The notes below the pieces were generated by a model. The model was not told the origin of the DNA. It did not search any database and saw only the letters and a program-made list of their open reading frames with translations. The position numbers and the translations under genes are program-made. A stretch of DNA of 64,000 nt. Source: Thermoanaerobaculia bacterium (lineage in GTDB: Bacteria > Acidobacteriota > Thermoanaerobaculia > Multivoradales > Multivoraceae). This document shows positions 1 to 64,000 of the stretch, one piece after another (position 1 is the stretch's first letter; each line of letters begins with the position of its first letter). The stretch spans positions 5,280,001 to 5,344,000 of the forward strand of contig OY761158.1 in the NCBI GenBank assembly GCA_963664405.1. Direction: 5' to 3'.

Positions 1-229
1 GGAGAAAGTAGGCGAGGGATCGGATGGGCTGGAGCTTTGGTAGGCGCGGATCTCGGCATGCGCGTCGGGCGGAGCCGAGGAGGAGGGCGGCCTGGAGGAC
101 GGTGAGAGGCAGGTCTTGGTCGAAGAGCTGGTCGACGATGACGCGGTCGCCGTGGTGGAAGCGGTGCGGGGTGTCGGGAAGGAGTCGATAGAGGCGGAGG
201 AGCTGGCGCCGATAGTGGCTTCGGGTCAT
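1..229 (-). CDS. IS21-associated hypothetical protein, 3' end outside the window (not in ORF track)
   Basis: Manual translation: MTRSHYRRQLLRLYRLLPDTPHRFHHGDRVIVDQLFDQDLPLTVLQAALLLGSARRACRDPRLPKLQPIRSLAYFL. Its ATG overlaps the istB TGA (ATGA at 226-229). Confidence 0.7.
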   Translation of the reverse strand, partial: MTRSHYRRQLLRLYRLLPDTPHRFHHGDRVIVDQLFDQDLPLTVLQAALLLGSARRACRDPRLPKLQPIRSLAYFL

Positions 230-1020
230 GAGCGTCGTCGTGCTGCGCTCCGCCTTTTGGCGCGGTCCTTGGCCTTTTTTTCAGCAGCCTCCTTGGCCTC
301 CTTGCGGCGATAGGAGTTAGCCTCGATCTTGACGATCTCGGCGTGGTGGGTGAGTCGATCGACGAGAGTGACGACGCAGGAGGCGTTGGGAAAGACCTCG
401 GCCCATTCGGCGAAGGGCTTGTTGGTGGTGAGAAGAATGGGCTTGTTGCCGTATCTCCTGGAGACGACCTCGAAGAGGAGATCCGCGTGGCGGTGGTCGT
501 AGGAGAGATAGCCGAGCTCATCGATTGCCAAAAGCGAGGGTCGGGTGTATTTGGAGAGCCTTCTCTGGAGCGCCGAGGGGGTTTCCTGGACGGCGAGATC
601 GTTGAGCATGTCGGAGGCGGTGACGAAGCTGGCGGTGGCCCCTCGTTGCAGCGCCTGGTAGAGGAGGTTCTTGGCAATCATGGTCTTGCCGACACCGTTG
701 GGTCCGAGGAGGATGACGTTGGTGATGTCGTCGAGGAATTGGAGGGTGAGCAGATCCTGGATCTGCTCGCGGTCGATGCGCTGGGGCCAGGAGAAGTCGA
801 AGTCGGCGATGCTCTTGAAGAGCCCGACGCGGCTGGTGCGGATGCGCCGTTCGAGGCTGCGCCGTTTGCGCTCGGCCTCTTCTTTGCGCAGCAGCTGTTC
901 GAGCCAGGGCTGTTCTCGGTAGGTGCCCCAGTCGTCGACGAGGGCGTAGAAGCCGAGGGATCGGGCGAGCTCTCGTAGTGGTTCGTCAGGGATCGTTGGA
1001 CTCTTCCTGGGTCGGGCCAT
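226..1020 (-). CDS. istB: IS21 helper AAA+ ATPase IstB
   Basis: Walker A GPNGVGKT, Walker B LLAIDELGY, TTNKPF and DRLTHH motifs. GGAGG RBS before the ATG at 1020. Confidence 0.95.
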   Translation of the reverse strand: MARPRKSPTIPDEPLRELARSLGFYALVDDWGTYREQPWLEQLLRKEEAERKRRSLERRIRTSRVGLFKSIADFDFSWPQRIDREQIQDLLTLQFLDDITNVILLGPNGVGKTMIAKNLLYQALQRGATASFVTASDMLNDLAVQETPSALQRRLSKYTRPSLLAIDELGYLSYDHRHADLLFEVVSRRYGNKPILLTTNKPFAEWAEVFPNASCVVTLVDRLTHHAEIVKIEANSYRRKEAKEAAEKKAKDRAKRRSAARRRS

Positions 1021-2494
1021 CGTCGTTGCCTCCAAGTTGGTCGTAGTCCTCGAGGTTGTGCGGTCTCACGGAGAGATCTCGCTGTTGGAGCTCCTGGCTG
1101 AGCGGCACCGGTAAAGCCGGGGGCTGACCGAGGCCGCGCTGGTGCCGTTCGAGTAGGAGCCGGACGGACTGGAATCGCGGTGCGTGGTTCAGGAGCGCTT
1201 CGCGCACGGCTTTGTCGAGTCGCTGGGGGCCGTACTGGCGCAGGAGTCGGAGCAGGCCGGCGGTCTGCGTTCCGAGGTTCTCGCCTCGCTCGGCGAGCTG
1301 CTGCATCAGCTCTTCGCATCGAGGCACAGCGGAAAACAGCCGATGGAAGCCCCGGTGTCGTCGGGCCCTGCGTTTGTGAGCGAGGAGCTCCTCGAGGTGT
1401 TGAGGATCGAGGATCTGCTCGCCCCGGGAGTACGAGCGAGGGTGCTCGGCGAGGAGCTCCTGGCCATCGAGGATCCGCACCCGATGCTCGCTGGCGAGGA
1501 GCGTGACGGTCCTCTGCACATGACTGTGCGGCACCGAGTAGTCGTTGAGGTCGAAGCGCACGATCGGCGTCTTTCTGACCTTGATCTCCAGTCGCAGGTC
1601 GGTTTCGAAGTCGTCTCCGGGAAGCTCAAGCAGTCGAGGTCGTTCCTGGGCCAGGGCGCTTTTCACGGTTCGCTGTCGGTCCTGCGGCCAGGGTCTGCGC
1701 TGCGACCTCTGGCACCATTCCAGGACCTGCCGATTCAGACGATCCAAATCGCTCACCGTTCGGGCGCCGAAGAACGAGCTTCGCAGGAAGCGGATTGCGC
1801 GCTCGACGCGGCCTTTCTCATTTCCCCGAGCCACCGCGGCGACGGTGGGAAGGAAGCCGTAGTGGCTGGCGAAATCGAGCAGCACGGGATGGAAGCGCAC
1901 CGCGGTTCCCTGCCGCTCGATCACCGCGGTTCGCAGGTTGTCGTACAGAACGGTCCTGACGACGCCGTCGACGTAGTGGAAGGCCAGCTGGTGAGCGTGC
2001 AAGAAGGTTTCGAGACGAGTGTCGAGGGTGAAGTGCACGAAGACCGTGCGCGAGAACGACAGCACGAAGACGAAGGCATAGAGCCGACGATGTGCCCGGC
2101 CGACGCGGAGCCGACCGAAGTGGCCCCAGTCGACCTGCGCCTGCTCTCCTGGCAGCATGCGCAGCGAGAGAAACGCCTCGCGCTGGGGCTTCGGTCGCAT
2201 CGAGGCCACCAGGTGGCGAAACTGATCCGGGCCTCCTGGATAGCCGCGCTCCACCACCATGGTGTAGAGACGGCTCGCCGGCAGTCGTGGGTAGGTCCCG
2301 AGCACCTGCTCGATGAACGGCAGGTAAGGATCGATCATCCTCCCTCGTCGCTGCTGGGGTAGCACGCCGGACTTCTCCAGCGCCCGGCGCACGGTTGAGG
2401 GGTGCAGCTGTAGCTGTCGAGCGATCGTGCCGACTTTCCACTTCTCGACCAGGAACAGACGACGGATCTCCCCGCGCAGCTGTGCGTCGATCAC
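986..2494 (-). CDS. istA: IS21 DDE transposase IstA
   Basis: N-terminal HTH, QAQVDWG, LYDNLR, KGRVERAI and RFDLNDYSVP motifs. GTG start at 2494 with GGAG upstream. Confidence 0.95.
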   Translation of the reverse strand: MIDAQLRGEIRRLFLVEKWKVGTIARQLQLHPSTVRRALEKSGVLPQQRRGRMIDPYLPFIEQVLGTYPRLPASRLYTMVVERGYPGGPDQFRHLVASMRPKPQREAFLSLRMLPGEQAQVDWGHFGRLRVGRAHRRLYAFVFVLSFSRTVFVHFTLDTRLETFLHAHQLAFHYVDGVVRTVLYDNLRTAVIERQGTAVRFHPVLLDFASHYGFLPTVAAVARGNEKGRVERAIRFLRSSFFGARTVSDLDRLNRQVLEWCQRSQRRPWPQDRQRTVKSALAQERPRLLELPGDDFETDLRLEIKVRKTPIVRFDLNDYSVPHSHVQRTVTLLASEHRVRILDGQELLAEHPRSYSRGEQILDPQHLEELLAHKRRARRHRGFHRLFSAVPRCEELMQQLAERGENLGTQTAGLLRLLRQYGPQRLDKAVREALLNHAPRFQSVRLLLERHQRGLGQPPALPVPLSQELQQRDLSVRPHNLEDYDQLGGNDDGPTQEESNDP

Positions 2495-2498
2495 GCCC

Positions 2499-2894
2499 CT
2501 ATCTCCGTCGGCAACGACGAAAGCTCGTTCGCACAAACTCTCGGCAGGCCTCTCCACACTGCATGCATCGCGGATTCCTCGGGTCGTAGCGCACTTCGCG
2601 CCTCGGAGTCTCGATCCGACACAGTGTCCTCCCCGAAGTACCGCCTGGGGTACCCTGATGCGTCACTTTCTCTGCCCGCTCGCGCTGGCGCCGACGGTAG
2701 CGGGCCTGACGGGCGGCATGACAATGCCGACCTCGGAGGCTTCGCTGGTACCGATGGCCGGCCGCCCGAGTCGATTCCCGACGAGCCACCAGAGCACAAG
2801 CCCGGCAGTAACGCTGGCCACGGTCACAGTGCGAGCACAGCGAGATACGCCGACGGCATCGAGCACAGTCGAAGAGTCGGTAGTCCGGTCGCAT
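2499..2894 (-). CDS. Cys-rich putative zinc-finger protein upstream of istA
   Basis: CxxC-x6-CxxC-x6-CxxC (CARC, CSHC, CRAC), an Arg-rich helix and a C-terminal CMQC. Its stop lies 4 bp before the istA start. Confidence 0.75.
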   Translation of the reverse strand: MRPDYRLFDCARCRRRISLCSHCDRGQRYCRACALVARRESTRAAGHRYQRSLRGRHCHAARQARYRRRQRERAEKVTHQGTPGGTSGRTLCRIETPRREVRYDPRNPRCMQCGEACREFVRTSFRRCRRR

Positions 2895-3253
2895 CGTCGC
2901 CTCCCATTCGACGACGACCCCGACTCTCTGCCATACTGCAAGCGCAGCTAATGCTGCGGTTTGGGGCAGAGCCCGGGGCGTTTTCTACTTCGCTTTCCCG
3001 GGCTCTCGCCGTCTCTGGTCGGCCTGCTCTATCAGAGCAGAGCCCGCACTGCAAAGCCCTACACCGACTCACGCATCTCTTCCGACCGCAAACACGCCGC
3101 CGGGACCACGCACCCGGACCGCCGTTCCGGCGGGATGATGTCGCCCTTCCTGAAGAAGGCCTAGCTTTCCCGCGGTCGCGAAGCCCTCAGCTCACTCCAT
3201 CCCGGAAACTGCGCTCGCAGCCAACGGGATGCGCTTTCTCGCAGCCATCAACA

Positions 3254-3700
3254 CATGGCGCCGCGGACGGCGCTGCCGTCCTGCCGGACGGCTCTCAGGC
3301 GTTGTCGGGCGTGCCCCCACCCCCGGATTCAGTAGCACATGGCGCCGCGGACGGCGCTGCCGTCCTGCCGGACGGCTCTCAGGCGTGGGCGGGCGTGCCC
3401 CCACCCCCGGATTCAGTAGCACATGGCGCCGCGGACGGCGCTGCCGTCCTGCCGGACGGCTCTCAGGCGTGGGCGGGCGTGCCCCCACCCCCGGATTCAG
3501 TAGCACATGGCGCCGCGGACAGCGCTGCCGTCCTGCCGGAGGGCTCTCAGGATTGGGCTGGCGTGCCCCCACCCCAGGATTCAGTCGCACATGGCGCCGC
3601 GGACAGCGCTGCCGTCCTGCGGGACGGCTCTCAGGATTGGGCGGGGGGGGGTTGTTCCCCACCCCAGGATGCAGGCCCGCATGGCGCCGCGGACGGCGCT
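3254..3700. repeat. Tandem array of 84-bp REP/BIME-like units (5 full plus 1 partial)
   Basis: CATGGCGCCGCGGAC starts at 3254, 3338, 3422, 3506, 3590 and 3680. Units carry the hairpins GCGCCG-CGGA-CGGCGC and GCCGTCC-TGCC-GGACGGC, with minor variants in later copies. Confidence 0.9.
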
Positions 3701-3755
3701 GCTGGGTATACTCTGGCGCTTGCTACTGATCGCTCGACCCGAGGAGGATGAGCCC

Positions 3756-4937
3756 ATGCGTGGGACTTTCGTGAGTATTCTCGTTGTCTGCACTTTGGCG
3801 TTGACTCTCGGCTGCGGAGGCGGGGCTACCGAGAACGAAAACACCATCAAGATCGGCGCCATCTTCGATCTGACCGGGCCGACCTCCGACGTTGGCACTA
3901 CGTTCTCCGAGGGGATTCGCGACTTCTTCGAGTGGACCAACGCCCAGGGCGGGATCGAGGGGCGTCCCGTCGAGCTCGTGTTTCAGGACTATGGCTACAA
4001 GGTCGACGTCGCTGAGCAGCTGTACTCCCAGTTCGTGCAGGAGGGAGTGGTGGCCTTCATGGGCTGGGGGACCGGCGACACCGAGGCGCTCCGCGGGCGT
4101 ATTGGCGATGACCAGATGCCCTTCACCTCGGCGTCCTTCTCCCACGTTCTGGGCGATCCGCAGCAGGCTCCCTACAACTTCCTCTTGGGAACCAGTTACA
4201 GCGACCAGTTCGTCATCATTCTCGACTGGATCTTGGAAAATCATCCGGGCCCAGAGGCGCCATCGGTGGCTCTTATGCACGCACCGAATCCTTTCGGACT
4301 TTCACCCTATGAAACGGGGGGAAGAGACTACGCGGCCCGGAAGGGAATCGCGCTCGAGGCTCATGAGATGCCGCGTGGAAGCATGGACTACACCGCCGAG
4401 CTCACCAGGATCCGCCAATCGGGCGCGAACCATGTCGTTTTCCAGAACACCTCCGGTCCGGCCGCTGTCGCGATTCGCAATGCCAGGGACCTGGGCTTCG
4501 AACCGAGTTTTTTCTGCCTCAATTGGTGTACGAATGAAGTGCTTACCGAGTTGGCTGGAGATGCAGCTGAAGGAGTCATGGGCTCAGTCTCGTACTCTCT
4601 GCCGGGTGAGGGCATCGACGGCCTCGACGCCGCGGTGGCTTTCCTCGAGGCGAAGGGCAGCTCGATCGAGGAGAAAGGCCTTCTCTACGGCCAGGGCTGG
4701 ACAATGATGTCGGTCATGTTCGAAGGTATTCGACGTACGGTGGCCGCTGGGCAAGAGCTCAGCGGAGCGAACATCAAAGCGGCCTACGAGTCGATGCGCG
4801 ACTTCGAGACCGGAGGCGTGACCGAGCCGATCACCTTTTCCGCGGAAGAGCACTACAGCATGCGCAGTATGCGCATCTACAAAGTTGAGAGCGGAAAGTG
4901 GCAGCAGATGACGGATCTTCGATCCACCGATTGGTAG
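3756..4937 (+). CDS. Branched-chain amino acid (LivK-type) ABC substrate-binding lipoprotein
   Basis: Lipobox LTLGC, IKIGAIFDLTGP and GGIEGRPVELV motifs. GGAGG RBS before the ATG at 3756. Confidence 0.88.
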   Translation: MRGTFVSILVVCTLALTLGCGGGATENENTIKIGAIFDLTGPTSDVGTTFSEGIRDFFEWTNAQGGIEGRPVELVFQDYGYKVDVAEQLYSQFVQEGVVAFMGWGTGDTEALRGRIGDDQMPFTSASFSHVLGDPQQAPYNFLLGTSYSDQFVIILDWILENHPGPEAPSVALMHAPNPFGLSPYETGGRDYAARKGIALEAHEMPRGSMDYTAELTRIRQSGANHVVFQNTSGPAAVAIRNARDLGFEPSFFCLNWCTNEVLTELAGDAAEGVMGSVSYSLPGEGIDGLDAAVAFLEAKGSSIEEKGLLYGQGWTMMSVMFEGIRRTVAAGQELSGANIKAAYESMRDFETGGVTEPITFSAEEHYSMRSMRIYKVESGKWQQMTDLRSTDW

Positions 4938-4984
4938 CCGAGAGTCAAGGCTTCCGATCGCTCGTCCGCCCCGCACTTGCTCCG

Positions 4985-5779
4985 ATGCTCAAGCTCAACA
5001 ACGTCGAGGTCATCTACAATGACGTCATCCTCGTCTTGAAGGGGCTCTCGCTCGAAGTCGAAGAGGGCAAGATCGCGGCGTTGCTCGGCACCAACGGCGC
5101 GGGAAAGTCGACGACCCTCAAGGCGATCTCGGGTCTTCTCAAGCCCGAAGACGGCGAGGTCACCGATGGCTCGATCGAGCTCGACGGCGAGCCGATCAAC
5201 GGTCTCGATGCCGAGGACATCGTGCGCCGCGGCATCTTCCAGGTGATGGAGGGGCGGCGGGTCTTCGAGCATCTCAGCGCCGAAGAGAACCTCATCGCCG
5301 GCGCCTATACACGCCGCGACAGGGGCAAGATCAAAGAGAGTCTCGGCCGCGTCTACCACTTCTTTCCACGTCTCGAAGAGCGCTCCGGGCTGCAGGCCGG
5401 CTATCTTTCAGGTGGCGAGCAACAGATGCTTGCGATCGGCCGGGCCCTGATGGCGAAGCCGCGCCTGATGCTTCTCGATGAGCCATCTCTAGGCCTAGCT
5501 CCGCTGCTGGTTCACGAGATCTTCGAGATCATCAAGCGAATCAACGAGGAAGAAGGGACGACGATTCTTCTCGTCGAGCAGAATGCCAAGCTTGCACTTG
5601 GCATCGCCGACATCGGCTACATCATGGAGGGCGGTCGGGTGGTCTTCGACGGCAAGCCTGAGGTTCTCGAGGCCAACGAGGACGTCAAAGAGTTTTACCT
5701 GGGACTCACCGAGGTCGGCCAGCGTAAGTCGTATCGAGACGTCAAGCACTACAAGCGACGCAAGAGGTGGCTGAGCTAG
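4985..5779 (+). CDS. livF: LivF-type ABC ATP-binding protein
   Basis: GTNGAGKST, LSGGEQQML and LLDEPSLGLAP motifs. C-terminal KHYKRRKRWLS. Confidence 0.9.
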   Translation: MLKLNNVEVIYNDVILVLKGLSLEVEEGKIAALLGTNGAGKSTTLKAISGLLKPEDGEVTDGSIELDGEPINGLDAEDIVRRGIFQVMEGRRVFEHLSAEENLIAGAYTRRDRGKIKESLGRVYHFFPRLEERSGLQAGYLSGGEQQMLAIGRALMAKPRLMLLDEPSLGLAPLLVHEIFEIIKRINEEEGTTILLVEQNAKLALGIADIGYIMEGGRVVFDGKPEVLEANEDVKEFYLGLTEVGQRKSYRDVKHYKRRKRWLS

Positions 5780-5958
5780 CAGAGGAAAATGATGACTATC
5801 ATTTCCCTCTGCTAGTTGCCTTTTCGCGCCGAGGACGGCGCACTTCGAGCCTGCTTCCTATTCGCTCCGGGAAACGGCTCAGACAGATTCTGCAAAGTCA
5901 CGGGGCCGGTTGTCGCGGAGAGCTACTCGCCTGTCCGATTACTGGGACACCCTCCTAG
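5776..5958. repeat. Single copy of the modular REP/MITE-like element, bounded by CTAG
   Basis: 18-4-18 hairpin at 5776-5815 and core GCGCCGAGGACGGCGC at 5826-5841. Reverse-complement homology to 34406-34495 and to 50553-50593. Confidence 0.8.
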
Positions 5959-6175
5959 GCCTATCTATAGTCTAGAGGCGCGGCTCCCGACGAGCCCCTA
6001 CTGGCTCCAGACCGATCGTCACCGGCTCTGCCTCCAGACCGTAGCCCGGCGGCGTGACCACCGTTGTATAGCGGATCGAAGTCTCGCCGCCCTCTGAGTC
6101 CGAGGCCGGTCACGTTCCTCTGGGTGACCCGGCCGTGGCCGCAATCTCGGCCGCTGCTGATTGTCGGGTGGGAAA

Positions 6176-6252
<77 letters not shown>

Positions 6253-6413
6253 AAGAAGCAATCGCGAGCCCAGGGCCCGCGAGGCACCGAAGAATACCTG
6301 CGGTCCCGGTAGCGGTCAACCTCGAGAAGTGATCGCTGTCATTTGCCAGGTCAACAGCAGGACGCCGCGGACGGCGAATTCGGAGATCGCTGTGCTAGCG
6401 TGCAGCCCCGCCC

Positions 6414-8860
6414 ATGCCCGACCGGCGCTCACCACGATTCTGGCTGGCTCTGCTCGTCGCCGCTTTCGGTGCCGTACAGGTCTTCCTCGCTTATCGCGAC
6501 TACGTGTTCGAGGATGCTTACGTTACCTATCGCTATGCCCAGAATTTGGTTGAGGGCCATGGCTTCGTCTTCAACCACGGAGATCGAGTACTCGGTACCT
6601 CCACGCCGCTCTACACGCTGATCCTTGCCCTGGCAGGCCTCCTCGGAGCGGATATTCCTCTTGCTTCTGCCGTCATCGCTGCTCTTTCACAGGCCGGCGT
6701 GTCGCTCGCATCCGGATGGCTGCTGCGACGGCTCGGCTACCCAAATCTCGCTCTATTCCTCGTCGTCCTGGTGATGTGGGGGCCTGCGGATCTGCACTGG
6801 GTCTTCGGCATGGAGACAGCTTTCTATCTCTTCCTTCTCTTTCTCGCCTTCTGCTGTGCTTTTCGGCGCCGCGCCGGCTCTACCGGTGTCCTCCTGGGCC
6901 TGGCCTTTCTTACCCGTTACGATGCGGTTGTATTCGCGGCATGCTTGCTCTCTCTGCTGTGGCTCAAGGAGCGCAGAGTGCCTTGGCGGGCTGGGATTGC
7001 GGCTGCCGCCGTCGTCCTGCCGTGGTTGGTCTTCGCCTGGAGCTACTTCGGTTCGCCGTTTCCCAACACGCTCTCCGCCAAGGCGCACGACGTCGAGGTC
7101 GCAACGTACTTTCAAGAGTCGATGGCCGTGCAGATCCACAACCTCTATACGCCGCTTTTTCGCAATATTCACCAGAGCCTGGTGCCACCGATCGTCGTCA
7201 GCCTCTTGACCCTGGCACTCATCGCCCCGGTATTCGCGGCTTGACGCAGGCTGTTCCGGCGTGAGCTGCTCCTGGTCCAGACCCTGATATTTCCGGTATT
7301 GCTTTGGATCGGGTATTCACTCATCGCCCCACCCATCGGCCATTCCTGGTATCTGATCCCTGGAACGTACTTCCTTCTTCTGCTGTGTCTCGCGAGCTGG
7401 GGCCTGGTGCTCGAGGAGCGTCGACTCGGGCCGCTGCCGGCGGTGGCCGTTGCGTTGTCTTTGGCTACGATGTTCCTGCTACCGTCTCGACTCCGCGAGC
7501 ATTCCGATCGCTGGCAGGGTAGCAATTTCACGCGCGGAAGGACGGGTGTTTATCGCACTCTGGGTCGCTGGATAGGCGACAAGGGCCTGGGTGACGCCAC
7601 GGTACTGATGCGCGAACCGGGCTATTTTGCGTACTTTGCCGACAATCCGATGGTGGATGGAGCCGGCTTAGTGACCAAGGGCATCTACTTTCACGGGCCT
7701 GTGGAGCGTCAAACGGCTCCCGAAGAGATCGTCGAGCGTCACCGGCCCGGCTTGATCGTGTCTCCGCCTCGTTACTGGCCCGGCCTGCCTCTCGACAGTT
7801 ATGTTCCTCTTTACCATCCGGTCCCCATTCGCACTCTCTATGTCCGCAAGTCTCTGTTCGCCGATCGCTTCGCTCAGCTCGTGGCTGATTGGCTCTCCCA
7901 GGACGCCCTTACTGGCCGGAGCCGGTAGAGCTTTCCGGCCACCCGCTCTACTACGACTTTCAGCGCGGTCAGGGGGCGGGCTGGGTGACGGGAGGGCGGA
8001 TCTTTGGTCACGTCGGGCACCCCCAGGCCGTCAGATACAGAAGGTCCCTCCTCGTCGAGGATTATCTGCACACTTATGGAGACAGAGAGACCTGGGGCAC
8101 GATCAACAGCCCGCCTTTCTTGATCGACTTCGACGAGCTCACCTTCCGCTTTTCCGGCACCAACCGCAACTACACCTTGGCACGCCTCCTAGTCGACGGC
8201 CAGGCGGTCCTTGTGGAGAAAGGCCACGGCGGAGAACTCCAATTCGAGAACGTCAACTGGCCGGTGTGGACCTGGCGCGGCAAGGTCGCTGTTCTGCAGT
8301 TCAGAGATGATGATTTGGAGGGCGGCTTCCTCGCCGCCGACCATGTGCGCTCGCTTCGCTACGAAGGGCGCGAGGTTCTCGACGACTTCGAGTCGGGTGA
8401 GTACGGCGAACTTTGGGAAGAGACCTTTGGCGACCGGCCGGCTCCGCTCGCGCCGCTTGCTCGAGAGCGTGGGCTCGCCTTTCTAGTTGGGCGGCGTGCG
8501 GCCACGAGTCAGAGCAGGGCTGGCGCCCAGGAGCTCCGCAGCCGCCCCTTCCGCATCGAGCGGGACCATATGTCCTTCCTGGCATTCGACTTCGGCGGCA
8601 CTGCCACGAGAGTCGAGCTGCGTGTCGACGGCAAGGTAATGCGGGAGTTCAAGGGCGGTCGGTCGCGGCGATTGCAGGGAGTGGTGTGGGGGGTTGGTGG
8701 TCTCCGTGGTCGAGAGGCGGTGCTGGCCGTGATCGATAACGCGAAACCGGCCGACGCGTGGATCGGAATCGACGACATCGCCGTTTTTGATCGGCCTTCG
8801 GTACCCCAGCCGGAGTCGATCACCCTAGAACAGAGTGTAAATAAAGGGGGCGGCGGTTGA
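6414..8860 (+). pseudogene. GT-C-type membrane glycosyltransferase with two C-terminal jelly-roll (CBM38-like) repeats, interrupted by an in-frame TGA (7242-7244) and a 1-nt frameshift (about 7907)
   Basis: EDAYVTYRYAQNL...GTSTPLY GT-C motif. ORFs 6414-7244 and 7299-7928 share a frame with no other stop between them. One extra C at CCC 7906-7908 joins ORF 7889-8860. May be a sequencing artefact. Confidence 0.65.
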
Positions 8861-9013
8861 GCCTCCGAGCAGGACCAGGGCGCCCAAAAGCAGCAGCATG
8901 AGCACGATGGGGGTGAGCCACCACTTCTTGTTCTCTCTCATGAAGTCCCAGAGCTCTCGGAGAAAGCCCGGAGAGTCGCCCTCGGCGCTGCGCTCGAATT
9001 CGTTCTTCGACAT
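8825..9013 (-). CDS. DUF5989 / SxtK-like small membrane protein
   Basis: ELWDFMRENKKWWLTPIV and APFIYTLF signature; lies after the SxtJ-like gene. Confidence 0.85.
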   Translation of the reverse strand: MSKNEFERSAEGDSPGFLRELWDFMRENKKWWLTPIVLMLLLLGALVLLGGSTAAPFIYTLF

Positions 9014-9024
9014 GTTGTCGTGTC

Positions 9025-9435
9025 CTAATACTGTCGGAAGTAACGTTCGACGTCGGGTCTAGCCCTGCGGTCGATCCAGTAGGTAGGCTCTTCCCTCTCC
9101 AGCGACCGGTTCATCGCGTCTCTACCGGCGATCCTCAGGGCGAGGCCGATCGGCACCACAGCCAGATAGTAAACGACTCCGAGCAGGAGATGTGACATCA
9201 CCCATCCGATGGGGAAGACGGCGTACATGATGCCTAGCCACACCCAGCGCATGAAAGGTGGCGAAATGAGGCCGATGGCCGACAGGATCAACGCTGCGAC
9301 CACGACGACTGCCCCCACCCGTTCGAGGCCGGCAGCGTGAAGCAGCCAGGCGATCCACAGCGCGAAGGCCGGGAAGACGAGAGCGGCAAACCAGCGCAGC
9401 TGGCGGGTGGTGGGGTCACGGTTGATCTGAATCAT
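9025..9435 (-). CDS. SxtJ-family membrane protein
   Basis: QLRWFA, PIGWVMSHLLLGVVYY..PIG and C-terminal YW...YFRQY pattern. Confidence 0.85.
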   Translation of the reverse strand: MIQINRDPTTRQLRWFAALVFPAFALWIAWLLHAAGLERVGAVVVVAALILSAIGLISPPFMRWVWLGIMYAVFPIGWVMSHLLLGVVYYLAVVPIGLALRIAGRDAMNRSLEREEPTYWIDRRARPDVERYFRQY

Positions 9436-9445
9436 TGCGCTTGCC

Positions 9446-11281
9446 TCAGTCGAGGTCGAAGCCGCTCTCGTAGCCGGCTGCCGCTTGCCGTTCGCGAGTC
9501 GGCTGCTCTTCTTTGAGAAGCAGGTAGTCCTCGAGCACGAGAGCGTCCATCTCGGTTGCCATGAAGCAGCGATAGGCGTCCTCCAGAGAGCACACGATCG
9601 GCTCGCCCCGAACGTTGAAGGAGGTGTTGATCACTACCGGGCAGCCGGTCCGCTTCTCGAAGGCGCCAATCAGCTTGGCGTAACGTGGGTGACGATCTTC
9701 GTCCACGGTTTGGAGACGGGCGGAACCGTCGACGTGGGTTACGGCAGGAATCTCTGAACGGGGTAGTTTGAGACGGTCGAGGCCTTCCAGACCGCCGTGG
9801 TCGGTCACTTCGGTGCGCTTGTCGGGATGCACTTGCGCTACCAGAAGCATGTAGGGACTGTCTTCTTGGTCCCGGGTTTCGAAGAAATCGTGCACACGGC
9901 GGCGGAGCACCGAGGGCGCGAACGGCCTAAAAGACTCGCGGTACTTGATCTTCAGGTTCATCACCGTCTGCATCTCGGGCTCGCGGGGATCGCCGATGAT
10001 GCTGCGACTTCCTAGAGCGCGGGGGCCGAACTCCATCGCGCCCTGAAAGAGACCGACAACTTTGTTCTTGCTGAGAAGATCTGCGACCTCGTCGACGAGC
10101 TCGTCCTCTTCGCTGAAACCGCGATTGGGGATCGACCGCTGGTCGAGAAAAGCTCCGATCTGCTCGTTGCTGAAGCGGGGGCCCAAGAGAGAGCCTTTTT
10201 GGCGATCTCGGTCTGTGCCCACACGCGAGTTGCCGAGAAGCTGGTACCAGATGAAGAGGGCGACGCCGAGCGAGCCTCCGGCGTCGCCGGCTGCCGGCTG
10301 CACCCACACCTCGTCGAAGGGGCCCTCACGAAGGAGGCGCCCGTTGGCCACGCAGTTCAGAGCCACGCCTCCTGCCAGGCACAGATTGCGCTGACCTGTG
10401 CGTCTGTGAACGTGATTCGCCATGCGCAGGACGATGTCCTCGGTGACTTTCTGTATTGAAGCCGCCAAGTCCATCTCTCGCTGGGTGATCGGGCTCTCCG
10501 GTGCCCGGGGTGGACCGTCGAAGAGTCGCGCGAAGGCTGGACCGGTCATGGTGAGCCCCTGGCAATAATTGAAGAAGGACATATCCATGCGAAACGATCC
10601 ATCCTCTTTCAAGTCGAGCAGGCGCTCCTTGATGATGTCGGCGTAACGTGGCTCGCCGTAGGGAGCGAGCCCCATCAGTTTGTACTCTCCTGAGTTGACC
10701 TTGAAGCCACAGAAGTAGGTGAAGGCGGAGTAGAGAAGGCCGAGGCTGTGGGGAAAGTGAAGCTCCTGGATCAGCTCGATCTGGTTCCCTCTGCCGGTGC
10801 CGAGGCTCGCGGTCGTCCATTCGCCCACTCCGTCGACGGTGAGAATCGCGGCCTCTTCGAATTGCGAAGGGAAGAAGGCACTGGCGGCGTGGGACTCGTG
10901 GTGCTCGGTGAAGACGAAGCGCTTGTCATAGGCGCCATCGAGGCCGCGCCTCAGTGCTCTGCGTGTGTGCAGCTTCTCGTTGAGCCATACCGTCATGGCC
11001 TTGCGAAACGAGCCGAAGCCACGCGGCGCAAACGCCAGATAGGTCTCCAGGAGGCGCTCGAATTTGAGTAGTGGCTTATCGTAGAAGCCGACATAGTCGA
11101 GGTCGCCTGCTTCCAGGCCGGCAGCGTCGAGGCAGTAGCCGATCGCGTTGACCGGAAAGTCCTGGTCGTGCTTTTTTCGCGTGAAGCGCTCTTCTTGGGC
11201 GGCGGCGACGATCTCGCCGTCGACAACGAGGGCGGCGGCCGAGTCATGGTAGAAGGCGGAAATACCGAGAATGGAAGTCAC
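9446..11281 (-). CDS. O-carbamoyltransferase (NodU/CmcH/SxtI family)
   Basis: ILGISAFYHDSAA, EHHESHAASAF, GEYKLMGLAPYG, GGVALNCVANG, EFGPRALG and NTSFNVRGEP motifs. GTG start at 11281. Confidence 0.95.
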   Translation of the reverse strand: MTSILGISAFYHDSAAALVVDGEIVAAAQEERFTRKKHDQDFPVNAIGYCLDAAGLEAGDLDYVGFYDKPLLKFERLLETYLAFAPRGFGSFRKAMTVWLNEKLHTRRALRRGLDGAYDKRFVFTEHHESHAASAFFPSQFEEAAILTVDGVGEWTTASLGTGRGNQIELIQELHFPHSLGLLYSAFTYFCGFKVNSGEYKLMGLAPYGEPRYADIIKERLLDLKEDGSFRMDMSFFNYCQGLTMTGPAFARLFDGPPRAPESPITQREMDLAASIQKVTEDIVLRMANHVHRRTGQRNLCLAGGVALNCVANGRLLREGPFDEVWVQPAAGDAGGSLGVALFIWYQLLGNSRVGTDRDRQKGSLLGPRFSNEQIGAFLDQRSIPNRGFSEEDELVDEVADLLSKNKVVGLFQGAMEFGPRALGSRSIIGDPREPEMQTVMNLKIKYRESFRPFAPSVLRRRVHDFFETRDQEDSPYMLLVAQVHPDKRTEVTDHGGLEGLDRLKLPRSEIPAVTHVDGSARLQTVDEDRHPRYAKLIGAFEKRTGCPVVINTSFNVRGEPIVCSLEDAYRCFMATEMDALVLEDYLLLKEEQPTRERQAAAGYESGFDLD

Positions 11282-11393
11282 GATTGTCGTGGGGGGAGCG
11301 GCTGCGAGCTCTGATACGCCGGTAGAATGGGCGAGGTTGGCGATTCTGGAGCAGAGCCGCCCGGTTGCGCGGATACTATAGAGCAAGCACAGT

Positions 11394-13697
11394 TTGATTC
11401 CTCATTGCTGGCGCACACGACTCGCCTTCTCAGTCCTCATGTGCCTTGCACTGGGTTGTCGAGGTGAGAAGGTACCTGTCGGTGCCGGAGACCCGCCGTT
11501 CATGGTGGAGCTTGTTCGCGCCGGCTCGTTCTCGGTCGGCGGGTCTGGGCTCTCCGCCGAGGCGCCCCTGAGCTTCGAGAGCACGCCGCGGATCGCAAGG
11601 GTCGGGAGCGGCTCTCATTGGCGCACCGCCGTGCTAACAGAGCCCGGCACCTGGTCCTGGAAGCTGACGGTGCCGTCAGGTGGCTCGCTTCATCTCGGGG
11701 TCGAGGTGTTCGGGCCGGATGGGGCCACGCCTCCGACCATGGAGGCGGTCGTGGCAGTGGTCTCACCCGAGCGCCGCAAGGTCGTTCGCGTCGTCTCCCC
11801 TCAGGAGCTCGACTCTCCAGGCTGGTTGGACCTGACTCTCGACCTGGCCCGCTGGTCGGGTGACGAAGTCATATGCGAGGTCTCGACCCGAGTTCTGGAC
11901 GTGGAGGCCCGCCCGATGCCGGGAGTCGAGCTCGCATGGTCACCAACCCGAGTGGTTTCGTCAGATGCTCGCAGAGCGGGGAAGGCGCCCAATATCGTGC
12001 TTGTCGTCATCGACACTCTTCGCTACGACTTCTTGTCGGCTTACGGTGCAGGCCGCTGGGCGAGCCCGCGTATGGCTTCGACTCTCGAGCGCCGGGGTGC
12101 GGTCTTCGAGCAAGCTTATGCTCAGGCCCCCTGGACTCTTCCGTCGATGATCTCCCTGATGACAGGAACGCACCCCGCGGAGATCCTCGGCCGTGATCCC
12201 GCCGCGTATGCGGTTCCAACGGATCTCGTGACCTTGCCGGAGCGTCTTCAGCATGCGGGCTACGAGACCGCAGCCTTCATCGGCAACCCTACCCTCCACC
12301 ACGGCAACGGTTTCGCGAGAGGACTGGACGAGCTGTATATCTCTCCGGCGGAGAATGCCTTCGTCTCCTCCATTGAGGACGAGGTCATTACTGTCAAGGC
12401 TTCGAGTTGGCTGGGCAGTCGTGGCTCCGCGGCCTTCTTCCTCTACGTCCACTATCTGGCCCCCCATGACCCCTATTCGAACTCGGTGCAGTTCCTCGGT
12501 CGTTCTCTACGTCGCCCCTTCTACTTCGGTCGTATTACCGGCCTCGACGTCCATGACCTCTTTCTCGGTACCAAGACACTCGACGATCCGTCCGCCGATC
12601 TTCGCCATCTTCGCGCTCTCTACGCCACCGAGGTTCGATACGTGGATCGCTGGCTGGGTCGTCTCTTCGCGGCGGTTCCGGAGAGACTCCTCGAAGACAC
12701 GCTTTTTGTTGTCACTGCCGACCATGGCGAAGAGTTGCTCGACCACGGCGGCTGGAAGCACGGCCGCACGCTTTACGAAGAACAGCTGCGAGTGCCGTTA
12801 CTGGTTCGTTGGGACGGGAAGGTCGAGCCTGGAAAGCGCATCTCCTCACCGGCTCGCCTGATGGATATCGCCCCGACCCTGCTTCAGGCGGCAGGCCTCG
12901 AGGCCGATAGCGGCTCGGGTCGCAGCCTGCTGCCTCTTCTGGTGGGCTCCTCTGGGCTCGATGAGGTGGACCTCTACGCTGAGCAGCTCAACTTCGGCCC
13001 GCGCAAGGTCTCCGTCACTTCCGGCGGCGAGAAGCTGATCCTCTTCGACGTGAACGAGCGAACGAAAGTGGAAAGCAAGCTGCAGCAGCGACTGCTCGAG
13101 AGCGAGAGCGAGCGCATTCCACGCGCTGCGGTTTACGATTTGAGATCGGATCCCGGCGAGCAGACGAATCTGATCGAGCAGGCGCCAACCACGGTTCGGC
13201 GCCTGCTGCCGTTACTCCATCGCAGAATGGGGCGCACGACGGCCGGTTTGCGTGTTGTCGCCAGTGCTGTCCCCTCTGGAGGCACACTCGAGGTCAGGCT
13301 TCGCTTCGATGTCGAGCCTGAGGCTCTCTCTTCCTATTTCTTGGCGGCTGACGACCGGGTGGCGCTCGAGGGGCGAGATCTGCAGCTCGAGCTCGGCTCC
13401 GATGTGATCGATAAAGGCGTGCTGGTGAAGGGGGCGTTTCAGAGTGTGGAGCTGGTCGAGGTGCTCCTCGACGGTCGGCCACTCCCTGAGGGCTCTTTCG
13501 TCACTCTTGCGGGCCCGTCGTCGCCTGCAGAAGCGCTCTCTCTTGACCTCCTGCGAGGGCCGGCGCCGCCCTCCTTGGAGTCGAGTGGGGGAGAACCACG
13601 GCTATGGCTCTGGCTGCCGGAGGCGAAGCCGCCGACGCCTCCCGGAGCCATCAACCCCGAGACCCTGCGTCGCCTGCGAGCGCTGGGCTATGCCTGA
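11394..13697 (+). CDS. Sulfatase-like hydrolase/transferase lipoprotein (alkaline phosphatase superfamily)
   Basis: PNIVLVVIDTLRYD, APWTLPS, HYLAPHDPY, ADHGEE and C-terminal LRALGY motifs; lipobox LALGC. Start uncertain. Confidence 0.85.
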   Translation: MIPHCWRTRLAFSVLMCLALGCRGEKVPVGAGDPPFMVELVRAGSFSVGGSGLSAEAPLSFESTPRIARVGSGSHWRTAVLTEPGTWSWKLTVPSGGSLHLGVEVFGPDGATPPTMEAVVAVVSPERRKVVRVVSPQELDSPGWLDLTLDLARWSGDEVICEVSTRVLDVEARPMPGVELAWSPTRVVSSDARRAGKAPNIVLVVIDTLRYDFLSAYGAGRWASPRMASTLERRGAVFEQAYAQAPWTLPSMISLMTGTHPAEILGRDPAAYAVPTDLVTLPERLQHAGYETAAFIGNPTLHHGNGFARGLDELYISPAENAFVSSIEDEVITVKASSWLGSRGSAAFFLYVHYLAPHDPYSNSVQFLGRSLRRPFYFGRITGLDVHDLFLGTKTLDDPSADLRHLRALYATEVRYVDRWLGRLFAAVPERLLEDTLFVVTADHGEELLDHGGWKHGRTLYEEQLRVPLLVRWDGKVEPGKRISSPARLMDIAPTLLQAAGLEADSGSGRSLLPLLVGSSGLDEVDLYAEQLNFGPRKVSVTSGGEKLILFDVNERTKVESKLQQRLLESESERIPRAAVYDLRSDPGEQTNLIEQAPTTVRRLLPLLHRRMGRTTAGLRVVASAVPSGGTLEVRLRFDVEPEALSSYFLAADDRVALEGRDLQLELGSDVIDKGVLVKGAFQSVELVEVLLDGRPLPEGSFVTLAGPSSPAEALSLDLLRGPAPPSLESSGGEPRLWLWLPEAKPPTPPGAINPETLRRLRALGYA

Positions 13698-13734
13698 GCT
13701 CCGGCCTGCTTACCGGTGCAGCCGTCCCTAGACG

Positions 13735-13765
13735 AAGAAAAGGGCCGGCCTTGCGGCCGACCCTT
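13735..13765 (-). terminator. Rho-independent terminator between convergent genes
   Basis: Minus strand AAGGGTCGGCC-GCAA-GGCCGGCCCTT followed by TTCTT. Confidence 0.65.
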
Positions 13766-13809
13766 GGATCTTCGATGGCGTACTCTGACGCCGCTGAGCT
13801 CGGCTTGGC

Positions 13810-14991
13810 TTACGCCGGCTGGCCGACCACCGAAACGAAGCTCACACAGCGCCCCGGGGCGCCGCCCAGGTTGTGAGTGAGTCCGAGTTTGGGGTCGTCG
13901 ATCTGTCGCGGACCGGCCTCGCCTCGCAGCTGCAGCCACATTTCGTACATCATCCGTAGCCCGCTGGCTCCGATCGGGTGACCGAAGCTCTTGAGCCCGC
14001 CGTCCGGGTTCACCGGCTGATTGCCGGCAAGCTCGAATCGGCCGTTCAGCACGTCCTGCCAAGCCTCTCCTCTGGCGGAGAAACCGAGGTCTTCCATCAG
14101 CACCAGCTCGGTGGGAGTGAAGCAGTCGTGGACTTCGGCCATGGAAATTTCTTCCCTGGCGTCTGTCACACCGGCCTGCTTGTAGGCATCTTCGGCGCTG
14201 GCGACCACCTCAGGGAAGGTCGTGTAGTCGTAGTCCTGCCGCATCGAGCCCTCGGCGGGACCGGCGACGAAGGAGAGAGCCTTGACGAAGATGGGATTGT
14301 CGCAGTACTTGTGAGCGTCCTCAGACCGGCAGACGATCGCCGCCGCGGCTCCATCACTGACACCGGAGCAGTCGAAGATGCCGAGCATGCCTGCGATCTT
14401 CGGTGAGGCCTTGATCTTCTCGATCGAGACTTCCTTCTTGAACTGAGCCCTCTCGTTCCGGGCTCCGTTGTAGTGGTTCTTCCAGGCGATCTTCGACATG
14501 ACGTCTTTGAGGGTGTCCTCATCGACCCCGTACTTCTTGCAGTAGGCGGGCGCCAGGAGCGAGAAGTTCGCCGGTGCTGTTGTCCCCGACTCGGTTCCGT
14601 CGCTGGGCGGCCCACCGCCGGTGAGACCGGAAAAGCCGGAGTCCTTGAGCTTTTCGACGCCGATGGCGCACACCAGGTCGTAGGCGCCGCTAGCTACGGC
14701 GTAGCAGGCATTGCGAAGGGCCTCGCTGCCGGTGGCACACATATTCTCTATCCGGGTTACCGGCTTGTACTGAATCTTCAGGGGAAGAGAAAGGGTCAGA
14801 CCGGAGACACCACTGCCTGTGGTGCCCAACCAATAGGCGTCTACCTGTTCAGCGTCGACACCAGCCGACGTATAAGCGTCGTTGGCGGCGTCGATAAGAA
14901 GGTCACCTGCGCTCTTGTCCCAGCGCTCGCCAAACTCGGTACAGCCCATACCCACGATGGCTACACGATCACGGATTCCATTACTCGACAT
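13810..14991 (-). CDS. SCP2-type thiolase (acetyl-CoA acyltransferase family)
   Basis: ENMCATG, EVHDCF and GHPIGASG motifs. AAGGAG RBS before the ATG at 14991. Confidence 0.9.
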   Translation of the reverse strand: MSSNGIRDRVAIVGMGCTEFGERWDKSAGDLLIDAANDAYTSAGVDAEQVDAYWLGTTGSGVSGLTLSLPLKIQYKPVTRIENMCATGSEALRNACYAVASGAYDLVCAIGVEKLKDSGFSGLTGGGPPSDGTESGTTAPANFSLLAPAYCKKYGVDEDTLKDVMSKIAWKNHYNGARNERAQFKKEVSIEKIKASPKIAGMLGIFDCSGVSDGAAAAIVCRSEDAHKYCDNPIFVKALSFVAGPAEGSMRQDYDYTTFPEVVASAEDAYKQAGVTDAREEISMAEVHDCFTPTELVLMEDLGFSARGEAWQDVLNGRFELAGNQPVNPDGGLKSFGHPIGASGLRMMYEMWLQLRGEAGPRQIDDPKLGLTHNLGGAPGRCVSFVSVVGQPA

Positions 14992-15002
14992 GATTTCTCC
15001 TT

Positions 15003-16388
15003 CTACCTCTGTGGGCGCGCCTTCCAAAAATAGTTGTGAACACCTTCGGCCGTATACATCTTGCGAAAGGTCATTTCCAGCTCATCACCGATCGCCACCT
15101 GCTCCGGGTCGACGTCTGTGAGCTGGCAGTTGATCCTTCCCCCTCGCTCAAAGTCTACCACTGCGGCCACGATCGGTGGCTGCAGAGAATAGCCAAGGTG
15201 ATCGAGAGTGTAGGTGGCGATCTTGCATCCGACGTCGGCGTAGGGCTCTTCTTCCATCTGGTCGGTGGCTCCGCACATCACGCAAACGCGCTGGGGAGGA
15301 AGATTGGCCGAACCGCAAGAGGTGCAGCGGGCGCCGACGAAACCGTATTTCCAGTGCTCGCTGCGCTGCATCGGCGGGCCGGCGGGGCGAGCGGGGTCGG
15401 GGCGACGGGGCGGCTCGAAGGGCATCACCCCTCGCCATTTCAGATAGTTGGTGTAGGCAAGATCGTCGCGCTTGGTCGCGAGCCAGCGCTCGACGCTGTG
15501 CTTCGGTCGATTCGACGCGATCCGATCGCTAACCTCGAGCACGATCGCGTCGGCTCCGTCGGCGCCGCATACGGCGGCGATGCGGTCGCCGGGGGAGGCC
15601 TGATCGAGAACGTTGGCCAACATGATGCCCGCGTGGGCAGATCCTGCACGCCCTATCGTTGCTGCAAAGTCGTCGGCGAGCTGTTCAGGGCTGAGCTTGA
15701 AGGCTCCGGCGAGGGTGCGGTTGACGCGCGGGTTGGTGCTGTCGATGACAAGCTTCGAAATCGAGTCCGGTGCGACCCCCGCCTCTTCGAGGGCCCGCTT
15801 CAGCGTGTCGCTGAGAATGGGAACCATGACGTGGGCGCCGAAGCGCTCCTCCCACTGCCGCGGGAACATCATCTCCGGCGTGCGCCAGGTGTCGAGGAGC
15901 TCTTCGGTAGCCGAGGCGCGGCCGATCACGGTGGCGAGTGATTGGTCGTCGGGCCCGAAGATGAAGGCGGCAGCGCCGTCTCCTCCGGCGGACTCTCTGG
16001 GGCCGCCCGGGGCACCCACGGTGACGTCACTGAGACACAGAAGCGGCGAGCGTCCGGCCGCGGCCAGATCGAAGCCGAGTAGCAGCGACGACAGACCGGC
16101 GCGAGTCGAGCCGCCGATATCGATGCCGGTGATCGAGTTTGGCAGGCTCAGGGCCGCCTGCAGAGTGGCCGCATTGAGTTTCTCGGCATAGGGGGCACTG
16201 ATCGACGAGAAAAGCAGCTGATCGACTGCCGGCCCGTCGCGGAGTGCGTCACGAGCGGCTTCGACCGCCATCGAGGCTGCATCTTCGTCGTAACTTGCGA
16301 CGGCGCGCTCGCCCCGCCCGCTACCGATAGCGGCACGGGTCAGGCGGAAGTAGGGGATGTAGGTTCCGTAGCGAACAATTCCGGGCAA
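15003..16388 (-). CDS. HMG-CoA synthase-like domain fused to a Zn-ribbon/OB-fold (DUF35)
   Basis: ERAVASYDED and GDGAAAF in the N-terminal domain; CTSC..CVMC and ELEMTFRK..YFWKARP at the C-terminus. Confidence 0.88.
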   Translation of the reverse strand: MPGIVRYGTYIPYFRLTRAAIGSGRGERAVASYDEDAASMAVEAARDALRDGPAVDQLLFSSISAPYAEKLNAATLQAALSLPNSITGIDIGGSTRAGLSSLLLGFDLAAAGRSPLLCLSDVTVGAPGGPRESAGGDGAAAFIFGPDDQSLATVIGRASATEELLDTWRTPEMMFPRQWEERFGAHVMVPILSDTLKRALEEAGVAPDSISKLVIDSTNPRVNRTLAGAFKLSPEQLADDFAATIGRAGSAHAGIMLANVLDQASPGDRIAAVCGADGADAIVLEVSDRIASNRPKHSVERWLATKRDDLAYTNYLKWRGVMPFEPPRRPDPARPAGPPMQRSEHWKYGFVGARCTSCGSANLPPQRVCVMCGATDQMEEEPYADVGCKIATYTLDHLGYSLQPPIVAAVVDFERGGRINCQLTDVDPEQVAIGDELEMTFRKMYTAEGVHNYFWKARPQR

Positions 16389-16474
16389 GGGAAGCCTCCT
16401 CTCAGAATAGGTACGTCAAGAGCGAGCGGGATGGCGAAGTTTACTTCATCTCGAGGGCGATTTCCCCACCTCGG

Positions 16475-17062
16475 CTAGCGGTGCTTGCCTACGCTCCAAC
16501 CTGCGGAGGCAAGCGTGTCTTCGGCGTAGCTCCGCGGGCCGTTTTCCAGGCTGGTCGCCAATGTATCGTTCCACCGGTTGAGGAAGCCGAAAAGCGAGAT
16601 CACGGCAACGATCTCGACGATCTCATCGTCGTCGAAGTACCGGCGTAGCTCCTTGAAGTGTTCCTCTTCCACCTGGTTCGGAGTCACGCCCGCGTCCTTG
16701 GCGAGGCGCAGCGCCGCCTTCTCGCGCGGGGAGAATAGTGGGCTCGGCTCGAACTCCCAAACCGCTTGGATCTTTTCGGCAGCGGAGCCGGCCTGCGCCG
16801 CTGAGTGGGATGTGTGTGCCTGACAGTAGCGACAGCCTGCCGCGGCCGAGCTGACCAGAGCGACCAGCTGCTTGAGCTCTCGCGAGAGGCGTCCGGGCTC
16901 GAGAATCGGTTTGGCCAAGGCAGCGAACCCGCGAACCAGAACCGGCCAGCGGGCCATCGTCAACATGCTGTTCGGTACGAAGCCAACCGAATGCTCTACG
17001 GCATCCAGAAGAGGCTTCAATTCGGATAGGTCCGGTCTCTCTAGGGGCTCGACTCTGGCCAA
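16475..17062 (-). CDS. AhpD / carboxymuconolactone decarboxylase family peroxidase-like protein
   Basis: GFVPNS, GCRYCQAH and FGFLNRWND motifs. Confidence 0.88.
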   Translation of the reverse strand: MARVEPLERPDLSELKPLLDAVEHSVGFVPNSMLTMARWPVLVRGFAALAKPILEPGRLSRELKQLVALVSSAAAGCRYCQAHTSHSAAQAGSAAEKIQAVWEFEPSPLFSPREKAALRLAKDAGVTPNQVEEEHFKELRRYFDDDEIVEIVAVISLFGFLNRWNDTLATSLENGPRSYAEDTLASAGWSVGKHR

Positions 17063-17089
17063 TGTTGTCTCCCCTCCGCCTCTTCGTTG

Positions 17090-18328
17090 TCAGCGCAGAC
17101 GGTCCGCTTGCTCTTGCAGTTTGCGGAGCTTCTCCCTGATCTCTCGTTGCTTCTCCAGAAACTCTTCCCGCTTCTTCTGCTGCCATTTCTGGTAGTCGAC
17201 GATCACACCTCCGCGGACGGTGTGGATGCGAGGAAACTTCTGAGCGTCTCCATCTTCGTCAAATTGCAGATTGCCGGTTACTCCTGCGAGAGGCTCCATT
17301 GCACGCATGCCCTTCAGGAAATCACTGGAAAGCGTACTCGCCGAGTACTTCAGGGCTTCGCCCACCACCAGCATGGCGTCATAGCCGTGAGCGGCGAAGA
17401 AGTCGGGGTCGGCACCGTTCGTCTCGCGAAAGCTGCCAACGAACTCCGGCATGCGACCCTCTTCGCTGCCGATGTCGAAAACGGTCATCGTCATGTAAAC
17501 GCCGTCTGCCTTGCTGCCTGCCTGCGCGATGACGGCTGGGTGAGCGAAGGAGGAGGTTGCCATGATGCGCCCGGGGTTGTTCTCTCCGAGCCCGTACCTG
17601 CGATCGCGCAACGCCGCGATCAACGACGCGGTCTGAGGTCCGTTCGCAGCGATATAGATGCCGCTGGGCTTCAGCGCCAGCGCCTGATCCAGGATCTCTC
17701 CCCAGTCCGAGGTTTCGGTGGGGAAGAAGAGAGTCTCTTTGACCTCGCCGTCATACTGACGAAAGGCGTTGGCTATGCCCTCGCCTGTAGCCTCTGCGAA
17801 GGGGCTATCCTCGATCAGAACGACGAGGTCCTGGATCTTCAAGCCCTCACTCGCGAAGTTGGCCATGCCGCTGGCCTCCTTCAGGGTGTTCGGGAAGATG
17901 CGATAGAAGGTTCTGCCTGCCTCGGAGAGCTCATCGCTCGAGGCGGTGGGGGAGAGCAGCACTCTCTGTTGCTGTTTCGAGACCTCGACCATCGCCAGCG
18001 CCTCAGCACTGGTGACTCCGCCGATGATGGCGAGAGCGCCGGCGCCATAGAGGTCGCCGGCAAGACGCGCGGCAGTGTCGGGATCGCCCTTGGAATCGAC
18101 GATCTCGATCTCGACTTCGTAGGGAATGTCCAAATCCTGTTGCACTGTCTCGAAGGCGAGCTCGACTCCAGACTTGATCGACTGTCCGTAGTCGGACATC
18201 GATCCCGTCAGCGGTAGGACGATGCCGAATTTGACCGTTTGGCTGGGTCTACAGCCAAGACCGACGAGGAGGCCCGCCAGCGGAACTACTAGGACGAGGC
18301 GGCGCGCCAGCGTGCCTATGCTTCTCAT
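17090..18328 (-). CDS. LivK-like (PBP type 1) lipoprotein with charged C-terminal helix
   Basis: Lipobox VGLGC, GIVLPLTG, AHGYDA and GVTGNLQFDEDGD motifs. Confidence 0.8.
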   Translation of the reverse strand: MRSIGTLARRLVLVVPLAGLLVGLGCRPSQTVKFGIVLPLTGSMSDYGQSIKSGVELAFETVQQDLDIPYEVEIEIVDSKGDPDTAARLAGDLYGAGALAIIGGVTSAEALAMVEVSKQQQRVLLSPTASSDELSEAGRTFYRIFPNTLKEASGMANFASEGLKIQDLVVLIEDSPFAEATGEGIANAFRQYDGEVKETLFFPTETSDWGEILDQALALKPSGIYIAANGPQTASLIAALRDRRYGLGENNPGRIMATSSFAHPAVIAQAGSKADGVYMTMTVFDIGSEEGRMPEFVGSFRETNGADPDFFAAHGYDAMLVVGEALKYSASTLSSDFLKGMRAMEPLAGVTGNLQFDEDGDAQKFPRIHTVRGGVIVDYQKWQQKKREEFLEKQREIREKLRKLQEQADRLR

Positions 18329-19554
18329 TCACCCGGTTTCTGCTGGGTGCGGAGGTTGACCGTCTCCCGGCGAAGCTTGTCGATCTTGGCGCGGATCTCT
18401 TCTTCGCGATCCTTGCGCCACTGATTGAAGTCGATGAGCTCGCCGCCACGAATCAGGTGAATGCGAGGGAACTTCTGCACGTTCCCGTCCTCGTCGAACT
18501 GGATGTTGCCGGCTACACCTGCCAGTGGCTCGATCGCTCTCATCCCTTTGAGCAGCTCCTGGGGCAGCGTGTTTGCGGCCTTCTTGAGGGCGGCGGCGAA
18601 GGCGAGTATCGAGTCGTAGGCATGTCCCGAGTAAAAGTCAGGGCCGACTCCGTACTTCTCGCGGTAGGCATTGACGAACCCGGCCATCGGCTCTTCTTCA
18701 CTCTTGGTGTCGAAGATCGGGATGGTGAGATATACGCCATCGGCGTTCTGGCCCGCCTCGGCGATCATGACGGGGTGCGAGAACACCGAGGTGGTCATTA
18801 CCCACTCTTGCTTGCCTTCGGTTCGGCCGTAGCCCCGCTTGCGGAGGTGTTCGAGGAGGCCGATTATCTGTTTGCTGTAAGCCGCCAGATAGAGACCCGT
18901 GGGCTCGAGCGCCAGGGCTTGGTCGACGATCTCTGAGAGGTTCGAGCTGTCGGATGAGAAGTAGATGACTTCCTTGACGTTGCCGCCGTACTGGGCGAAG
19001 ACGGCCTTCAGGCCCTCGAGAAGGGAGTCGGTGAAAGCTCGGTCCTCGGCCGCCACGATGACGAGGTCGTTGACATCGAGAGTCTCGGTGGCGAAGTTGG
19101 CCATGGCGCTGGCCTGCTGCATGGCGGTGGGGACAACCCGGAAGAAGGTGCGGGAAATGCCGGAAAGCTCGTCGCTCAGAGCGGCGGGGGTGATGAAGAC
19201 CCTGCCCACCTCATCCGCCACCTTGGCGATGGCGAGAGCGTCCTCGGTAGTGGTGCCGCCAATCACCGCCAAGGCTCCGCTGCGGTAGAGATCGCTGGCG
19301 GCTTGGGCCGCTTCAGGGCCGCCACCGCTCCAGTCGGCGACCTCGAGGTGAACCGTGTAGGCAAGGTCCGGATCGGCTTGAATATGTTCGTAGCCGAGCT
19401 CGATGCCTCGGCGATACGACTCCGCTACCGGTTCGGAGACGATTGTCTCGTTGAGAACGATCCCGAGTGTGACTTCCTTCTTCGGCCCGCATGCGCTGAG
19501 TCCTAGGCCAAGGCTGAGCAGGGCCAGCACCGAATAGTTCGCTCTTCCCAGCAT
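18325..19554 (-). CDS. LivK-like (PBP type 1) lipoprotein, paralog of the downstream gene
   Basis: Lipobox LSAC, HAYDS and GVAGNIQFDEDGNVQKFPRIH; clear similarity to 17090-18328. Confidence 0.8.
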   Translation of the reverse strand: MLGRANYSVLALLSLGLGLSACGPKKEVTLGIVLNETIVSEPVAESYRRGIELGYEHIQADPDLAYTVHLEVADWSGGGPEAAQAASDLYRSGALAVIGGTTTEDALAIAKVADEVGRVFITPAALSDELSGISRTFFRVVPTAMQQASAMANFATETLDVNDLVIVAAEDRAFTDSLLEGLKAVFAQYGGNVKEVIYFSSDSSNLSEIVDQALALEPTGLYLAAYSKQIIGLLEHLRKRGYGRTEGKQEWVMTTSVFSHPVMIAEAGQNADGVYLTIPIFDTKSEEEPMAGFVNAYREKYGVGPDFYSGHAYDSILAFAAALKKAANTLPQELLKGMRAIEPLAGVAGNIQFDEDGNVQKFPRIHLIRGGELIDFNQWRKDREEEIRAKIDKLRRETVNLRTQQKPGE

Positions 19555-19716
19555 CGTTGAATCAGCCCTTTAGTGCCTTGGCTTCGGCGGCGCCCGCGTT
19601 GGCTCCGCTAACTCGTCAGACGAAACACCTTACCACCCAAAGAGTCGGCTGCGGAAGGAGCTGTGTGGGTGCTATGAGCCGGAGTCGGACATAATGCTGG
19701 CGCTCGACAGTCAAGA

Positions 19717-20946
19717 TTGGAGGTCAATGTGGAAGTACAGTCCTCGAGGTCGAAGATCGGTGAAAGCTCGGGCCCGCTTGCGGGGGTGCGCGTTGTGGAC
19801 TTCTGTAGCTTCATCGCCGGTTCCTTCGGCGCGATGATGCTCGGAGACATGGGGGCGGAGGTCGTCAAGGTCGAGCCCCCAACAGGCGATCCCAGTCGCA
19901 ATTGGGGTCCGTTTATCGACGGCGAGAGTCGTCTCTTTCAGGGCTGGAACCGTAGCAAGAGGAGCGTGGCCTTGAACCTCAAGGACCCGCGCGGGCTGGA
20001 GGTCGCCGACGACCTCGTGCGCGGCGCCGACGTAGTGATGGAGAACTTTCGGCCTGGCGTGTCCGAGCGGCTCGGTATCGGCTACGAGCGGCTCAAAGAA
20101 ATCAACAAGGGAATCGTCTATCTGAGCTCGACCGCGTTCGGCCACACCGGCCCTGACCGGCTGCGACCGGGGTACGACCCGGTTTTGCAGACGATCAGTG
20201 GCGCGGCAAAGATGCACGAGCGCTTTTGCGATCAAGTGCATATTTGCTCCGTCGCGGTGAGCGACTATGGAGCGGCCATGCTCGCGGCCGGGGCAGTCTG
20301 TGCCGCTCTCTTCCATCGCGAGCGAACAGGAGAGGGGCAGAAGCTCGAGACCTCTCTCTTACAGGCGGTGATGACGGTGCAGTCGGCGGCTTTCATCCAG
20401 GCTCTCGAGCACGAGGAAGGCACGGTGGGGGGCATCTACCCGTACCGCAACTTCGAGACCGCGGAGGGCCCTCTGTTCATCGCCGCCGGCACCGACAAGT
20501 TTTGGCGCCTCCTTTGCGACGCGATCGGTCACTCCGATTTGGGGGAGGACCCGCGCTATGACACCAACCCCAAACGAGTCGCGGCGATTCCGGAGCTGGA
20601 GGAGAAGCTGAAGCCGATCTTTCTGCGACGAAGCAGTCGCGATTGGGAGTCGCTGCTGGTGGAGAAGGGAGTTCCGTGCGCGGCCGCCCGGACGGCTCTC
20701 GAGTTCTTTGACGAGCCGCAGGTGGAGGCTCTCGAAATGAACCCGGTGATCCAACACTCGAAGCTGGGACCGCTCCGGGTATCGGGACTTCCGGTCGGCT
20801 TCAGCCAGACTCCCTGCGCGATCCAGAGCGCTGCGCCTCTTCTTGGCGAGCACAGTCGGGAGGTACTCGCTGCGCTCGGTTACGAGGACTCGCGCATTAC
20901 ATCGCTGGTCGAGGCGGGGGTTGTCGTCGAGGCTGGAGGCGGATGA
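19717..20946 (+). CDS. Class III CoA-transferase (CaiB/BaiF)
   Basis: PLAGVRVVD, LGDMGAEVVKVEP, NRSKRS, ENFRPG and APLLGEH motifs. Start uncertain. Confidence 0.92.
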   Translation: MEVNVEVQSSRSKIGESSGPLAGVRVVDFCSFIAGSFGAMMLGDMGAEVVKVEPPTGDPSRNWGPFIDGESRLFQGWNRSKRSVALNLKDPRGLEVADDLVRGADVVMENFRPGVSERLGIGYERLKEINKGIVYLSSTAFGHTGPDRLRPGYDPVLQTISGAAKMHERFCDQVHICSVAVSDYGAAMLAAGAVCAALFHRERTGEGQKLETSLLQAVMTVQSAAFIQALEHEEGTVGGIYPYRNFETAEGPLFIAAGTDKFWRLLCDAIGHSDLGEDPRYDTNPKRVAAIPELEEKLKPIFLRRSSRDWESLLVEKGVPCAAARTALEFFDEPQVEALEMNPVIQHSKLGPLRVSGLPVGFSQTPCAIQSAAPLLGEHSREVLAALGYEDSRITSLVEAGVVVEAGGG

Positions 20947-21545
20947 GCCGTCTCATCATGATCCGTCATGGTGAGAGCCTTGCCAACTTGGAAGGACGTT
21001 TCACCTGGACTGTCGATGAACCGCTTACCCCGATAGGTGTCGAGCAGGCACGCGCGACCGGCGAACATCTGTCGCTTCACTTCACCCCGAAGGTGCTTTA
21101 TGCGAGCCCATTTCGTCGCGCCTTCGAAACGGCTCGAGAGATCGGCGGGATTTTCGGTCTCGAGCCGCAGGTCGTCGAGGCGTTTCGCGAGCAGGACTTT
21201 GGCGTCTTCAAGGGGCAGCCCTACGCGAACTTCTACGGCAACCACGCCGCAGGCAGTGCGGAGCGTTGGGAGTTGCTTCCTGAAGGAGGAGAGAGGCTGA
21301 GGGAAGTGGCCGAACGGGCGGGGGCGGCTCTCGATCGCATCGCCGAGGAACATGCCGGAGATGAGGTCCTGGTGGTCAGCCATGGTGGCGTCATGTCGGC
21401 ACTACGAGGTTGGGCGCGGGCGGACTACACTCGAGCACCGACACCGACTCGCAACGCATGGGGCTACGTTCTGCAGTGGCGTAGCGGCGATTATCACGGT
21501 CCTATCGAGCTCGATGACTACCCGGGCTCGGAGCCGCGGGAGTAG
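20943..21545 (+). CDS. Histidine phosphatase family protein
   Basis: RHGES, ASPFRRA and VSHGG motifs. Confidence 0.9.
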   Translation: MSRLIMIRHGESLANLEGRFTWTVDEPLTPIGVEQARATGEHLSLHFTPKVLYASPFRRAFETAREIGGIFGLEPQVVEAFREQDFGVFKGQPYANFYGNHAAGSAERWELLPEGGERLREVAERAGAALDRIAEEHAGDEVLVVSHGGVMSALRGWARADYTRAPTPTRNAWGYVLQWRSGDYHGPIELDDYPGSEPRE

Positions 21546-21569
21546 CGCCGGACTCGCTGCGTTCCCGCC

Positions 21570-22745
21570 ATGTTGTCTTCCTTCGTCGTTCTGGTCGGCG
21601 CCGTCCTCGGCGCCGTTGTTTTGGGCTTCTGGCTCCTCCTCCTGACCGACCGCAGTCGGGCCTGGCCTCGTGAGCTCTTCTTACGGCACTCGGGGCCGCC
21701 TCGGTTTGAGTCTTCGGTAGCCGTTCTCGTCCCGGCTCGCGACGAGGCCGCGATGCTGCCGCTGACATTGCCTTCGCTGCTCAATCAAGACTTTGGCCGC
21801 TACGAGGTTGTGGTCGCCGACGACGGCTCGAGTGATGGGACGGCAGAATTGGCGATGGGGCTCGCGGAAGAGACTGCCGGCTCGGTGGCGGTTGTGATCT
21901 GCGCCCCGAAACCCACAGGTTGGGCCGGAAAGGTCCATGCCCAGCAATGCGGTCTGGACGCGATTCTCGGCAGTGGCGCGGTTCCTGAGTGGATGCTCCT
22001 ATCCGATGCCGATATCCGTCATCCTGACGACTCCTTGTCTTCGTTGATCGCCCAGGCGCAGCGCGGCGGCTACGACATGGTCTCGGTGATGGCCCGGCTC
22101 CACGCCGGCAGCTTTTGGGAGCGCCTGCTGATCCCTCCCTTCGTTTTCTTTTTCAACCTTCTCTACCCCTTTCGTAGCGTCCGCCACCGTTCGTCCGAGG
22201 TCGCCGCGGCCGCCGGCGGGTGCGTTCTGGTCCGCACCGCCGCCCTGGTCGAGGCCGGTGGCTTTGCGGCGATTCAGGGGGAGTTGATCGACGACGTCGC
22301 ACTGGCCCGTCTGCTCAAGAGCCACCACCGGCAGCTATGGCTCGGCTTCGATCCTCAGATCGAGTCGGTTCGCCCTTACCGCTCCCTCGCCGAGCTATGG
22401 GACATGGTCGCTCGCAGTGCCTTTGTTCAGCTCGGCTACCGGTACTGGTTGGTGCCCCCGGTCGCTCTCGGGCTGGCGATATTCTTCGTCGGCCCGCCGG
22501 TGTTAGCCCTAGCCGGCTTTGCCGCACACAGTGCGATCATCGTTCTCCTTTCGTTGGCTGCTTGGCTGCTTCAGGCCTTTCATCTTTATCCTTATGGCCG
22601 CCACCATCGGGTCCCTGCCGCCTACAGTTTCCTGCTGCCTCTAGCTTCGGCGTTCTACGCTGCGATGACTGTGAGCTCGGCGTGGCGCCACCTCTTGCGC
22701 CAGGGCTCGCGTTGGAAGGAGCGCGACTACGGGAGCTCAGAATGA
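21570..22745 (+). CDS. hpnB: GT2 glycosyltransferase, hopanoid-associated HpnB-like
   Basis: VPARDEA, DDGSSDGT, GWAGK, AAAGGCVL, IDDVALA and WDMVARSAFVQL motifs. Confidence 0.75.
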   Translation: MLSSFVVLVGAVLGAVVLGFWLLLLTDRSRAWPRELFLRHSGPPRFESSVAVLVPARDEAAMLPLTLPSLLNQDFGRYEVVVADDGSSDGTAELAMGLAEETAGSVAVVICAPKPTGWAGKVHAQQCGLDAILGSGAVPEWMLLSDADIRHPDDSLSSLIAQAQRGGYDMVSVMARLHAGSFWERLLIPPFVFFFNLLYPFRSVRHRSSEVAAAAGGCVLVRTAALVEAGGFAAIQGELIDDVALARLLKSHHRQLWLGFDPQIESVRPYRSLAELWDMVARSAFVQLGYRYWLVPPVALGLAIFFVGPPVLALAGFAAHSAIIVLLSLAAWLLQAFHLYPYGRHHRVPAAYSFLLPLASAFYAAMTVSSAWRHLLRQGSRWKERDYGSSE

Positions 22746-23197
22746 GCGAGGTCACCGTCAGAAAGATGCGGCCCTCCGAGTTGGACCTGGTGGCCGAGCT
22801 CTGGTGGCACAGTTTCGACGACTCGACCCAGTGGCTCCGCCCCGACCAGAAGCACCCCCTGGCGGAAGCGCTGAGCTTCTTTCGCACCGTTGTAGCGAAG
22901 CGTTGCGAGTTATGGATAGCGATGCGTGAGGAGGCAATTGTCGGCTTACTGGCAATGCACGGAGACGAGGTCGATCGTCTCTACGTTGCCACCGAAGCAC
23001 AGAAGCAGGGCATCGGAGGTACCCTCCTCGATCACGCCAAGGCGTTATCTCCGGACGGCCTCCGTTTGGTCACCCTGCAGCGCAACACGCAGGCACGTCT
23101 CTTCTACGAGCGCCACGGTTTCGCCGCCTTCGACACCGGCTGTAGCGCTCCTCCGGAAAACGAACCGGACATCTGGTATCGCTGGCCCAGCTGGTGA
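22742..23197 (+). CDS. GNAT N-acetyltransferase
   Basis: LYV..QKQGIG and NTQARLFYERHGF motifs; ATGA overlap with the upstream stop. Confidence 0.88.
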   Translation: MSEVTVRKMRPSELDLVAELWWHSFDDSTQWLRPDQKHPLAEALSFFRTVVAKRCELWIAMREEAIVGLLAMHGDEVDRLYVATEAQKQGIGGTLLDHAKALSPDGLRLVTLQRNTQARLFYERHGFAAFDTGCSAPPENEPDIWYRWPSW

Positions 23198-23291
23198 TGG
23201 CTCGAGGGTGCTTGCCGGTCCCTAAGGCCCCGAGTAGCTGGCGCCTCGAGGGAGTCTCTCGTAACGCGTGGTAGATTGTCGGGGCTCCGAG

Positions 23292-24743
23292 ATGATGATG
23301 AGTGCTGCTCTTCAACGCCTTGGCGACGGCTTGGTGGCGGTTGTCAAAGAGGATTGTCCGACCTGCAAATTGGTGACGCCGGTGCTGCAGGAGCTCCGCT
23401 CCTTGGGAGTCGGCGTGCAGGTGGTGACTCAGGACGACCCCGACTTTCCAGAGGGGCTCGAGGCGATCGACGATCGCGATCTCGAGATCTCTTACCGTCT
23501 CGAAGTAGAGGCGGTGCCTACTCTTTTCAAGATCGAGCAGGGCGAAGTCCTTGATCGTCGTGTGGGCTGGAACCGTCAGGAGTGGCGCGATTTCACGGGC
23601 GTCGAAAGCTTGGGTCTCGAGATGCCTGAGTATCGACCGGGGTGTGGGTCTCGAACCACCGAGCCTGGCGCTGCCGAGCGACTCAAGGTGCGTTTTGACG
23701 CTTCCTCGCTCCAATCTCGGCGAGTGGAGATTGGCGGCGAAGAGGATCCGATCGAAGCTTGCTACGCACGAGGTTGGAGCGACGGCCTGCCGGTGGTTCC
23801 GCCGACTCCCGAGCGGGTGGAGCGCATGCTGTCCGGAACCCGTCGCGACCGCGCCGAGCTGGTGGCGGTGGTACCGCCCGATTACGCCGAGTGCACGGTC
23901 GAGAAAGTCGCAATCAGCGCGGTCATGGCCGGCTGCCTGCCCGAGTACCTGCCAGTGGTGATGGCGGCAGTGGAAGCGGTTTGCACCGACGAGTTCAACA
24001 TCCACGGCCTCGCCGCCACCACGATGGCGGTGGGACCGGTGGTGATTGTCAACGGTCCGATCCGACAGCGGATCGGGATGAACTCGGGTATCAACGCGCT
24101 CGGGCAAGGGAATCGTGCCAACGCCACTATCGGTAGAGCGTTGCAACTGGTGGTGCGCAACGTGGGCGGAGCCCGTCCCGGCGGCGTCGACCGCGCCACC
24201 CTGGGCAATCCCGGAAAGTACACGCTCTGTTTTGCCGAGAACGAGGAAGACTCTCCCTGGGATTCTCTGGCGCAGGAGCGCGGAGTCGAGGCTGAGGCCT
24301 CAGCTGTGACCGTCTTCGGCGCCGATGCGCCGCACCTGGTGATAGATCAGCTCTCTCGCACGCCGGAATCGCTTGCCATCTCCCTCGCCGGTACGTTGCG
24401 CGCATTGGCGAACGCCAAGCTCGTCCTCGGTTTCGATGCCTTCATAGTCATCGGCCCCGAGCACGCCAGGGTTTTCTCCGACGGAGGTTGGTCGAAGGCG
24501 CGGTTGCGCCAGGAGCTGCTCGAGATCCTGACCATGCCGGCGGCCGATCTGGTGCGGGGAGCCGGGGGCTGCGCCGAGGGGCTACCGGAGTCTTTCTCTA
24601 GCGAAGAGGTCTGCAAGTTTGGCAACGATGCCCTGTGGTTCGTTCATGCCGGGGGAAGGGCAGGAATGTTCTCGGCGGTGATGGGAGGCTGGGCGCGTGG
24701 CCCGCGAGGGAGCATGCCGGTGACCAGGGAGGTGAAAGAGTGA
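23292..24743 (+). CDS. Thioredoxin-like (CPTC) domain fused to a conserved domain of unknown function; UGSC selenoprotein partner
   Basis: KEDCPTC..VPT in the N-terminal domain; GWSDGLPVVPPT, AVMAGC and NRANATIGRA in the C-terminal domain. Confidence 0.8.
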   Translation: MMMSAALQRLGDGLVAVVKEDCPTCKLVTPVLQELRSLGVGVQVVTQDDPDFPEGLEAIDDRDLEISYRLEVEAVPTLFKIEQGEVLDRRVGWNRQEWRDFTGVESLGLEMPEYRPGCGSRTTEPGAAERLKVRFDASSLQSRRVEIGGEEDPIEACYARGWSDGLPVVPPTPERVERMLSGTRRDRAELVAVVPPDYAECTVEKVAISAVMAGCLPEYLPVVMAAVEAVCTDEFNIHGLAATTMAVGPVVIVNGPIRQRIGMNSGINALGQGNRANATIGRALQLVVRNVGGARPGGVDRATLGNPGKYTLCFAENEEDSPWDSLAQERGVEAEASAVTVFGADAPHLVIDQLSRTPESLAISLAGTLRALANAKLVLGFDAFIVIGPEHARVFSDGGWSKARLRQELLEILTMPAADLVRGAGGCAEGLPESFSSEEVCKFGNDALWFVHAGGRAGMFSAVMGGWARGPRGSMPVTREVKE

Positions 24744-25258
24744 GCGAGAGTACGTTGTTGGACCCGACCAGCGAGCGCCAGCCGTCTCGGCGGGCAGCCG
24801 CTCCACGTCTGCCGGCCATCGCCGGCCGAAAAATTGGGCTACTCGATATATCGAAGGCGCGTGGCGATGTCTTCCTCGACCGGGTCGAAGAGAAGCTGAC
24901 CGCCGGCGGCGCGGAGGTGCTGCGTTTCGCCAAGCCGACCTTTACCAAGCCCGCGCCGGTGGACCTGCGCCAAGAGATTGCCCAACGCTGTGACGCGGTC
25001 ATCGAGGCTCTCGCCGATTGAGGGTCCTGCACGTCGTGCAGTGTGCATGACATGACTGATCTCGAGAGCCGCGGTATCCCGACCGTTTTCGTCGCGTCTT
25101 CGGAGTTTGTTGATGCCGCGGTGGCGCAGTCGTCGGCTCTAGGTTCCGACTCGCCGCGAGTCTTCGTTCCTCACCCGATCCAGGATCGCACCGACGAAGA
25201 GATCCTGGCACTGGCCGAGGCGGCATTTGACGAGATTGTAGGTGGATTGCTTCAGTAG
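24740..25258 (+). CDS. UGSC-family selenoprotein (TGA 25019-25021 read as Sec)
   Basis: Track ORFs 24635-25021 and 25043-25258 share a frame. Read-through gives EALAD-U-GSCTSCSVHD...ESRGIPTV. GTGA overlap start at 24740; SECIS-like hairpin downstream. Confidence 0.88.
25030..25054 (+). promoter_or_regulatory. Candidate bacterial SECIS element
   Basis: GTCGTGCA-GTG-TGCATGAC 8-bp stem (25033-25051, one G-U pair), with the apical G 20 nt after the UGA. Confidence 0.6.
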
Positions 25259-25491
25259 TTGACGGGGTCCGGGCGAAAATTTGGGTGGCTAGTACCCGCG
25301 ATCCCCGCCTGCGATCCTGACGCGGCTTGCCTCCCTTACCCGAGGAGAGATGTAGCCACATCCTCGGCCCACCGCCGCGAGCGTGGCCTACGATCGGGGG
25401 CGATTGGAGGAGCCTTGGGTCACGCTGTCGAGGCGAATGGAGTGATGGATGCGGCGACGCAAGAGGAGTTCGCGCCCTGGCTCGCGGTCTA

Positions 25492-25533
25492 TCGGGGAGT
25501 GGCAGCCAGCGGCCAGAGGCTGCCACTCCCCGA
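25492..25533. repeat. Perfect 16-bp inverted repeat
   Basis: TCGGGGAGTGGCAGCC-N10-GGCTGCCACTCCCCGA. Confidence 0.7.
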
Positions 25534-25571
25534 GTAGAGATTAGGCGTAGAATCGTTTCGGGAGGGACGAG

Positions 25572-26579
25572 GTGAGAGAGGTAGAGAGTTTCGAGACCAG
25601 TGAGGGGCGCCATATCTACGCTTTGCCGATCGAGGCTTTCCCCGACTTCTTTGTCAACATCTATGTGATCAGCGACGGCGAGCGGCGCTTTCTGGTGGAT
25701 TGCGGCTCGCCGATGGAGAAGTCGAATCGCGACCTCGTGGCCGCGCTGGAGACGGCCAGCGAGCGTTTCGGCGAGCCCCTGTCGCTCGCCACGATGGATC
25801 TCATTTTCATCACCCACGGTCACACCGACCACTTTGGTGGCCTCCCCTTCGTGCGTAGGCATACGGACGCCCCGATCGGGGTCCATGTGCTCGATCGCCG
25901 CATCCTTTCGCATCACGAAGAGAGGGTGATCGTCGCTTCCAAGCACCTCCAGGTCTATCTCGCGCGCTCCGGCCTGTCGCAAAACGCGCGACAGGGACTG
26001 ATGCAGATGTATCTCGCGCCGAAGAGCATGTATCGCTCGACCGAGGTCCAATTCGAGCTCGAGGAGGGGCCCCGAGCGGAGGACGGTGTTGAGATCTTTC
26101 ATGTTCCGGGTCATTGCCCGGGCCAGGTTTGCATCCGGGTCGACGACATTCTGCTGGCCGCTGATCATGTACTGTCGCGTATCACTCCGCATCAGTCGCC
26201 TGAGTCGATCACTCTCAATATGGGTCTGGGTCACTATCTCGACTCTTTGACCAAGATTCAGCCCATGGAGGGAATCCGCCTTACGCTCGGGGGGCACGAG
26301 AATCCGATGGAGGATCTCTTTGGCCGTGTGGGCGAGATCAAGGCGTCCCACGACGAGCGCCTCACTAAGGTGCTCGATCTGTGCCGGAGCGAGCCGCAGT
26401 CGATCGCCGCGGTCTCGAAGTCTTTGTTCGGTGACGTCAAGGGCTACACGGTGCTCTTGGCGCTCGAGGAGGCCGGCGCGCACGTCGAATATCTCTACCA
26501 GCGCGGGGAGCTGGTGGCCGGAAATGTCGAGGAGCTGCGCGATCAGGAAGAGCCTGTGATTCAGTACCAGGCGGAGTGA
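25572..26579 (+). CDS. MBL-fold metallo-hydrolase
   Basis: THGHTDHFGG, PGHCPG, ADH and GGHE motifs. Confidence 0.9.
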   Translation: MREVESFETSEGRHIYALPIEAFPDFFVNIYVISDGERRFLVDCGSPMEKSNRDLVAALETASERFGEPLSLATMDLIFITHGHTDHFGGLPFVRRHTDAPIGVHVLDRRILSHHEERVIVASKHLQVYLARSGLSQNARQGLMQMYLAPKSMYRSTEVQFELEEGPRAEDGVEIFHVPGHCPGQVCIRVDDILLAADHVLSRITPHQSPESITLNMGLGHYLDSLTKIQPMEGIRLTLGGHENPMEDLFGRVGEIKASHDERLTKVLDLCRSEPQSIAAVSKSLFGDVKGYTVLLALEEAGAHVEYLYQRGELVAGNVEELRDQEEPVIQYQAE

Positions 26580-26644
26580 GAGCTGCCCCCTCAGCAGGTC
26601 TCATGTGGTACAAATGACAGCTCAGCTTCTACGAGTCGCGCACT

Positions 26645-27292
26645 TTGAAGATTCAAGGCGAACACTTCTTGGCCGCCCCACAGGACTTGGTCTGGGAGGC
26701 CCTGCTTGACGCGGAAGTACTTTCGGCCACGGTCCCTGGCTCGCAGGGCCTCGAGCAGATTTCCGAGAACGAGTTTGAGGGCAAGCTGAAGATCAAGGTG
26801 GGCCCCGTACAGGGTGTCTTTCAAGGGAAGGTCTCTCTCTCCGATCTCGAGCCCCCGAGCAGTTATCGCATCAAGATCGAGGGCCGCGGACCCGTCGGTT
26901 TCATGAGCGGGGACGGGACCGTCAAGCTCAGCCAGAGCGACGGAGGGACGCTTCTAGGCTACGACGTCACGGCGCAGATCGGAGGCCGCATCGCCGGCGT
27001 GGGTCAGCGCTTGATGGACAGTACTGCCAAGGTGATCACCCGCCAGACCCTGGAAGCTCTGGGAGCCCAGATCGAAGCACGAGCGGCGGACGACGCTGAG
27101 GACGTGGATGAAGAGGGAGCGGTCGAGCCCGCCCCGCCGCCGCGACCGGCGACGGAGTCGGAGTTTGCCGCACAAGTCGCCAAGGGCGTGGTAGCCGAGC
27201 TGGTGCCCGAGCAGTACCGACGTATGGCTGTAATGGCCATCGTGGGCCTGGGGGCCGCCGGCGCCGTTCTAGCGCTTCGGGGGTGCGGCTGA
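26645..27292 (+). CDS. coxG: CoxG (SRPBCC) with C-terminal membrane anchor
   Basis: VWEALLD..VPG, KVGPV and [11 protein letters not shown] motifs; hydrophobic tail. Confidence 0.88.
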
Positions 27293-27422
27293 TGCCGGAA
27301 CGCTCTCGAGAGGCTTGGTATGGTCGAATGAGAACGCCTGGGGTCCCGGGACTCGGAGCAGGGATCGCGTGGACTTGTCGCAGTAGCAGAGAATGGGCGG
27401 TCGGAAAACCTCGGAGGTGTGT

Positions 27423-27893
27423 ATGAAGCACAGAGTTCGAATGGAAGTAAACGGATCAGCGGTCGAGCGTGAGATCGAGCCGCGCACACTTCTTGTCCAT
27501 TTCTTGCGCGAGGATCTGGCGCTGACCGGCACCAACGTCGGCTGTGAGACGAGTCTGTGTGGCGCTTGCACCGTTCTCATCGACGGCCAAGCGGTGAAGT
27601 CGTGTACCCAGCTCGCGCTACAGGCGGAAGGTCGCAGTGTGACGACGATCGAAGGGTTAGCCGAAGACGGCGAGCTTCACCCGCTCCAGCAGGAATTCTG
27701 GGACAACCACGGTCTGCAGTGCGGATATTGCACTCCTGGAATGATTCTGTCCTCGGTCGCGCTGCTGAGCGAGAACCCGAGTCCAACAGAGGAGGAGATC
27801 CGCAATGGTCTCCGAGGCAATCTGTGCCGCTGCACTGGCTACCACAACATCATCAAGGCGGTGAAGGCTGCCGCCGCCGGTCAGGGGACTTGA
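27423..27893 (+). CDS. coxS: 2Fe-2S small subunit CoxS
   Basis: [19 protein letters not shown] and NLCRCTGY motifs. Confidence 0.95.
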
Positions 27894-27894
27894 T

Positions 27895-30264
27895 ATGGGA
27901 GTCCTAGGAACCTCCATCAGACGTCGAGAAGACCCGGCTCTAATTACCGGCCAAGGCAAGTACACCGACGACCTGACCCTGCCGGGCATGCTCCACGCCG
28001 CGATGGTGCGCAGCCCTCATGCACACGCACGGGTGAAGAATGTCGACGCTGCGGCCGCGCTGGCCCTGCCAGGGGTCACGGCGGTTTACACCGCCGCCGA
28101 CGTCGAGGCGAGCGCTCTGCCGGGAGTCCTTCCCGTAGCCTGGCTGCTGCCCGGTCTCAAGACCCCCGCCCATCCGATCCTCGCCGGAGATACGGTGCGC
28201 TATGTTGGCGATGCAGTTGCCGTCGTCGTCGCCGAGGACCGGTATCTGGCCAAGGATGCCGCTGACCTGGTGGAGGTGGAGTACGAGCCTCTGGGCTCGG
28301 TCACAGACCCGGCTCTGGCGGTTCAGGAAGGAGCGGTCCAGATCCATCAGGAGGCGGAGCGGAACATCGCTTTCGACTGGGACATCGGCGATCGCGAGAA
28401 GACCGATGCCGCGTTCGCTGTCGCCGCCAGCACGGCCGAGATCGAGCTGCGTAACAACCGTCTGATCCCTCACGCTATCGAGCCGCGAGCGGCGCTGGCG
28501 GACTTCGACACCATCGCCGGCAAGCTCACTCTGCGACTGACTTCGCAGAATCCACATGTACATCGGCTGCTCATGTTCCTCGCCTCGATTGGGCTGCCGG
28601 AGCACAAGATGAGGATCATCGCCCCGGAAGTGGGGGGCGGCTTCGGCAGCAAGATCGCGCACTATGCCGATGAGGCGATCACCAGTTTCTGCGCCATGCA
28701 GCTGGGGTGCCCGGTGAAATGGACGGCGACACGGAGCGAAACGAATCTCACCGACACTCACGGTCGCGATCACGTTACTCACGCTGCAATCGCGCTTGAC
28801 GAGGATCACAAGATCATTGGTCTCAAGGTGGAGACCCACGCGGCGCTCGGTGCGTATCTGTCGACTTTCGGCCCGGCGGTGCCCACCTATATGTATGCAC
28901 CCCTTCTTTCCGGGGCGTACGACATTCCGGCGATCCACGCCCACGTCCTCGGTTGCTTCACCACTACGACACCGGTCGACGCCTACCGCGGCGCCGGGCG
29001 TCCGGAAGCCACCTTTGTGATCGAGCGCCTCGTCGACCTCGCGGCGCTCGAGGTGGGCGTCGACCCCGCCGAGCTGCGGCGGAAGAACTTCGTGGTGCCG
29101 GAGAAGTTCCCCTACGAGACTCAGGTTGCTCTGACCTACGACAGCGGTAACTACGAGCCGGCCCTCGACCGTGCTCTCGAGATGGTCGGCTATGGCGAGC
29201 TTCGTCGAGAGCAGGCCCGCCGGCGCGAGGAAGGCGGCAATCTTCTTGGTATCGGCTTCTCGACCTACATCGAGGCCTGTGGCCAGGCCCCCTCGAAAGT
29301 AGCCGGCGCACTAGGTGCGCAGGCAGGCCTCTGGGAGAGCGCCGAAGTTCGGGTAAACCCTAGCGCCTCGGTGGTCGTCTTCACCGGCTCTTCGGCGCAC
29401 GGCCAGGGCCACGAGACGACCTTCTCCCAGATCGTGGCCGACCGACTCGGTATCGACATCGACGCGGTCGAGGTGGTCCATGGTGACACCGACCAGGTGC
29501 AGTTCGGCATGGGAACCTACGGAAGTCGTAGCGCTGCGGTCGGCGGAAGCGCCATCGCCAAGAGCGTCGACAAAATCATCGAGAAGGGTCGCAAGATCGC
29601 CGCCCACCTGCTCGAGGCAGCGGTGGAGGACGTCGACTTCGAAGACGGTCGATTCGGCGTAAAGGGAGCGCCGGATCAGAGCCTGGGGTTCGCCGATGTG
29701 GCACTGCAGGCCTACTTGGCCCACAACTATCCCGACGATTTGGAGCCTGGGCTGAGCGCGACTTCTTTCTACGATCCGGTCAACTTCACCTATCCCTTTG
29801 GGGCTCACATTGCGGTGGTCGAGATCGATACCGACACCGGCGCTGTGGGCTTGTTGAGATATGTCGCCGTCGACGATGTCGGCAACGTCATCAACCCGAT
29901 GATCGTCGAGGGCCAGATCCACGGCGGTGTGGCCCAAGGCATTGGACAGGCCCTCTGGGAGGGCGCGGTCTACGACGAGAGCGGCCAGCTGATTACCGGC
30001 ACGCTGATGGACTACGCTCTACCAAAGGCCCATAACCTGGTGTCCTTCGAGCTCGATCGCACCGTGACGCCCTGCCCTCACAACCCGTTGGGTGTGAAGG
30101 GAGTGGGGGAGGCCGGAGCCATTGCCTCTCCCGCCGCAGTGGTCAATAGCGTCGTGGACGCCTTGCAACATCTGGGAATCAAACACCTCGACATGCCCCT
30201 GACACCGGAGAAAGTGTGGCGGGCGATGTCAGACGCCGCGGATGGCGGCAACGGGAGCGACTGA
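27895..30264 (+). CDS. coxL: Molybdopterin large subunit, form II CoxL-like
   Basis: GGGFGSK, AYRGAGR (form II; form I is AYRCSFR) and GVKGVGEAG motifs. Confidence 0.92.
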
Positions 30265-31127
30265 TGTATCCAGCGAAATTCGACTACTACCGCGCTTCGA
30301 GCCTCGAGGAGGCACTCGACCTACTCGAGAAGCATGAAGATGCCAAGCTTCTGGCCGGCGGCCACAGTCTGCTTCCGATGATGAAGTTACGCCTCGCGCA
30401 ACCACCGAGCGTAATCGATATCGGTGGCCTGAGCGATCTCTCAGGGGTGACTCGGGACAACGGCAGCATCAAGGTCGGAGCGCTCACGACCCATGCCGAG
30501 ATCGCTTCCTCGCCGGTTCTGGCCGAGTCCTGCGGCATTCTCGCTGAGGCCGCGGGCGAGATCGGCGACCAGCAGGTGCGCAATCGAGGCACCATCGGCG
30601 GCAATCTGACCCATGCCGATCCCGGTTCGGATCTCCCAGCGGTCATCAGAGTGCTCGACGCCACTCTCCACATGGTGGGGAAGGGCGGCGCACGCTCGGT
30701 ACCGGCGGCCGAGTTTTTCGTTGATCTCCTCACCACTGCGCTGGAGGAAAAAGAGATCTTGACCGCGGTGGAGGTTCCGGCTCTGGGGGCCGGAGCCGGC
30801 GCCAGCTATATGAAGTTCGAGCACCCTGCCTCCGGCTACGCTGTGGTGGGGGCAGCGGCGGTGGTGTCTCTCGCCGGCGATGGTAGTTGTGAGAGCGCCG
30901 CGCTCTACTTCAACGGAGTAACAGCGACACCGCTCGAAGCGGCGGGGATAGGTGCGGCACTGGCCGGGCAGAACCTCAGCGACGCGGTGATCGATGCCGC
31001 CGTCGACGCAAAGGTAACGGCCGAGGATCCCTTGGGCGATGTGTTTGCTTCGGGCAGCTATCGTCTGCATCTCGCCAAGGTCTATGGCAAGCGGGCCCTG
31101 CGTACGGCCCGAGATCGGGCGGCCTGA
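30264..31127 (+). CDS. coxM: FAD-binding medium subunit CoxM
   Basis: LAGGHSLLP and [11 protein letters not shown] motifs; TGATG overlap with coxL. Confidence 0.93.
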
Positions 31128-31153
31128 GCCAGAAGGTAGATCGGAGCGCTGTT

Positions 31154-32047
31154 TTGACATCGATCGACGAGGTCCGGGCGAGCCTGGCGGAGGCTGGCTA
31201 CGTCGCCGATCGTGGCCTCGCGACGTCGATCTTCCTCGCTCTCCAGCTCGAAAAACCTCTCTTCCTCGAAGGCGAGGCCGGGGTCGGCAAGACCGAGGTC
31301 GCCAAGGTTCTCTCGGCGGTTCTCCAGCGGCCGCTGATCCGACTTCAGTGCTACGAGGGTCTCGACCTTCAGACTGCGGTCTACGAGTGGAACTACACCC
31401 AGCAAATCTTGCAGATCCGAGTGCTCGAGGCTCGGGGAGAAGGTGAATCGGCCGACCTCGCCGGGCTTTTCTCTCGCGACTTTCTCCTCAAGCGACCTCT
31501 GCTCGAGGCTATCGACGTTCCCGAGGGCGCAGTGGCTCCGGTTCTTCTGATCGACGAGCTCGACCGTGCCGATGAGGAATTCGAGGCCTACTTGCTCGAG
31601 CTACTCTCCGATTTTCAGATCTCCATCCCGGAGCTGGGAACCATCCGAGCCGAAGATCCGCCGGTGGTCGTCGTCACCTCGAATCGTACCCGCGAGATCC
31701 ACGATGCTCTGAAGCGTCGCTGCCTTTACCAGTGGATCGACTACCCAGGCTTCGAGAAAGAGATCGAGATCGTCCGTCGCAAAGCGCCTGGCGCGTCAGA
31801 GCAGCTCGCTCGGGAGGTGGTCGCCTTTGTTCAGGAGCTGCGCGGGGAGGAGCTCTTCAAACGGCCCGGGGTGGCAGAGACGCTGGATTGGATCCACGCA
31901 CTGGTGGCGCTCGATCGAGAGACCCTGAGTGACGAGATCGTCGGCGACACCTTGGGAGTGCTGCTCAAGTACCAGGACGACATCGGCTTCGTTCGCGATG
32001 CCGGGGTCGCAAGACTCCTCGAGCGTAGCCGAGCCCAGGGCGTTTGA
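31154..32047 (+). CDS. coxD: MoxR AAA+ ATPase CoxD
   Basis: GEAGVGKT, RLQCYEG, LLIDELDR and DALKRRC motifs. Confidence 0.9.
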   Translation: MTSIDEVRASLAEAGYVADRGLATSIFLALQLEKPLFLEGEAGVGKTEVAKVLSAVLQRPLIRLQCYEGLDLQTAVYEWNYTQQILQIRVLEARGEGESADLAGLFSRDFLLKRPLLEAIDVPEGAVAPVLLIDELDRADEEFEAYLLELLSDFQISIPELGTIRAEDPPVVVVTSNRTREIHDALKRRCLYQWIDYPGFEKEIEIVRRKAPGASEQLAREVVAFVQELRGEELFKRPGVAETLDWIHALVALDRETLSDEIVGDTLGVLLKYQDDIGFVRDAGVARLLERSRAQGV

Positions 32048-32092
32048 TGCCGGAGGTCCAGGGCACCCCACCTCACCGCGTGCTCGTCGCAT

Positions 32093-32300
32093 CCTACGGA
32101 AGTGATCGGTATCACTTCCTCCGGATGCGGAACATGGCGCCGAGGACGGCGCATCCCGAACCCTACGGAAGTGATCGGTATCACTTCCTCCGGATGCGGA
32201 ACATGGCGCCGAGGACGGCGCATCCCGAACCCTACGGAAGTGATCGGTATCACTTCCTCCGGATGCGGAACATGGCGCCGAGGACGGCGCATCCCGAACC
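32093..32300. repeat. Three tandem 69-bp REP/BIME-like units
   Basis: CCTACGGAAGTGATCGGTATCACTTCC...CATGGCGCCGAGGACGGCGC at 32093, 32162 and 32231. Confidence 0.9.
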
Positions 32301-32456
32301 TCCGGCCATTCAGCTGCACCCCACTCACCGCCAACGTACCCCTCAGTACGCCTACGTCGCCGAGCTCCTGCGCTGCGGCGATCTGGGGCACCCTGAACGC
32401 CCGGCACGAGCGATACTGTCTCGCGCTGAGATGCGAGCTATTGGAGGTCTCGAGTC

Positions 32457-33647
32457 TTGAGCCCGGATGCGGACTCCGGGCATCTGCTACGGAATATGGT
32501 CTTGTTCGCTCGGTTGCTGCGGGCGGTAGGAGTTGGGGTGACGTCGGCGCAGGTGCAAGAGTGGGTGCGGGCATTGGCCCACATCGATCTGCGCCTTCGC
32601 GGCGACTTTCGAAGCGCTGCACAGACTGTGTTGGTGACGCGCCAGGAGGATTTGGTGTGGTTCGGGACTGCTTTCGATCTCTTCTTTGTGGCCCGCGATC
32701 CACGCGAGCTGGCGGAGATGGATCTTGGTCTCCTGGTCCAGCGAGTCACCCGGCGAGTGCGCCGACGGCTGGAGTCCGGCATCGGCGGCTCGGGCCGCTC
32801 CGGAGAAGAGGGTGAGGAGCCGCGTACCCAGCGGGTTTACACCTGGAGCGACAACGAGGTCTTGCGGCGTAAGGATTTCGCGGACCTCGACGGGGCTGAG
32901 CTGGACCAGGTCAAGGCGCTGATCCGAAAGATGAACTGGCGCCTCGATCTACGGCGCACTCGTCGACGGATACCGGCCCGCCATGGGGCGGCGGATCTTC
33001 GTCGCAGCCTGCGTCGCAGCCTCGGCAAGGGGGGAGAGATTCTGGAGCTCGCGCGCAGGGACCGTAAGGTGAAGACTCGGCCGCTCGCGGTGCTTTGCGA
33101 CATCAGCGGCTCGATGGAGCCCTACGCTCGTATTCTGCTCCAGTTCATGTACGCCGCGACTAGTGGCCTCGATAGAACTGAGGCTTTCGTGTTCGGCACC
33201 CGTCTCACTCGCATCACCGGCGAGCTGCGGCATCGGGACGTGGATGCGGCTCTGCGCGCCGTTCACCGGGAAGTCGAGGATTTCGGAGGCGGTACCCGAA
33301 TAGGTGAAGCGATCCGTAGCTTCAACTACCAATGGAGTCGCCGAGTACTGGGCCAGGGAGCTGCGGTCCTGATCATCAGCGACGGCTGGGATCGTGGCGA
33401 CCCGGAAGTGCTCGGGCGCGAGATGGGGCGGCTGCAGCGAAGCGCGCACCGAGTCATTTGGCTCAACCCCCTTCTCGGTTCACCCCGCTACGAGCCCCTG
33501 ACGCGTGGCATTCAGGCGGCGCTGCCCTATGTCGATGATTTTCTCCCAGTCCACAACTTGCAGAGTCTCGAGGAGCTTGGTCGACATCTGACGACACTCT
33601 CTCCGAGACCGGGGCGGCTCTTGAGCAAACACGTGTCCGCGGCTTAG
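32457..33647 (+). CDS. coxE: vWA domain protein CoxE
   Basis: CDISGSM, FGTRLTRIT, GGTRIG, ISDGWD and WLNPL motifs. Confidence 0.9.
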   Translation: MSPDADSGHLLRNMVLFARLLRAVGVGVTSAQVQEWVRALAHIDLRLRGDFRSAAQTVLVTRQEDLVWFGTAFDLFFVARDPRELAEMDLGLLVQRVTRRVRRRLESGIGGSGRSGEEGEEPRTQRVYTWSDNEVLRRKDFADLDGAELDQVKALIRKMNWRLDLRRTRRRIPARHGAADLRRSLRRSLGKGGEILELARRDRKVKTRPLAVLCDISGSMEPYARILLQFMYAATSGLDRTEAFVFGTRLTRITGELRHRDVDAALRAVHREVEDFGGGTRIGEAIRSFNYQWSRRVLGQGAAVLIISDGWDRGDPEVLGREMGRLQRSAHRVIWLNPLLGSPRYEPLTRGIQAALPYVDDFLPVHNLQSLEELGRHLTTLSPRPGRLLSKHVSAA

Positions 33648-33675
33648 GAGCGCGCGGCCGAAAGGACCGAAGACC

Positions 33676-34353
33676 ATGTCGGAATTTGTGAGCTACAGCC
33701 AGGAAGACGGCATTGCGACGTTGACCATGGACGACGGGAAGGCGAACGCCTTCGGCCCAGCGATGATCGCCGCCCTCGGAGAGGGTCTCGATCAGGCCGA
33801 GCGCGAAGCCAAGGTGGTGATCGTGACCGGCCGGCCCGGAGTCTTCTGCGCCGGCTTCGATCTCAACATCATTCGCGGCGACGACGAAGCGGCGAAGCAA
33901 GCCATGCGCTCGGCCGGCGAAGAGCTCGTACTGCGGATCTACTTACACCCGCAGCCGGTGATCTTGGCGAGCTCGGGGCATGCGCTGGCGGCGGGCGCGC
34001 TGTTGCTCTTGAGCGGCGATTATCGGCTCGGCGCCGAAGGTGATTTCAAGACCGGCCTCAACGAAGTAACCATCGGCCTTCCCCTACCGCCCTTCGGCCT
34101 CGAGCTCGCTCGCGACCGGCTGAGCAAGGCTGCTCTGACCCAGGCGACGCTGACTTCACGTATCTACGATCCTGAGGGTGCGGTGGAAGCCGGCTACCTC
34201 GATGCCACCGCAGCGCCGGATGCGCTGGCGGCGACGGCTGAGAATCTGGCGCGACAGATGCTGGCCCTCGACGGCGCGGCCTTCGCGGCCACCAAAGAGC
34301 GCCTGCGCCGCCAGACCTTGGATCGGATTCGAGAAGGCGTCGCGCGTCTATAG
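33676..34353 (+). CDS. Crotonase / enoyl-CoA hydratase family protein
   Basis: MDDGKANA, FCAGFDL, GHALAAG and GLNEV motifs. Confidence 0.88.
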   Translation: MSEFVSYSQEDGIATLTMDDGKANAFGPAMIAALGEGLDQAEREAKVVIVTGRPGVFCAGFDLNIIRGDDEAAKQAMRSAGEELVLRIYLHPQPVILASSGHALAAGALLLLSGDYRLGAEGDFKTGLNEVTIGLPLPPFGLELARDRLSKAALTQATLTSRIYDPEGAVEAGYLDATAAPDALAATAENLARQMLALDGAAFAATKERLRRQTLDRIREGVARL

Positions 34354-34926
34354 GAGCTTGCGCGGCAGGAAACGAAACGGGGGACCAGGTGCCGCGGTTC
34401 TCGGCGACGACCCGCTCAGAGACCCGCAGAATCCGTCTGCGCCGTTCCCCGGAGCGAATAGGAAGTAACGCCCAAGTGCGCCGTCCTCGGCGCCAGACAG
34501 CAATGAGCCTCCGGAAGTGATACCAATCACTTCCGGAGGCGATCGGAAATGACGCGCTTGGCCTAAAGAAACTTTCAGAGTCGGTTTGAGGGGTTCCCCG
34601 GAGCGAATAGGAAGCAATGCCCGAGTGCGCCGTCCTCGGCGCCAAAGAGCAACTAGCTTTCGGAAATGACGCGCTTGGCCTAAAGAAACTTTCAGAGTCG
34701 GTTTGAGGGGTTCCCCGGAGCGAATAGGAAGCAATGCCCGAGTGCGCCGTCCTCGGCGCCAAAGAGCAACTAGTTTTCGGAAATGACGCGCTTGGCCTAA
34801 AGAAACTTTCAGGGTCGGTTTGAGGGGTTCCCCGGAGCGAATAGGAAGCAATGCCCGAGTGCGCCGTCCTCGGCGCCAAAGAGCAACTAGCTTTCGGAAA
34901 TGATACCCATCATTTTCGAAAGCTAG
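34351..34926. repeat. Composite REP/BIME-like element with 117-bp tandem units between convergent TAG stops
   Basis: GTGCGCCGTCCTCGGCGCCA at 34476, 34625, 34742 and 34859; hairpins at 34507-34540 and 34887-34926. Confidence 0.9.
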
Positions 34927-36521
34927 TAGGGATAGGGCATCTCGCCGACGGGGACCTCGATCAGGCTCGGCGCCTCGGTGGCGAGTGCCTCCACGAGCGC
35001 CTTCTCCAGCTCCTCGGCGGTGGTCACACGCGCGCCTCTAGCTCCGTACGCGTCGGCGAGTTTCATGAAGTCCGGGTTGCGCAACTTCGAGCCGTACACT
35101 CTGCCATCGAAGCGGTTGCTCTGGTCGCGCATGACGTTGCCGAAGGCACTGTCGTTGAAGACGATGACCACGGCGTTGATCTCATGCTGCACCGCGGTGG
35201 CAAGCTCTTGTGCGTTGTACATGAACCCGCCATCGCCGGAGATGGCGACTACGGCCGCATCGGGCCGCGCCACCTTGGCGCCGAGGGCGGTCGGGTAGGC
35301 ATAGCCCAGGTTGCCGAAATAGCCCGACGTCAAGAATGTGCCAGGCTCGTAGACCGGGAAGTAGGGGCGGCTGTAGTAGCCCACCTGGGTCATGCCGGGA
35401 ATGATCACGCCATCGTCCGGCACCGCGTTGCGAATTGCTTGTAGAAACCCGGCTAGTGGCTCCAGGTTGGCATGAGGGCTCTCGCGGCGCTCCCGTTTCA
35501 GGGCTCCGATCTCGTCGGTCCGGTCGGCTCTCGTCGCGCCGCCCGAAAGAGCGCCGTGGAGTGCTTCGAGAGTCGCCTTGGCATCACCCAGGAGCCCGAA
35601 AGTGTTGTCATAGTTGCGGCCGATCTCAGCCTCGTCCATGTCGATCTGCAGCACAGTCTGGCCGCTCAGCAGCCCCGGTACGACCAGGCGCGAGCCCACC
35701 GCTAGCACGACATCGCATTGCTCGACGAAACCGACGATCGGATCGTCGCGAAGACGCAGCGCCCCAAGGGCGAGAGCATGGCGATCGGAGATCGCTCCCT
35801 TGCCTTCAGAGGTGGTGAGGACCGGAGCCTGCAGAAGCTCGGCGAGCTGCTGAAGGGCCGCGGTGGATTTAGAGGAGATGGCGCCGCCACCGGCGAGGAT
35901 GATGGGGTTCTTGGCGTTGCCGAGAATCTCCGCTGCCTTTTCGACCTGCTCGGGGCTGGCCGGTGGCCGGATCGCTTCCGCAGGATCGAGCAGCTCGATG
36001 TCCGCTTCCTCGGCCAGAGCCTCGGGCGGGATCTCGATCTCGACCGGACGTGGCCGGCCGGTTCTGAGCTGCCTAAAAGCCTCCTGGACGTTGGCGGGGA
36101 CGTCCTTCGCCTCCAAAATGCGCGACGCCCACTTGGTGACCGGACGGATGGTGTCCATCTGATCGTTCACTTCGTGCAGCGCCCCCCGATCGACACCGAT
36201 GAGGTGGCGCTCGATTTGCCCGGAGACCACCAGGATGGGGGAAGAAGCCGAATAGGCAGTGCCGATTCCAGCCGAGGCGTTCTGTAGCCCGGGTCCCGGC
36301 ACCACCAGAGCGGTACCGATGCCGCCGCCGGCGCGCGCGTACCCGTCCGCCATGTAGGTCGTCGACTGTTCGTGGCGAGTGGTGATAAAGCGAATGTCGG
36401 ACTCGTGGTGAAGCCCGTCGAGGAGGTGATAAAGCTGCACGCCGGGCAGGCCAAAAATAACGCGTACACCTTCACGAACAAGGGACTTGGCTAGTGCCTG
36501 ACCACCGGTCATCATCGGCAT
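34923..36521 (-). CDS. ThDP-dependent enzyme (acetolactate synthase-like family)
   Basis: RHEQ..YMADGYAR, PGPG and GDGGFMY...NDSAFG motifs. Confidence 0.88.
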   Translation of the reverse strand: MPMMTGGQALAKSLVREGVRVIFGLPGVQLYHLLDGLHHESDIRFITTRHEQSTTYMADGYARAGGGIGTALVVPGPGLQNASAGIGTAYSASSPILVVSGQIERHLIGVDRGALHEVNDQMDTIRPVTKWASRILEAKDVPANVQEAFRQLRTGRPRPVEIEIPPEALAEEADIELLDPAEAIRPPASPEQVEKAAEILGNAKNPIILAGGGAISSKSTAALQQLAELLQAPVLTTSEGKGAISDRHALALGALRLRDDPIVGFVEQCDVVLAVGSRLVVPGLLSGQTVLQIDMDEAEIGRNYDNTFGLLGDAKATLEALHGALSGGATRADRTDEIGALKRERRESPHANLEPLAGFLQAIRNAVPDDGVIIPGMTQVGYYSRPYFPVYEPGTFLTSGYFGNLGYAYPTALGAKVARPDAAVVAISGDGGFMYNAQELATAVQHEINAVVIVFNDSAFGNVMRDQSNRFDGRVYGSKLRNPDFMKLADAYGARGARVTTAEELEKALVEALATEAPSLIEVPVGEMPYPY

Positions 36522-36823
36522 TCTCTACTACTCCTCATGTATTGACCTTTGAAAGTCGCGTCTCGCTTCTCCACGAGCGACTTCGCTCTTTCTTGGATGT
36601 CCTCGCTCCCCAACAGCGGCGTGAGCTCTAGATGCACGTGATCGACGTGCGGCTCCTTCTCCTCAGGCAGCGGACACTTTCACGCTGCGGAGGTGGCGGT
36701 CAAGAAAAAGGAATCCCGGCTCGGAGAAAATACGCCGGAGCCCGCCTCACGATAGGATCCCTCGATAACGTGGAAGGATGCTTTCGCGACCCTAGCGCCT
36801 CGTTTTTCCCATCAGGAGACCGA

Positions 36824-38482
36824 ATGAACGGATTTGACCTCATCGCCCGGTGCCTCAAAGCGGAAGGCGTCGAATGGATGGCCTGTTTCCCCAACAACCC
36901 ATTGATCGAGTCTTGCGCCAAGATCGACATCCGGCCCATCGTCTTCCGTCAGGAGCGTGGCGGCATCAACGCGATCGACGGTTATGCCCGGCAGACCGCC
37001 GGCAAGAAGATCGGTATCTTCGCCTCGCAATCCGGCCCCGGCGTGGAGAATTCTTTCGGCGGCATCGCGCAGGCCTGGGGCGAGGGCGTACCGATCATCT
37101 TTCTTCCCGGCGGCAGCGGTCTTCGCAGCTACGACGTCAAGCCGAATTTCTCGGCGATCAAGAATTACGGGGAAGTCACTAAGGCCGCTTTGTCGATCGA
37201 CCACCCGGGGCGAACCACGATGCAGATGCAGCGGGCCTTCCACGTCGTGCGCCAAGGTCGGCCGGGGCCGGTGCTGGTGGAGATGCACGGCGACGTTTTG
37301 CGCCACGAGGTGAAGGAGGGGGCCGAGGACGCCTATCGGGCGACCCGCTCGATCCCATACGCCCCCAGCCGAGGCGACGTCAAGGACGCGGTAAGGGCGC
37401 TCCTGTCCGCTTCAAATCCCGTGATCCTCGCCGGGCAGGGGGTGCTTTACGCCTCGGCAGCGGCCGAGCTCAAGGAGCTGGCTGAGCTATCGCAGATTCC
37501 GGTCATTACCACGATGCAGGGCAAGAGCGCTTTCCCAGACGATCACCCGCTCGCGCTCGGCTCGGCCAACCGAACAGCCCCAAAGGGCGTGTGGAAATGG
37601 CTGGGCGAGTCCGACACGGTCTTCGCCGTCGGCTCAGGGCTCACTCGCACCGTCTTCGGTATCGACGTGCCCGGCGGAAAGTTCCTCATTCATTCGACGA
37701 TCTCACCTGAAGACATCAACAAGGACTACACCGTCGATCTGGGCCTGGTGGGCGACGCGAAGCTCACTCTCGAGATGATGATCGAAGAGGTGAAGGCTGA
37801 GGTGGGAGAGAGCGGCCGACCGGTCAATCAGGCCACTGTCGACCTGATCGCCCACACCAAGGCCGCGTGGCTCGAGGAGTGGGCGCCGCTGTTGAATTCG
37901 GACGAGACGCCGATCAACCCCTATCGAGTGATCAACGAGATCAACAAGACGGTCGATCACGCCAACACCGTCATGACCCATGACGCGGGAAACCCTCGCG
38001 ACCAGATCATGCCCTTCTACAAAGCGACGGTCCCCTATGGGTACATTGGCTGGGGCAAGACCACCCATCTCGGCTACGGCATCCCGCTCGCGATGGGTGC
38101 AAAGATGGCCGATCCTTCGAAGATCTGCATGAATTTGATGGGCGACCTGGCCTTCGGTCACACCGGCATGGAGATCGAGACCGCGGTGCGCGAGGAGATC
38201 CCGATCACTACCGTCGTCATCAACAACAGAACCATGGGTGGCTACGATCACCACATGCCGGTGGCGATGGAAAAGTACGGTGCCGGGAATCAGGGTGGTG
38301 ATTATGCCGGGGTTGCCCGCGCTCTCGGCGCCGAGGCTATCGACGTCGACGAGGTGAACGGAATCGCGCCGGCCATCGAGACGGCGCAGAACCTCAACCG
38401 CGATGGCAAGGTCGTCGTGGTCGAAGTCGCTACCCGCCAGGACACCCGCTTTTCGCAATACACCGACTACTTCAAGAAGTAG
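36824..38482 (+). CDS. ThDP-dependent enzyme (lyase/decarboxylase of unknown substrate)
   Basis: RQERGG..DGYAR, GPGVEN and GDLAF...INN motifs. AGGAG RBS. Confidence 0.85.
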   Translation: MNGFDLIARCLKAEGVEWMACFPNNPLIESCAKIDIRPIVFRQERGGINAIDGYARQTAGKKIGIFASQSGPGVENSFGGIAQAWGEGVPIIFLPGGSGLRSYDVKPNFSAIKNYGEVTKAALSIDHPGRTTMQMQRAFHVVRQGRPGPVLVEMHGDVLRHEVKEGAEDAYRATRSIPYAPSRGDVKDAVRALLSASNPVILAGQGVLYASAAAELKELAELSQIPVITTMQGKSAFPDDHPLALGSANRTAPKGVWKWLGESDTVFAVGSGLTRTVFGIDVPGGKFLIHSTISPEDINKDYTVDLGLVGDAKLTLEMMIEEVKAEVGESGRPVNQATVDLIAHTKAAWLEEWAPLLNSDETPINPYRVINEINKTVDHANTVMTHDAGNPRDQIMPFYKATVPYGYIGWGKTTHLGYGIPLAMGAKMADPSKICMNLMGDLAFGHTGMEIETAVREEIPITTVVINNRTMGGYDHHMPVAMEKYGAGNQGGDYAGVARALGAEAIDVDEVNGIAPAIETAQNLNRDGKVVVVEVATRQDTRFSQYTDYFKK

Positions 38483-38501
38483 TCGATCGAGGAGGAGTCA
38501 G

Positions 38502-38813
38502 ATGCGCGACATTCTCTCGGACATCGAGCGCTGGCAATCCGAAGGGGAGGGCGTAGCGATTGCGACTCTCATCAAGGCCACCGGGTCTTCTCCGCGACCG
38601 CTGGGCTCCAAGCTGGCGATCTCGTCCGGTGGCTCGATGGCGGGGTCGGTGAGTGGTGGCTGTGTCGAAGGAGCGGTGTTCGAGGAGGCCCAAGAGGTCC
38701 TCAGTGAAGGCACGCCGAAGCGCCTCTACTACGGCATTAGTGACGAGCAGGCATGGTCGGTCGGTCTCACCTGTGGCGGAGAGATCGAGGTTTTGGTGGA
38801 GAGGCTCGACTGA
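38502..38813 (+). CDS. XdhC/CoxI N-terminal domain protein
   Basis: GSSPRPLG, GSVSGGCVE and GLTCGG motifs. Confidence 0.85.
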   Translation: MRDILSDIERWQSEGEGVAIATLIKATGSSPRPLGSKLAISSGGSMAGSVSGGCVEGAVFEEAQEVLSEGTPKRLYYGISDEQAWSVGLTCGGEIEVLVERLD

Positions 38814-38816
38814 GCG

Positions 38817-39548
38817 ATGGCCTCGATCTTTTCTGCCGTCCGTGACGGCATTCGCGAGGAGCGCCTGATCGGTCTTGCGACCGTGGTCAGCGGTGACGGC
38901 ATGGGGGCGAAGGCTGTCCTTGGCGCGGACGGTTCCGTCGAAGGCGATCTCGGCCTCTCGGGCGCCCTCGAGGAGAGGGTGCTGGCGCGATGCCGAAAGC
39001 TCCTCGAAGGTCAAGAGACCACCAGCTTTTCGGAGGAAAGCGACGCCACCGACGTCGAGATATTCTTCGAGTCTTTTGCACCGCCGCCCAAGCTGGTGAT
39101 CGTGGGAGCGGTGCACGTCGCGATTCCGCTGGTGAGCCTCACCAAGACGCTGGGCTTTTGCACGGTCGTTGTCGACGCCCGCTCGGTCTACGCGACCGAG
39201 CAGCGCTTTCCCCATTGTGATGAGCTGATTGTGCGTTGGCCCGCAGATGCTCTTGCCGAGATGCACCTGCACGAGGCGACCTACTGTGTCTTTCTCACCC
39301 ACGATCTCAAGCTGGACAACCCTGCGCTGGTGGTGGCGCTGCGCAGCGATGCCCGCTACATTGGCGCACTGGGGTCCAAGAAAACTCACGCCAAGAGAGT
39401 GGAGGCGCTACAAGAAGAGGGGTTGAGCGCTGAGGAGATCGCTCGCATTCATGCCCCGATCGGCATCAAGTTGGGTGGCAACCGGCCCGAAGAGATCGCG
39501 ATCTCCATTGCCGCCGAGATGGTCGCGGCTCGCTATGGTCGGGCCTGA
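38817..39548 (+). CDS. XdhC/CoxF Rossmann-domain protein
   Basis: IVGAVHVA, LTHD, YIGALGS and PIG...PEEIAISI motifs. Confidence 0.88.
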   Translation: MASIFSAVRDGIREERLIGLATVVSGDGMGAKAVLGADGSVEGDLGLSGALEERVLARCRKLLEGQETTSFSEESDATDVEIFFESFAPPPKLVIVGAVHVAIPLVSLTKTLGFCTVVVDARSVYATEQRFPHCDELIVRWPADALAEMHLHEATYCVFLTHDLKLDNPALVVALRSDARYIGALGSKKTHAKRVEALQEEGLSAEEIARIHAPIGIKLGGNRPEEIAISIAAEMVAARYGRA

Positions 39549-40146
39549 CGGAAGTCGGCTACTCGTCTCCGTCGTCGTTCTCGCCGGGGGTAGCTCTTCT
39601 CGCTTTGCCGGGCGGCAGCCGAAGCAGCTGGTCCCTTTTGAGGGGGATCCCATGGTGCGGCGCACCACACAGGCGGCTCTGGAGTCGCTTGCCTCCGAGG
39701 TGATCGTCGTTACCGGCTTCCAGAGAAAGGCGGTGGAGGCGGCACTAGCTGGGCTCCAGTCGCGATCGGTGCACAATCCCTCGTATCGGGACGGGCTGAG
39801 CACGTCGGTCCGTGCCGGTCTCGGTGCGATCTCCGAGAGCTCCGCCGCAGCACTCTTTCTTCCCTGCGATCAGCCCTATATGGACAGTTCCACCCTCGAC
39901 ACTTTGATCCGTGAATACCGGGGCGGTGCTGGAAAGGTTCTGATCCCAGCCTTCCGCGGACGGCGCGGCGCGCCGGTCCTTTTCGATCGTTTGTATTTCG
40001 ACGAGCTCGGCGCTGTCCTCGGTGATGAAGGCGGCCGCCAGGTTTTGAAGAGGCACCCCGACGCGGTGGTCGAGGTCGAGCTGGACGAGGAGGCCCCGCT
40101 CAGCGACTTCGATACTCTCGAGGAGCTAGAGGCCTTGCTGCCGTAG
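39535..40146 (+). CDS. mocA: Molybdenum cofactor cytidylyltransferase (MocA-like)
   Basis: LAGGSSSRF..KQL, CDQP, GDEGGR and DFDT motifs; next to xdhC. Confidence 0.82.
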   Translation: MVGPDGSRLLVSVVVLAGGSSSRFAGRQPKQLVPFEGDPMVRRTTQAALESLASEVIVVTGFQRKAVEAALAGLQSRSVHNPSYRDGLSTSVRAGLGAISESSAAALFLPCDQPYMDSSTLDTLIREYRGGAGKVLIPAFRGRRGAPVLFDRLYFDELGAVLGDEGGRQVLKRHPDAVVEVELDEEAPLSDFDTLEELEALLP

Positions 40147-40156
40147 GTAAACTGCC

Positions 40157-41350
40157 GTGCGTCGTTCTCTGCTGCCGCTGCGTTATCGGGTCCAAAGCTA
40201 CGCCTGGGGGTCGCGGACCTTTCTCTCCAAGCTGACCGGGCGTGGGGGAGCCTCGGAGGGCCCTGAGGCGGAATTGTGGATGGGCGCCCACCCCTTGGGC
40301 GAGTCAAAGGTGCTGGTGGAGGAGGCCTGGGTGCCGATGGCCGCAGCGATCGCGAGCGATCCTGTCGGGCTCCTCGGTGCCGCCAACATGGAGCGCTACG
40401 GTGCCGTACTTCCTTATCTCTTCAAGGTCCTGGCGATTGCCGAGCCGCTTTCGTTGCAGGTGCACCCGAGTCGCGAGCAGGCAGCGGAGGGCTTTGCCGG
40501 CGAGGAATCGGCACGACTCGATCCGAGCGAGCGAAACTACAGGGACCCGCGTGGCAAGCCTGAACTGGTGGTCGCTCTCGAGCCGATGTGGGTTCTGCGC
40601 GGTTTGCTCGAGGCTGGCGAGATCCGGAAACGATTCTCGACCTTCGGTCTCGATTTTCTAGGTGAGGAGCTCAGCCTCCTCGACAGGAGCCCGGCGCCCG
40701 CTGTTTTGGGTGAGTTTGTCGGCGCGCTACTGCGGCTCGAGGGTGAAAAGAAGCGGAGGGCCCTGCAGCGACTTGGGGAGGCGGTCCAAGGGAGCGAGGC
40801 TGGGCGCGCCAGCCCAGACTACTGGGTGAAGCGCCTGCTGGATCTATATCCCGACGACCCCGGAGTGCTGGCTCCGCTCTTTCTTCAGCTTGTCGAGCTC
40901 GTACCCGGACAGGCGCTCTTTCAATCTCCTGGTGTGCTGCACACTTATCTGGAGGGTGCCGCGATAGAGGTGCTGGGAAACTCCGACAATGTTCTCCGCG
41001 CGGCTCTCACCACCAAGCGGGTCGATCTGCCGGAGCTACTGGCGGTAGCGGACACTCGGCCCGCCGATGTCGAGATCCTCGAAGCCGAGCAGACTGCTCC
41101 TGGAGTGAAGCGTTGGTCGTGTTCCGCCTCCGAGCTCGGCCTGGTCCGGCTCAGTGTCAGCGGCGCGGAGCTGAGCGGGAATACGCTACGTTTGTGTCTC
41201 TGTGTGGGGGGCGGTGGGCGACTCCGATCTTTGGAGAGTGGCGAAGAGGCGGATCTGTCTGTCGGCTCTGCGCTGGCGATCACCGCCGCAGCCGGTACTG
41301 TGCGGCTCGCCGGCGATGCAGTCGTCTTCTGTGCGACGCCGACCTGCTGA
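40157..41350 (+). CDS. manA: Mannose-6-phosphate isomerase, class I
   Basis: YAWGS, AELWMGAHP, LSLQVHP, KPEL and NSDNVLR motifs. Confidence 0.93.
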   Translation: MRRSLLPLRYRVQSYAWGSRTFLSKLTGRGGASEGPEAELWMGAHPLGESKVLVEEAWVPMAAAIASDPVGLLGAANMERYGAVLPYLFKVLAIAEPLSLQVHPSREQAAEGFAGEESARLDPSERNYRDPRGKPELVVALEPMWVLRGLLEAGEIRKRFSTFGLDFLGEELSLLDRSPAPAVLGEFVGALLRLEGEKKRRALQRLGEAVQGSEAGRASPDYWVKRLLDLYPDDPGVLAPLFLQLVELVPGQALFQSPGVLHTYLEGAAIEVLGNSDNVLRAALTTKRVDLPELLAVADTRPADVEILEAEQTAPGVKRWSCSASELGLVRLSVSGAELSGNTLRLCLCVGGGGRLRSLESGEEADLSVGSALAITAAAGTVRLAGDAVVFCATPTC

Positions 41351-41358
41351 GGACGACA

Positions 41359-41883
41359 CTAGCTATCTTTCTTGCTCTTGGATTTGGCACGCGATTGAAT
41401 GGCGATGCCTGCGATCAACGCCACCGTAAAGAGGCCGACGGCCTGCAGCGGTTCGAGCTCCCAATTGCCCACCAGAAGAGAGGCGCCGAGAATGGAAGAC
41501 AAGACCATCAGCGCTTCCTCGAGCAGGGCCATAGCGAGGGCTGCCGTGAGGGCTGCTCCCAGCAGGATCGCAAGCCAGTCACCGGCGCCGAAGTCGACCT
41601 GGTAGTACTGGATGGCCCAGGTCGTTACGTGGGCGCCGAACAGGAATCCAGCGATGCCGATAGCGACCTTTTGGAGGAAGATCGCCGCGACGGCGCCGGC
41701 GACTCCGACGGCGCCGGCGAGCAGCCAGAGAAGAGCGGGGGGAGATGTGTCGGCGGCGAGGCGAGAGACGAGGTTGAAGGCGAAGAGGAAGCCGAGAGTA
41801 CCCAGGAGAAGCCAGAACAGCCGGCGCCCGAAAAAAAGCAGGACGATGCCTAGCGCGAGCGGCAGCCAGTGGTCTATAGCCAT
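41359..41883 (-). CDS. DUF4203-like membrane protein
   Basis: LLFFGRRLFW..GFLF, several Gly-rich TM helices and a GIAIQ ending. Confidence 0.7.
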   Translation of the reverse strand: MAIDHWLPLALGIVLLFFGRRLFWLLLGTLGFLFAFNLVSRLAADTSPPALLWLLAGAVGVAGAVAAIFLQKVAIGIAGFLFGAHVTTWAIQYYQVDFGAGDWLAILLGAALTAALAMALLEEALMVLSSILGASLLVGNWELEPLQAVGLFTVALIAGIAIQSRAKSKSKKDS

Positions 41884-42015
41884 GAAGGCTTCGGGCATTC
41901 TCTGTTCAGTCGAGGTTGGGTGCTGTCAAAGAAGAAAACCACTTCGCGCGATATACACTCGCTATCGTATCGGGTCGCAGGTACTCAATGTGTGGAACGA
42001 AGGCCGCTAAACATG

Positions 42016-42044
42016 ATATTGTTTACCTTCTTGGTAACAAATAT
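42016..42044. promoter_or_regulatory. AT-rich imperfect palindrome, candidate operator of the reductase operon
   Basis: ATATTGTTTACC-N5-GGTAACAAATAT, 40 bp upstream of the ATG in an otherwise GC-rich window. Confidence 0.5.
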
Positions 42045-42084
42045 ATGAATAGACAGTAAAGGCCCCGTAACAGAGGACACGAAC

Positions 42085-44328
42085 ATGGCCCCTCCCTCCT
42101 GGAAAGAAAGGCTTGCCGACCAGACCCCTGACGAACTGATCCAAGAGATCGACGTCTTTGAGACCCAGCTCGAGCTGAAGCGTCAGGGCAAGATCGACGA
42201 GAAGATTTTCGCTGAGACGCGTCTACGGAGAGGCGTGTACGGTCAGCGCTACGACAACGGGCAGCGACACGACGGTGTCGAGAGTCGGGTGCTCGAGTTC
42301 CCGAGTGGGGATCTCACCAAGGGTCCGACAACGATGTGGGATGCGCCGGGGATGCAGCGCATCAAGATCCCTTTCGGTGCGGTCACCGCCGACCAGCTCG
42401 ATGTGCTTGGGGATCTCGCGGAGGAGTACTCCGACGCCATTGTGCACGTCACCACGCGGCAGGACTTTCAACTCCACTTTATTCACATCGAAGACACACC
42501 CAACCTGATGCGGAGGCTGGGCGCGGTCGGCATCACAACCCGAGAGGCGTGCGGCAATTCGGTACGAAACGTCACCGCTTGCCCGCGCTCGGGAGTGTGC
42601 GCCGACGAGGCTTTCGATGTCAGTCCCTATGCGAGGGCGTTGGCCTATTTTCTGCTCGGCCACAAGGACGCGCAGGACTTCGGACGTAAGTTCAAGATCT
42701 CCTTCTCTGGCTGTGGAGGACGCGCCTGCGGGCTTGCTCACTTGCACGACATGGGGGTTGTCGCCCAGACCCGCGTGGTCGACGGTGAGGAGAAGCGGGG
42801 CTTCGAGCTCTACGTCGGTGGCGGCTTGGGTGCGGTGCCCTACCAGGCGAAGCTCTATGACGATTTTCTCGCGGCCGAAGAGCTCTTGCCGACGGCGCAA
42901 GCGATCTGTCGCGTCTTTTCGCGTCTGGGGGAGAAGCGGAACCGCGCTAGGGCGAGGCTCAAGTTTCTGGTCGCCAAGCTCGGCTTCGAAGAGTTCAGGC
43001 GTTTGGTCAACGAGGAGCTCGAGCAGATCCCCGAAGATGATCGCTGGACTGCTTTTCTCGACGATCTCGCAGTTACCGACGAGGAGCCCACACGCGAGCC
43101 GCGCGCACTCACCATGGATCCTCTGCCCGAGGGCTACGAGGACTGGCAACGGTCGAACGTCGAGGCCCAGGGACAGCCGGGTTACTTCATGGCCACGGTC
43201 TGCCTACCTTTGGGTGACCTCAGCGCCGACCAAACCCGCGCCGTTGCCGCGATCGCCCGCAAGTACAACGGTGGGCGGCTGCGCACCTCGGTCGAGCAGA
43301 ACCTGGTGCTGCGGTGGATCACCGAAGGCGATCTACCCGAGCTCTACGCGGAGCTCGCGGAAAGCGACCTTGCTCTGCCCGGAGCGTCGACCCTGATCGA
43401 CATCACAACCTGCCCCGGCACCGATACCTGCAAGCTCGGCATCTCGTCTTCCCGCGGGCTCGCCGCAGAGTTGCGCAAACGGATCGCCGCCCGCAGCTTC
43501 GAGATCGACGAGGCCGTCGAGGGTCTGAAGATCAAGGTCTCGGGCTGTTTCAACTCCTGCGGCCAACACCACATCGCTGATATCGGCTTTTATGGGGTCA
43601 GTCGCAAGGTGGGCAGTCACACCGTTCCCCATTTTCAGGTCGTTCTGGGAGGGCAGACGGCGGACAATGCCGCAGCTTACGGGTTGGCTACCATCGCGGT
43701 GCCTTCGAGGGTGATCCCGGAGGTCGTAGAAACTCTCACCGGCCTCTTCATTCGCGAGCGCGAGCCCGGCGAGAGCTTTCAGGCGTGTATTGATCGCGTC
43801 GGCAAGGCCAAGATCCGCGCTTTGCTCCAACCCCTCACCGAAGTGCCGAGCTACGAGCAGGACGCGAGCTACTACAGCGATTGGGGCGACCCCAGGGAGT
43901 ACAGCATTGGCGACATGGGGATCGGCGAGTGTGCCGGCGAGGTCGTGACATTGGTGGAGTTCGGCTTGTCCACCAGCGAGCGAATCGCATTCGAGGCCTT
44001 GGAGGATCTCGAAGAGGGCAAGACCTACATGGCTGCTTCCAAGGCCTTCCAGGCGATGCTGCAGGCGGCCAAGGCTGTTACGCAGACCCAAAACATCGAT
44101 GTGAGCGACGATGTCGACCAGATTATCGGCGAGTTCAAGACCCGCTTCTATGACACCGAGATCTTCCACGACCGCTTTGCCGGGCCGAAGTTCGCCAATT
44201 ATCTGTTTCGTGCGCATGAGGAGGGGCTCAAGAGTCCGAGCGCGGAGGAAGCCCACCAGCGCATCGAGGAAGCACAGCTCTTCATCGAAGCAGCTCACGC
44301 CTGCTATAACCGCATGGCTCCGGCCTAG
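42085..44328 (+). CDS. Siroheme nitrite/sulfite reductase with C-terminal HEPN-like extension
   Basis: GVYGQR, TTRQDFQ, RKFKI, TCPGTDTC and SGCFNSC motifs. Confidence 0.9.
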   Translation: MAPPSWKERLADQTPDELIQEIDVFETQLELKRQGKIDEKIFAETRLRRGVYGQRYDNGQRHDGVESRVLEFPSGDLTKGPTTMWDAPGMQRIKIPFGAVTADQLDVLGDLAEEYSDAIVHVTTRQDFQLHFIHIEDTPNLMRRLGAVGITTREACGNSVRNVTACPRSGVCADEAFDVSPYARALAYFLLGHKDAQDFGRKFKISFSGCGGRACGLAHLHDMGVVAQTRVVDGEEKRGFELYVGGGLGAVPYQAKLYDDFLAAEELLPTAQAICRVFSRLGEKRNRARARLKFLVAKLGFEEFRRLVNEELEQIPEDDRWTAFLDDLAVTDEEPTREPRALTMDPLPEGYEDWQRSNVEAQGQPGYFMATVCLPLGDLSADQTRAVAAIARKYNGGRLRTSVEQNLVLRWITEGDLPELYAELAESDLALPGASTLIDITTCPGTDTCKLGISSSRGLAAELRKRIAARSFEIDEAVEGLKIKVSGCFNSCGQHHIADIGFYGVSRKVGSHTVPHFQVVLGGQTADNAAAYGLATIAVPSRVIPEVVETLTGLFIREREPGESFQACIDRVGKAKIRALLQPLTEVPSYEQDASYYSDWGDPREYSIGDMGIGECAGEVVTLVEFGLSTSERIAFEALEDLEEGKTYMAASKAFQAMLQAAKAVTQTQNIDVSDDVDQIIGEFKTRFYDTEIFHDRFAGPKFANYLFRAHEEGLKSPSAEEAHQRIEEAQLFIEAAHACYNRMAPA

Positions 44329-44334
44329 GCATCA

Positions 44335-44967
44335 ATGACAATGATCGATACGGCCAAGATCGAGCTCAAGGTCTTCGCCGCCGGCAGCAACGGTGTTGCG
44401 AACGGCGGTGAGCTGGACATCGAAGGGTTAATTCCTGTGTTTCATCGCTGGGTTCGCGACCAGTGCCTCGAAGAGACGATGATCGATGTTGCGGATTACA
44501 CCCACGTACCGAATGGACCGGGTGTTTTGCTCGTCTGTCACGACGCGAATTACTCGTTGGATCAAGGCGGGGGAGAGACTGGGCTGCTGTACAGCCGGAG
44601 GCGCGAGACCCACCCCTCTCTTGGCAACATAGAGTCTCTGGACGACCGCCTCGCATCGGTGTTTCGACGCAGTCTCGAGGCGTGCGTGCTCCTCGAAGAG
44701 GAGCCGTCCCTGGCGGGAACAGTCCATTTTCCTGGCGATCGCTTTCTGCTTTGGGTCAACGACCGTCTTATCGGTCGCGACGGCGAGGAAGAGCTCGAGA
44801 GCGCGTCGAAGCGACTCTTGGCTCGGCTTGCTCCCGAGGCCGAGATCTCGCTCGGCTCCGCGACTTCCGAGGGCGGTCGCTTGGGGCATCACCTTCGTCT
44901 TGCCGGCTCGCCGGGGATCCGGTCGCTGCTTGCAGAGATAGGAGAACCCTCTGGAGAGAGTGAGTGA
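44335..44967 (+). CDS. Hypothetical protein in the reductase operon
   Basis: IPVFHRW..IDVADYTHVPNGPGVLLVCH; tightly packed between the reductase and cobA. Confidence 0.75.
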   Translation: MTMIDTAKIELKVFAAGSNGVANGGELDIEGLIPVFHRWVRDQCLEETMIDVADYTHVPNGPGVLLVCHDANYSLDQGGGETGLLYSRRRETHPSLGNIESLDDRLASVFRRSLEACVLLEEEPSLAGTVHFPGDRFLLWVNDRLIGRDGEEELESASKRLLARLAPEAEISLGSATSEGGRLGHHLRLAGSPGIRSLLAEIGEPSGESE

Positions 44968-45758
44968 CGAGAGAGCTTGATCTGCGACCGGAAAAGGTTT
45001 GGATCGTGGGGGCGGGACCCGGCGATCCCGAGCTTCTCACTGTGCGAGCCGCAAGGCTGATCGCCGAGGCCGACGATCTCCTGGTTGACGCACTCGTTCC
45101 GCCGGCCGTCTATCAGGGCGTCAAGGCGCGAATTCTCTACGTCGGCAAGCGCTCGGGCCGCCCGCACCTCTCGCAGCGCGAGATCGAAGACATTTTGGTG
45201 CGATTGGCCCGCGAGGGCCGTCGGGTGGTGCGCCTCAAAGGAGGCGACCCTGCGGTCTTCGCCCGTCTCGGCGAAGAAGTGAGAGCGCTGGAAGAGGCCG
45301 GCGTTCCCTGGGAGGCCGTCCCCGGAGTCTCGAGTTTCCTCGCCGCTGCACAGGCCGTTGGCATCCCGCTCACCGATCGCGGTGAGGCGGACCGCTTTGT
45401 GGTGTTGACCGGCCACGGCGGTGAAGGCCGGAGCCTTCCCTCGCTCCCCGCCTTTGACGCCGCGACTACCGTCGTGCTGCTGATGGCGATCGGCAACTTA
45501 GGGGAGCTGGTGGCGGCAGCGCTCGATGCCGGCTACCCGGCCGAGCTGCCGGCGGTCGCGGTGAGCCAGGCAAGTCTACCTGGGGAGCGTCGAGTTGCGG
45601 CTCCTCTCGAAGCCCTGCCGCGAGCGGTGGCGTCGGCGCGGCTGGAGACCCCGGCGACTGTGCTGATCGGGCAGGTCGCGAAGCGCCTGACCCAGACCAA
45701 GCCGCATTCAGAGGTCGTGCCGTTTTCTGTCGAGCTTCGTAGCGCGACGCTGAGCTGA
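44964..45758 (+). CDS. cobA: Uroporphyrinogen-III C-methyltransferase
   Basis: VGAGPGDPELLT, RLKGGDP and VPGVSS motifs. Confidence 0.92.
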   Translation: MTRELDLRPEKVWIVGAGPGDPELLTVRAARLIAEADDLLVDALVPPAVYQGVKARILYVGKRSGRPHLSQREIEDILVRLAREGRRVVRLKGGDPAVFARLGEEVRALEEAGVPWEAVPGVSSFLAAAQAVGIPLTDRGEADRFVVLTGHGGEGRSLPSLPAFDAATTVVLLMAIGNLGELVAAALDAGYPAELPAVAVSQASLPGERRVAAPLEALPRAVASARLETPATVLIGQVAKRLTQTKPHSEVVPFSVELRSATLS

Positions 45759-45772
45759 GCTGGACAGAGAGA

Positions 45773-46570
45773 CTACTCGGACCGCTCTTCAGCGGATGTA
45801 GCGAGGAGGGTCTGGATCGGCTTGGGGAGGTCGAAGGCCGAGTCATCGATGTCTTCGAATGCGACTTCCTCAAGGGTCATCACCTGCTGCGCGCCCATCA
45901 TCTCCTGGCGGGATTCCGTCGGGTACAGTCGCCCTCCCAGCTCTTGATAGCCGCCGATTCGGGATACGACGTGAACCTCACCCATGGGTGAGGGCTGGTT
46001 GCCGCTGACTGCGACGAGCAGGCCACTGTCGACCGAGAAGTAGTGGAAAGCCTCAATTCCTCCCGCGGTCGTGACTTTGAGCTTGTAGCAGGGCGCCTCA
46101 TCGAAGTCTTCCTGAGTGACGGGGCCGAGCTCGGCGTAGTTACGCTCGTAGTTGAGCTCGGCGTAGAAGTCTGACTGGACCACCACTGCTTCGAGCTCAG
46201 CGCCTTCGAGAACCATCGGACCGGTCATCGGGTTGTCGACCCAGGCGGTTTCTCCGTCGTACCCTTGGGTGATCGTGCCGAGGCTTTCGGAGACTACCTC
46301 GAGGTGGAAGGAGTTCGGCGCCGCTGCCTTCAGCTTCACGCTTCCTTCGACGCCGAGGCCCGGCATCTCGAGTTTTCCTGTCCAGGTGACGTGGCGCTGG
46401 GCCCGGATCGCTTCTACACCGCCGACTTCTTCGATGTAGCGGCTGAGGATCTCTTGCGGGGTCGGTAAAGGGTCGTCCTGGGCGCTCACCTGGGCAAGCG
46501 AGGGGATCAACAACAGGACGGGGAGAATGGCGATCTTGTGGGCTTGCAGCCGGTTTAGGGCAGGTCTCAT
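45773..46570 (-). CDS. Exported protein, LolA-like / DUF620-like fold
   Basis: Signal peptide; YIEEVGG, GYDGETAW and AFDLP motifs. Confidence 0.65.
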   Translation of the reverse strand: MRPALNRLQAHKIAILPVLLLIPSLAQVSAQDDPLPTPQEILSRYIEEVGGVEAIRAQRHVTWTGKLEMPGLGVEGSVKLKAAAPNSFHLEVVSESLGTITQGYDGETAWVDNPMTGPMVLEGAELEAVVVQSDFYAELNYERNYAELGPVTQEDFDEAPCYKLKVTTAGGIEAFHYFSVDSGLLVAVSGNQPSPMGEVHVVSRIGGYQELGGRLYPTESRQEMMGAQQVMTLEEVAFEDIDDSAFDLPKPIQTLLATSAEERSE

Positions 46571-46572
46571 GA

Positions 46573-48018
46573 CTATCGAGCTCCTTCTTTGTGGGTGACT
46601 CTCGAGGCAGCGACGCTTTCGATCCAAGAGATCGCGTCGTCTCTGGCAGTGTCGCGGCCGCTGAGGAGATCCGCGCGGGTGATCCGAGATAGGACGTCGG
46701 GAACGATCGGACGCCCCTCCACGCGCTCGCCGCTCGGTCGGATGTAATCCATGGTCGCGTGCAGAAAAACATCGCCGTTGGGTAGAGAATCCATCATCGC
46801 CGGCAGCGCCGCACCGGCAGAGGGCCGCCCGAAGAGTCTGGCGCGATCGTGATCTCTGAGACCGGCGGCGAAGACCTCCGATGTGGAAGCACTTCCGCCG
46901 TCGATGAGGATGGCGAGCGGTCCGTCATACGGTTTGGTGGCTTCCCCTTCCGCGGTCACTCGGCGTGGGTTGACGACGAGCTCGAGGGCGTCGCGACGAC
47001 TCTTGATGGCGCCAAGGCTGAGCCTCTGGTCGACGAAGTAGCCCGCCACCGCCTGCGCGACTACCGAGACGCCGCCCGGATTGCCTCGCAAGTCGATGAT
47101 CACACCGTCTGCTGTCTTTACTTCACTCATGGCGTCGGCGACGGACTGAGCGATGGGGAGCAGCCAGATGTTGAACTTGATGAGGGCGACCCTGGCGCCT
47201 CCTGCGCTGGACGCCCACGAAAAGTCGAAGCGAGTCGGTGTTGGCGGCAGATTGCCGAATCCCGTGAGCTCGCCTTGGGGCGGGCGGCGCTCGAGCGACA
47301 ACCTTCGTCTCCTGCCCCGACCATTCTCGAAGGTGGCCTTGACGATGCTTCCGCTCGTTCCGGCCACCAAGACATCCAGCCAGCTCGCTGTCAGCTGGGC
47401 TCGCAGGCTACTGTCGCTGAATTGGTCGAAGCAGGGGAGATGGTGGCCGGGGTTGATCGAGCCAATGCGCAGCAGCTGCCAGCCAGTGTGCACGCTCTGC
47501 CCGTCGGCGGAGCTTCCCGGGTCGACAGCGGTGACCACGACCTGCCCTTCGATGAGCTCGAGGCTCATGCCGGAGTCGGCGGGCCCGGGCTGGGCGTGGA
47601 GAAGTTCCATGAGCTCCTGGTTGGATTCCGGGGTGCAGCCGTTCGGAAGACTCGACTTCGGAAGAAGAACGGGTACGCCCACGTCCGGCGAGGTGGCAGC
47701 GGCGATAAAGCCGAAATGGGACTGACCGAGTCTTCCGACCATTTCCTCGAGCACTTTCCGCAGCGCCGAGTCGTCTTGCGCGGCGCGGGCTCTTGGGCGC
47801 AGCTCTTCCTTTACCGCGTCCCAGTCGACGCCGTTGAAGTCAGGATCGAAGTGAGTCTCTTCCACCATTCTCCAGGCCGCGTCGAAAGTCGCGAGATTGG
47901 TTTCCTCTCGCGTCGAAGGCTGTTCACCTGCGGCAGGCCAGTAAGCAAGTAGAGCGCCGAGGGCGAATGCGCCGAGCGCGTTTCTCCTCGCCAGATGTTT
48001 GCCGCCGGCGCGCCTCAT
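46573..48018 (-). CDS. S41 family peptidase with PDZ-like domain
   Basis: LGQSHF, IIDLRGNPGG, SASTSEVFA and EGRPIVPD motifs. Confidence 0.9.
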   Translation of the reverse strand: MRRAGGKHLARRNALGAFALGALLAYWPAAGEQPSTREETNLATFDAAWRMVEETHFDPDFNGVDWDAVKEELRPRARAAQDDSALRKVLEEMVGRLGQSHFGFIAAATSPDVGVPVLLPKSSLPNGCTPESNQELMELLHAQPGPADSGMSLELIEGQVVVTAVDPGSSADGQSVHTGWQLLRIGSINPGHHLPCFDQFSDSSLRAQLTASWLDVLVAGTSGSIVKATFENGRGRRRRLSLERRPPQGELTGFGNLPPTPTRFDFSWASSAGGARVALIKFNIWLLPIAQSVADAMSEVKTADGVIIDLRGNPGGVSVVAQAVAGYFVDQRLSLGAIKSRRDALELVVNPRRVTAEGEATKPYDGPLAILIDGGSASTSEVFAAGLRDHDRARLFGRPSAGAALPAMMDSLPNGDVFLHATMDYIRPSGERVEGRPIVPDVLSRITRADLLSGRDTARDDAISWIESVAASRVTHKEGAR

Positions 48019-48422
48019 CAGCCACCCTCACCGAAGACTTCTCGTACCTTTTCTTGCAGTCGCTCCTTGGCCCGGTCGACCTCGGCGAGCGCGTCCTGAA
48101 GCTTCTCCAGCTCCGATGCTCGCACTTTGAGGCCCTCGCGGATGAAGAGGGCTGCTGCTTCGGAACGGCTCTTGACCGCCTCGGTCTTAACCCATTCGTC
48201 GAGCTGTCGCAAGGTGTCGGCGTCGACGCGCACCATCAGCGGCTGATCCCGCTGCGCTTTGCTCATCTCGTCCACGCTGTCCTTGATGTCGGGAGTGACG
48301 CATACGACCTTCACCGCTCCGCCGATCCGGTCGCCTAGCTTCTCGATGTCAACGCCGGCCTCCGCGAGCTCGGTACGTACACGCTCCCAGATGGATCTCC
48401 AGTCTTCGCTGTCTACATTCAT
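48018..48422 (-). CDS. Ribbon-helix-helix-like protein with C-terminal coiled coil
   Basis: PLMVRVD..LRQLDEWV....SRSEAAALFIREGL pattern. GGAGG RBS. Confidence 0.72.
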   Translation of the reverse strand: MNVDSEDWRSIWERVRTELAEAGVDIEKLGDRIGGAVKVVCVTPDIKDSVDEMSKAQRDQPLMVRVDADTLRQLDEWVKTEAVKSRSEAAALFIREGLKVRASELEKLQDALAEVDRAKERLQEKVREVFGEGG

Positions 48423-48431
48423 TGCTAATCC

Positions 48432-48467
48432 TCCGTAATCTGTAATTCAATTACGAGGAATCCGTAA
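48432..48467 (-). promoter_or_regulatory. Candidate RHH operator (TTAC boxes)
   Basis: Minus strand has TTACGGA twice and TTACAGA, plus the palindrome GTAATT-C-AATTAC at 48442-48454, overlapping the RBS. Confidence 0.55.
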
Positions 48468-48496
48468 CAATGTTTCGCTGGTAAAGGGGGCCGCGG

Positions 48497-48699
48497 TCAA
48501 TCCTTGGCACGAATCTGAAAGATCGCCTGGATCTCGACCGGGGATTCCGGCCGGGAGGGAGACCATGCCGACTGCGGCGCGGGCACCGAGTCCCAGCTCG
48601 TCGCCAAAAATCCACCATCAGATTGCTGAAGCCATTGATCACTTGGGGTTGCTCCACGAAATCGGGCGTACAGTTGACCATGCCGACGATCTGGACCAC
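48497..48699 (-). pseudogene. C-terminal remnant of a RidA/YjgF-family gene with two frameshifts
   Basis: Joined frames give VVQIVGMVNCTPDFVEQPQVINGFSNLMVD/FGDELGLGARAAVGMVSLPAGIP/VEIQAIFQIRAKD*. Confidence 0.75.
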
Positions 48700-48707
48700 C
48701 GTAGCAG

Positions 48708-50483
48708 TCAGAGCGGCCAAACGAGCAGGATCATCGGCACCCCTAGGACTATGACGAGGATTTCGAGCGGTAGACCCATTCGCCAATAGTCGCCGAAGCG
48801 ATAACCGCCAGGGCCGAGGATGATGGTGTTGTTCTTGTGCCCGATCGGGGTGAGAAAGGCGCAGGAGGCGGCGACGGCGACCGCCATGAGAAAGGAGTCG
48901 GGATTCGCGCCGAGGCGGTTAGCGATGTCGACGGCGATCGGCGCCGCGATGAGAGCGGTCGCGACATTGTTGAGTACATCGGAGAGGGTCATCGTGACGA
49001 CCATCAGGATTGTAAGCACAGCTACTGTTGGAAGACCGCGAGTTGAGTCGACGATAACCTCCGCCATCAGAGCGGTGCCGCCGCTGGATTCGATCGCGGC
49101 GCTGATCGGGATCATGCATCCCAGTAGAACAATCACCGGCCACTCGATCGACTCGTAGAGCTGCGAGAGCGGGACGATCTCGAAGACGACGTAGACCACT
49201 ACCACGGCTCCGAGAGCGACCGCGAGGTCGATGAGCCCGAAGCTGGATAGGGCGACGGCGACGGCGAAGGCTCCAACGGCGAGCGCAGCCTTGTGGCGCT
49301 GAGTCACCTCGAAGCCGCGTTCTTCGAGCGTCAAGCAACCGAGCCAGCCGACGACGTCTGGGAGCTGTTCCTCCGGTCCGAGCAGAAGCAGCAGATCTCC
49401 GCCTTGGATCTTGGACCGCCTCACCCGTTCCCGGGTGAGCTTGCCGTTGCGCGAGATACCGATGAGACTGACCCCCTTCCGGTAGAGGAGGCGCAGTTCC
49501 ATGGCGGATCGTCCCTCGATGCGTGCCCCGGCCGGCACCACGACTTCGGCGAAACCGAGGGACTCGTCGGCGAGTCCTTGGTACTTTTCGGCACCGACGA
49601 ATTTCAACCCAGCGACCCCGATGAATTGATCCAGCGCTTCAGGGCCCCCTTCGAGGACCAGAAGGTCGCCTTGGCGGATTTCGCTGTACCTCGCCCTGCC
49701 GGGGAGTCGCTCGCCACGACGGATGAGGCCGAGAATGGAGACTTCGTTTTCCTCCGCGAGGGCGTCGAGATCGCGCACGCGCCGTCCGATCAGCGGAGAC
49801 TTCTCGGTAACTTCTGGGTTTGCTACGTAGGGTATGAGCTCTCGGAGCTCTGAAGCGGTGTCCAAATTCGCCCGGTCGCGAGGAATCAGGCGCCAGCCAA
49901 CCAGAGCCACGTAGGCGACCCCAACTGCGGCGACAACCGCCCCGACCGGAGCGAAGTCGAACATGCGGTAGGGCTCGCCAAGTGCGTCGGCCCGAAAGGT
50001 CGCGATGACGATGTTGGGAGGGGTTCCGATCAGGGTCACCATCCCTCCCAGAATGGAAGCGAAAGAGATCGGCATCAGCGTGAGCGCGGGGCTGCGTTTC
50101 GCGCGCCGCGCCGCTTGGATGTCGAGAGGCATGAGCAGTACCAGGGCGGCCACGTTGTTCATCAAGGTCGACAGTACGGCCGCGACGCTTGCCATGATGC
50201 CGATGTGGCTCTGCAGCCCACGCGAGGCGTCGATGACGTGTCGCGCGAGTAGCTCGATGGCACCGGAGCGTGACAGTCCGCGGCTCACGATCAGAACTAG
50301 AGCGATGATGACGACAGCTGGGTGGCCGAAGCCGGAGAACGCTCCCTTATAGGGAACGACCCCGATCACCACGCCCACAACCAGGGCAGCGAAAGCCACG
50401 AGGTCATAACGGAACCGTCCCCAGATGAACAACGCGAGGACGGTGCCGGTCAGTACGAAGAGAATAGTCTGGTCGGTCGTCAC
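48708..50483 (-). CDS. SLC13/CitMHS permease with TrkA-C domains
   Basis: MNNVA, TLIGTPPN and FLTPIGHKNN..GPGGY motifs; two RCK-C regions. Confidence 0.9.
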   Translation of the reverse strand: MTTDQTILFVLTGTVLALFIWGRFRYDLVAFAALVVGVVIGVVPYKGAFSGFGHPAVVIIALVLIVSRGLSRSGAIELLARHVIDASRGLQSHIGIMASVAAVLSTLMNNVAALVLLMPLDIQAARRAKRSPALTLMPISFASILGGMVTLIGTPPNIVIATFRADALGEPYRMFDFAPVGAVVAAVGVAYVALVGWRLIPRDRANLDTASELRELIPYVANPEVTEKSPLIGRRVRDLDALAEENEVSILGLIRRGERLPGRARYSEIRQGDLLVLEGGPEALDQFIGVAGLKFVGAEKYQGLADESLGFAEVVVPAGARIEGRSAMELRLLYRKGVSLIGISRNGKLTRERVRRSKIQGGDLLLLLGPEEQLPDVVGWLGCLTLEERGFEVTQRHKAALAVGAFAVAVALSSFGLIDLAVALGAVVVVYVVFEIVPLSQLYESIEWPVIVLLGCMIPISAAIESSGGTALMAEVIVDSTRGLPTVAVLTILMVVTMTLSDVLNNVATALIAAPIAVDIANRLGANPDSFLMAVAVAASCAFLTPIGHKNNTIILGPGGYRFGDYWRMGLPLEILVIVLGVPMILLVWPL

Positions 50484-50552
50484 GGGCTGAGACTATCTCT
50501 GGCAGGGGGGCCAGGGCTACGATTCGATGGGGAAAGAGACTCAGCGATGGAT

Positions 50553-50593
50553 CCTAGGAGCGTGTCCAAGAATTCGGACAGGCGAGTAGTTCT
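50553..50593. repeat. Partial copy of the terminal module of the 5776-5958 element
   Basis: CCTAGGAGCGTGTCCAAGAATTCGGACAGGCGAGTAGTTCT matches the reverse complement of 5919-5959 (CCTAGGAGGGTGTCCCAGTAATCGGACAGGCGAGTAGCTCT). Confidence 0.75.
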
Positions 50594-50837
50594 TAGGGGG
50601 GGATGGGCCGGAGAACGGGCCGCAGGCCCGTTTTCCGGGGCTAGGCTAGACCGGCAGCCTGATCGAAGGAGGTGCGGCGCCGGCTTGAATCCGCTAGATT
50701 AGGCGTCCCCGAGGTGGAGGTGGAATCTTAGCCCCGGCGGGGTGGAGGAATGGTATGTTCGAGAGTTTCCGAGGCACTTACCTAACGAACCCCATGGAGT
50801 CGACCCGGAAGCTGGCGCTTCGGTCGTATCGGAGCGA

Positions 50838-51635
50838 ATGAAGCTCGAGGGCAAAGTCGTCGTCGTCACCGGCGGCGCCAATGGCATCGGCCGCGCCTTC
50901 TGTGAGCGCTTCGTCGCCGAGAGACCCGCCGCAATCGTCGTAGCCGATCTCGAGGGTGATCGAGCGCAAGAGGTGGCCGATCGCGTTGGCGGCGTTGCCC
51001 ATACGGTCGACGTCGGCAAGGAGGCCGACATCGTCGCCCTGGTGGATCGCACGATCGAGAGTTATGGCCGCATCGATGTCTTCTGCTCGAACGCGGGAAT
51101 CGGTGGAGGCGCCGGAGGCGTGGACCTCTCCAACGAGACCTGGGAAAGGGTCTTCGGGGTCAACTTTCACGCCCATCTCTACGCTGCCCGTGCTGTGCTG
51201 CCGGCGATGCTCGAGCGGGGCGAGGGTTATCTGGTCAACACCATCTCCGCTGCCGGCCTCTTGACCTCACTCGGATCGGCTCCCTACGCAGTCACTAAGC
51301 ATGCGGCCCTCGCCTTCGCCGAGTGGCTCCGGATCACGCACGGCGAGCGGGGCATCCGGGTCTCTTGTCTATGCCCGCAGGGCGTCCGCACCCGGATGCT
51401 CTTGGGCGATGATCTCGACAACAAAGAGCACTTCCTCGCTGCCGGTTCGGTCTCGCCGGACGAGGTCGCCGACTGTGTTGTCGAGGCGATCGATGACGAA
51501 CGCTTCCTCATCCTCCCTCACCCCGAGGTCGCCGAGTACTTTCGGCGCAAGGGCACGGACTACGATCGCTGGCTACGAGGCATGCAGCGTTTGCAGGCAC
51601 GAGTGAGTGAGGGGTATCAGCTGGAGAAACGCTGA
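50838..51635 (+). CDS. Short-chain dehydrogenase/reductase
   Basis: TGGANGIG, SNAG and YAVTK motifs. Confidence 0.92.
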   Translation: MKLEGKVVVVTGGANGIGRAFCERFVAERPAAIVVADLEGDRAQEVADRVGGVAHTVDVGKEADIVALVDRTIESYGRIDVFCSNAGIGGGAGGVDLSNETWERVFGVNFHAHLYAARAVLPAMLERGEGYLVNTISAAGLLTSLGSAPYAVTKHAALAFAEWLRITHGERGIRVSCLCPQGVRTRMLLGDDLDNKEHFLAAGSVSPDEVADCVVEAIDDERFLILPHPEVAEYFRRKGTDYDRWLRGMQRLQARVSEGYQLEKR

Positions 51636-51859
51636 TCTCGCCCCTTCGCACCTTCTTCCAGCTCGCTTTCGAGCGCCCCTCTGTCGTCGGTGGCCTCAAG
51701 GTGTCCGCGGTCGTCGGTACGATTCTCAACGTCATCAATCAAGGCGACCTTCTTCTCGCTCTTCGCTTCGAAGAGGTGGTTTGGTGGAGGGTGGGATTGA
51801 CCTTCGTGGTGCCTTTCTGCGTTTCGATCTACGCGGCGGCTCGAATCCGCATGATCTGA
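51632..51859 (+). CDS. nrtS: NrtS-like small nitrate/nitrite transporter, probable CTG start (not in ORF track)
   Basis: LISPLRTFFQLAFERPSVVGGLKVSAVVGTILNVINQGD...LTFVVPFCVS...*. The VGTxLNxINQ motif is present; GGAG RBS and CTGA overlap with the SDR stop. Confidence 0.75.
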   Translation: MISPLRTFFQLAFERPSVVGGLKVSAVVGTILNVINQGDLLLALRFEEVVWWRVGLTFVVPFCVSIYAAARIRMI

Positions 51860-51884
51860 GAGCTGGAGAAACGATCTCCGACGA

Positions 51885-52364
51885 TCATGTCGCTTGTGTC
51901 GCCCCGCGGAGTCGGAGCCAGAGCCAAGCACTCACGCCGCCGATGAAGGGCGAGCTCGCCAAACCGGGGAAGTACCCACCCGCGGCGACGGCGAGGAGCG
52001 GATGCGCGATGCCGTTGAGCATACCGGCGATGGCGAGGAACCAGGCCGCGAAGAAAGCAGCCGGCCGCGCCGAGCGCAGCCCCGGAACCGAGGCGGCCCA
52101 GATCCCGATCCAAGTCAGGTTGAAGAGGACGAAGAAGGAGAACGGCATACTTGGCAGGCCGAACAGTGCAGGGAAGCGCTCGTGGAATCCGGTCGCGGTC
52201 TCTTCGGCGAAGTGAATACCTTGGACGCTGATCGCCAGAGCGAGCGCACGGGCGGCGTCGCGTCGCTCCGCTTCCTTCTTGGGAGGCGACTCCCGGCTCA
52301 TCGCAAGGAACAGGGCGGCGAGCGCTGCCAGACCCAGCACCAACGCGCTGACGAGCATGCTCAA
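51885..52364 (-). CDS. HXXEE domain membrane protein
   Basis: GIHFAEE, NGIAH and YFPGL motifs. Confidence 0.78.
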   Translation of the reverse strand: MSMLVSALVLGLAALAALFLAMSRESPPKKEAERRDAARALALAISVQGIHFAEETATGFHERFPALFGLPSMPFSFFVLFNLTWIGIWAASVPGLRSARPAAFFAAWFLAIAGMLNGIAHPLLAVAAGGYFPGLASSPFIGGVSAWLWLRLRGATQAT

Positions 52365-52405
52365 CGGAGCTTGACGATCTGGTTAGGGCGCAAGCCAGTG
52401 GCCTC

Positions 52406-55090
52406 CTACGAGCCGGCTTGCCGGGGAACCATCTCCATCACCTTGGCCCTCCAATTCTGGATATAGACCACGCGCTGACTTTCGGCCCTGGGTGCGCGGA
52501 GCATCAAGAATCGGCCGTCCGGGTGGGTGGGGTTGTAATTCGGAAACCCGGTGAAGGGATGGCGCATGTAGACGTCTTCGAACAGAGCCTCGGCCCGGCC
52601 GGGGAAGATGCTCCCGTCGACAAGCTCGATTGGAATGGCCATCACGTGAGTCGGGCCGCGATAGAAGAGCTCGCTCCCATCGTAAGAGAAGAACGGCTCC
52701 TGGCCGCCGTCGGGGGTGAGCTGCCGAGGCTCACCGGGGCCTGGGAAGGGTCGAATCCAGACGTTCGACTGCCCCAAGGACGATCGCGTGGCGTAGGTGA
52801 TCCAACTCCCGCGGGGATGGAAGCGGGCACAGTGGACGATCTCAGCTTCCACGAGCGTCTTCGACTCTCCTCGCTCTCGGTCGTAGACCCAGAGACCTGG
52901 TTGAAGGAGGTTCGTGCCAAGAACGTGTCGGCCGTCCGGAGAGAAACCGAGCCAAACCTGGGCGTGCTCTGAGGGCACCAGTCGTACTGCCGGCGCGGTG
53001 CGATCCGCGGGTTGGATGTAGATCTGGTTGAGACCCTCGAGGCGGTTCGATTGGAAGACAATCTCTCTGCCATCGGGCGGCACCCACTCGATCACAGAGT
53101 TGTTCGCCCCCTCCTGTTGCGGCAGGCTCCAAGAGCCGGTTTCGAGATCGAGGATCCACTGCTCCTGGTTGTTCGGCGGCGGCCCGACCGATACCGCAAG
53201 CTGTCGCTGGTCGAGAGAGAGGGAGGGTACAGTGAAAGCTCTCAGATCCGGGCTGACCGCTTCGACATCCCGTCCGTCCCGGCTCACCCAGACCAGCTGC
53301 GCGTCGTTGCTCTCGTGGCCGAAAACGTAAATCAGGTCGCCCGAGAGGGAGAGCGCGAAGTTGCCGACGTCGGCTCCGGATGCGGGGAGCCTTGCCACTC
53401 CGGTCTCGATTTGAACAACCGGCCCGCGAAGCTCTCCGGCCGTCGGCTCAAAGGCCGCCGCCCACAGGCTCCTATCCCGGTAGAAGACCAGATAGCCTGG
53501 ATCGAGGTAGCGCGGCCCCTGTCCGGCGACGACAACCCGCTCCTCCCCAGTCTCGACGTTGACCGCGAGCACGTCCATCCAGAAGCCGTCTCGCTGCTCT
53601 TTGGGCGCCTGGGTCAGTACGATGATCTCACCCGGCAACATAGCCCAGGCCGAGCCATGACCGAGCCGTTCCGGCTCTCCTCCTTCTGCTGGAACACGCC
53701 AGAGCTGGGCCGCTTCCTTGCTCTGGTGCATGCCCGGAAGGGGTGGAGAGTAGTAGAGAAAGCCGTCACGGCCCCAGAGTGACCCTTCTCCAATGGCCTC
53801 TATCCGTGTGACCGGGCTGCCTCCGGTTAGGGGAAGGAAGCGCAGGGTAGATTCTTCGTCGACGAAGGCAAGCTGCTGACCATCGGGAGAGAAGTTGGCC
53901 CACAGGGCTCCTTCGCTGCCAGGGATGGGGGTCGTCTCGAGGGAGTCGAGAGTTCGACGATTGAGGCCGGTGGACGTACCCTCGCCAGGTCCGAAGACGA
54001 GGGTCTTTCCGTTTGGAGAGAGCGAGAATCCGTGATTGGGTATCGGCACGTTGAGCTCGGTAACGGTCCAGGATTCTTTTGTGGCGACAGGGGTAACAGC
54101 CGCGTCTCTCCGGCCGCCGATGACCAGACCCGTCCCGAGAGCAATCAGTATCGCCAGCCCAGCCGCACCGAGAACGACGGCGGACGGCGCCTTCCTTACT
54201 GTGGTCCGCGGACGATCCGTCTCCTGGCCTCCAGGCTCCCCCGCGAGTGACTCGAGCTCGATGGCGACATCCCTGGCAGACTGCCAGCGCCGATCCGGGT
54301 CCTTGGCAAGACAACGGCTCACGACCCAGTCGAGGCGGGGCTGTGCGACCGGCAGAGCTTCGTTCAGTGGGCGAGGCTCCGAAGCCATGATGGCGGTGAT
54401 CAGACTCGCCTGGCTCTCTCCCCGAAACGGCCGCTCGCCGGTGACCATCTCGTAGATCACACAGCCTAGGGCCCAGATGTCGGTGCGACCGTCGGCTTCT
54501 TTGCCCTCCAGCTGCTCGGGGGCCATATAGAGAGGAGTGCCTATGATCGAGTCTTGGCCGGTGATCGGCTTGAGCAGGGTGGGGGAACGGGTGTCGGCGG
54601 GCAGCGGCTGCGCATCGATGCTCTTCGCCAGCCCGAAGTCGAGCACCTTCACTCCGGTCTTGGTGAGCATCACATTGCCGGGCTTCAGGTCTCGATGCAC
54701 CACGCCAGCCCGATGAGCAGTATCGATGGCCTCGCCGATCTGAGCGCCGATCGCCAGCACCTGGTCTATGGGTAGAGCTCCCCGCTCGATGCGCTTCTCC
54801 AGGGTCTCGCCTTCGAGGAGCTCCATGACCAGAAAGTCGACCTCCAGCTCGGAGCCGACGTCGAAGAGAGTGCAGATGTTGGGGTGCTGGAGCTGGGAGA
54901 TGGTCTTGGCTTCGCGCTCCAGACGCTGACGGAGCTCGCTGTCTTGACTGAGGCGTTCGGGAAGGACCTTGATGGCGACTTCTCGACCTAGTCGCGTATC
55001 CTTGGCGCGATAGACCTCGCCCATCCCCCCGGCGCCGAGGCTCGAGAGCACCTCGTAGTTGCCGAGACGTGTGCCTGTGTCCAGCGCCAT
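52406..55090 (-). CDS. Ser/Thr protein kinase with TM helix and TolB/PD40-like beta-propeller
   Basis: GAGGMGEVY, AIK, HRDLKPGN, DFGLAK and APE motifs; SPDG repeats. Confidence 0.95.
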   Translation of the reverse strand: MALDTGTRLGNYEVLSSLGAGGMGEVYRAKDTRLGREVAIKVLPERLSQDSELRQRLEREAKTISQLQHPNICTLFDVGSELEVDFLVMELLEGETLEKRIERGALPIDQVLAIGAQIGEAIDTAHRAGVVHRDLKPGNVMLTKTGVKVLDFGLAKSIDAQPLPADTRSPTLLKPITGQDSIIGTPLYMAPEQLEGKEADGRTDIWALGCVIYEMVTGERPFRGESQASLITAIMASEPRPLNEALPVAQPRLDWVVSRCLAKDPDRRWQSARDVAIELESLAGEPGGQETDRPRTTVRKAPSAVVLGAAGLAILIALGTGLVIGGRRDAAVTPVATKESWTVTELNVPIPNHGFSLSPNGKTLVFGPGEGTSTGLNRRTLDSLETTPIPGSEGALWANFSPDGQQLAFVDEESTLRFLPLTGGSPVTRIEAIGEGSLWGRDGFLYYSPPLPGMHQSKEAAQLWRVPAEGGEPERLGHGSAWAMLPGEIIVLTQAPKEQRDGFWMDVLAVNVETGEERVVVAGQGPRYLDPGYLVFYRDRSLWAAAFEPTAGELRGPVVQIETGVARLPASGADVGNFALSLSGDLIYVFGHESNDAQLVWVSRDGRDVEAVSPDLRAFTVPSLSLDQRQLAVSVGPPPNNQEQWILDLETGSWSLPQQEGANNSVIEWVPPDGREIVFQSNRLEGLNQIYIQPADRTAPAVRLVPSEHAQVWLGFSPDGRHVLGTNLLQPGLWVYDRERGESKTLVEAEIVHCARFHPRGSWITYATRSSLGQSNVWIRPFPGPGEPRQLTPDGGQEPFFSYDGSELFYRGPTHVMAIPIELVDGSIFPGRAEALFEDVYMRHPFTGFPNYNPTHPDGRFLMLRAPRAESQRVVYIQNWRAKVMEMVPRQAGS

Positions 55091-55104
55091 TGAAGCGTCT
55101 GCTC

Positions 55105-56511
55105 CTAAGTAACTTCCTCTGTCTGTAGCGAGCCGCGATCGAGCGGCAGAAGGGAGAAGCCGAGACGTTTAGCGTTGCGTTTGAGGTTCTTGAGGACACG
55201 TTTTCGATACTCGGTCTCGTAGTAGTCCTGTGACTTCGCAGCGTACTCGGTTCCGTATCGGAGCATCGAGTAGATGATGCGTGCGAGCTTGTGAGCGGTT
55301 GCGGTGATGGCCTCCGGTCTTCCGATCTGACCCTTCTTGCGACGGAGAAAGGCGCCGAGAGAGCTGTGCGAGTTATGCAGGCCATTCGCGGCGAATCGCA
55401 GGGCGGAGGCAGCCCGATTCGCCGAGGCTTTCGAGCGACTACTCAGCTGCTTGCCGCCGGTGATCTTGCTCCCGGGACAGAGCCCGAGCCACGACGCGAA
55501 ATGCTTCGAGTTGGGCCATCGAGTCATGTCGAGTCCGATCTCACCGATGACTTTCAGTGCCGTGTGCGCCTGAATTCCCTCGATCGCTGTGAGGTCGACC
55601 CCTGTCATGCGGAACAGATGAGAGCGCGCATCGAAGCCCAACCCGGTCCGGGTCTGCTTCTCCTTGGCCTTCTTCGGTGGGGTTTGTCCGCCCGATTGGT
55701 CTTCGAAACCTTCGAGGTAGGTCTCGATCTTCTGGTCGCACTCGCCGACTTTCTGGTGGTAGATATCGAAAAGCTCCACCGCCTGCCGGAGCTCGAAGAG
55801 ATGTTCTTCACGCCAATGACCTTCCAGCGCCTTGGCGATCGTCGCCTCGCTGTTCTTGCATCGACCATCTCGCATCTGGGCCAATCGTTTTGGATCCTGC
55901 TCACCCTCGAGAATCGCTCGGATGATCCGCATCCCGGTCGCCCCCGTGATGTCGCTGACCACATGCTGGAGTTTGATGTTCATCTGGGTCATCGCCTTTT
56001 GCATGTGTTGAATATGCTGGCCTGCGTACGAGACCAGCATCGCGCGCTGTCGCAGGTAGCTGCGCAGAACACAGATTTGATCGTCCGGCCGAAACGCTCC
56101 CCCCAACAGCCCAAAGGTGTGCAGCTGCTGAAGCCATTGGCAATCCAGCACGTCGCTCTTGCGACCAGGAACCTGGCGAAGACGATGAGGGTCGACCAAC
56201 TTCACCTCGAAACCCCGCTCCTCGAGCACCTCCATCAATGGAATCCAGTACACACCCGTCGACTCCATCACCACCGTGTCGATCCCACACGCCAGAAGAT
56301 GCTCGGCCAGCGAGTACAGATCCGCCGTGAACGCTCCGAACTTCCGAACCGGCTGCGAATCCCGGTCTTCGGGCACCGCCACCCAATGCTCCGTCGCTCC
56401 GATATCGATCCCGGCAGCATTCAGGTTGACCTGCTCAAGGCTTGCCGGCAGCTGGGATCGACGGCGCTTCGAATCACCCGCCGACCGACGACGCTCTTTC
56501 TTCCGAGACAT
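55105..56511 (-). CDS. IS110 DEDD transposase/recombinase
   Basis: AGIDIG, MESTGVYW, KSDVLD, WLGLCP and ATAHKLAR motifs. GGAGG RBS. Confidence 0.95.
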   Translation of the reverse strand: MSRKKERRRSAGDSKRRRSQLPASLEQVNLNAAGIDIGATEHWVAVPEDRDSQPVRKFGAFTADLYSLAEHLLACGIDTVVMESTGVYWIPLMEVLEERGFEVKLVDPHRLRQVPGRKSDVLDCQWLQQLHTFGLLGGAFRPDDQICVLRSYLRQRAMLVSYAGQHIQHMQKAMTQMNIKLQHVVSDITGATGMRIIRAILEGEQDPKRLAQMRDGRCKNSEATIAKALEGHWREEHLFELRQAVELFDIYHQKVGECDQKIETYLEGFEDQSGGQTPPKKAKEKQTRTGLGFDARSHLFRMTGVDLTAIEGIQAHTALKVIGEIGLDMTRWPNSKHFASWLGLCPGSKITGGKQLSSRSKASANRAASALRFAANGLHNSHSSLGAFLRRKKGQIGRPEAITATAHKLARIIYSMLRYGTEYAAKSQDYYETEYRKRVLKNLKRNAKRLGFSLLPLDRGSLQTEEVT

Positions 56512-56753
56512 ACATCCTCCTCTTGTGCGCAAACCGCACAGGAGTGGGAGCCGCACACTCTGGCACTCTCCTAAACGGGATCACGATCTCTCGTGTCGCC
56601 ACTGTCTTCTACGCAACGCTCCCAGGACCACGCTAGCTAACGGGCACGAAGCACCAATGCTCTTCCGGCCTTCTTCTCCCCGTGCGGTGCCAACAGAGTA
56701 TCCTGACTGCGCACCGTTACTTCCCGTCTCCAAGTCGTCCCGACGTACCTACG
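56512..56753 (-). ncRNA. Putative bridge/seek RNA region of IS110
   Basis: Two similar modules, CA(T/G)TGG(T/C)G...CCCGT-[7 nt]-NGTG, whose 7-mers equal the two junction sequences. Exact RNA ends unknown. Confidence 0.7.
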
Positions 56754-57223
56754 CTAGCTACTGAACATCCGAGGTTTTTTGAACAGGCGGGGCAGGGGCG
56801 CCCGCCGCCGAGGAGCACGATTGCGAGGAAGATGAGCAGGTAGAGGAAAGCCATTTCGGGGCTGCCGATCTTGTCCAGCGCCTCACTGGGTGTGCTCGAC
56901 AGACCGATGAAGGAGAGTACGTGATCGATCAAGTGCTTCTTGACAAAGGCGGCGACAAACATGGTGACGGCGCAGAGGGCGGCGACGATCCGCGGCCAGA
57001 CGCCCAGGGCGAGGAGGATGCCGCCGACAAACTCGGACAAGGCGGCGGCCCAGCTGAACAAGCCTGGCATCGGAAACCCCAGGTCTCCAATGCCATCGAC
57101 AAAGCGCTGTCCTTCACCGCTGGTCAGCATCACGATCTTGTCGAGGCCATGACCGAAGGCGATGCCGAAGCCCGAGAGTCGGAGAATAAGGAGGGCGATA
57201 TTTCGTGTCAGCTCGCCGTTCAT
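56754..57223 (-). CDS. DoxX family membrane protein (probable 1-nt frameshift near 56796)
   Basis: LRL..HGLDK, LGFPMP..EFVGG and E.AFLY motifs. One extra C in the 4-C run gives GGGRPLPRLFKKPRMFSS*, ending at the IS core. Confidence 0.8.
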
Positions 57224-58779
57224 GCTTCGATCCTCCGCTTACTGGCTTCTATCTCTACTAGAGGTTGCGCCAAATCCAGCCACTGACTGAGGGCAGGTCG
57301 AGTCGCGCGGGGGTCGAGGAGATCGTGAACTGAAAACGACTCCGCCCGCGGGAAGGGGCTTCGCCCTTTGGCCATGTTCTCTTCGAGCTCGCGGCGCTTC
57401 GCCTCCGGGTCTGGAGCCGCGGCGATCTCCCGACGGAAAGCGACTGCGACGCCTCCTTCGATCGGCAACGCTCCGCTCTCGGCAGAGGGCCATGCGAAGA
57501 CGTGCCCCTGGTTCCCGAAGTGCGCGGCGGCGGCCACTCCGTAGGCTTTGCGGATGTGCACACTCGCCCATGGCACGGTGGACTCGACGGTCGCAACGAT
57601 GGCTTCAACGCCGTAGCGAATGGTGCCGGCCGCTTCCGACGCCGAACCGATCATGAAGCCGGGCTCGTCGACGAAGCTCAGGATCGGCAGGTGAAAAGTC
57701 TGGCAGAGGTTGATGAAGCGGCGCACCTTCTGGCAGCCTTCCGCGCCCATCGCTCCGCCCAGAAACTTTGGGTCGTTGGCGAATATGCCGACTGTGTAGC
57801 CGTTGAGGCGCGCGAGACCGGTGATCTGCGAGCGTCCATACATCGGACTGATCTCGAAGAAGGAGTCGAGGTCGACAACCAAGGAGAGCAGTCGTCGCAT
57901 GTCGTAGAGACGCCGCCGGTCGCGAGGAACGATGCCGAGGAGCTCCTCCTCGCGGCGATCCGCTCCGTCGCCGCTCTTGGGCGTGGATCTCGGGGGTAGC
58001 TCTCCGGCTCGAGTGGGGAGGTAGGAGAGAAAACGACGTGTGACTTCGAAGACGTCGTCTTCATCTTCGGCGAGGTAGTCGACGACTCCGCTGCGGGTGT
58101 GGACCTCCGGACCGCCGAGCTCTTCTTTGGTTTTCTTCTCTCCGAGGGCGCGCTCGACCAGAGCCGGCCCGCCAATGAGCACCTGGGAGGTCTTGCGAGT
58201 CATGATCGCTAAATGAGAGGCGGCCAGTCGTGCCGCCGGTAGGCCGGCGACCGCCCCCATCGCCGCGGACACAACCGGTGCCGTGCGCAGGGTCCGAGCC
58301 ATCGAGGAAAATCGTGATGTCGTAAACACGGGCGAGCCGCTCATCTGCTGCCCGGAGCCTTTCGCGGCCCCGCGAACGCTTCCCCCGCCTCCTTCGAGAA
58401 ATCGAACCAGTGGGAGTCGGAAGCGCAGAGCGATGTCCTCGGCGTACACGCTCTTGCGCAGCCCTGCAGGATTCGGCGATCCACCACGTTGCGTGTAGTC
58501 CTCGCCTCCCATGACGCAGGGGCGGCCTTCGACTTTGCCGACGCCGATGATGTAGTTCGCCGGGCTGAACGAGGTCAACTTGCCGTTCTCGTCAAGCTCT
58601 CCGAAGCCGGCTTGCGGCCCTTCTTCCTGAAAAGTACCGGGATCCGCCAGACGCTCGACCCGCTCCCGGACGGTAAGCCGGCCGAGCGAATGTTGCCGCT
58701 CGACCGCCTCGGCGCCGCCAAGCTCTTGTGCCAGCTCCTTGCGCCGAGCGATCTCATCAACCTCAGGCTGCCATGTCAT
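57220..58779 (-). CDS. Acyl-CoA carboxylase carboxyltransferase (beta) subunit
   Basis: GRLTVRERV, GGPALV..EELGG, VDEPGFMIG and RKAYG motifs. Confidence 0.9.
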   Translation of the reverse strand: MTWQPEVDEIARRKELAQELGGAEAVERQHSLGRLTVRERVERLADPGTFQEEGPQAGFGELDENGKLTSFSPANYIIGVGKVEGRPCVMGGEDYTQRGGSPNPAGLRKSVYAEDIALRFRLPLVRFLEGGGGSVRGAAKGSGQQMSGSPVFTTSRFSSMARTLRTAPVVSAAMGAVAGLPAARLAASHLAIMTRKTSQVLIGGPALVERALGEKKTKEELGGPEVHTRSGVVDYLAEDEDDVFEVTRRFLSYLPTRAGELPPRSTPKSGDGADRREEELLGIVPRDRRRLYDMRRLLSLVVDLDSFFEISPMYGRSQITGLARLNGYTVGIFANDPKFLGGAMGAEGCQKVRRFINLCQTFHLPILSFVDEPGFMIGSASEAAGTIRYGVEAIVATVESTVPWASVHIRKAYGVAAAAHFGNQGHVFAWPSAESGALPIEGGVAVAFRREIAAAPDPEAKRRELEENMAKGRSPFPRAESFSVHDLLDPRATRPALSQWLDLAQPLVEIEASKRRIEA

Positions 58780-58883
58780 CGAAGTGGAATGATAACCGCC
58801 CGCCGCCCGCCGGGAAAGGTATATCCCCACTTGCGCCGGTTCACTTCGCCGGCCCCTGCGGAGCGATGTATCATGCCACTTCC

Positions 58884-60122
58884 ATGCAGATCTTTGCTTT
58901 CCAGGGTTTCCGATTCAGTCGCAAGGCGGGCAACGCTGGTCGGCTCGCGGCTCCTCCATTCGACCAGATCGACGATGGCCTGCGAGACGAGCTGCACGCG
59001 ATCTCCCCCAATCAGTTCTCTTGGTTCACGCGCTCACTTGCCAAGGGCGGGGAAGATCCCTATCAGACGGCTGCCTTCACTCATGCGAAGTGGATCGAGG
59101 ATGGGGTCGTGGCTCGCGATCGTGAGCCGGCCCTCTACCCTTATGTCATCGAAAGTGAGAGCGAGGGCCGGCAGTTGGCCTTGTGCTGCTGCATCGACGT
59201 CGGAAGCCCCGAGCGAAGTGTACTTCGACCCCACGAACAAACGGTCGAAAAACCTCTAGCTGACCGTCTTGCACTATTGCGTTGCACTCATATCGACCCC
59301 GAGCCGGTGATGCTCCTCGCCGATGACGATGGCGCTCTCGACGCCATCCTCGAAGAGGATCTGGCGGGTCTGGAGCCACTTGTCAGCCATCTAGACAAAG
59401 ATGGTTATCGGCATAGCGTCTTCCGGATTAGCTCTCCCGAAAAAATCGAGCATTACAAGGTGGCGCTGGCGGGGCGGAGTGCGACGATCGCGGACGGCCA
59501 CCATCGTTGTAAGACGGCACAGCTCTTCGCTCGTGAGGTCGGGGCGCGAGAGGGCACGGCCGCTGCAACCAAGATGGCGGTGCTCTTCAGTCTGCGGTCG
59601 AGATCACTGCTCATCAATCCGGTACATCGGGGAGTTCGGGTAGCTGTCTCATCCATGGCTTTGGCGGGCAATGCAGTGAAGCGCCGCCCCTTCTCTCACG
59701 GGGGTGGGGAGTATCTTGCCGCAGAGGTCGCCGCAGGCTTGCAGCCGAGCCTCGGTGTTTGGTGTCGAGGCTCGGCTCCGGAGATCTGGGAGCTCGACGC
59801 GGCAGCGGCCCCCGCCGGCGCGCCTCAGCTCGCCGCCGACCTCTCGGTCGTTCTACTGCACTATCTCCTTCTCCCTTCGGCGGGTGTCGATCTTGATGCG
59901 GCGATCGACGGGAGCATCCTCTACCGAGCCGATCCGGAGGATCTGTTCGCCATGGTGGACCGGGGAGACGTCGAGGCGGGCTTCTGGTTGCCCCCCATGG
60001 ATGCCGAGGCCTTCGCTCGCGCGGTCAGCGCCGGCGACCTTCTGCCGCCCAAGTCCACGCGCTTCCTCCCCAAACTCATCTCCGGCCTGGTCTGGTCTGG
60101 GCATGACGGCGAGCTACTATGA
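58884..60122 (+). CDS. DUF1015 family protein
   Basis: APPFDQI, PHEQT, IADGHHR and PPKSTRFLPKL motifs. Confidence 0.88.
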   Translation: MQIFAFQGFRFSRKAGNAGRLAAPPFDQIDDGLRDELHAISPNQFSWFTRSLAKGGEDPYQTAAFTHAKWIEDGVVARDREPALYPYVIESESEGRQLALCCCIDVGSPERSVLRPHEQTVEKPLADRLALLRCTHIDPEPVMLLADDDGALDAILEEDLAGLEPLVSHLDKDGYRHSVFRISSPEKIEHYKVALAGRSATIADGHHRCKTAQLFAREVGAREGTAAATKMAVLFSLRSRSLLINPVHRGVRVAVSSMALAGNAVKRRPFSHGGGEYLAAEVAAGLQPSLGVWCRGSAPEIWELDAAAAPAGAPQLAADLSVVLLHYLLLPSAGVDLDAAIDGSILYRADPEDLFAMVDRGDVEAGFWLPPMDAEAFARAVSAGDLLPPKSTRFLPKLISGLVWSGHDGELL

Positions 60123-60125
60123 GCT

Positions 60126-60491
60126 ATGCCTACGACCTCCGATGAGGACGGCACGCCGGTAGTCCATTTCGACGTCAGACTCGAGATCTCTCCTTTTCTC
60201 GTCTTTCGCCGCTTGCGCGATGGAAAGCCGTTGGCTTTGGTCGATGTCCGAGCCGACCCGCAGGGTCATACCCTCGCAGGCGCCGAGCGATGGAGCTCCG
60301 ATTGGCAACCGCCGGCCGACCGACAGGTCGTCCTCTTCGACGAGGACGGCTCGCTAGCCATCCCCCTTGCAGAGCGCTTCCAAGAGCAAGGTCACGCCCA
60401 CGTCAAGGCCCTCTTCGGCGGTCTCGAGCTATGGAAGTTCTCTCTCGATCCCAAAGTCGTCGGCGCGGAGACCTTCTTGGTAGAGATCTAG
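60126..60491 (+). CDS. Rhodanese-like domain protein lacking the catalytic Cys
   Basis: LVDVR, GA and LFGGLELW motifs; Asp at the active-site loop (LFDEDG). Confidence 0.7.
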   Translation: MPTTSDEDGTPVVHFDVRLEISPFLVFRRLRDGKPLALVDVRADPQGHTLAGAERWSSDWQPPADRQVVLFDEDGSLAIPLAERFQEQGHAHVKALFGGLELWKFSLDPKVVGAETFLVEI

Positions 60492-61186
60492 GTTGCGGTC
60501 GAAGTCGTCGCCACCGCCTGTTCACCCTTCATCACCCAGCCGTCTTGGAGGTGGATGACTCGGTTGCCGTAAGAGGCGTTGCGCTCGGAGTGGGTGACCT
60601 GGACGATCGTCGTTCCCTGCTCGTTGAGGCTCTTGAAGAGCTCCATGATCTCTTGGGCCTGGCCGGAGTGGAGGTTGCCTGTTGGCTCGTCGGCGAGGAT
60701 CACTCGGGGAGTGGTGATGATTGCTCGAGCTACGCCTACCAGCTGTTGCTGGCCCCCGGATAATTGGTTGGGGAAGAGGTCTTTCTTGCCGACGATCTGA
60801 AATCGGTCGAGGGTGTCGGCGACAAGGCTCTGGCGCTCGTGGCGCTTGAAGCCGCGATAGGTCAAAGGCACCTCTAGGTTCTCGTAGACGGTCATCTGGT
60901 CGAGGAGGTGGTAGCTCTGGAAGACGAAGCCGAGGCTGCGCTTGTGCAGCGCGTTGCGGTGCTTCGCTTTGAGCTTGTGGACCGGTTCGTCGTCGAACCA
61001 ATACTCACCCTCCCAGGCGCTGTCGAGCATGCCGAGAATGTGGAGGAGGGTCGATTTCCCCGCCCCCGAGGGCCCCATGATGGTTACGAAGTCGCCCTCG
61101 GCAATCTGCAGGTCGATTTGGCGGAGTACGTAGCTTCGACCGTGACCCGATTCGTAGTACTTCTCGAGGTTCTGCAGCCGGATCAT
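60488..61186 (-). CDS. ABC transporter ATP-binding protein (LolD/MacB type)
   Basis: GPSGAGKS, LSGGQQQ and ADEPTGNL motifs. Confidence 0.92.
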   Translation of the reverse strand: MIRLQNLEKYYESGHGRSYVLRQIDLQIAEGDFVTIMGPSGAGKSTLLHILGMLDSAWEGEYWFDDEPVHKLKAKHRNALHKRSLGFVFQSYHLLDQMTVYENLEVPLTYRGFKRHERQSLVADTLDRFQIVGKKDLFPNQLSGGQQQLVGVARAIITTPRVILADEPTGNLHSGQAQEIMELFKSLNEQGTTIVQVTHSERNASYGNRVIHLQDGWVMKGEQAVATTSTAT

Positions 61187-61908
61187 CAGTTGATGTCGTT
61201 CTCGGTCGCGTTCTCGACTTTAGTTGCGTCTTCGACGATGCGACCGTCGAAGAGTCGAATCGTGCGCTCCGCATAGCTAGCATATCGCGGGTCGTGGGTA
61301 ACCATGCAGATCGTGGCGCCACCCGCATGAAGCTCCTTCATCAGACCCATCACCGCTTCGCCGTTGGTGGAATCGAGATTTCCTGTCGGCTCGTCGGCAA
61401 GCAAGATCGAGGGGTCGCCGACCACCGCGCGAGCGACAGCAACGCGCTGCTGCTGGCCTCCCGATAGTTGGGCCGGGTAGTGCTTCATTCGATGCGACAT
61501 TCCCACTCGCTCTAGTGCTTCCTGAACGCGGGTCTTGCGCTCAGCCGACGGTGTTCCTCGGTAGGTGAGCGGGAGCTCCACGTTCTCGTAGACGGTGAGA
61601 TCACCGATGAGATTGAAGGCCTGAAAGATGAAGCCGACCTCCCTGTTTCGGATTCGCGCTCGCTGCGACATGCTGAGGTCGGCCACCGCCTGACCGTTGA
61701 GCGTGTACTCTCCTTCGCTGGGTGAGTCGAGGAGGCCGAGGATCGAAAGCAGGGTCGATTTTCCGCACCCCGAAGGACCGGCGATGGAGAGGTATTCGCC
61801 CCGGTTGATCTCCAGATGAACTCCCGACAGAGCGTGGGTCTCGACCTCTTCGGTGTAGAAGACCTTGTTGACCGACTGCAGATGGATCAGACCTTCCGAA
61901 TTACTCAT
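61186..61908 (-). CDS. ABC transporter ATP-binding protein (LolD/MacB type)
   Basis: [16 protein letters not shown] and ADEPTGNLD motifs. Confidence 0.92.
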
Positions 61909-61968
61909 GGTTTTGGGACTACCTCAGTTCTCGCTGGTTCTCGGTTGCTCTTTATCTGGGTCGGCGGC

Positions 61969-63222
61969 TCAGTCGAGGCGGATGCGGTCGTAGTCCTCGT
62001 ATTGGGAGATATCGGAAAGGATCACTTCATCCCCGGCTTCGAGCCCGCGCAGGATCTCGATGGTATTCACCGAGCTCTTACCCAGCTCGACTGGCACTCG
62101 TAGAGCGATGTCGCTGTTTGCCTCGAGGCGGAAGAGGGTGATCCTGGAGTTGGACTGCCCGTACGCGGGGCGTCCTACGTAGAGTACGTCCTCGAGCCGC
62201 TCGATCTCGATGGTTCCGTCCACGCTCAGATCAGGCCTGGCACCCCTCGGAAGCTCCCCGACCAGCGCCACGTCGACGGTAACGGTACCTTCCCGCACTG
62301 ACGGGTCGATCCGAGAAACGATGCCCTCGATGAGACCGTTTCGAGTGTCGATGCTCGCTAGCTGGCCGACGGCGATGTCTTTGGCCTGGGTCTCGGCAAT
62401 CCTCAGCTCGGTCTTCAGCTTCTCGGGCTGAACGACGATGGCGAGTGTTGTGCCTGAGGGCACGTTCTCACCAATCTCCACCGGAACCTCTTGGAGCACG
62501 CCGCGTAGGCCCGGCCGTACCTGTAAGGCGTCTAGCTGCTGGCGCCGCAGCCTATGGAGCGCTCGTTTCTGTTCCAGGCGGGCCTCCTGGGAGGCGATCT
62601 GAGCTTGCGCCGACTTGACGGCGATCTCCAGGCGTTGCTTTTCGATCGAGTTACGATTCGCTAGCTCATCGGCCTTCAGGTTCGAGAGCTTCAAGGTGAT
62701 CTCAGGTATCAGACCATCCTTGCGCAGCTGTGTGTCGGCCTCCGCTTGAAGCACCGCCTGGCGGTACTCGGACTCTAACTGAGCAGCGGTAGCCCGATTG
62801 TTGAGAAGCTCGCTGTCGAGGCGAATCTCGAGATCGGCCGACTCCGCCTCCGCGGCTCGCAGCGCGAGCCCGGCATCTTCGGTCGACTGTGCCAGCTCGG
62901 GGTTGCTGAGGTGGAGAATTACGCTGTCTGGCTCGACGTTGGCTCCGGGCAAGAGCAGCTTTCGGTCGACGGTGCCCGGAGTGGACAGAGCGATGCGTCG
63001 GATCTCCTCGGGCACGAGAGTGCCTGGGCCGCGCACCCGTCTAAGCATCTCACCGCGTTTGACGGTGTCGAGCCAAACCGTCGCTCGGTCCACCCTGGGA
63101 GCGGCCGGCTCCAGCCGATAGAGGGCCATGGTGACGAGGCTGAGAACGGCAATGCCAAGGACGCCGTAGACGATCCGCTTTCGGCGTTTGGCTTCAGCTA
63201 CACCCTCTCGTTTGACGTCCAT
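61969..63222 (-). CDS. HlyD/MacA-type periplasmic adaptor subunit
   Basis: N-terminal TM helix, VRGPGTLVP, coiled coil, RPDLSVDG and GLEAGDEVI motifs. Confidence 0.88.
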   Translation of the reverse strand: MDVKREGVAEAKRRKRIVYGVLGIAVLSLVTMALYRLEPAAPRVDRATVWLDTVKRGEMLRRVRGPGTLVPEEIRRIALSTPGTVDRKLLLPGANVEPDSVILHLSNPELAQSTEDAGLALRAAEAESADLEIRLDSELLNNRATAAQLESEYRQAVLQAEADTQLRKDGLIPEITLKLSNLKADELANRNSIEKQRLEIAVKSAQAQIASQEARLEQKRALHRLRRQQLDALQVRPGLRGVLQEVPVEIGENVPSGTTLAIVVQPEKLKTELRIAETQAKDIAVGQLASIDTRNGLIEGIVSRIDPSVREGTVTVDVALVGELPRGARPDLSVDGTIEIERLEDVLYVGRPAYGQSNSRITLFRLEANSDIALRVPVELGKSSVNTIEILRGLEAGDEVILSDISQYEDYDRIRLD

Positions 63223-63302
63223 CGCTGATCAAGCATATCTCGGCGGCGCCGGCCTGGCCGCCACCACCGTTGTCCTAGTCATCACTCCGTACGATCTTGA
63301 GG

Positions 63303-63329
63303 TACGTCGTTTAGGGCCGGAAGGTTTTC
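63303..63329 (-). promoter_or_regulatory. Candidate ECF-sigma promoter for the efflux operon
   Basis: Minus strand GAAAAC-N17-CGTA about 80 bp upstream of the ATG. Confidence 0.35.
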
Positions 63330-63363
63330 TGAACCCCCGGGTCGTCCCTAGCTGATCCCGCGT

Positions 63364-63771
63364 CTAGAGGGTGACCACTTGGCCGGCGCGCTCGATCATC
63401 CGAGAGAATGACTGCCAGCCGAGGATGGCGTCGACCCTGGCTTGAACCGTAGCGTTGTCGAGCCCGAGGATGCGTACCGAGGCGCTGCAGGCGTATACGC
63501 GGAGCGTCTGCTCGCTGCGGCCGGTCTCGAGCATCGAGCTCAGCGGCGGAAGGCCCAGCTCGACCAGCCGATCCTTGACGATCGGCGGCTCCGGGTTCAT
63601 CAGATCCCACTCTTCGTCGACCCACGCCGCGAGCGCGGAGAAGAAAAGAGCGATGTCTACGGTTTTTCCCGCGGCGACTTCACTCGCTGCCAACGAAGAG
63701 ATCTGAAATCGCCTCTCCCAGGAGCCGGCGTGCGCAAGAATCAGTAGGTTGCCGTTGCTAGAGGCGCTCAG
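63364..63771 (-). CDS. DsrE/DrsE-like protein, probable CTG start
   Basis: LLILAH..VDIALFFSAL..RVYACSAS pattern. No ATG/GTG/TTG between the korB stop and the domain; CTGA overlap with the korB stop. Confidence 0.6.
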   Translation of the reverse strand: MSASSNGNLLILAHAGSWERRFQISSLAASEVAAGKTVDIALFFSALAAWVDEEWDLMNPEPPIVKDRLVELGLPPLSSMLETGRSEQTLRVYACSASVRILGLDNATVQARVDAILGWQSFSRMIERAGQVVTL

Positions 63772-64000
63772 ATGACGGCGCCGTTCTCGTCTACCTGCCA
63801 GGTGTCGCCCGAGTGGATCAGGTCCTCGAGGTGTCCGGGGCCCTGACGCTCTTCCTGTTCGTGGATCTGAGCGACGACGCCACTTTCGTAGGACGGTTTC
63901 TCGACCCGTCGGAAGACGCCGAGAGGCGTCGGACGATCGGGCCCTTCCAAGTGAGCCATGACGAAGGCCAGCGCGGGGTTGTCGCGGTCCTGGTCCCACA
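63768..64000 (-). CDS. korB: 2-oxoacid:ferredoxin oxidoreductase beta subunit, C-terminal fragment
   Basis: PTPLGVFRRVEKPSYE...LEDLIHSGDTWQV C-terminus. Confidence 0.75.
   Translation of the reverse strand, partial: WDQDRDNPALAFVMAHLEGPDRPTPLGVFRRVEKPSYESGVVAQIHEQEERQGPGHLEDLIHSGDTWQVDENGAVI

Follow-up and report, generated by a model that had tools for sequence, protein, structure and literature searches.

A UGSC-family selenoprotein gene and its thioredoxin-bearing partner as a candidate thiol/selenol oxidoreductase operon in a Thermoanaerobaculia genome

The UGSC family and the closest described systems

Ever since 2007-2008, lists of predicted selenoproteins from marine and freshwater metagenomes have placed proteins of the UGSC family among the most abundant ones (PMC2398784, PMC13188914). 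In GOS, their selenocysteine (Sec) forms largely outnumber their Cys forms (255 versus 21; PMC2398784), and reviews to 2026 assign them no function in the passages on this family (PMC2398784, PMC13188914). A fusion of UGSC to a domain designated 'Unknown_1' was reported in 2008 (PMC2398784, Fig. S1A), and the family is curated in both NCBIfam and Pfam (NF041046 and PF24696, respectively). Therefore, the first-pass annotation, which was made from the sequence of the window (a stretch of 64,000 nucleotides from a Thermoanaerobaculia bacterium), overstated its case in speaking of a hidden selenoprotein and an uncharacterised system; its statement that UGSC is a predicted selenoprotein family without known function agrees with the passages on this family in both reports.

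The locus does not define a new family. Indeed, the UGSC family was already known and the link with its partner had been hinted at earlier; the mechanism is what we infer. Within a closed genome of 6.8 Mb, the locus provides a clean and complete case, i.e., a two-gene operon, a very well-defined SECIS and a partner bearing a thioredoxin domain. Like the members of NF041046/PF24696, its product displays the family motif, a length of ~170 aa and a TGA-encoded Sec followed by a downstream hairpin, with no distinguishing feature; its subfamily is recognized by a partner with an N-terminal thioredoxin domain. With the UGSC/Unknown_1 fusions, as depicted in PMC2398784, the locus shares the conserved block of Unknown_1. 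However, these fusions carry UGSC followed by Unknown_1 in one protein, whereas in the locus Unknown_1 and UGSC are encoded by two successive genes, the former first, and Unknown_1 is joined to a thioredoxin domain rather than to UGSC.

The GrdB/PrdB selenoproteins (PF07355, TIGR01917, TIGR01918) are found in amino-acid-fermenting anaerobes, and the UxxC motif of GrdB/PrdB-type reductases is held to resolve the adduct to a selenenylsulfide. UGSC appears to have in common with them a UxxC motif (UxxCxxC in UGSC), an LE..GIPT strand located 12 residues further on, an HP motif and the association of a thioredoxin-type reductant with the system. However, UGSC is much shorter, its scores fall far under the family cut-offs (21.4 bits for TIGR01917, cut-off 602.2; 16.2 bits for TIGR01918, cut-off 65.45), its hosts belong to aerobic soil, freshwater and marine lineages, and its partner differs by sequence from the GrdE/PrdA-type pyruvoyl proprotein (none of 46 Unknown_1 members matches a recurrent family). 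The likeness to the Sec region of GrdB/PrdB, which had been pointed out from the sequence, is weak, although it can be reproduced. At E<=0.01, 10 of 21 UGSC members are matched by TIGR01917, all far under its cut-off, and 9 of 21 by GrdF; in model coordinates, the weak profile matches of UGSC fall at 333-398 of 431. No match to PF07355 was obtained at this E value. Using hhalign, residues 106-149 of UGSC were aligned over 37 columns with residues 187-223 of the PrdB-like selenoproteins of the same genome, with a probability of 44% and an E value of 2.3e-4 for a profile of four sequences, and in both types of proteins the aligned block is preceded by Sec at a distance of 12 residues. BLASTP of UGSC against the PrdB-like selenoprotein of the genome returned nothing. 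The resemblance being weak, UGSC is therefore not a member of the GrdB/PrdB family.

The fusion of a thioredoxin to its client enzyme is a general pattern, exemplified by the thioredoxin-fused methionine sulfoxide reductases. The partner of UGSC conforms to this pattern by its N-terminal CxxC thioredoxin fold with a cis-Pro and its larger domain with a conserved cysteine. It differs from such fusions by a client domain belonging to no catalogued family and by the need for a separate Sec protein.

The UGA codon of the UGSC gene and the downstream hairpin

All the features described below are located on the forward (+) strand of the window. The list of ORFs obtained with table 11 includes ORF 24635..25021 and ORF 25043..25258, which share one frame broken at TGA 25019-25021, as the first-pass annotation had noticed. 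Translation through this TGA from GTG 24740 leads to a protein of 172 aa (gene 24740..25258) that reads ...EALAD-U94-GSCTSCSVHDMTDLESRGIPTVFV... and therein U-G-S-C-T-S-C (25019..25039); UGSC orthologues likewise start ~5 residues ahead of LLDPT. The start codon (GTG, 24740-24742) overlaps the stop codon of the upstream partner gene (TGA, 24741-24743) in a GTGA sequence (24740..24743), which also bears out the overlap previously described. The 172-aa protein matches NF041046 with 159.6 bits (curated cut-off 125) and PF24696 with 153 bits (curated cut-off 25), and a single family model crosses the TGA, covering residues 29-168. All 21 aligned UGSC orthologues match NF041046 as well. A search of the PDB sequences with the UGSC profile gave no match at E<=10.

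The 172-aa protein displays the motif D-U94-G-S-C97, and U-G-S-C is invariant in the 74 complete orthologues. All 74 complete downstream homologues use TGA at the Sec codon, an open frame is found on both sides of this TGA in 75/75 loci, and TGA is also present in the 24 UGSC matches from the phylum sample. Among the paralogs, U94 and C97 are the only residues of the motif that are kept throughout. Contigs from three runs belonging to three studies cover 25019-25021 and display no alternative letter such as TGC or TGT. A Cys was expected at the TGA column in some homologues; it is indeed found in two of the four natural fusions whose sequences were examined (DCGSC in P0226 and P0200), whereas the 74 complete homologues mentioned above all carry TGA. 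The two other fusions have CGAS (P0227) or have lost the motif (WSGV in P0268). A word search with residues 1-200 of P0226 for further Cys-form fusions returned four proteins, too few for a deep alignment. Contigs from RNA libraries are confined to 25016-25051 and a handful of other short stretches, where they show mismatches; deriving from relatives, they have no bearing on the expression of the UGSC gene in this organism.

The SECIS hairpin, GUCGUGCA-GUG-UGCAUGAC, spans 25033..25051, i.e., 12-30 nt past the TGA. It consists of an 8-bp stem, including one G.U pair, and of a loop led by G. It begins after 11 nt, the UGA-to-hairpin spacing rule of E. coli fdhF. As single-sequence folding of the region is not discriminating (z 0.11; 105/200 shuffles fold equally well or better), folding energy was left out of the SECIS evidence, which relies on comparison. 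When the window locus and 74 related loci are considered together, codons +4 to +10 appear frozen: ACG in 70/75, TCG in 74/75, TGC in 75/75, AGT in 75/75, GTG in 75/75, CAC in 74/75 and GAC in 75/75 loci. The invariant residues located off the stem use 2-5 synonymous codons. Furthermore, 94.6% of the cells pair across 42 distinct sequences, paralogs included, and changes on both sides are found for four of the eight pairs, a level of covariation reached in none of 500 shuffles. The paralogs carry the hairpin at the same position despite their differing peptides, with compensatory changes. Rfam contains no family matching the hairpin, the lone row being a chance snoRNA match (E 3). Frozen synonymous sites and compensatory changes thus both uphold the SECIS hairpin proposed 3' of the TGA.

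The genome encodes the whole Sec machinery, as the first-pass annotation had asked to be checked. Indeed, selA (423.1 bits), selB (339.8 bits) and selD (362.1 bits) all score above cut-offs, and a tRNA-Sec (selC) with anticodon TCA reaches 72.4 bits, also above its cut-off, in agreement with the ARAGORN call tRNA-SeC (tca). The selD gene of this genome has an in-frame TGA of its own. Globally, the comparative sequence data indicate that UGA 25019 is recoded to selenocysteine, and the UGSC gene is almost certainly that of a real selenoprotein with a SECIS.

The partner protein and its association with UGSC

The partner gene (23292..24743) encodes a protein made of a thioredoxin-like domain and of Unknown_1. 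It comprises 483 aa from ATG 23292; since a database cluster that is 100% identical (P0003) has 481 aa, the start may be located at 23298. The AF2 model of the whole protein displays a pLDDT of 95.0 and a pTM of 0.89. The N-terminal domain (residues ~3-104; 23298..23603) was compared with thioredoxins using VIA-align (Z 9-10, rmsd 2.1-2.5 over 88-100 residues) and Foldseek (E 3e-5 to 1e-3), and a search of the PDB with the partner profile retrieved thioredoxins and nothing else. Its score with the TrxA equivalog model TIGR01068 is 21.4 bits, under the cut-off of 96.8. This domain is thioredoxin-like, not TrxA.

The three cysteine motifs that had been spotted upstream of UGSC were all found. 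The CPTC redox motif (C22 and C25; 23355..23366) caps the N-terminus of helix 23-37 according to the DSSP of the model, PGCGS (residues 116-120, with Cys118; 23637..23651) forms the linker joining the thioredoxin domain to Unknown_1, and MAGC (residues 212-215; 23925..23936) places Cys215 in a loop before helix 217-230. Among the rows of the A1 alignment that include the thioredoxin domain, C22 is kept in 25/26, C25 in 19/26 (Ser in five others) and cis-Pro76 in 28/28; Cys118 is present in 24 of the 30 rows with residues in this column. In two other members of the family, P0128 and P0155, the position of the thioredoxin domain is occupied by a Redoxin/TlpA-like CxxC domain. A thioredoxin domain is absent from three of the four pairs of the genome, and an in-cis reductant is therefore optional.

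The C-terminal domain (residues ~140-483, ~345 aa; 23709..24740) carries the block AVMAGC..PEY.PV...A.EA......F of Fig. S1A of PMC2398784, in which the Sulfitobacter and Hyphomonas rows are near-identical to it over the AVMAGC block. By this sequence signature, as displayed in the figure, it is identified as the Unknown_1 of the 2008 report. Its family includes 6147 representatives (clusters at 50% identity, E<=0.001). A search of Pfam and NCBIfam with 46 members revealed no recurrent family at E<=1, a remote relation below the reach of HMMER being possible. ESM Atlas clusters with Unknown_1 are unnamed or called "thiol-disulfide oxidoreductase family", none with a Pfam family. Modelled alone by AF2, the domain displays a pLDDT of 91.2; Foldseek found no match at E<=0.001, the best one being a class I fumarate hydratase (E 2.1e-3, TM 0.27) with which VIA gives a Z of 4.8 over 194 residues (rmsd 5.2), below the meaningful level. 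The wide VIA comparison retrieved no chain with Z>=8 (top Z 6.2, for HypA over 79 residues), and a second look at the PDB by VIA raised the top Z to 6.3, in a range of 6.2-6.3 over 78-79 residues. For this predicted model, no fold can be named from matches this weak, and they do not prove the novelty of the fold. Of the cysteines of the domain, C215 is the best conserved (40/42 A1 rows, invariant in A4), C313 is found in 36/41 rows, and D164, T172, C215, N277, R282 and E316 line a conserved pocket.

The tight coupling of UGSC to the upstream gene, which had been proposed from the sequence, extends well beyond the window. UGSC is located directly downstream of the partner gene, on the same strand, in 77 of 80 partner loci; two of the 80 (L043 and L097) have enough flanking sequence but no downstream UGSC. 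At the scale of the phylum, 16 of 201 genomes have UGSC and the same 16 have Unknown_1, with equal copy numbers in 14 of these listed genomes. The exceptions are G142 (one UGSC, two Unknown_1) and the genome studied here, whose four UGSC and five Unknown_1 matches form four adjacent pairs. In the phylum sample, Unknown_1 lies at <=1.5 kb from UGSC in 19/24 loci, and no copy is so near in 5/24. The two proteins have correlated distance matrices (r 0.879 for 29 pairs, as high in none of 2000 permutations), a value that, like the co-occurrence counts, is inflated by shared ancestry. Moreover, natural UGSC-Unknown_1 fusions, among them P0226, P0227, P0200 and P0268, were found again in a set of 22 scanned proteins, with four full-length ones and four that begin within UGSC, right past the Sec position. 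From these comparisons, the two genes are kept together, are gained and lost together, diverge together and are sometimes fused, and they very probably specify an obligate two-protein module. The comparisons indicate that UGSC requires, in practice, a partner domain whose very large family is absent from Pfam and NCBIfam and is devoid of any convincing solved relative.

Proposed mechanism and competing explanations

We consider, with a probability of roughly 60%, that the two-gene operon specifies a self-contained thiol/selenol oxidoreductase recycled by the fused thioredoxin domain. The product of the first gene is a cytoplasmic protein combining the CPTC thioredoxin fold, the PGC118GS linker and the ~345-aa Unknown_1. 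During translation of the second gene, the hairpin 25033-25051 acts as the Sec signal and is read by the SelA, SelB, SelD and tRNA-Sec of the genome. UGSC would dock onto the Unknown_1 domain. The catalytic scheme itself is more tentative: Sec94 would be the nucleophile, directed either toward a substrate held by Unknown_1 or toward Cys215, and Cys97 would resolve the adduct to a selenenylsulfide, by analogy with GrdB/PrdB-type reductases. The latter may be re-reduced by the fused thioredoxin domain, possibly through Cys118, with thioredoxin reductase and NADPH as the presumed source of electrons. Some members of the family lack Cys100, Cys84 or Cys118, and Cys215 is missing from two of the 42 Unknown_1 rows.

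The thioredoxin-fed two-component reductase put forward by the first-pass annotation is a plausible proposal. The patchy distribution of the pair and the presence of four diverged pairs in one genome suggest a family of small-molecule or detoxifying reductases with several specificities. A bolder reading, which is speculative and rather doubtful, would make UGSC and Unknown_1 a new class of Sec-dependent reductases, the aerobic-world counterpart of the substrate-specific B component of glycine/proline reductase; UGSC would be a minimal PrdB-like Sec subunit, Unknown_1, the fold of which would be absent so far from solved structures, would replace the pyruvoyl protein, and in this subfamily the built-in thioredoxin would recharge the system. 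If this were true, the four pairs of the genome would be four enzymes with different substrates, and a function would be found for a selenoprotein family that ranks among the most abundant in aquatic metagenomes. In any case, the function of the UGSC/partner pair is now open to defined experiment.

The alternative that best withstands the data, although unlikely, is that UGSC is a mere electron carrier, similar to thioredoxin or GrdA, while Unknown_1 is the enzyme and catalyses the reaction at Cys215 and Cys313, so that Sec never meets the substrate. Indeed, Unknown_1 is larger and better conserved than UGSC and has the invariant polar pocket and cysteines described above; a thioredoxin-like fold was suggested for UGSC by Zhang et al. 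2008 in the part of PMC2398784 dealing with this family; and the loss of the redox motif in some fusions, such as P0268, implies that Unknown_1 may work without it. However, the partner already possesses a thioredoxin domain and a second carrier therefore seems redundant. Furthermore, the constancy of Sec (74/74 complete loci and 24/24 phylum matches) and the predominance of Sec forms counted in GOS (PMC2398784) fit a catalytic nucleophile better. The weak but reproducible likeness to GrdB/PrdB, whose Sec is catalytic, also speaks against a mere carrier.

It is improbable that, instead of reducing an organic substrate, the pair uses U94, C97, C100 and C84 to bind or transfer a metal, a metalloid or sulfur/selenium species, for detoxification, for trafficking or at a cluster site. 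UxxCxxC and the Cys84 located upstream of it do provide four soft ligands in orthologues, and the only whole-domain structural hints for Unknown_1, weak as they are, concern iron-sulfur-dependent class I fumarate hydratases. However, these matches lie under the level that the tool considers meaningful, C100 is replaced by Gly in two paralogs of the genome, C84 is missing from one subfamily, and the flank clusters include no recurrent metal transporter or regulator.

The neighbourhood bears on a further proposal of the first-pass annotation, namely that the pair, the downstream MBL-fold hydrolase and the CoxG/S/L-type molybdenum hydroxylase act in one pathway. In the window, one strand carries all these genes within 5 kb, and the two closest relatives (L034 and L054) likewise have an MBL homologue after the pair. 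However, this link is not conserved and a common pathway is strongly disfavoured: these two are the sole related loci out of 80 with the MBL homologue, CoxL is found in 5/80, a gap of 313 nt separates UGSC from the MBL gene, and the three other pairs of the genome have different neighbours. More generally, no third gene is conserved overall beside the pair in 81 loci, and no neighbour among them points to a substrate. Apart from the pair itself, the commonest flank clusters correspond to HhH-GPD (25 loci), alpha/beta hydrolase (19) and flavin reductase (13); shadow frames, with no Pfam match, account for several of the clusters. The promoter scan detected no promoter-like site, and the terminator scan gave one terminator-like site, located inside the partner gene, a number that does not exceed the one obtained with shuffles.

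Finally, the view that TGA 25019 is a true stop, with a pair of small ORFs unrelated to each other or a disrupted gene at this place, can practically be dismissed: table 11 does split the frame and the folding energy of the hairpin is not significant, but a single family model spans the TGA, the TGA and the open frame on both sides are found at every one of the 75 loci, the synonymous sites of the hairpin are frozen and the genome possesses the full Sec machinery.

The UGSC gene and its recoding signal

When the TGA at 25019-25021 is read as selenocysteine (Sec) from a GTG start at 24740, the frame that it breaks into two ORFs (24635..25021 and 25043..25258, table 11) yields a single 172-aa protein, ...QRCDAVIEALAD-U94-GSCTSCSVHDMTDLESRGIPTVFV... 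(24740-25258, + strand). The GTG (24740-24742) overlaps the TGA stop (24741-24743) of the upstream partner gene, and the two genes form a bicistronic unit through these overlapping codons. The ORF and translation check found in place every feature named by the first-pass annotation. The read-through protein matches NF041046, "UGSC family (seleno)protein" (NCBIfam; 159.6 bits, cut-off 125), and PF24696 (Pfam; 153 bits, cut-off 25), both matches crossing the TGA. Among 80 partner loci, TGA occupies the U column in all 74 complete downstream UGSC homologues (74/74), within the motif EALADUGSC(T/A)(S/T)CSVHD. Furthermore, contigs from 3 runs of 3 different studies cover 25019-25021 with no alternative letter. 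The gene is, as predicted from its sequence and that of its homologues, a genuine, textbook-quality selenoprotein gene, which extends a known, curated family by one member. The idea of a hidden or new system was therefore abandoned, a connection of this family with the partner domain having been foreshadowed in 2008.

The genome, a single 6.78-Mb contig in which the window spans 5280001-5344000, encodes the Sec machinery that such a gene presupposes in the first-pass annotation: selA (423.1 bits, cut-off 267.9), selB (339.8 bits, cut-off 242.25), selD (362.1 bits, cut-off 125; with one in-frame TGA of its own) and a tRNA-Sec (72.4 bits, gathering score 47; called tRNA-SeC with anticodon tca by ARAGORN). 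SelD matches lie at 388007-388930 (+; locus L010) and 565727-566650 (-; locus L011). The second SelD-like match (242.9 bits), inside a 749-aa open frame, may be a fused protein comparable to the Ndh-SelD fusions mentioned in PMC2398784.

The predicted SelB-type recoding signals are clear at the UGSC gene. A hairpin at 25033-25051, GUCGUGCA-GUG-UGCAUGAC, lies 11 nt from the UGA, with G as the first base of its loop; this spacing is that of the E. coli fdhF element. The single-sequence folding energy is uninformative (z 0.11; 105/200 shuffles fold equally well or better), but the comparison across loci is decisive. Indeed, in the window and 74 loci the stem and loop codons are frozen: ACG 70/75, TCG 74/75, TGC 75/75, AGT 75/75, GTG 75/75, CAC 74/75 and GAC 75/75, the sole CAT at the CAC codon being that of the window itself, where a G-C pair becomes G.U. 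Invariant residues outside the stem use four codons for Gly+1 (49/13/10/3), five for Ser+2, and four each for Ala-4 and Gly+18. Paralogs whose peptide differs still have a hairpin in register, for example GUCGGGCA-GUU-UGCUCGAC (UGSCSSGSLLD) and GUCAUGG-UGUAC-CCAUGAC (UGSCSSWCTHD). In a set of 42 distinct sequences, pairing holds in 94.6% of cells and 4 of the 8 pairs show both-sided changes, values reached by 0/500 shuffles, and slid controls drop to 5-57% paired.

The metagenome word depth, computed on contigs of three metagenome-type runs, is 1650-3580 in the bin 24976-25049 versus about 5 on each side, which therefore reveals a short nucleotide island common to many community members. During assembly this SECIS and motif core behaves as a repeat, and in the same three runs contigs break at 25011-25051.

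The partner protein and its Unknown_1 domain

The partner ORF (23292-24743, + strand) encodes 483 aa (481 aa in the identical public cluster) and carries the motifs CPTC (residues 22-25), PGCGS (116-120) and MAGC (212-215). Its AlphaFold2 model, built from a 42-row alignment, is confident (pLDDT 95.0, pTM 0.89) and shows a CxxC domain of thioredoxin fold joined to a conserved domain that bears Cys. In this model residues 3-104 adopt a thioredoxin fold (VIA-align Z 9-10, rmsd 2.1-2.5 over 88-100 residues; Foldseek E 3e-5 to 1e-3), CPTC capping the N-terminus of helix 23-37, and thioredoxins are the only matches in a PDB profile search. Among alignment rows with this domain, C22 is kept in 25/26, C25 in 19/26 (five Ser), the cis-Pro in 28/28 and the linker Cys118 in 24/30. 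TrxA itself is ruled out (TIGR01068, 21.4 bits vs cut-off 96.8).

From residue ~140 to the C-terminus extends a separate domain, already in print as "Unknown_1" (PMC2398784). Its conserved positions are D164 (GW.DGLPVVPPT), T172, N277 and R282 (G.RANATIGRA) and E316 (AENEE), together with two cysteines, C215 (AVMAGC, in the loop before helix 217-230; 40/42 rows) and C313 (36/41). The same block appears in the alignment of Fig. S1A of that article, for example as AINAVMAGCKPEY.PV.IAA.EAVCTDEFNIHG in the rows of Sulfitobacter and Hyphomonas.

Unknown_1 is a very large family that has yet to be catalogued and whose fold is not recognisable. A word-indexed search gave at least 8000 scored candidates, and an exhaustive search of 50% identity clusters retrieved 6147 representatives at E<=0.001 and 1538 at E<=1e-30, named at source only "thioredoxin family protein", "thiol-disulfide isomerase/thioredoxin" or "hypothetical"; no Pfam or NCBIfam family recurs at E<=1 in the 46 aligned members (0/46). 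Folded alone, the domain is predicted with pLDDT 91.2 and pTM 0.91. Foldseek returns nothing at E<=0.001 (best, class I fumarate hydratase, E 2.1e-3, TM 0.27), VIA-align against 48,161 chains nothing at Z>=8 (best Z 6.2 over 79 residues), and a second structure search reaches Z 6.3. The domain thus has no convincing solved relative, which falls short of proof for a new fold, and these Foldseek and VIA-align searches give no reading of its function.

Association of UGSC with Unknown_1

In the best 80 of 499 confirmed relatives of the partner gene (species-representative genomes), a UGSC homologue lies immediately downstream on the same strand at 77 loci, 74 complete and 3 ending at a contig edge before the motif. 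The other three comprise one locus with only 138 nt of flank (L079) and two without UGSC downstream (L043, L097). Within the phylum, UGSC is found in 16/201 sampled genomes, with an in-frame TGA in 24/24 matches, and Unknown_1 in the very same 16; copy numbers are equal in 14/16, the others being the genome under study (4 UGSC vs 5 Unknown_1 matches) and G142, another sampled genome (1 vs 2). Unknown_1 lies within 1.5 kb at 19/24 UGSC loci, and none of 14 model genomes carries UGSC, without exception (0/14). By gene content, Unknown_1 is obligately associated with UGSC. The distance matrices of 29 pairs correlate (r 0.879, 0/2000 permutations as high), a value inflated by shared ancestry.

Fusions were scanned in 22 chosen Unknown_1 family members. 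Four are full-length UGSC-Unknown_1 proteins (P0226, P0227, P0200, P0268) and four start within UGSC, of which they keep the C-terminal third (P0222, P0224, P0204, P0264), a fifth such case, P0262, remaining below the cut-off. P0204 begins MSWSVHD, directly past the Sec position; the latter four are, to judge from their starts, Sec-form fusions whose gene call begins after the TGA. A Redoxin/AhpC-TSA-type CxxC domain replaces the thioredoxin domain in two of the 22, and other family members are stand-alone (~350 aa) or tandem (~715 aa). Taken with these fusions, the pairing figures, even inflated by shared ancestry, leave little doubt that UGSC and Unknown_1 work together.

The matches of the genome under study form four adjacent pairs, including that of the window. 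The others, at 1791168-1792905 (-), 2233593-2235174 (+) and 5227169-5228774 (-), all have a TGA in UGSC and no thioredoxin domain. In the last one, UGSC precedes Unknown_1, which is matched in two frames, suggesting a frameshift or a former fusion. Paralog identity is 37-40% for Unknown_1 and 26-38% for UGSC, and the window's copy shares 65-76% with copies from other phyla; the four pairs are, on these identities, old paralogs. G044, another genome of the phylum sample, has two UGSC genes and two for Unknown_1 on a single strand within 21 kb (1228587-1249605); they are not adjacent but 2.5-10 kb apart, and may form a larger cluster.

The pair is preceded on the same strand by genes for a family III CoA-transferase (19717-20946), a histidine phosphatase (20943-21545, 4-nt overlap), a family 2 glycosyltransferase (21570-22745) and a GNAT acetyltransferase (22709-23197). 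After a 313-nt gap follow genes for an MBL-fold hydrolase (25572-26579), CoxG (26645-27292), a 2Fe-2S CoxS-type subunit (27393-27893) and a molybdopterin CoxL-type subunit (27895-30264), the stretch 25572-30264 showing no gene of the FAD-binding CoxM type. The proposed link to the MBL hydrolase and Mo-hydroxylase was not kept: MBL homologues occur near the pair at 2/80 loci and CoxL at 5/80. The commonest other flank clusters, HhH-GPD (25/81 loci), alpha/beta hydrolase (19) and flavin reductase (13), are lineage-bound and indicate no pathway.

Likeness to selenoprotein B and possible mechanism

The resemblance to GrdB/PrdB, the Sec subunits of glycine and D-proline reductases, claimed in the first-pass annotation survives only as a distant one. 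Residues 80-150 of UGSC hit the 431-position GrdB model at its positions 333-398 (E 1e-4), and hit the GrdF, GrdH and general selenoprotein-B models as well; among 21 orthologues, 10 match GrdB and 9 GrdF at E<=0.01. Membership of the selenoprotein B family is ruled out, with 21.4 bits for GrdB vs a cut-off of 602.2. The genome also carries four PrdB-like PF07355 selenoproteins with an in-frame TGA and the motif LL.P.UP.C....G..A..LE..GIPT, at 5775757-5776167 (+; L134), 5575401-5575760 (-; L135), 6356530-6356886 (+; L136) and 6329049-6329300 (+; L137). BLASTP of UGSC against a PrdB-like selenoprotein of this genome gives no match, but hhalign with the four aligns 37 columns (probability 44%, E 2.3e-4; LE.rGIPT ... 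V.HP), and in both groups Sec lies 12 residues ahead of the LE..GIPT block. UGSC probably works like the Sec-bearing part of selenoprotein B and is probably a distant relative of it; its partner is, by sequence, no GrdE/PrdA-type protein, the kind that accompanies GrdB/PrdB.

UGSC would dock onto Unknown_1, where Sec94 would attack Cys215 or a substrate in the conserved pocket. Cys97 would resolve the adduct into a selenenylsulfide, to be reduced by the thioredoxin domain, perhaps via Cys118, with thioredoxin reductase as the source; pairs devoid of the fused domain (3/4 in this genome) would use a free thioredoxin instead. The main rival makes UGSC merely an electron carrier, with Cys215 and Cys313 as the site of the enzyme chemistry. 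Since neither Cys100 nor Cys84 is general, it is less likely that the pair handles a metal or metalloid.

UGSC is a predicted selenoprotein of unknown function in PMC2398784, PMC1976440, PMC9312934, PMC13188914 and PMC7539508, whose accessible texts, subscription journals being outside the scope, describe neither a separate thioredoxin-fused partner gene nor any UGSC experiment. The present analysis adds the strength of the pairing, an exceptionally well-supported SECIS, the thioredoxin-fused architecture, the expansion to four pairs within a single genome and the uncatalogued state of the Unknown_1 family. With this operon, what an abundant family of selenoproteins does becomes directly testable.

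In some UGSC-Unknown_1 fusions the redox motif is lost or altered (WSGV in P0268, CGAS in P0227), which suggests that the UGSC domain may have an additional structural role.

What the first reader, a model, noticed from the sequence alone, without database searches (positions are those of the whole stretch)
55091..56765. IS110 bridge-RNA guides readable from sequence: both junctions are encoded in the non-coding end
Seen (minus strand): the non-coding region holds two parallel modules, CCCGT-TAGCTAG-CGTG (56639-56633) and CCCGT-TTAGGAG-AGTG (56574-56568). TAGCTAG equals the host flank plus core at the left junction (56760-56754). TTAGGAG equals the element end plus core at the right junction (55108-55102). 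Both end in the shared AG (CT on the plus strand). Known: IS110 recombinases use a bridge/seek RNA with target- and donor-binding loops, and IS621 uses a CT core. Inference: these are one target guide and one donor guide of an intact programmable recombinase, with predicted target TAGCT-AG-CAGA and circle junction TTAGG-AG-CGTA. I could not confidently locate the partner guides for the other side of the core, so the loop layout may differ from IS621.
Basis: partly seen in the sequence, partly recalled or inferred. Interest (0 to 1): 0.8.

Follow-up and report, generated by a model that had tools for sequence, protein, structure and literature searches.

The report
IS110 element with readable bridge-RNA guides
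This is an intact jumping gene of the IS110 family whose leader encodes a small folded RNA that spells out both the host site it inserts into and its own end; the mechanism is a known one, but here the readable guides sit on the opposite side of the RNA loops from the textbook example IS621.

Summary
On the minus strand a 1,652-bp IS110-family element (56753-55102) lies between TAGCT-AG and a second AG. The genome holds three identical copies. A paralogous empty site shows that TAGCT-AG is host DNA. The two 7-mers lie in the two internal loops of a ~160-nt structured RNA upstream of the transposase gene. A covariance model finds this RNA in 89 of 94 sources. The donor 7-mer recurs exactly after the transposase gene in 76 of 83 testable loci (permuted mean 10.4). 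The target 9-mer recurs with at most one mismatch 100-175 nt upstream in 57 of 71 (permuted 3.8).

Refinements:
- The target guide is 9-10 nt: LT5, the AG core, then the first 2-3 nt of the element, a handshake-type extension.
- The missing right-side target guide is the 5' strand of loop 1 (56665-56657).
- Both 7-mers lie on the 3' strands of their loops, the opposite of IS621 and ISEc21, and match the order reported for IS1111-type seekRNAs.
- A covarying inverted repeat links 56722-56716 to the right subterminus.
- No guide for the donor's right side was found.

This is a known mechanism in a variant layout. There is no direct RNA or circle-junction evidence.

The parts
56754..56760 (-). 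Host left target: LT5 (TAGCT) plus the left copy of the AG core.
   Evidence: Present at all 3 copies. Shown to be host DNA by the paralogous empty site CTAGCTAG|ATCGCG at G000 5435856.
55102..56753 (-). The IS110-family element, 1,652 bp. It runs from CGTAGG (RD) to TTAGG-AG (LD plus one core copy).
   Evidence: Three 100%-identical copies in the genome. Boundaries come from the paralogous empty site.
56733..56745 (-). Small GC-rich hairpin just inside the left end (CGTCG-GGA-CGACT).
   Evidence: Read from the sequence. A GC-rich hairpin at the same place is visible in the homologue alignment, by inspection only; it was not tested statistically.
56716..56722 (-). X: AAGTAAC, the reverse complement of the right subterminal GTTACTT.
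   Evidence: An inverted repeat of at least 7 nt between the left end (about +31 to +40) and the right subterminus is present in 41 of 50 loci (permuted mean 11.7, maximum 19). An earlier set gave 23 of 29. Pairing covers LD positions -4 to -10, sometimes to -12.
56531..56690 (-). Bridge-RNA core, about 160 nt. An outer stem P0 (56687-56676 with 56544-56534) encloses two stem-loops, each with an internal loop.
   Evidence: Constrained and free MFE folds keep P0, P1 and stem A. RNAalifold predicts P1 and both inner stems. The covariance model finds one match in the window, at 56563-56676.
56657..56665 (-). 5' strand of loop 1 (GAAGAGCAU): the target's right-side guide. C56659 faces the core G. 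GAGAA (read 3' to 5') would pair with RT1-5 = CTCTT.
   Evidence: Complementary to RT1-4 in 147 of 272 cells against 72.4 permuted (z 10.5). In AG-core loci, one per distinct G1, 95 of 192 against 48.8 (z 7.5). The core-facing bases switch from CA to UU in AA-core loci.
56631..56640 (-). 3' strand of loop 1 (U-UAGCU-AG-CG): the target's left-side guide plus the core plus a 2-nt handshake-type extension that equals RD1-2.
   Evidence: The extension equals RD1-2 in 15 of 20 loci and RT1-2 in 1 of 20.
56626..56670 (-). Stem-loop 1 (target-binding loop): P1 GGCCG (56670-56666) with UGGUC (56630-56626); inner stem UGGUGC with GUGCCCG (56656-56641).
   Evidence: RNAalifold. Pair counts across 90 distinct sequences, for example GC 65, GU 12, AU 11 at the outermost P1 pair.
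56545..56624 (-). Stem-loop 2 (donor-binding loop): stem A UGGGAGC (56624-56618) with GCUCCCA (56551-56545); inner stem 56601-56591 with 56586-56576.
   Evidence: Stem A: the best contiguous helix is at least 6 bp in 37 of 39 loci, with a mean of 6.85 against 5.71 permuted (sd 0.18). Inner stem.
56566..56575 (-). 3' strand of loop 2 (U-UUAGG-AG-AG): the donor guide, equal to LD5 plus the core.
   Evidence: The 7-mer is exact at the right end in 76 of 83 loci.
56602..56617 (-). 5' strand of loop 2 (GUUGCGUAGAAGACAG). This is where a second donor guide would be expected, but no convincing pairing was found.
   Evidence: Against RD1-5 the best register gives z 2.9 (91 of 250 against 72.7 permuted). 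There is no contiguous-match signal.
55105..56511 (-). Transposase gene, 468 aa. ATG at 56511, preceded by GAGGAGG at 56522-56516. The stop codon TAG at 55107-55105 lies inside LD5.
   Evidence: DEDD residues are D36, E83, D120 and D123, and T351 sits at the Ser/Thr nucleophile position.
55107..55113 (-). Right subterminal repeat arm GTTACTT, the partner of X.
55102..55108 (-). Right end: LD5 (TTAGG) plus the right copy of the AG core.
55091..55101 (-). Host right target (RT) of this copy, CAGACGCTTCA, followed by the ATG of the Ser/Thr kinase gene at 55090.
   Evidence: The right flanks of the three copies are unrelated: CAGA, TCTC and ATCG.

Best explanation
This is an intact, recently active IS110-family insertion sequence of 1,652 bp. 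It moves by RNA-guided, core-centred recombination, the bridge/seek-RNA mechanism.

Its left non-coding end encodes a ~160-nt RNA. An outer stem (P0) encloses two stem-loops, and each stem-loop has an internal loop.

**Loop 1 reads the target**
- Its 3' strand, UAGCU-AG-CG, has the sense of LT5, the core and RD1-2. It would therefore pair with the strand that carries 5'-CT-3'.
- Its 5' strand, GAAGAG-C-AU, is complementary to the core G plus RT1-5 on the other strand.

**Loop 2 reads the element's own right end**
- Its 3' strand is UUAGG-AG.

The RNA architecture matches IS621: two pseudo-symmetric loops, a G-U linker before each 3' guide, the core read in both loops, and a 2-nt handshake after the core. 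The site polarity relative to the RNA and transposase transcription unit is inverted. The CT strand is antisense to the RNA. The top-strand match is therefore 5' of the bottom-strand match, as reported for IS1111-type seekRNAs.

A third element-directed segment, X, is complementary to the right subterminus.

**Shown:** element boundaries, copy number, RNA structure conservation, and covariation of the guides with the ends.

**Inferred:** that the RNA is made and bound by the transposase, the base pairing itself, the circular intermediate, and the role of X.
For: **Family and copies**
- Pfam PF01548 and PF02371 match. NCBIfam NF033542 scores 260.6 bits. There is distant similarity to the IS621 transposase in the PDB (E 5.2e-05).
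- The catalytic DEDD residues and the Ser/Thr nucleophile position are conserved.
- The genome holds 3 copies that are 100% identical. Their flanks differ immediately outside TAGCTAG...TTAGGAG.

**Boundaries**
- Two of the three copies abut the termini of a 1.72-kb IS5-like element with 4 copies, each flanked by CTAGCTAG.
- The unoccupied copy at G000 5435856 reads CTAGCTAG|ATCGCGTCCGG. This is the right flank of L003.

**RNA structure**
- RNAalifold on 28 sequences predicts P1 and both inner stems, and it places both 7-mers directly 3' of the inner stems.
- A covariance model finds 92 full-length matches in 89 of 94 sources. Where I compared a match with the transposase coordinates, it lay upstream on the same strand; I did not check all 92. 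One match (L050 601-714) is on the other strand.
- 97.8% of cells are paired, against 84.7% in shuffles and 29-49% when the partners are slid. 13 of 19 pairs show changes on both sides.
- Stem A is supported, and the WIN fold keeps P0, P1 and stem A.
- G-U pairs are fixed on this strand (GU 84 of 90 and UG 86-88 of 90 at three pairs), so the sense strand is the RNA.

**Guides**
- Donor 7-mer exact at the right end: 76 of 83 loci. Target 7-mer exact upstream: 40 of 71. Target 9-mer with at most 1 mismatch: 57 of 71. Permutation controls are far lower.
- The first set gave 38 of 41, 18 of 41 and 13 of 41.
- The core covaries between the loops: AG/AG in 66 loci, AA/AA in 22, discordant in 2, of 90. 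The 5' strand of loop 1 has CA in 56 of 67 AG loci and UU in 19 of 23 AA loci.
- The 5' strand of loop 1 complements RT1-4.
- The handshake extension equals RD1-2 in 15 of 20 loci and RT1-2 in 1 of 20.

**IS621 and seekRNA layout, from paper text**
- Durrant 2024, passages.
- Hiraizumi 2024, passages.
- Siddiquee 2024 preprint, abstract and sections 5, 8 and 11.
Against: - **No direct RNA evidence.** No RNA holder was listed.
- **No circle or empty site observed.** The runs are kept as contigs, which cannot show rare forms.
- **Weak fit to its own right flanks.** The 5' strand of loop 1 in this element predicts RT = CTCTT. The three real right flanks fit poorly: CAGAC matches 1 of 5, TCTCG 0 of 5 and ATCGC 2 of 5 by Watson-Crick pairing. 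In this genome only the TAGCT-AG half is demonstrably used.
- **No donor right-side guide.** No guide for RD was found, although IS621 needs one.
- **Weak second handshake.** The extension of the loop-2 guide equals RT1-2 in 12 of 68 loci, against 7.6 permuted with a maximum of 15.
- **Inflated statistics.** Homologous loci are related, which inflates permutation statistics. The AA-core group is largely one clade, so the core switch may be only one or two events.
- **Fitted alignment.** Alignment A4 is fitted to the model.
- **A false positive.** One downstream donor match (L025) is really the target guide of a second, tandem element.
- **Comparison rests on text.** The comparison with IS621 uses paper text. 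I did not analyse an IS621 sequence with the same pipeline.
- **No promoter found.** The sigma-70 scan found none.
Confidence: 0.85

Rival explanations
1. Canonical IS621 layout. The two 7-mers would be the left target guide and left donor guide on the 5' strands of their loops, with the partner guides lying 3' of them.
For: The 7-mers have the same sense as LT+core and LD+core, as LTG and LDG do in IS621. Early on I read ACUCC (56546-56542) as a possible right target guide plus handshake.
Against: RNAalifold and the covariance-model alignment place both 7-mers immediately 3' of the inner stems, inside the closing stems P1 and stem A. ACUCC lies in the outer stem P0. The covarying right-side target guide is 5' of the 7-mer. 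The 2-nt extension matches RD and not RT, which is the behaviour of a handshake next to a 3' guide.
Confidence: 0.07
2. The repeats are protein-recognised DNA sites, that is, short terminal or subterminal repeats, and the non-coding end is only a leader. No RNA guide would be involved.
For: No RNA data exist for this element. X and its partner could equally be two half-sites for a dimeric protein, because an inverted repeat covaries under that model too. No Rfam family matches.
Against: The 7-mers vary freely between close relatives: 24 distinct donor 7-mers and 47 distinct target 7-mers. Meanwhile the surrounding RNA helices are conserved with compensatory changes. The target 7-mer matches host DNA that differs from locus to locus. 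The protein family is the one shown experimentally to use such RNAs.
Confidence: 0.04
3. TAGCTAG belongs to the element. On this view the element is 1,659 bp and inserts without sequence preference, and the internal copy is a chance or structural repeat.
For: All three copies share TAGCTAG, and the sequence outside it is unrelated. Assembly unitigs of exactly 1,659 nt span 55102-56760.
Against: The empty paralogue already carries CTAGCTAG next to the same right flank. In homologues the equivalent 5 nt differ between related elements whose left ends align, such as L005 and L007. The 1,659-nt unitig is what a collapsed repeat with a constant target half-site would give.
Confidence: 0.02
4. X (56722-56716) is a third RNA guide. 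It would hold the strand of the donor's left arm that the loop-2 guide displaces, and so replace the missing right-side donor guide.
For: At least 7 nt of complementarity in 41 of 50 loci, against 11.7 permuted. It overlaps the loop-2 guide's footprint by 2 nt (LD -4 and -5). Flanking mismatches are more often G:T or U:G (31) than A:C or C:A (11). No other second donor guide was found.
Against: It is not known whether transcription starts upstream of X. The variable part is only 1-3 nt of a conserved GTTNCTT motif. The G-rich composition could explain the wobble bias. Subterminal inverted repeats of unknown role are already described for IS1111-type elements.
Confidence: 0.3

Closest known systems
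IS621 bridge RNA and recombinase (Durrant et al. 2024, PMC11208160; Hiraizumi et al. 2024, PMC11208158; passages read)
   Same: - DEDD plus Tnp_20 recombinase.
- RNA encoded in the left end, upstream of the gene.
- Two internal loops, one for the target and one for the donor.
- The core dinucleotide is read in both loops, and it is CT on the strand paired by the 3' guides.
- A 2-nt handshake follows the core on the 3' target guide and matches the donor.
- The second core base (T; A on the RNA-sense strand here) does not vary, while the first varies: AG or AA here.
   Different: - Here the 3' guides have the sense of LT and LD on the RNA-sense strand, so the site polarity is inverted relative to transcription.
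- The clear guides are 5+2(+2) nt on the 3' strands. The 5' target guide is short (about 5+1 nt).
- No right-side donor guide was found.
- An outer stem encloses both loops.
- The protein is 468 aa against 328 aa, and only distantly similar (E 5.2e-05).
ISEc21 seekRNA, an IS110-type element (Siddiquee et al. 2024 preprint, section 11 read)
   Same: The non-coding region lies upstream. Short RNA segments match both strands of the target. It also targets another insertion sequence, a conserved region of IS3-family transposase genes.
   Different: In ISEc21 the top-strand match is 3' of the bottom-strand match. Here it is 5'.
IS1111-type seekRNAs: ISEc11, ISPa11, ISKpn4 (same preprint, sections 5 and 8 read)
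   Same: The top-strand match lies 5' of the bottom-strand match, and the two matches overlap at the insertion point. Subterminal inverted repeats are present. The GL-P----S/T-G motif is shared.
   Different: Their non-coding region is usually downstream of the gene and their transposases are 330-350 aa. Here it is upstream and the protein is 468 aa. The left repeat arm lies about 31-40 nt inside the left end.
[quoted passage not shown]
   Same: It inserts at the ends of another mobile element. Here 2 of 3 copies sit at the CTAGCTAG that flanks an IS5-like element.
   Different: The host element and the target sequence differ. Here the third copy lies in an ordinary intergenic spacer.

Membership tests
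IS110 family RNA-guided transposase (protein) | N-terminal DEDD RuvC-like domain (PF01548) and C-terminal Tnp_20 domain (PF02371). | tested here: met
   PF01548 E 1.1e-16 and PF02371 E 1.2e-11. NF033542 scores 260.6 bits against a cut-off of 140.
IS110 family RNA-guided transposase (protein) | Catalytic D-E-D-D residues and a Ser (or Thr) nucleophile in a G..P....S/T-G motif. | tested here: met
   D36, E83, D120 and D123 are invariant in 7 of 7 aligned proteins. Position 351 is T in the window protein and L008 and S in the other 5.
IS110-family element (DNA) | No long terminal inverted repeats, and a short core present once in the target and at both junctions after insertion. | tested here: met
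   AG flanks the element on both sides. The empty paralogue has a single CTAGCTAG followed by the right flank.
IS621-type bridge RNA | Structured RNA in the left end, upstream of the recombinase gene, with two internal loops. | tested here: met
IS621-type bridge RNA | One loop matches the target and the other the donor, and both read the core. | tested here: met
IS621-type bridge RNA | [quoted passage not shown] | tested here: not met
   Here the 3' strands have the sense of LT5+core and LD5+core. The 5' strand of loop 1 is complementary to the core plus RT.
IS621-type bridge RNA | Handshake dinucleotide after the core on the 3' guides, matching the non-cognate DNA. | tested here: met
   Loop 1: the extension equals RD1-2 in 15 of 20 loci and RT1-2 in 1 of 20. 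Loop 2 is inconclusive: 12 of 68 against 7.6 permuted.
IS621-type bridge RNA | Both halves of the donor (LD and RD) are read by the donor loop. | tested here: inconclusive
   The LD side is clear. For the RD side the best register reaches only z 2.9, and no contiguous match stands above the permutations.
IS621-type bridge RNA | The RNA is transcribed and bound by the recombinase, and a circular intermediate rebuilds a promoter. | not testable with these tools
   No RNA holder was listed and the runs are kept as contigs only. The sigma-70 scan of the integrated copy found 0 sites. The joined circle sequence was not built.
IS1111-type seekRNA element | The top-strand match lies 5' of the bottom-strand match in the RNA. 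| tested here: met
.
IS1111-type seekRNA element | The long non-coding region lies downstream of the transposase gene. | tested here: not met
   Here it is upstream. The right end is almost nil, and the stop codon lies within LD5.
IS1111-type seekRNA element | Subterminal inverted repeats of 7-17 bp. | tested here: inconclusive
   A covarying inverted repeat of 7-12 nt exists, but its left arm lies about 31-40 nt inside the left end. I could not compare this with the published positions.
Rfam families | A match to a curated RNA family. | tested here: not met
   The only hit is mir-611, at 19 bits against a gathering score of 90 (E 0.81).

The most novel reading that the evidence does not exclude
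This clade is a third architecture of IS110-family RNA-guided recombination. It is widespread: 583 of 600 candidate stretches in the metagenome scan encode a relative, and relatives at about 52% identity occur on enterobacterial plasmids.

Three features define it:
- The bridge RNA is encoded upstream, but the recombination-site polarity is inverted relative to IS621 and ISEc21.
- Target choice is dominated by a 5+2-nt guide on a 3' strand.
- The right-side donor guide is replaced by a separate upstream segment, X, that pairs with the opposite strand of the donor's left arm. The donor would then be recognised on one arm only, by two RNA segments.
Probability: 0.25. Interest if true: 0.65.

Novelty: new variant of a known kind. 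Interest (0 to 1): 0.45.

Why it matters
Bridge and seek RNAs are being developed as programmable recombinases. Their design rules come almost entirely from IS621, IS622 and a few seekRNA elements.

This locus, together with about 90 relatives, gives a sequence-only, internally controlled example in which three things can be read directly:
- the target guide;
- the donor guide;
- the core and the handshake.

The strand order is the reverse of IS621, even though the RNA lies upstream of the gene. If that holds experimentally, site polarity relative to the RNA gene is not fixed within IS110-type elements. Guide-prediction pipelines that assume the IS621 order would then mislabel this clade.

The covarying segment X and the missing right-side donor guide give a concrete, testable question about how the element recognises its own ends.

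For the genome itself, the finding explains three identical insertions. Two of them sit at the ends of an IS5-like element.

Tried and rejected
1. **ACUCC as a right target guide.** I first read ACUCC, just after stem A (56546-56542), as a right target guide plus handshake. I rejected this because it lies in the outer stem P0.
2. **GCGUAG as an RD guide.** GCGUAG in the 5' strand of loop 2 has the same sense as G-CGTAG at the left end. I treated it as chance, because same-sense RD matches of at least 7 nt occur in 3 of 28 loci against 3.2 permuted.
3. **Right-side donor guide.** I tried fixed registers of the 5' strand of loop 2 against RD and alignment-free longest matches in both senses. Nothing was convincing.
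4. **Contiguous matches to RT.** In either sense they do not stand above the permutations (3 of 28 against 3.0, and 5 of 28 against 3.4). Only the register-fixed test shows the signal.
5. **Orthologous empty site.** I searched 30 relatives. They are too distant (65-82% identity), and the rows are dominated by kinase paralogues. None of the rows I read joined doxX to the kinase gene. I used a paralogous site in the same genome instead.
6. **Whole-leader fold.** The MFE fold of the whole 249-nt leader is not better than shuffles (z -1.35).
7. **Rfam.** No family matches.
8. **Promoter and terminator scan.** It found 0 sites. A -10-like GATACT at 56702-56697, with similar TAnnnT motifs in many homologues, was seen by eye only and is not claimed.
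9. **Sequencing runs.** No RNA holder was listed. All holders are kept as contigs. No joint for an empty site or a circle appeared in the 4 runs I laid. X7 record 28 has 24 extra letters beyond 56760 that I could not read.
11. **Supplementary files.** They are closed, so the per-orthologue guide tables of Durrant 2024 and the extended data of Siddiquee 2024, which may already list this clade or its strand order, were not seen.
12. **Literature searches.** There were two: 'bridge RNA' + IS110 + IS621 and 'bridge RNA' + STIR + IS110. Neither listing, nor the passages I read, mentions an upstream RNA with the IS1111 strand order. This is not proof that it is unpublished.


Full report
**What is in the sequence**

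On the minus strand the window reads ...GGATGTTCAG-TAGCTAG-CGTAGGTACG... at 56770-56744. It reads ...GAAGTTAC-TTAGGAG-CAGACGCTTCA-ATG at 55115-55088. Between these lies a 468-aa ORF (ATG 56511, stop 55107-55105) with Pfam DEDD_Tnp_IS110 and Transposase_20. NCBIfam NF033542, 'IS110 family RNA-guided transposase', matches at 260.6 bits against a cut-off of 140. The only solved relative is the IS621 transposase, and it is distant (E 5.2e-05). D36, E83, D120 and D123 are invariant in seven aligned relatives. Residue 351, at the nucleophile position, is Thr here and in L008 and Ser in the other five.

The left match is really 10 nt. TAGCTAGCGT occurs twice in the window against 0.05 expected. TTAGGAG alone is not rare, with 3 matches against 3.47 expected.

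**Boundaries**

The genome is one contig of 6.78 Mb and holds three 100%-identical copies. The shared block is exactly 56760..55102, that is TAGCTAG...TTAGGAG. The flanks are unrelated immediately outside it, and the right flanks are CAGA, TCTC and ATCG. Relatives are too distant to give an orthologous empty site, but the genome supplies a paralogous one.

Two of the three copies abut a 1.72-kb element with a DUF772/DDE_Tnp_1 transposase. Its imperfect terminal repeats are CTAGATCGCGTCCGGAAACG and CGATTCCGGACGAGAACTAG. It has four copies that are 99% identical, and almost every end is flanked by CTAGCTAG. At G000 5435856 the unoccupied left end reads CTAGCTAG|ATCGCGTCCGG. At copy L003 the same ATCGCGTCCGG follows ...TTAGGAG, and TAGCTAG precedes CGTAGG.

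TAGCT-AG is therefore host DNA. The element is CGTAGG...TTAGG plus one AG (56753-55102, 1,652 bp), and AG is the core present at both junctions. TAGCTAG occurs 106 times in the genome on both strands, where about 256 per strand would be expected from base composition.

**The RNA**

I collected 10 related loci from genome contigs and 80 from metagenomes. In the metagenome scan 583 of 600 candidate stretches encoded a relative, and the best 80 were kept. RNAalifold on 28 leaders predicts three features:
- A closing stem P1, RRCCG with UGGUY.
- An inner stem UGG(U)GC with GCCCG in the first module.
- An inner stem UGG(U)GA... with ...UCCCG in the second module.

Both 7-mers therefore follow the 3' strand of an inner stem after one linker U. 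They lie on the 3' strands of internal loops.

A covariance model built from 27 sequences finds 92 full-length matches in 89 of 94 sources. There are none in L013, L052, L092, L094 and L098, and two each in L025, L050 and L051. The window has exactly one match, at 56563-56676. Where I compared a match with the transposase coordinates, it lay upstream on the same strand, but I did not check all 92. The L050 601-714 match is on the other strand.

On the resulting alignment of 90 distinct rows, 97.8% of cells pair, against 84.7% in shuffles and 29-49% when the partners are slid. 13 of 19 pairs have changes on both sides. This alignment is fitted to the model. Near-invariant G-U pairs fix the strand.

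A further helix, stem A, joins the sequence just after P1 to the sequence after the second 7-mer. The best contiguous helix is at least 6 bp in 37 of 39 loci, with a mean of 6.85 against 5.71 permuted. In the window an outer stem P0 (56687-56676 with 56544-56534) encloses both stem-loops. Free and constrained folds both keep P0, P1 and stem A. Rfam has no matching family.

**Guides against ends**

With strict regular expressions, 41 of the 90 loci showed both modules. In those 41:

| Test | Observed | Permuted mean | Permuted maximum |
|---|---|---|---|
| Donor 7-mer exact 1,250-1,900 nt downstream | 38 | 4.6 | 10 |
| Target 7-mer exact upstream | 18 | 1.4 | 5 |
| Target 9-mer exact upstream | 13 | 0.5 | 3 |

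With the model alignment (90 entries, L002 and L003 dropped as duplicates):

| Test | Observed | Permuted mean | Permuted maximum |
|---|---|---|---|
| Donor 7-mer exact downstream | 76 of 83 | 10.4 | 18 |
| Target 7-mer exact upstream | 40 of 71 | 3.5 | 9 |
| Target 9-mer, at most 1 mismatch, 100-175 nt upstream | 57 of 71 | 3.8 | 9 |

There are 24 distinct donor 7-mers and 47 distinct target 7-mers. One of the downstream donor hits (L025) is in fact the target guide of a second, tandem element.

An alignment-free scan finds only three classes of repeat between the leader and the junctions: same-sense LT+core, same-sense LD+core, and antisense LD subterminus. It finds none for RD or RT.

**Core, handshake and the missing target guide**

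The core in the two 3' guides covaries: AG/AG in 66 loci, AA/AA in 22 and discordant in 2, of 90. The first base, A, never varies. This mirrors the published observation that the T of the CT core is almost invariant while the C varies.

The 2 nt after the core in the target guide equal RD1-2 in 15 of 20 loci whose junction was defined by the 7-mer alone. They equal RT1-2 in 1 of 20 (2,000 permutations: mean 5.8, maximum 14). That is what a handshake guide does in IS621.

The 5' strand of loop 1 ends in C-A-Y before the inner stem in 56 of 67 AG-core loci, and in U-U-U in 19 of 23 AA-core loci. Its third-last base therefore faces the second core base on the RNA-sense strand. In that register the next bases complement RT:
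- RT1-4: 147 of 272 cells against 72.4 permuted (z 10.5).
- Each of RT1 to RT5 is individually above expectation.
- RT1-4 are all paired in 15 of 68 loci, against 0.9 permuted.
- Restricted to AG-core loci, one per distinct target guide: 95 of 192 against 48.8 (z 7.5).

In the window it is GAAGAGCAU (56665-56657) and it predicts RT = CTCTT. The three real right flanks fit it poorly. The CTAGCTAG-TTCTC junctions at the other end of the IS5-like element fit better by hand count (3 of 5, plus one G:T), yet in that frame they are unoccupied.

**Comparison with known systems**

In IS621 each loop runs stem, left guide, stem-loop, right guide. The 5' guides pair with the bottom strand, so they have the sense of LT and LD. 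The 3' guides pair with the top strand. The RNA is made from the left end by a promoter at the RE-LE junction, and the donor top strand reads LD(RE)-core-RD(LE). The top strand is therefore the RNA-sense strand.

Here the 3' guides have the sense of LT and LD on the RNA-sense strand. If the DNA is flipped, everything matches IS621: the CT core, the 3' guide written as the complement of (handshake, core, 5 nt), and the 5' guide ending at the core next to the inner stem. The RNA-DNA geometry is thus conserved, while the site is inverted relative to the transcription unit.

Siddiquee et al. report that IS1111-type seekRNAs have the top-strand match 5' of the bottom-strand match, and that the IS110-type ISEc21 has the reverse. 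This element has the IS1111 order with an upstream RNA. They also note a few exceptions in RNA location, so the combination may not be unprecedented. I could not see supplements.

**Donor recognition and X**

The right side of the donor (RD) has no convincing guide. The best register of the 5' strand of loop 2 gives 91 of 250 against 72.7 permuted (z 2.9).

Instead, a segment about 31-40 nt inside the left end is the reverse complement of the right subterminus. In the window AAGTAAC (56722-56716) pairs with GTTACTT (55113-55107). The repeat is at least 7 nt in 41 of 50 loci (permuted 11.7, maximum 19). It covers LD -4 to -10 in 30-40 of about 41 distinct loci, and often -11 and -12, with compensating changes at the variable positions.

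X could be a third RNA guide, a subterminal inverted repeat bound by protein, or both. The excess of G:T and U:G over A:C and C:A mismatches (31 against 11) is only a weak hint for RNA.

**What is missing**

There is no RNA evidence, because no RNA holder was listed. No circle or empty-site joint appeared in four runs that are kept only as contigs. No promoter was found. I ran no control of my scripts on an IS621-type element.

**Verdict**

The element is a new member of the RNA-guided IS110 family. Its layout varies from the characterised IS110-type examples, and how it recognises its own right-hand donor arm remains an open question.

Noticed in passing
G000 5435865-5437588 (L104), 406516-408225 (L105), 2985146-2986855 and 2971465-2973173: A 1.72-kb IS5-like element (DUF772 plus DDE_Tnp_1 transposase, 443 aa). 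Its four copies are 99% identical and have 24-nt imperfect terminal repeats. They are flanked by CTAGCTAG, or by CTAGCTAGCTAG in one copy. Two of the three IS110 copies sit at these palindromic junctions.
   Followed up: yes
window 56797 (minus-strand doxX 3' end): Contigs of all four runs laid (two studies) carry an extra CGTA behind 56797 relative to the window. By my reading of the frame, the DoxX ORF would then end at the TAG of TAGCTAG (56760-56758) rather than running into the element, as the 168-aa ORF does. This may be an assembly indel or a strain difference.
   Followed up: partly
window 55091-55108: The element's right end supplies AGGAG 11 nt upstream of the ATG (55090) of the 894-aa Ser/Thr kinase gene with PD40 repeats. 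The element, doxX and the kinase gene all lie on the minus strand. Before insertion the spacer would have been only TAGCTAGCAGACGCTTCA.
   Followed up: no
L051 1615-1836, L025 about 2300-2522, L007 1149 and 2882: Tandem or piggy-back insertions. In L051 and L025 a second related element begins exactly at the right end of the first, and its target guide equals the first element's LD5 plus core. In L007, 12 nt (GTCCCTCAAGAG) are shown to be identical at both junctions, and the flanking bases printed suggest that about 16 are identical. That would fit self-targeting.
   Followed up: partly
L055, L060, L061, L063-L066, L068, L076, L079, L081, L082, L086, L089, L093, L096, L101 and L106 (NZ_CP117476.1 122076-123416): A subclade with an AA core whose target guides are A-runs (for example UAAAAAAACA). 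The copy on a Citrobacter freundii IncFIB plasmid lies right after ...GACATATTAAAAAA. By my own hand translation this looks like the end of an IS3-type orfA (...ERDILKK), but I did not test it. About 52%-identical transposases occur on many enterobacterial plasmids.
   Followed up: partly
window 56697-56702: GATACT lies between X and stem P0, and TAnnnT-like motifs appear at the same place in many homologues (TATAAT in L004, TAGACT in L005 and L007, TATACT in L025). This was seen by eye in the alignment. It could be an internal -10 box, in which case X would lie outside the short RNA. The consensus scan found no promoter.
   Followed up: no
window 55102-56760 in runs X3, X4 and X7: The repeat block is assembled as a separate unitig of 1,659 nt (1,683 nt in X7), with word depth 18-27 against 2-7 for the flanking contigs. 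This fits a multi-copy element in those samples, although the tool warns that depth is not a copy number.
   Followed up: no
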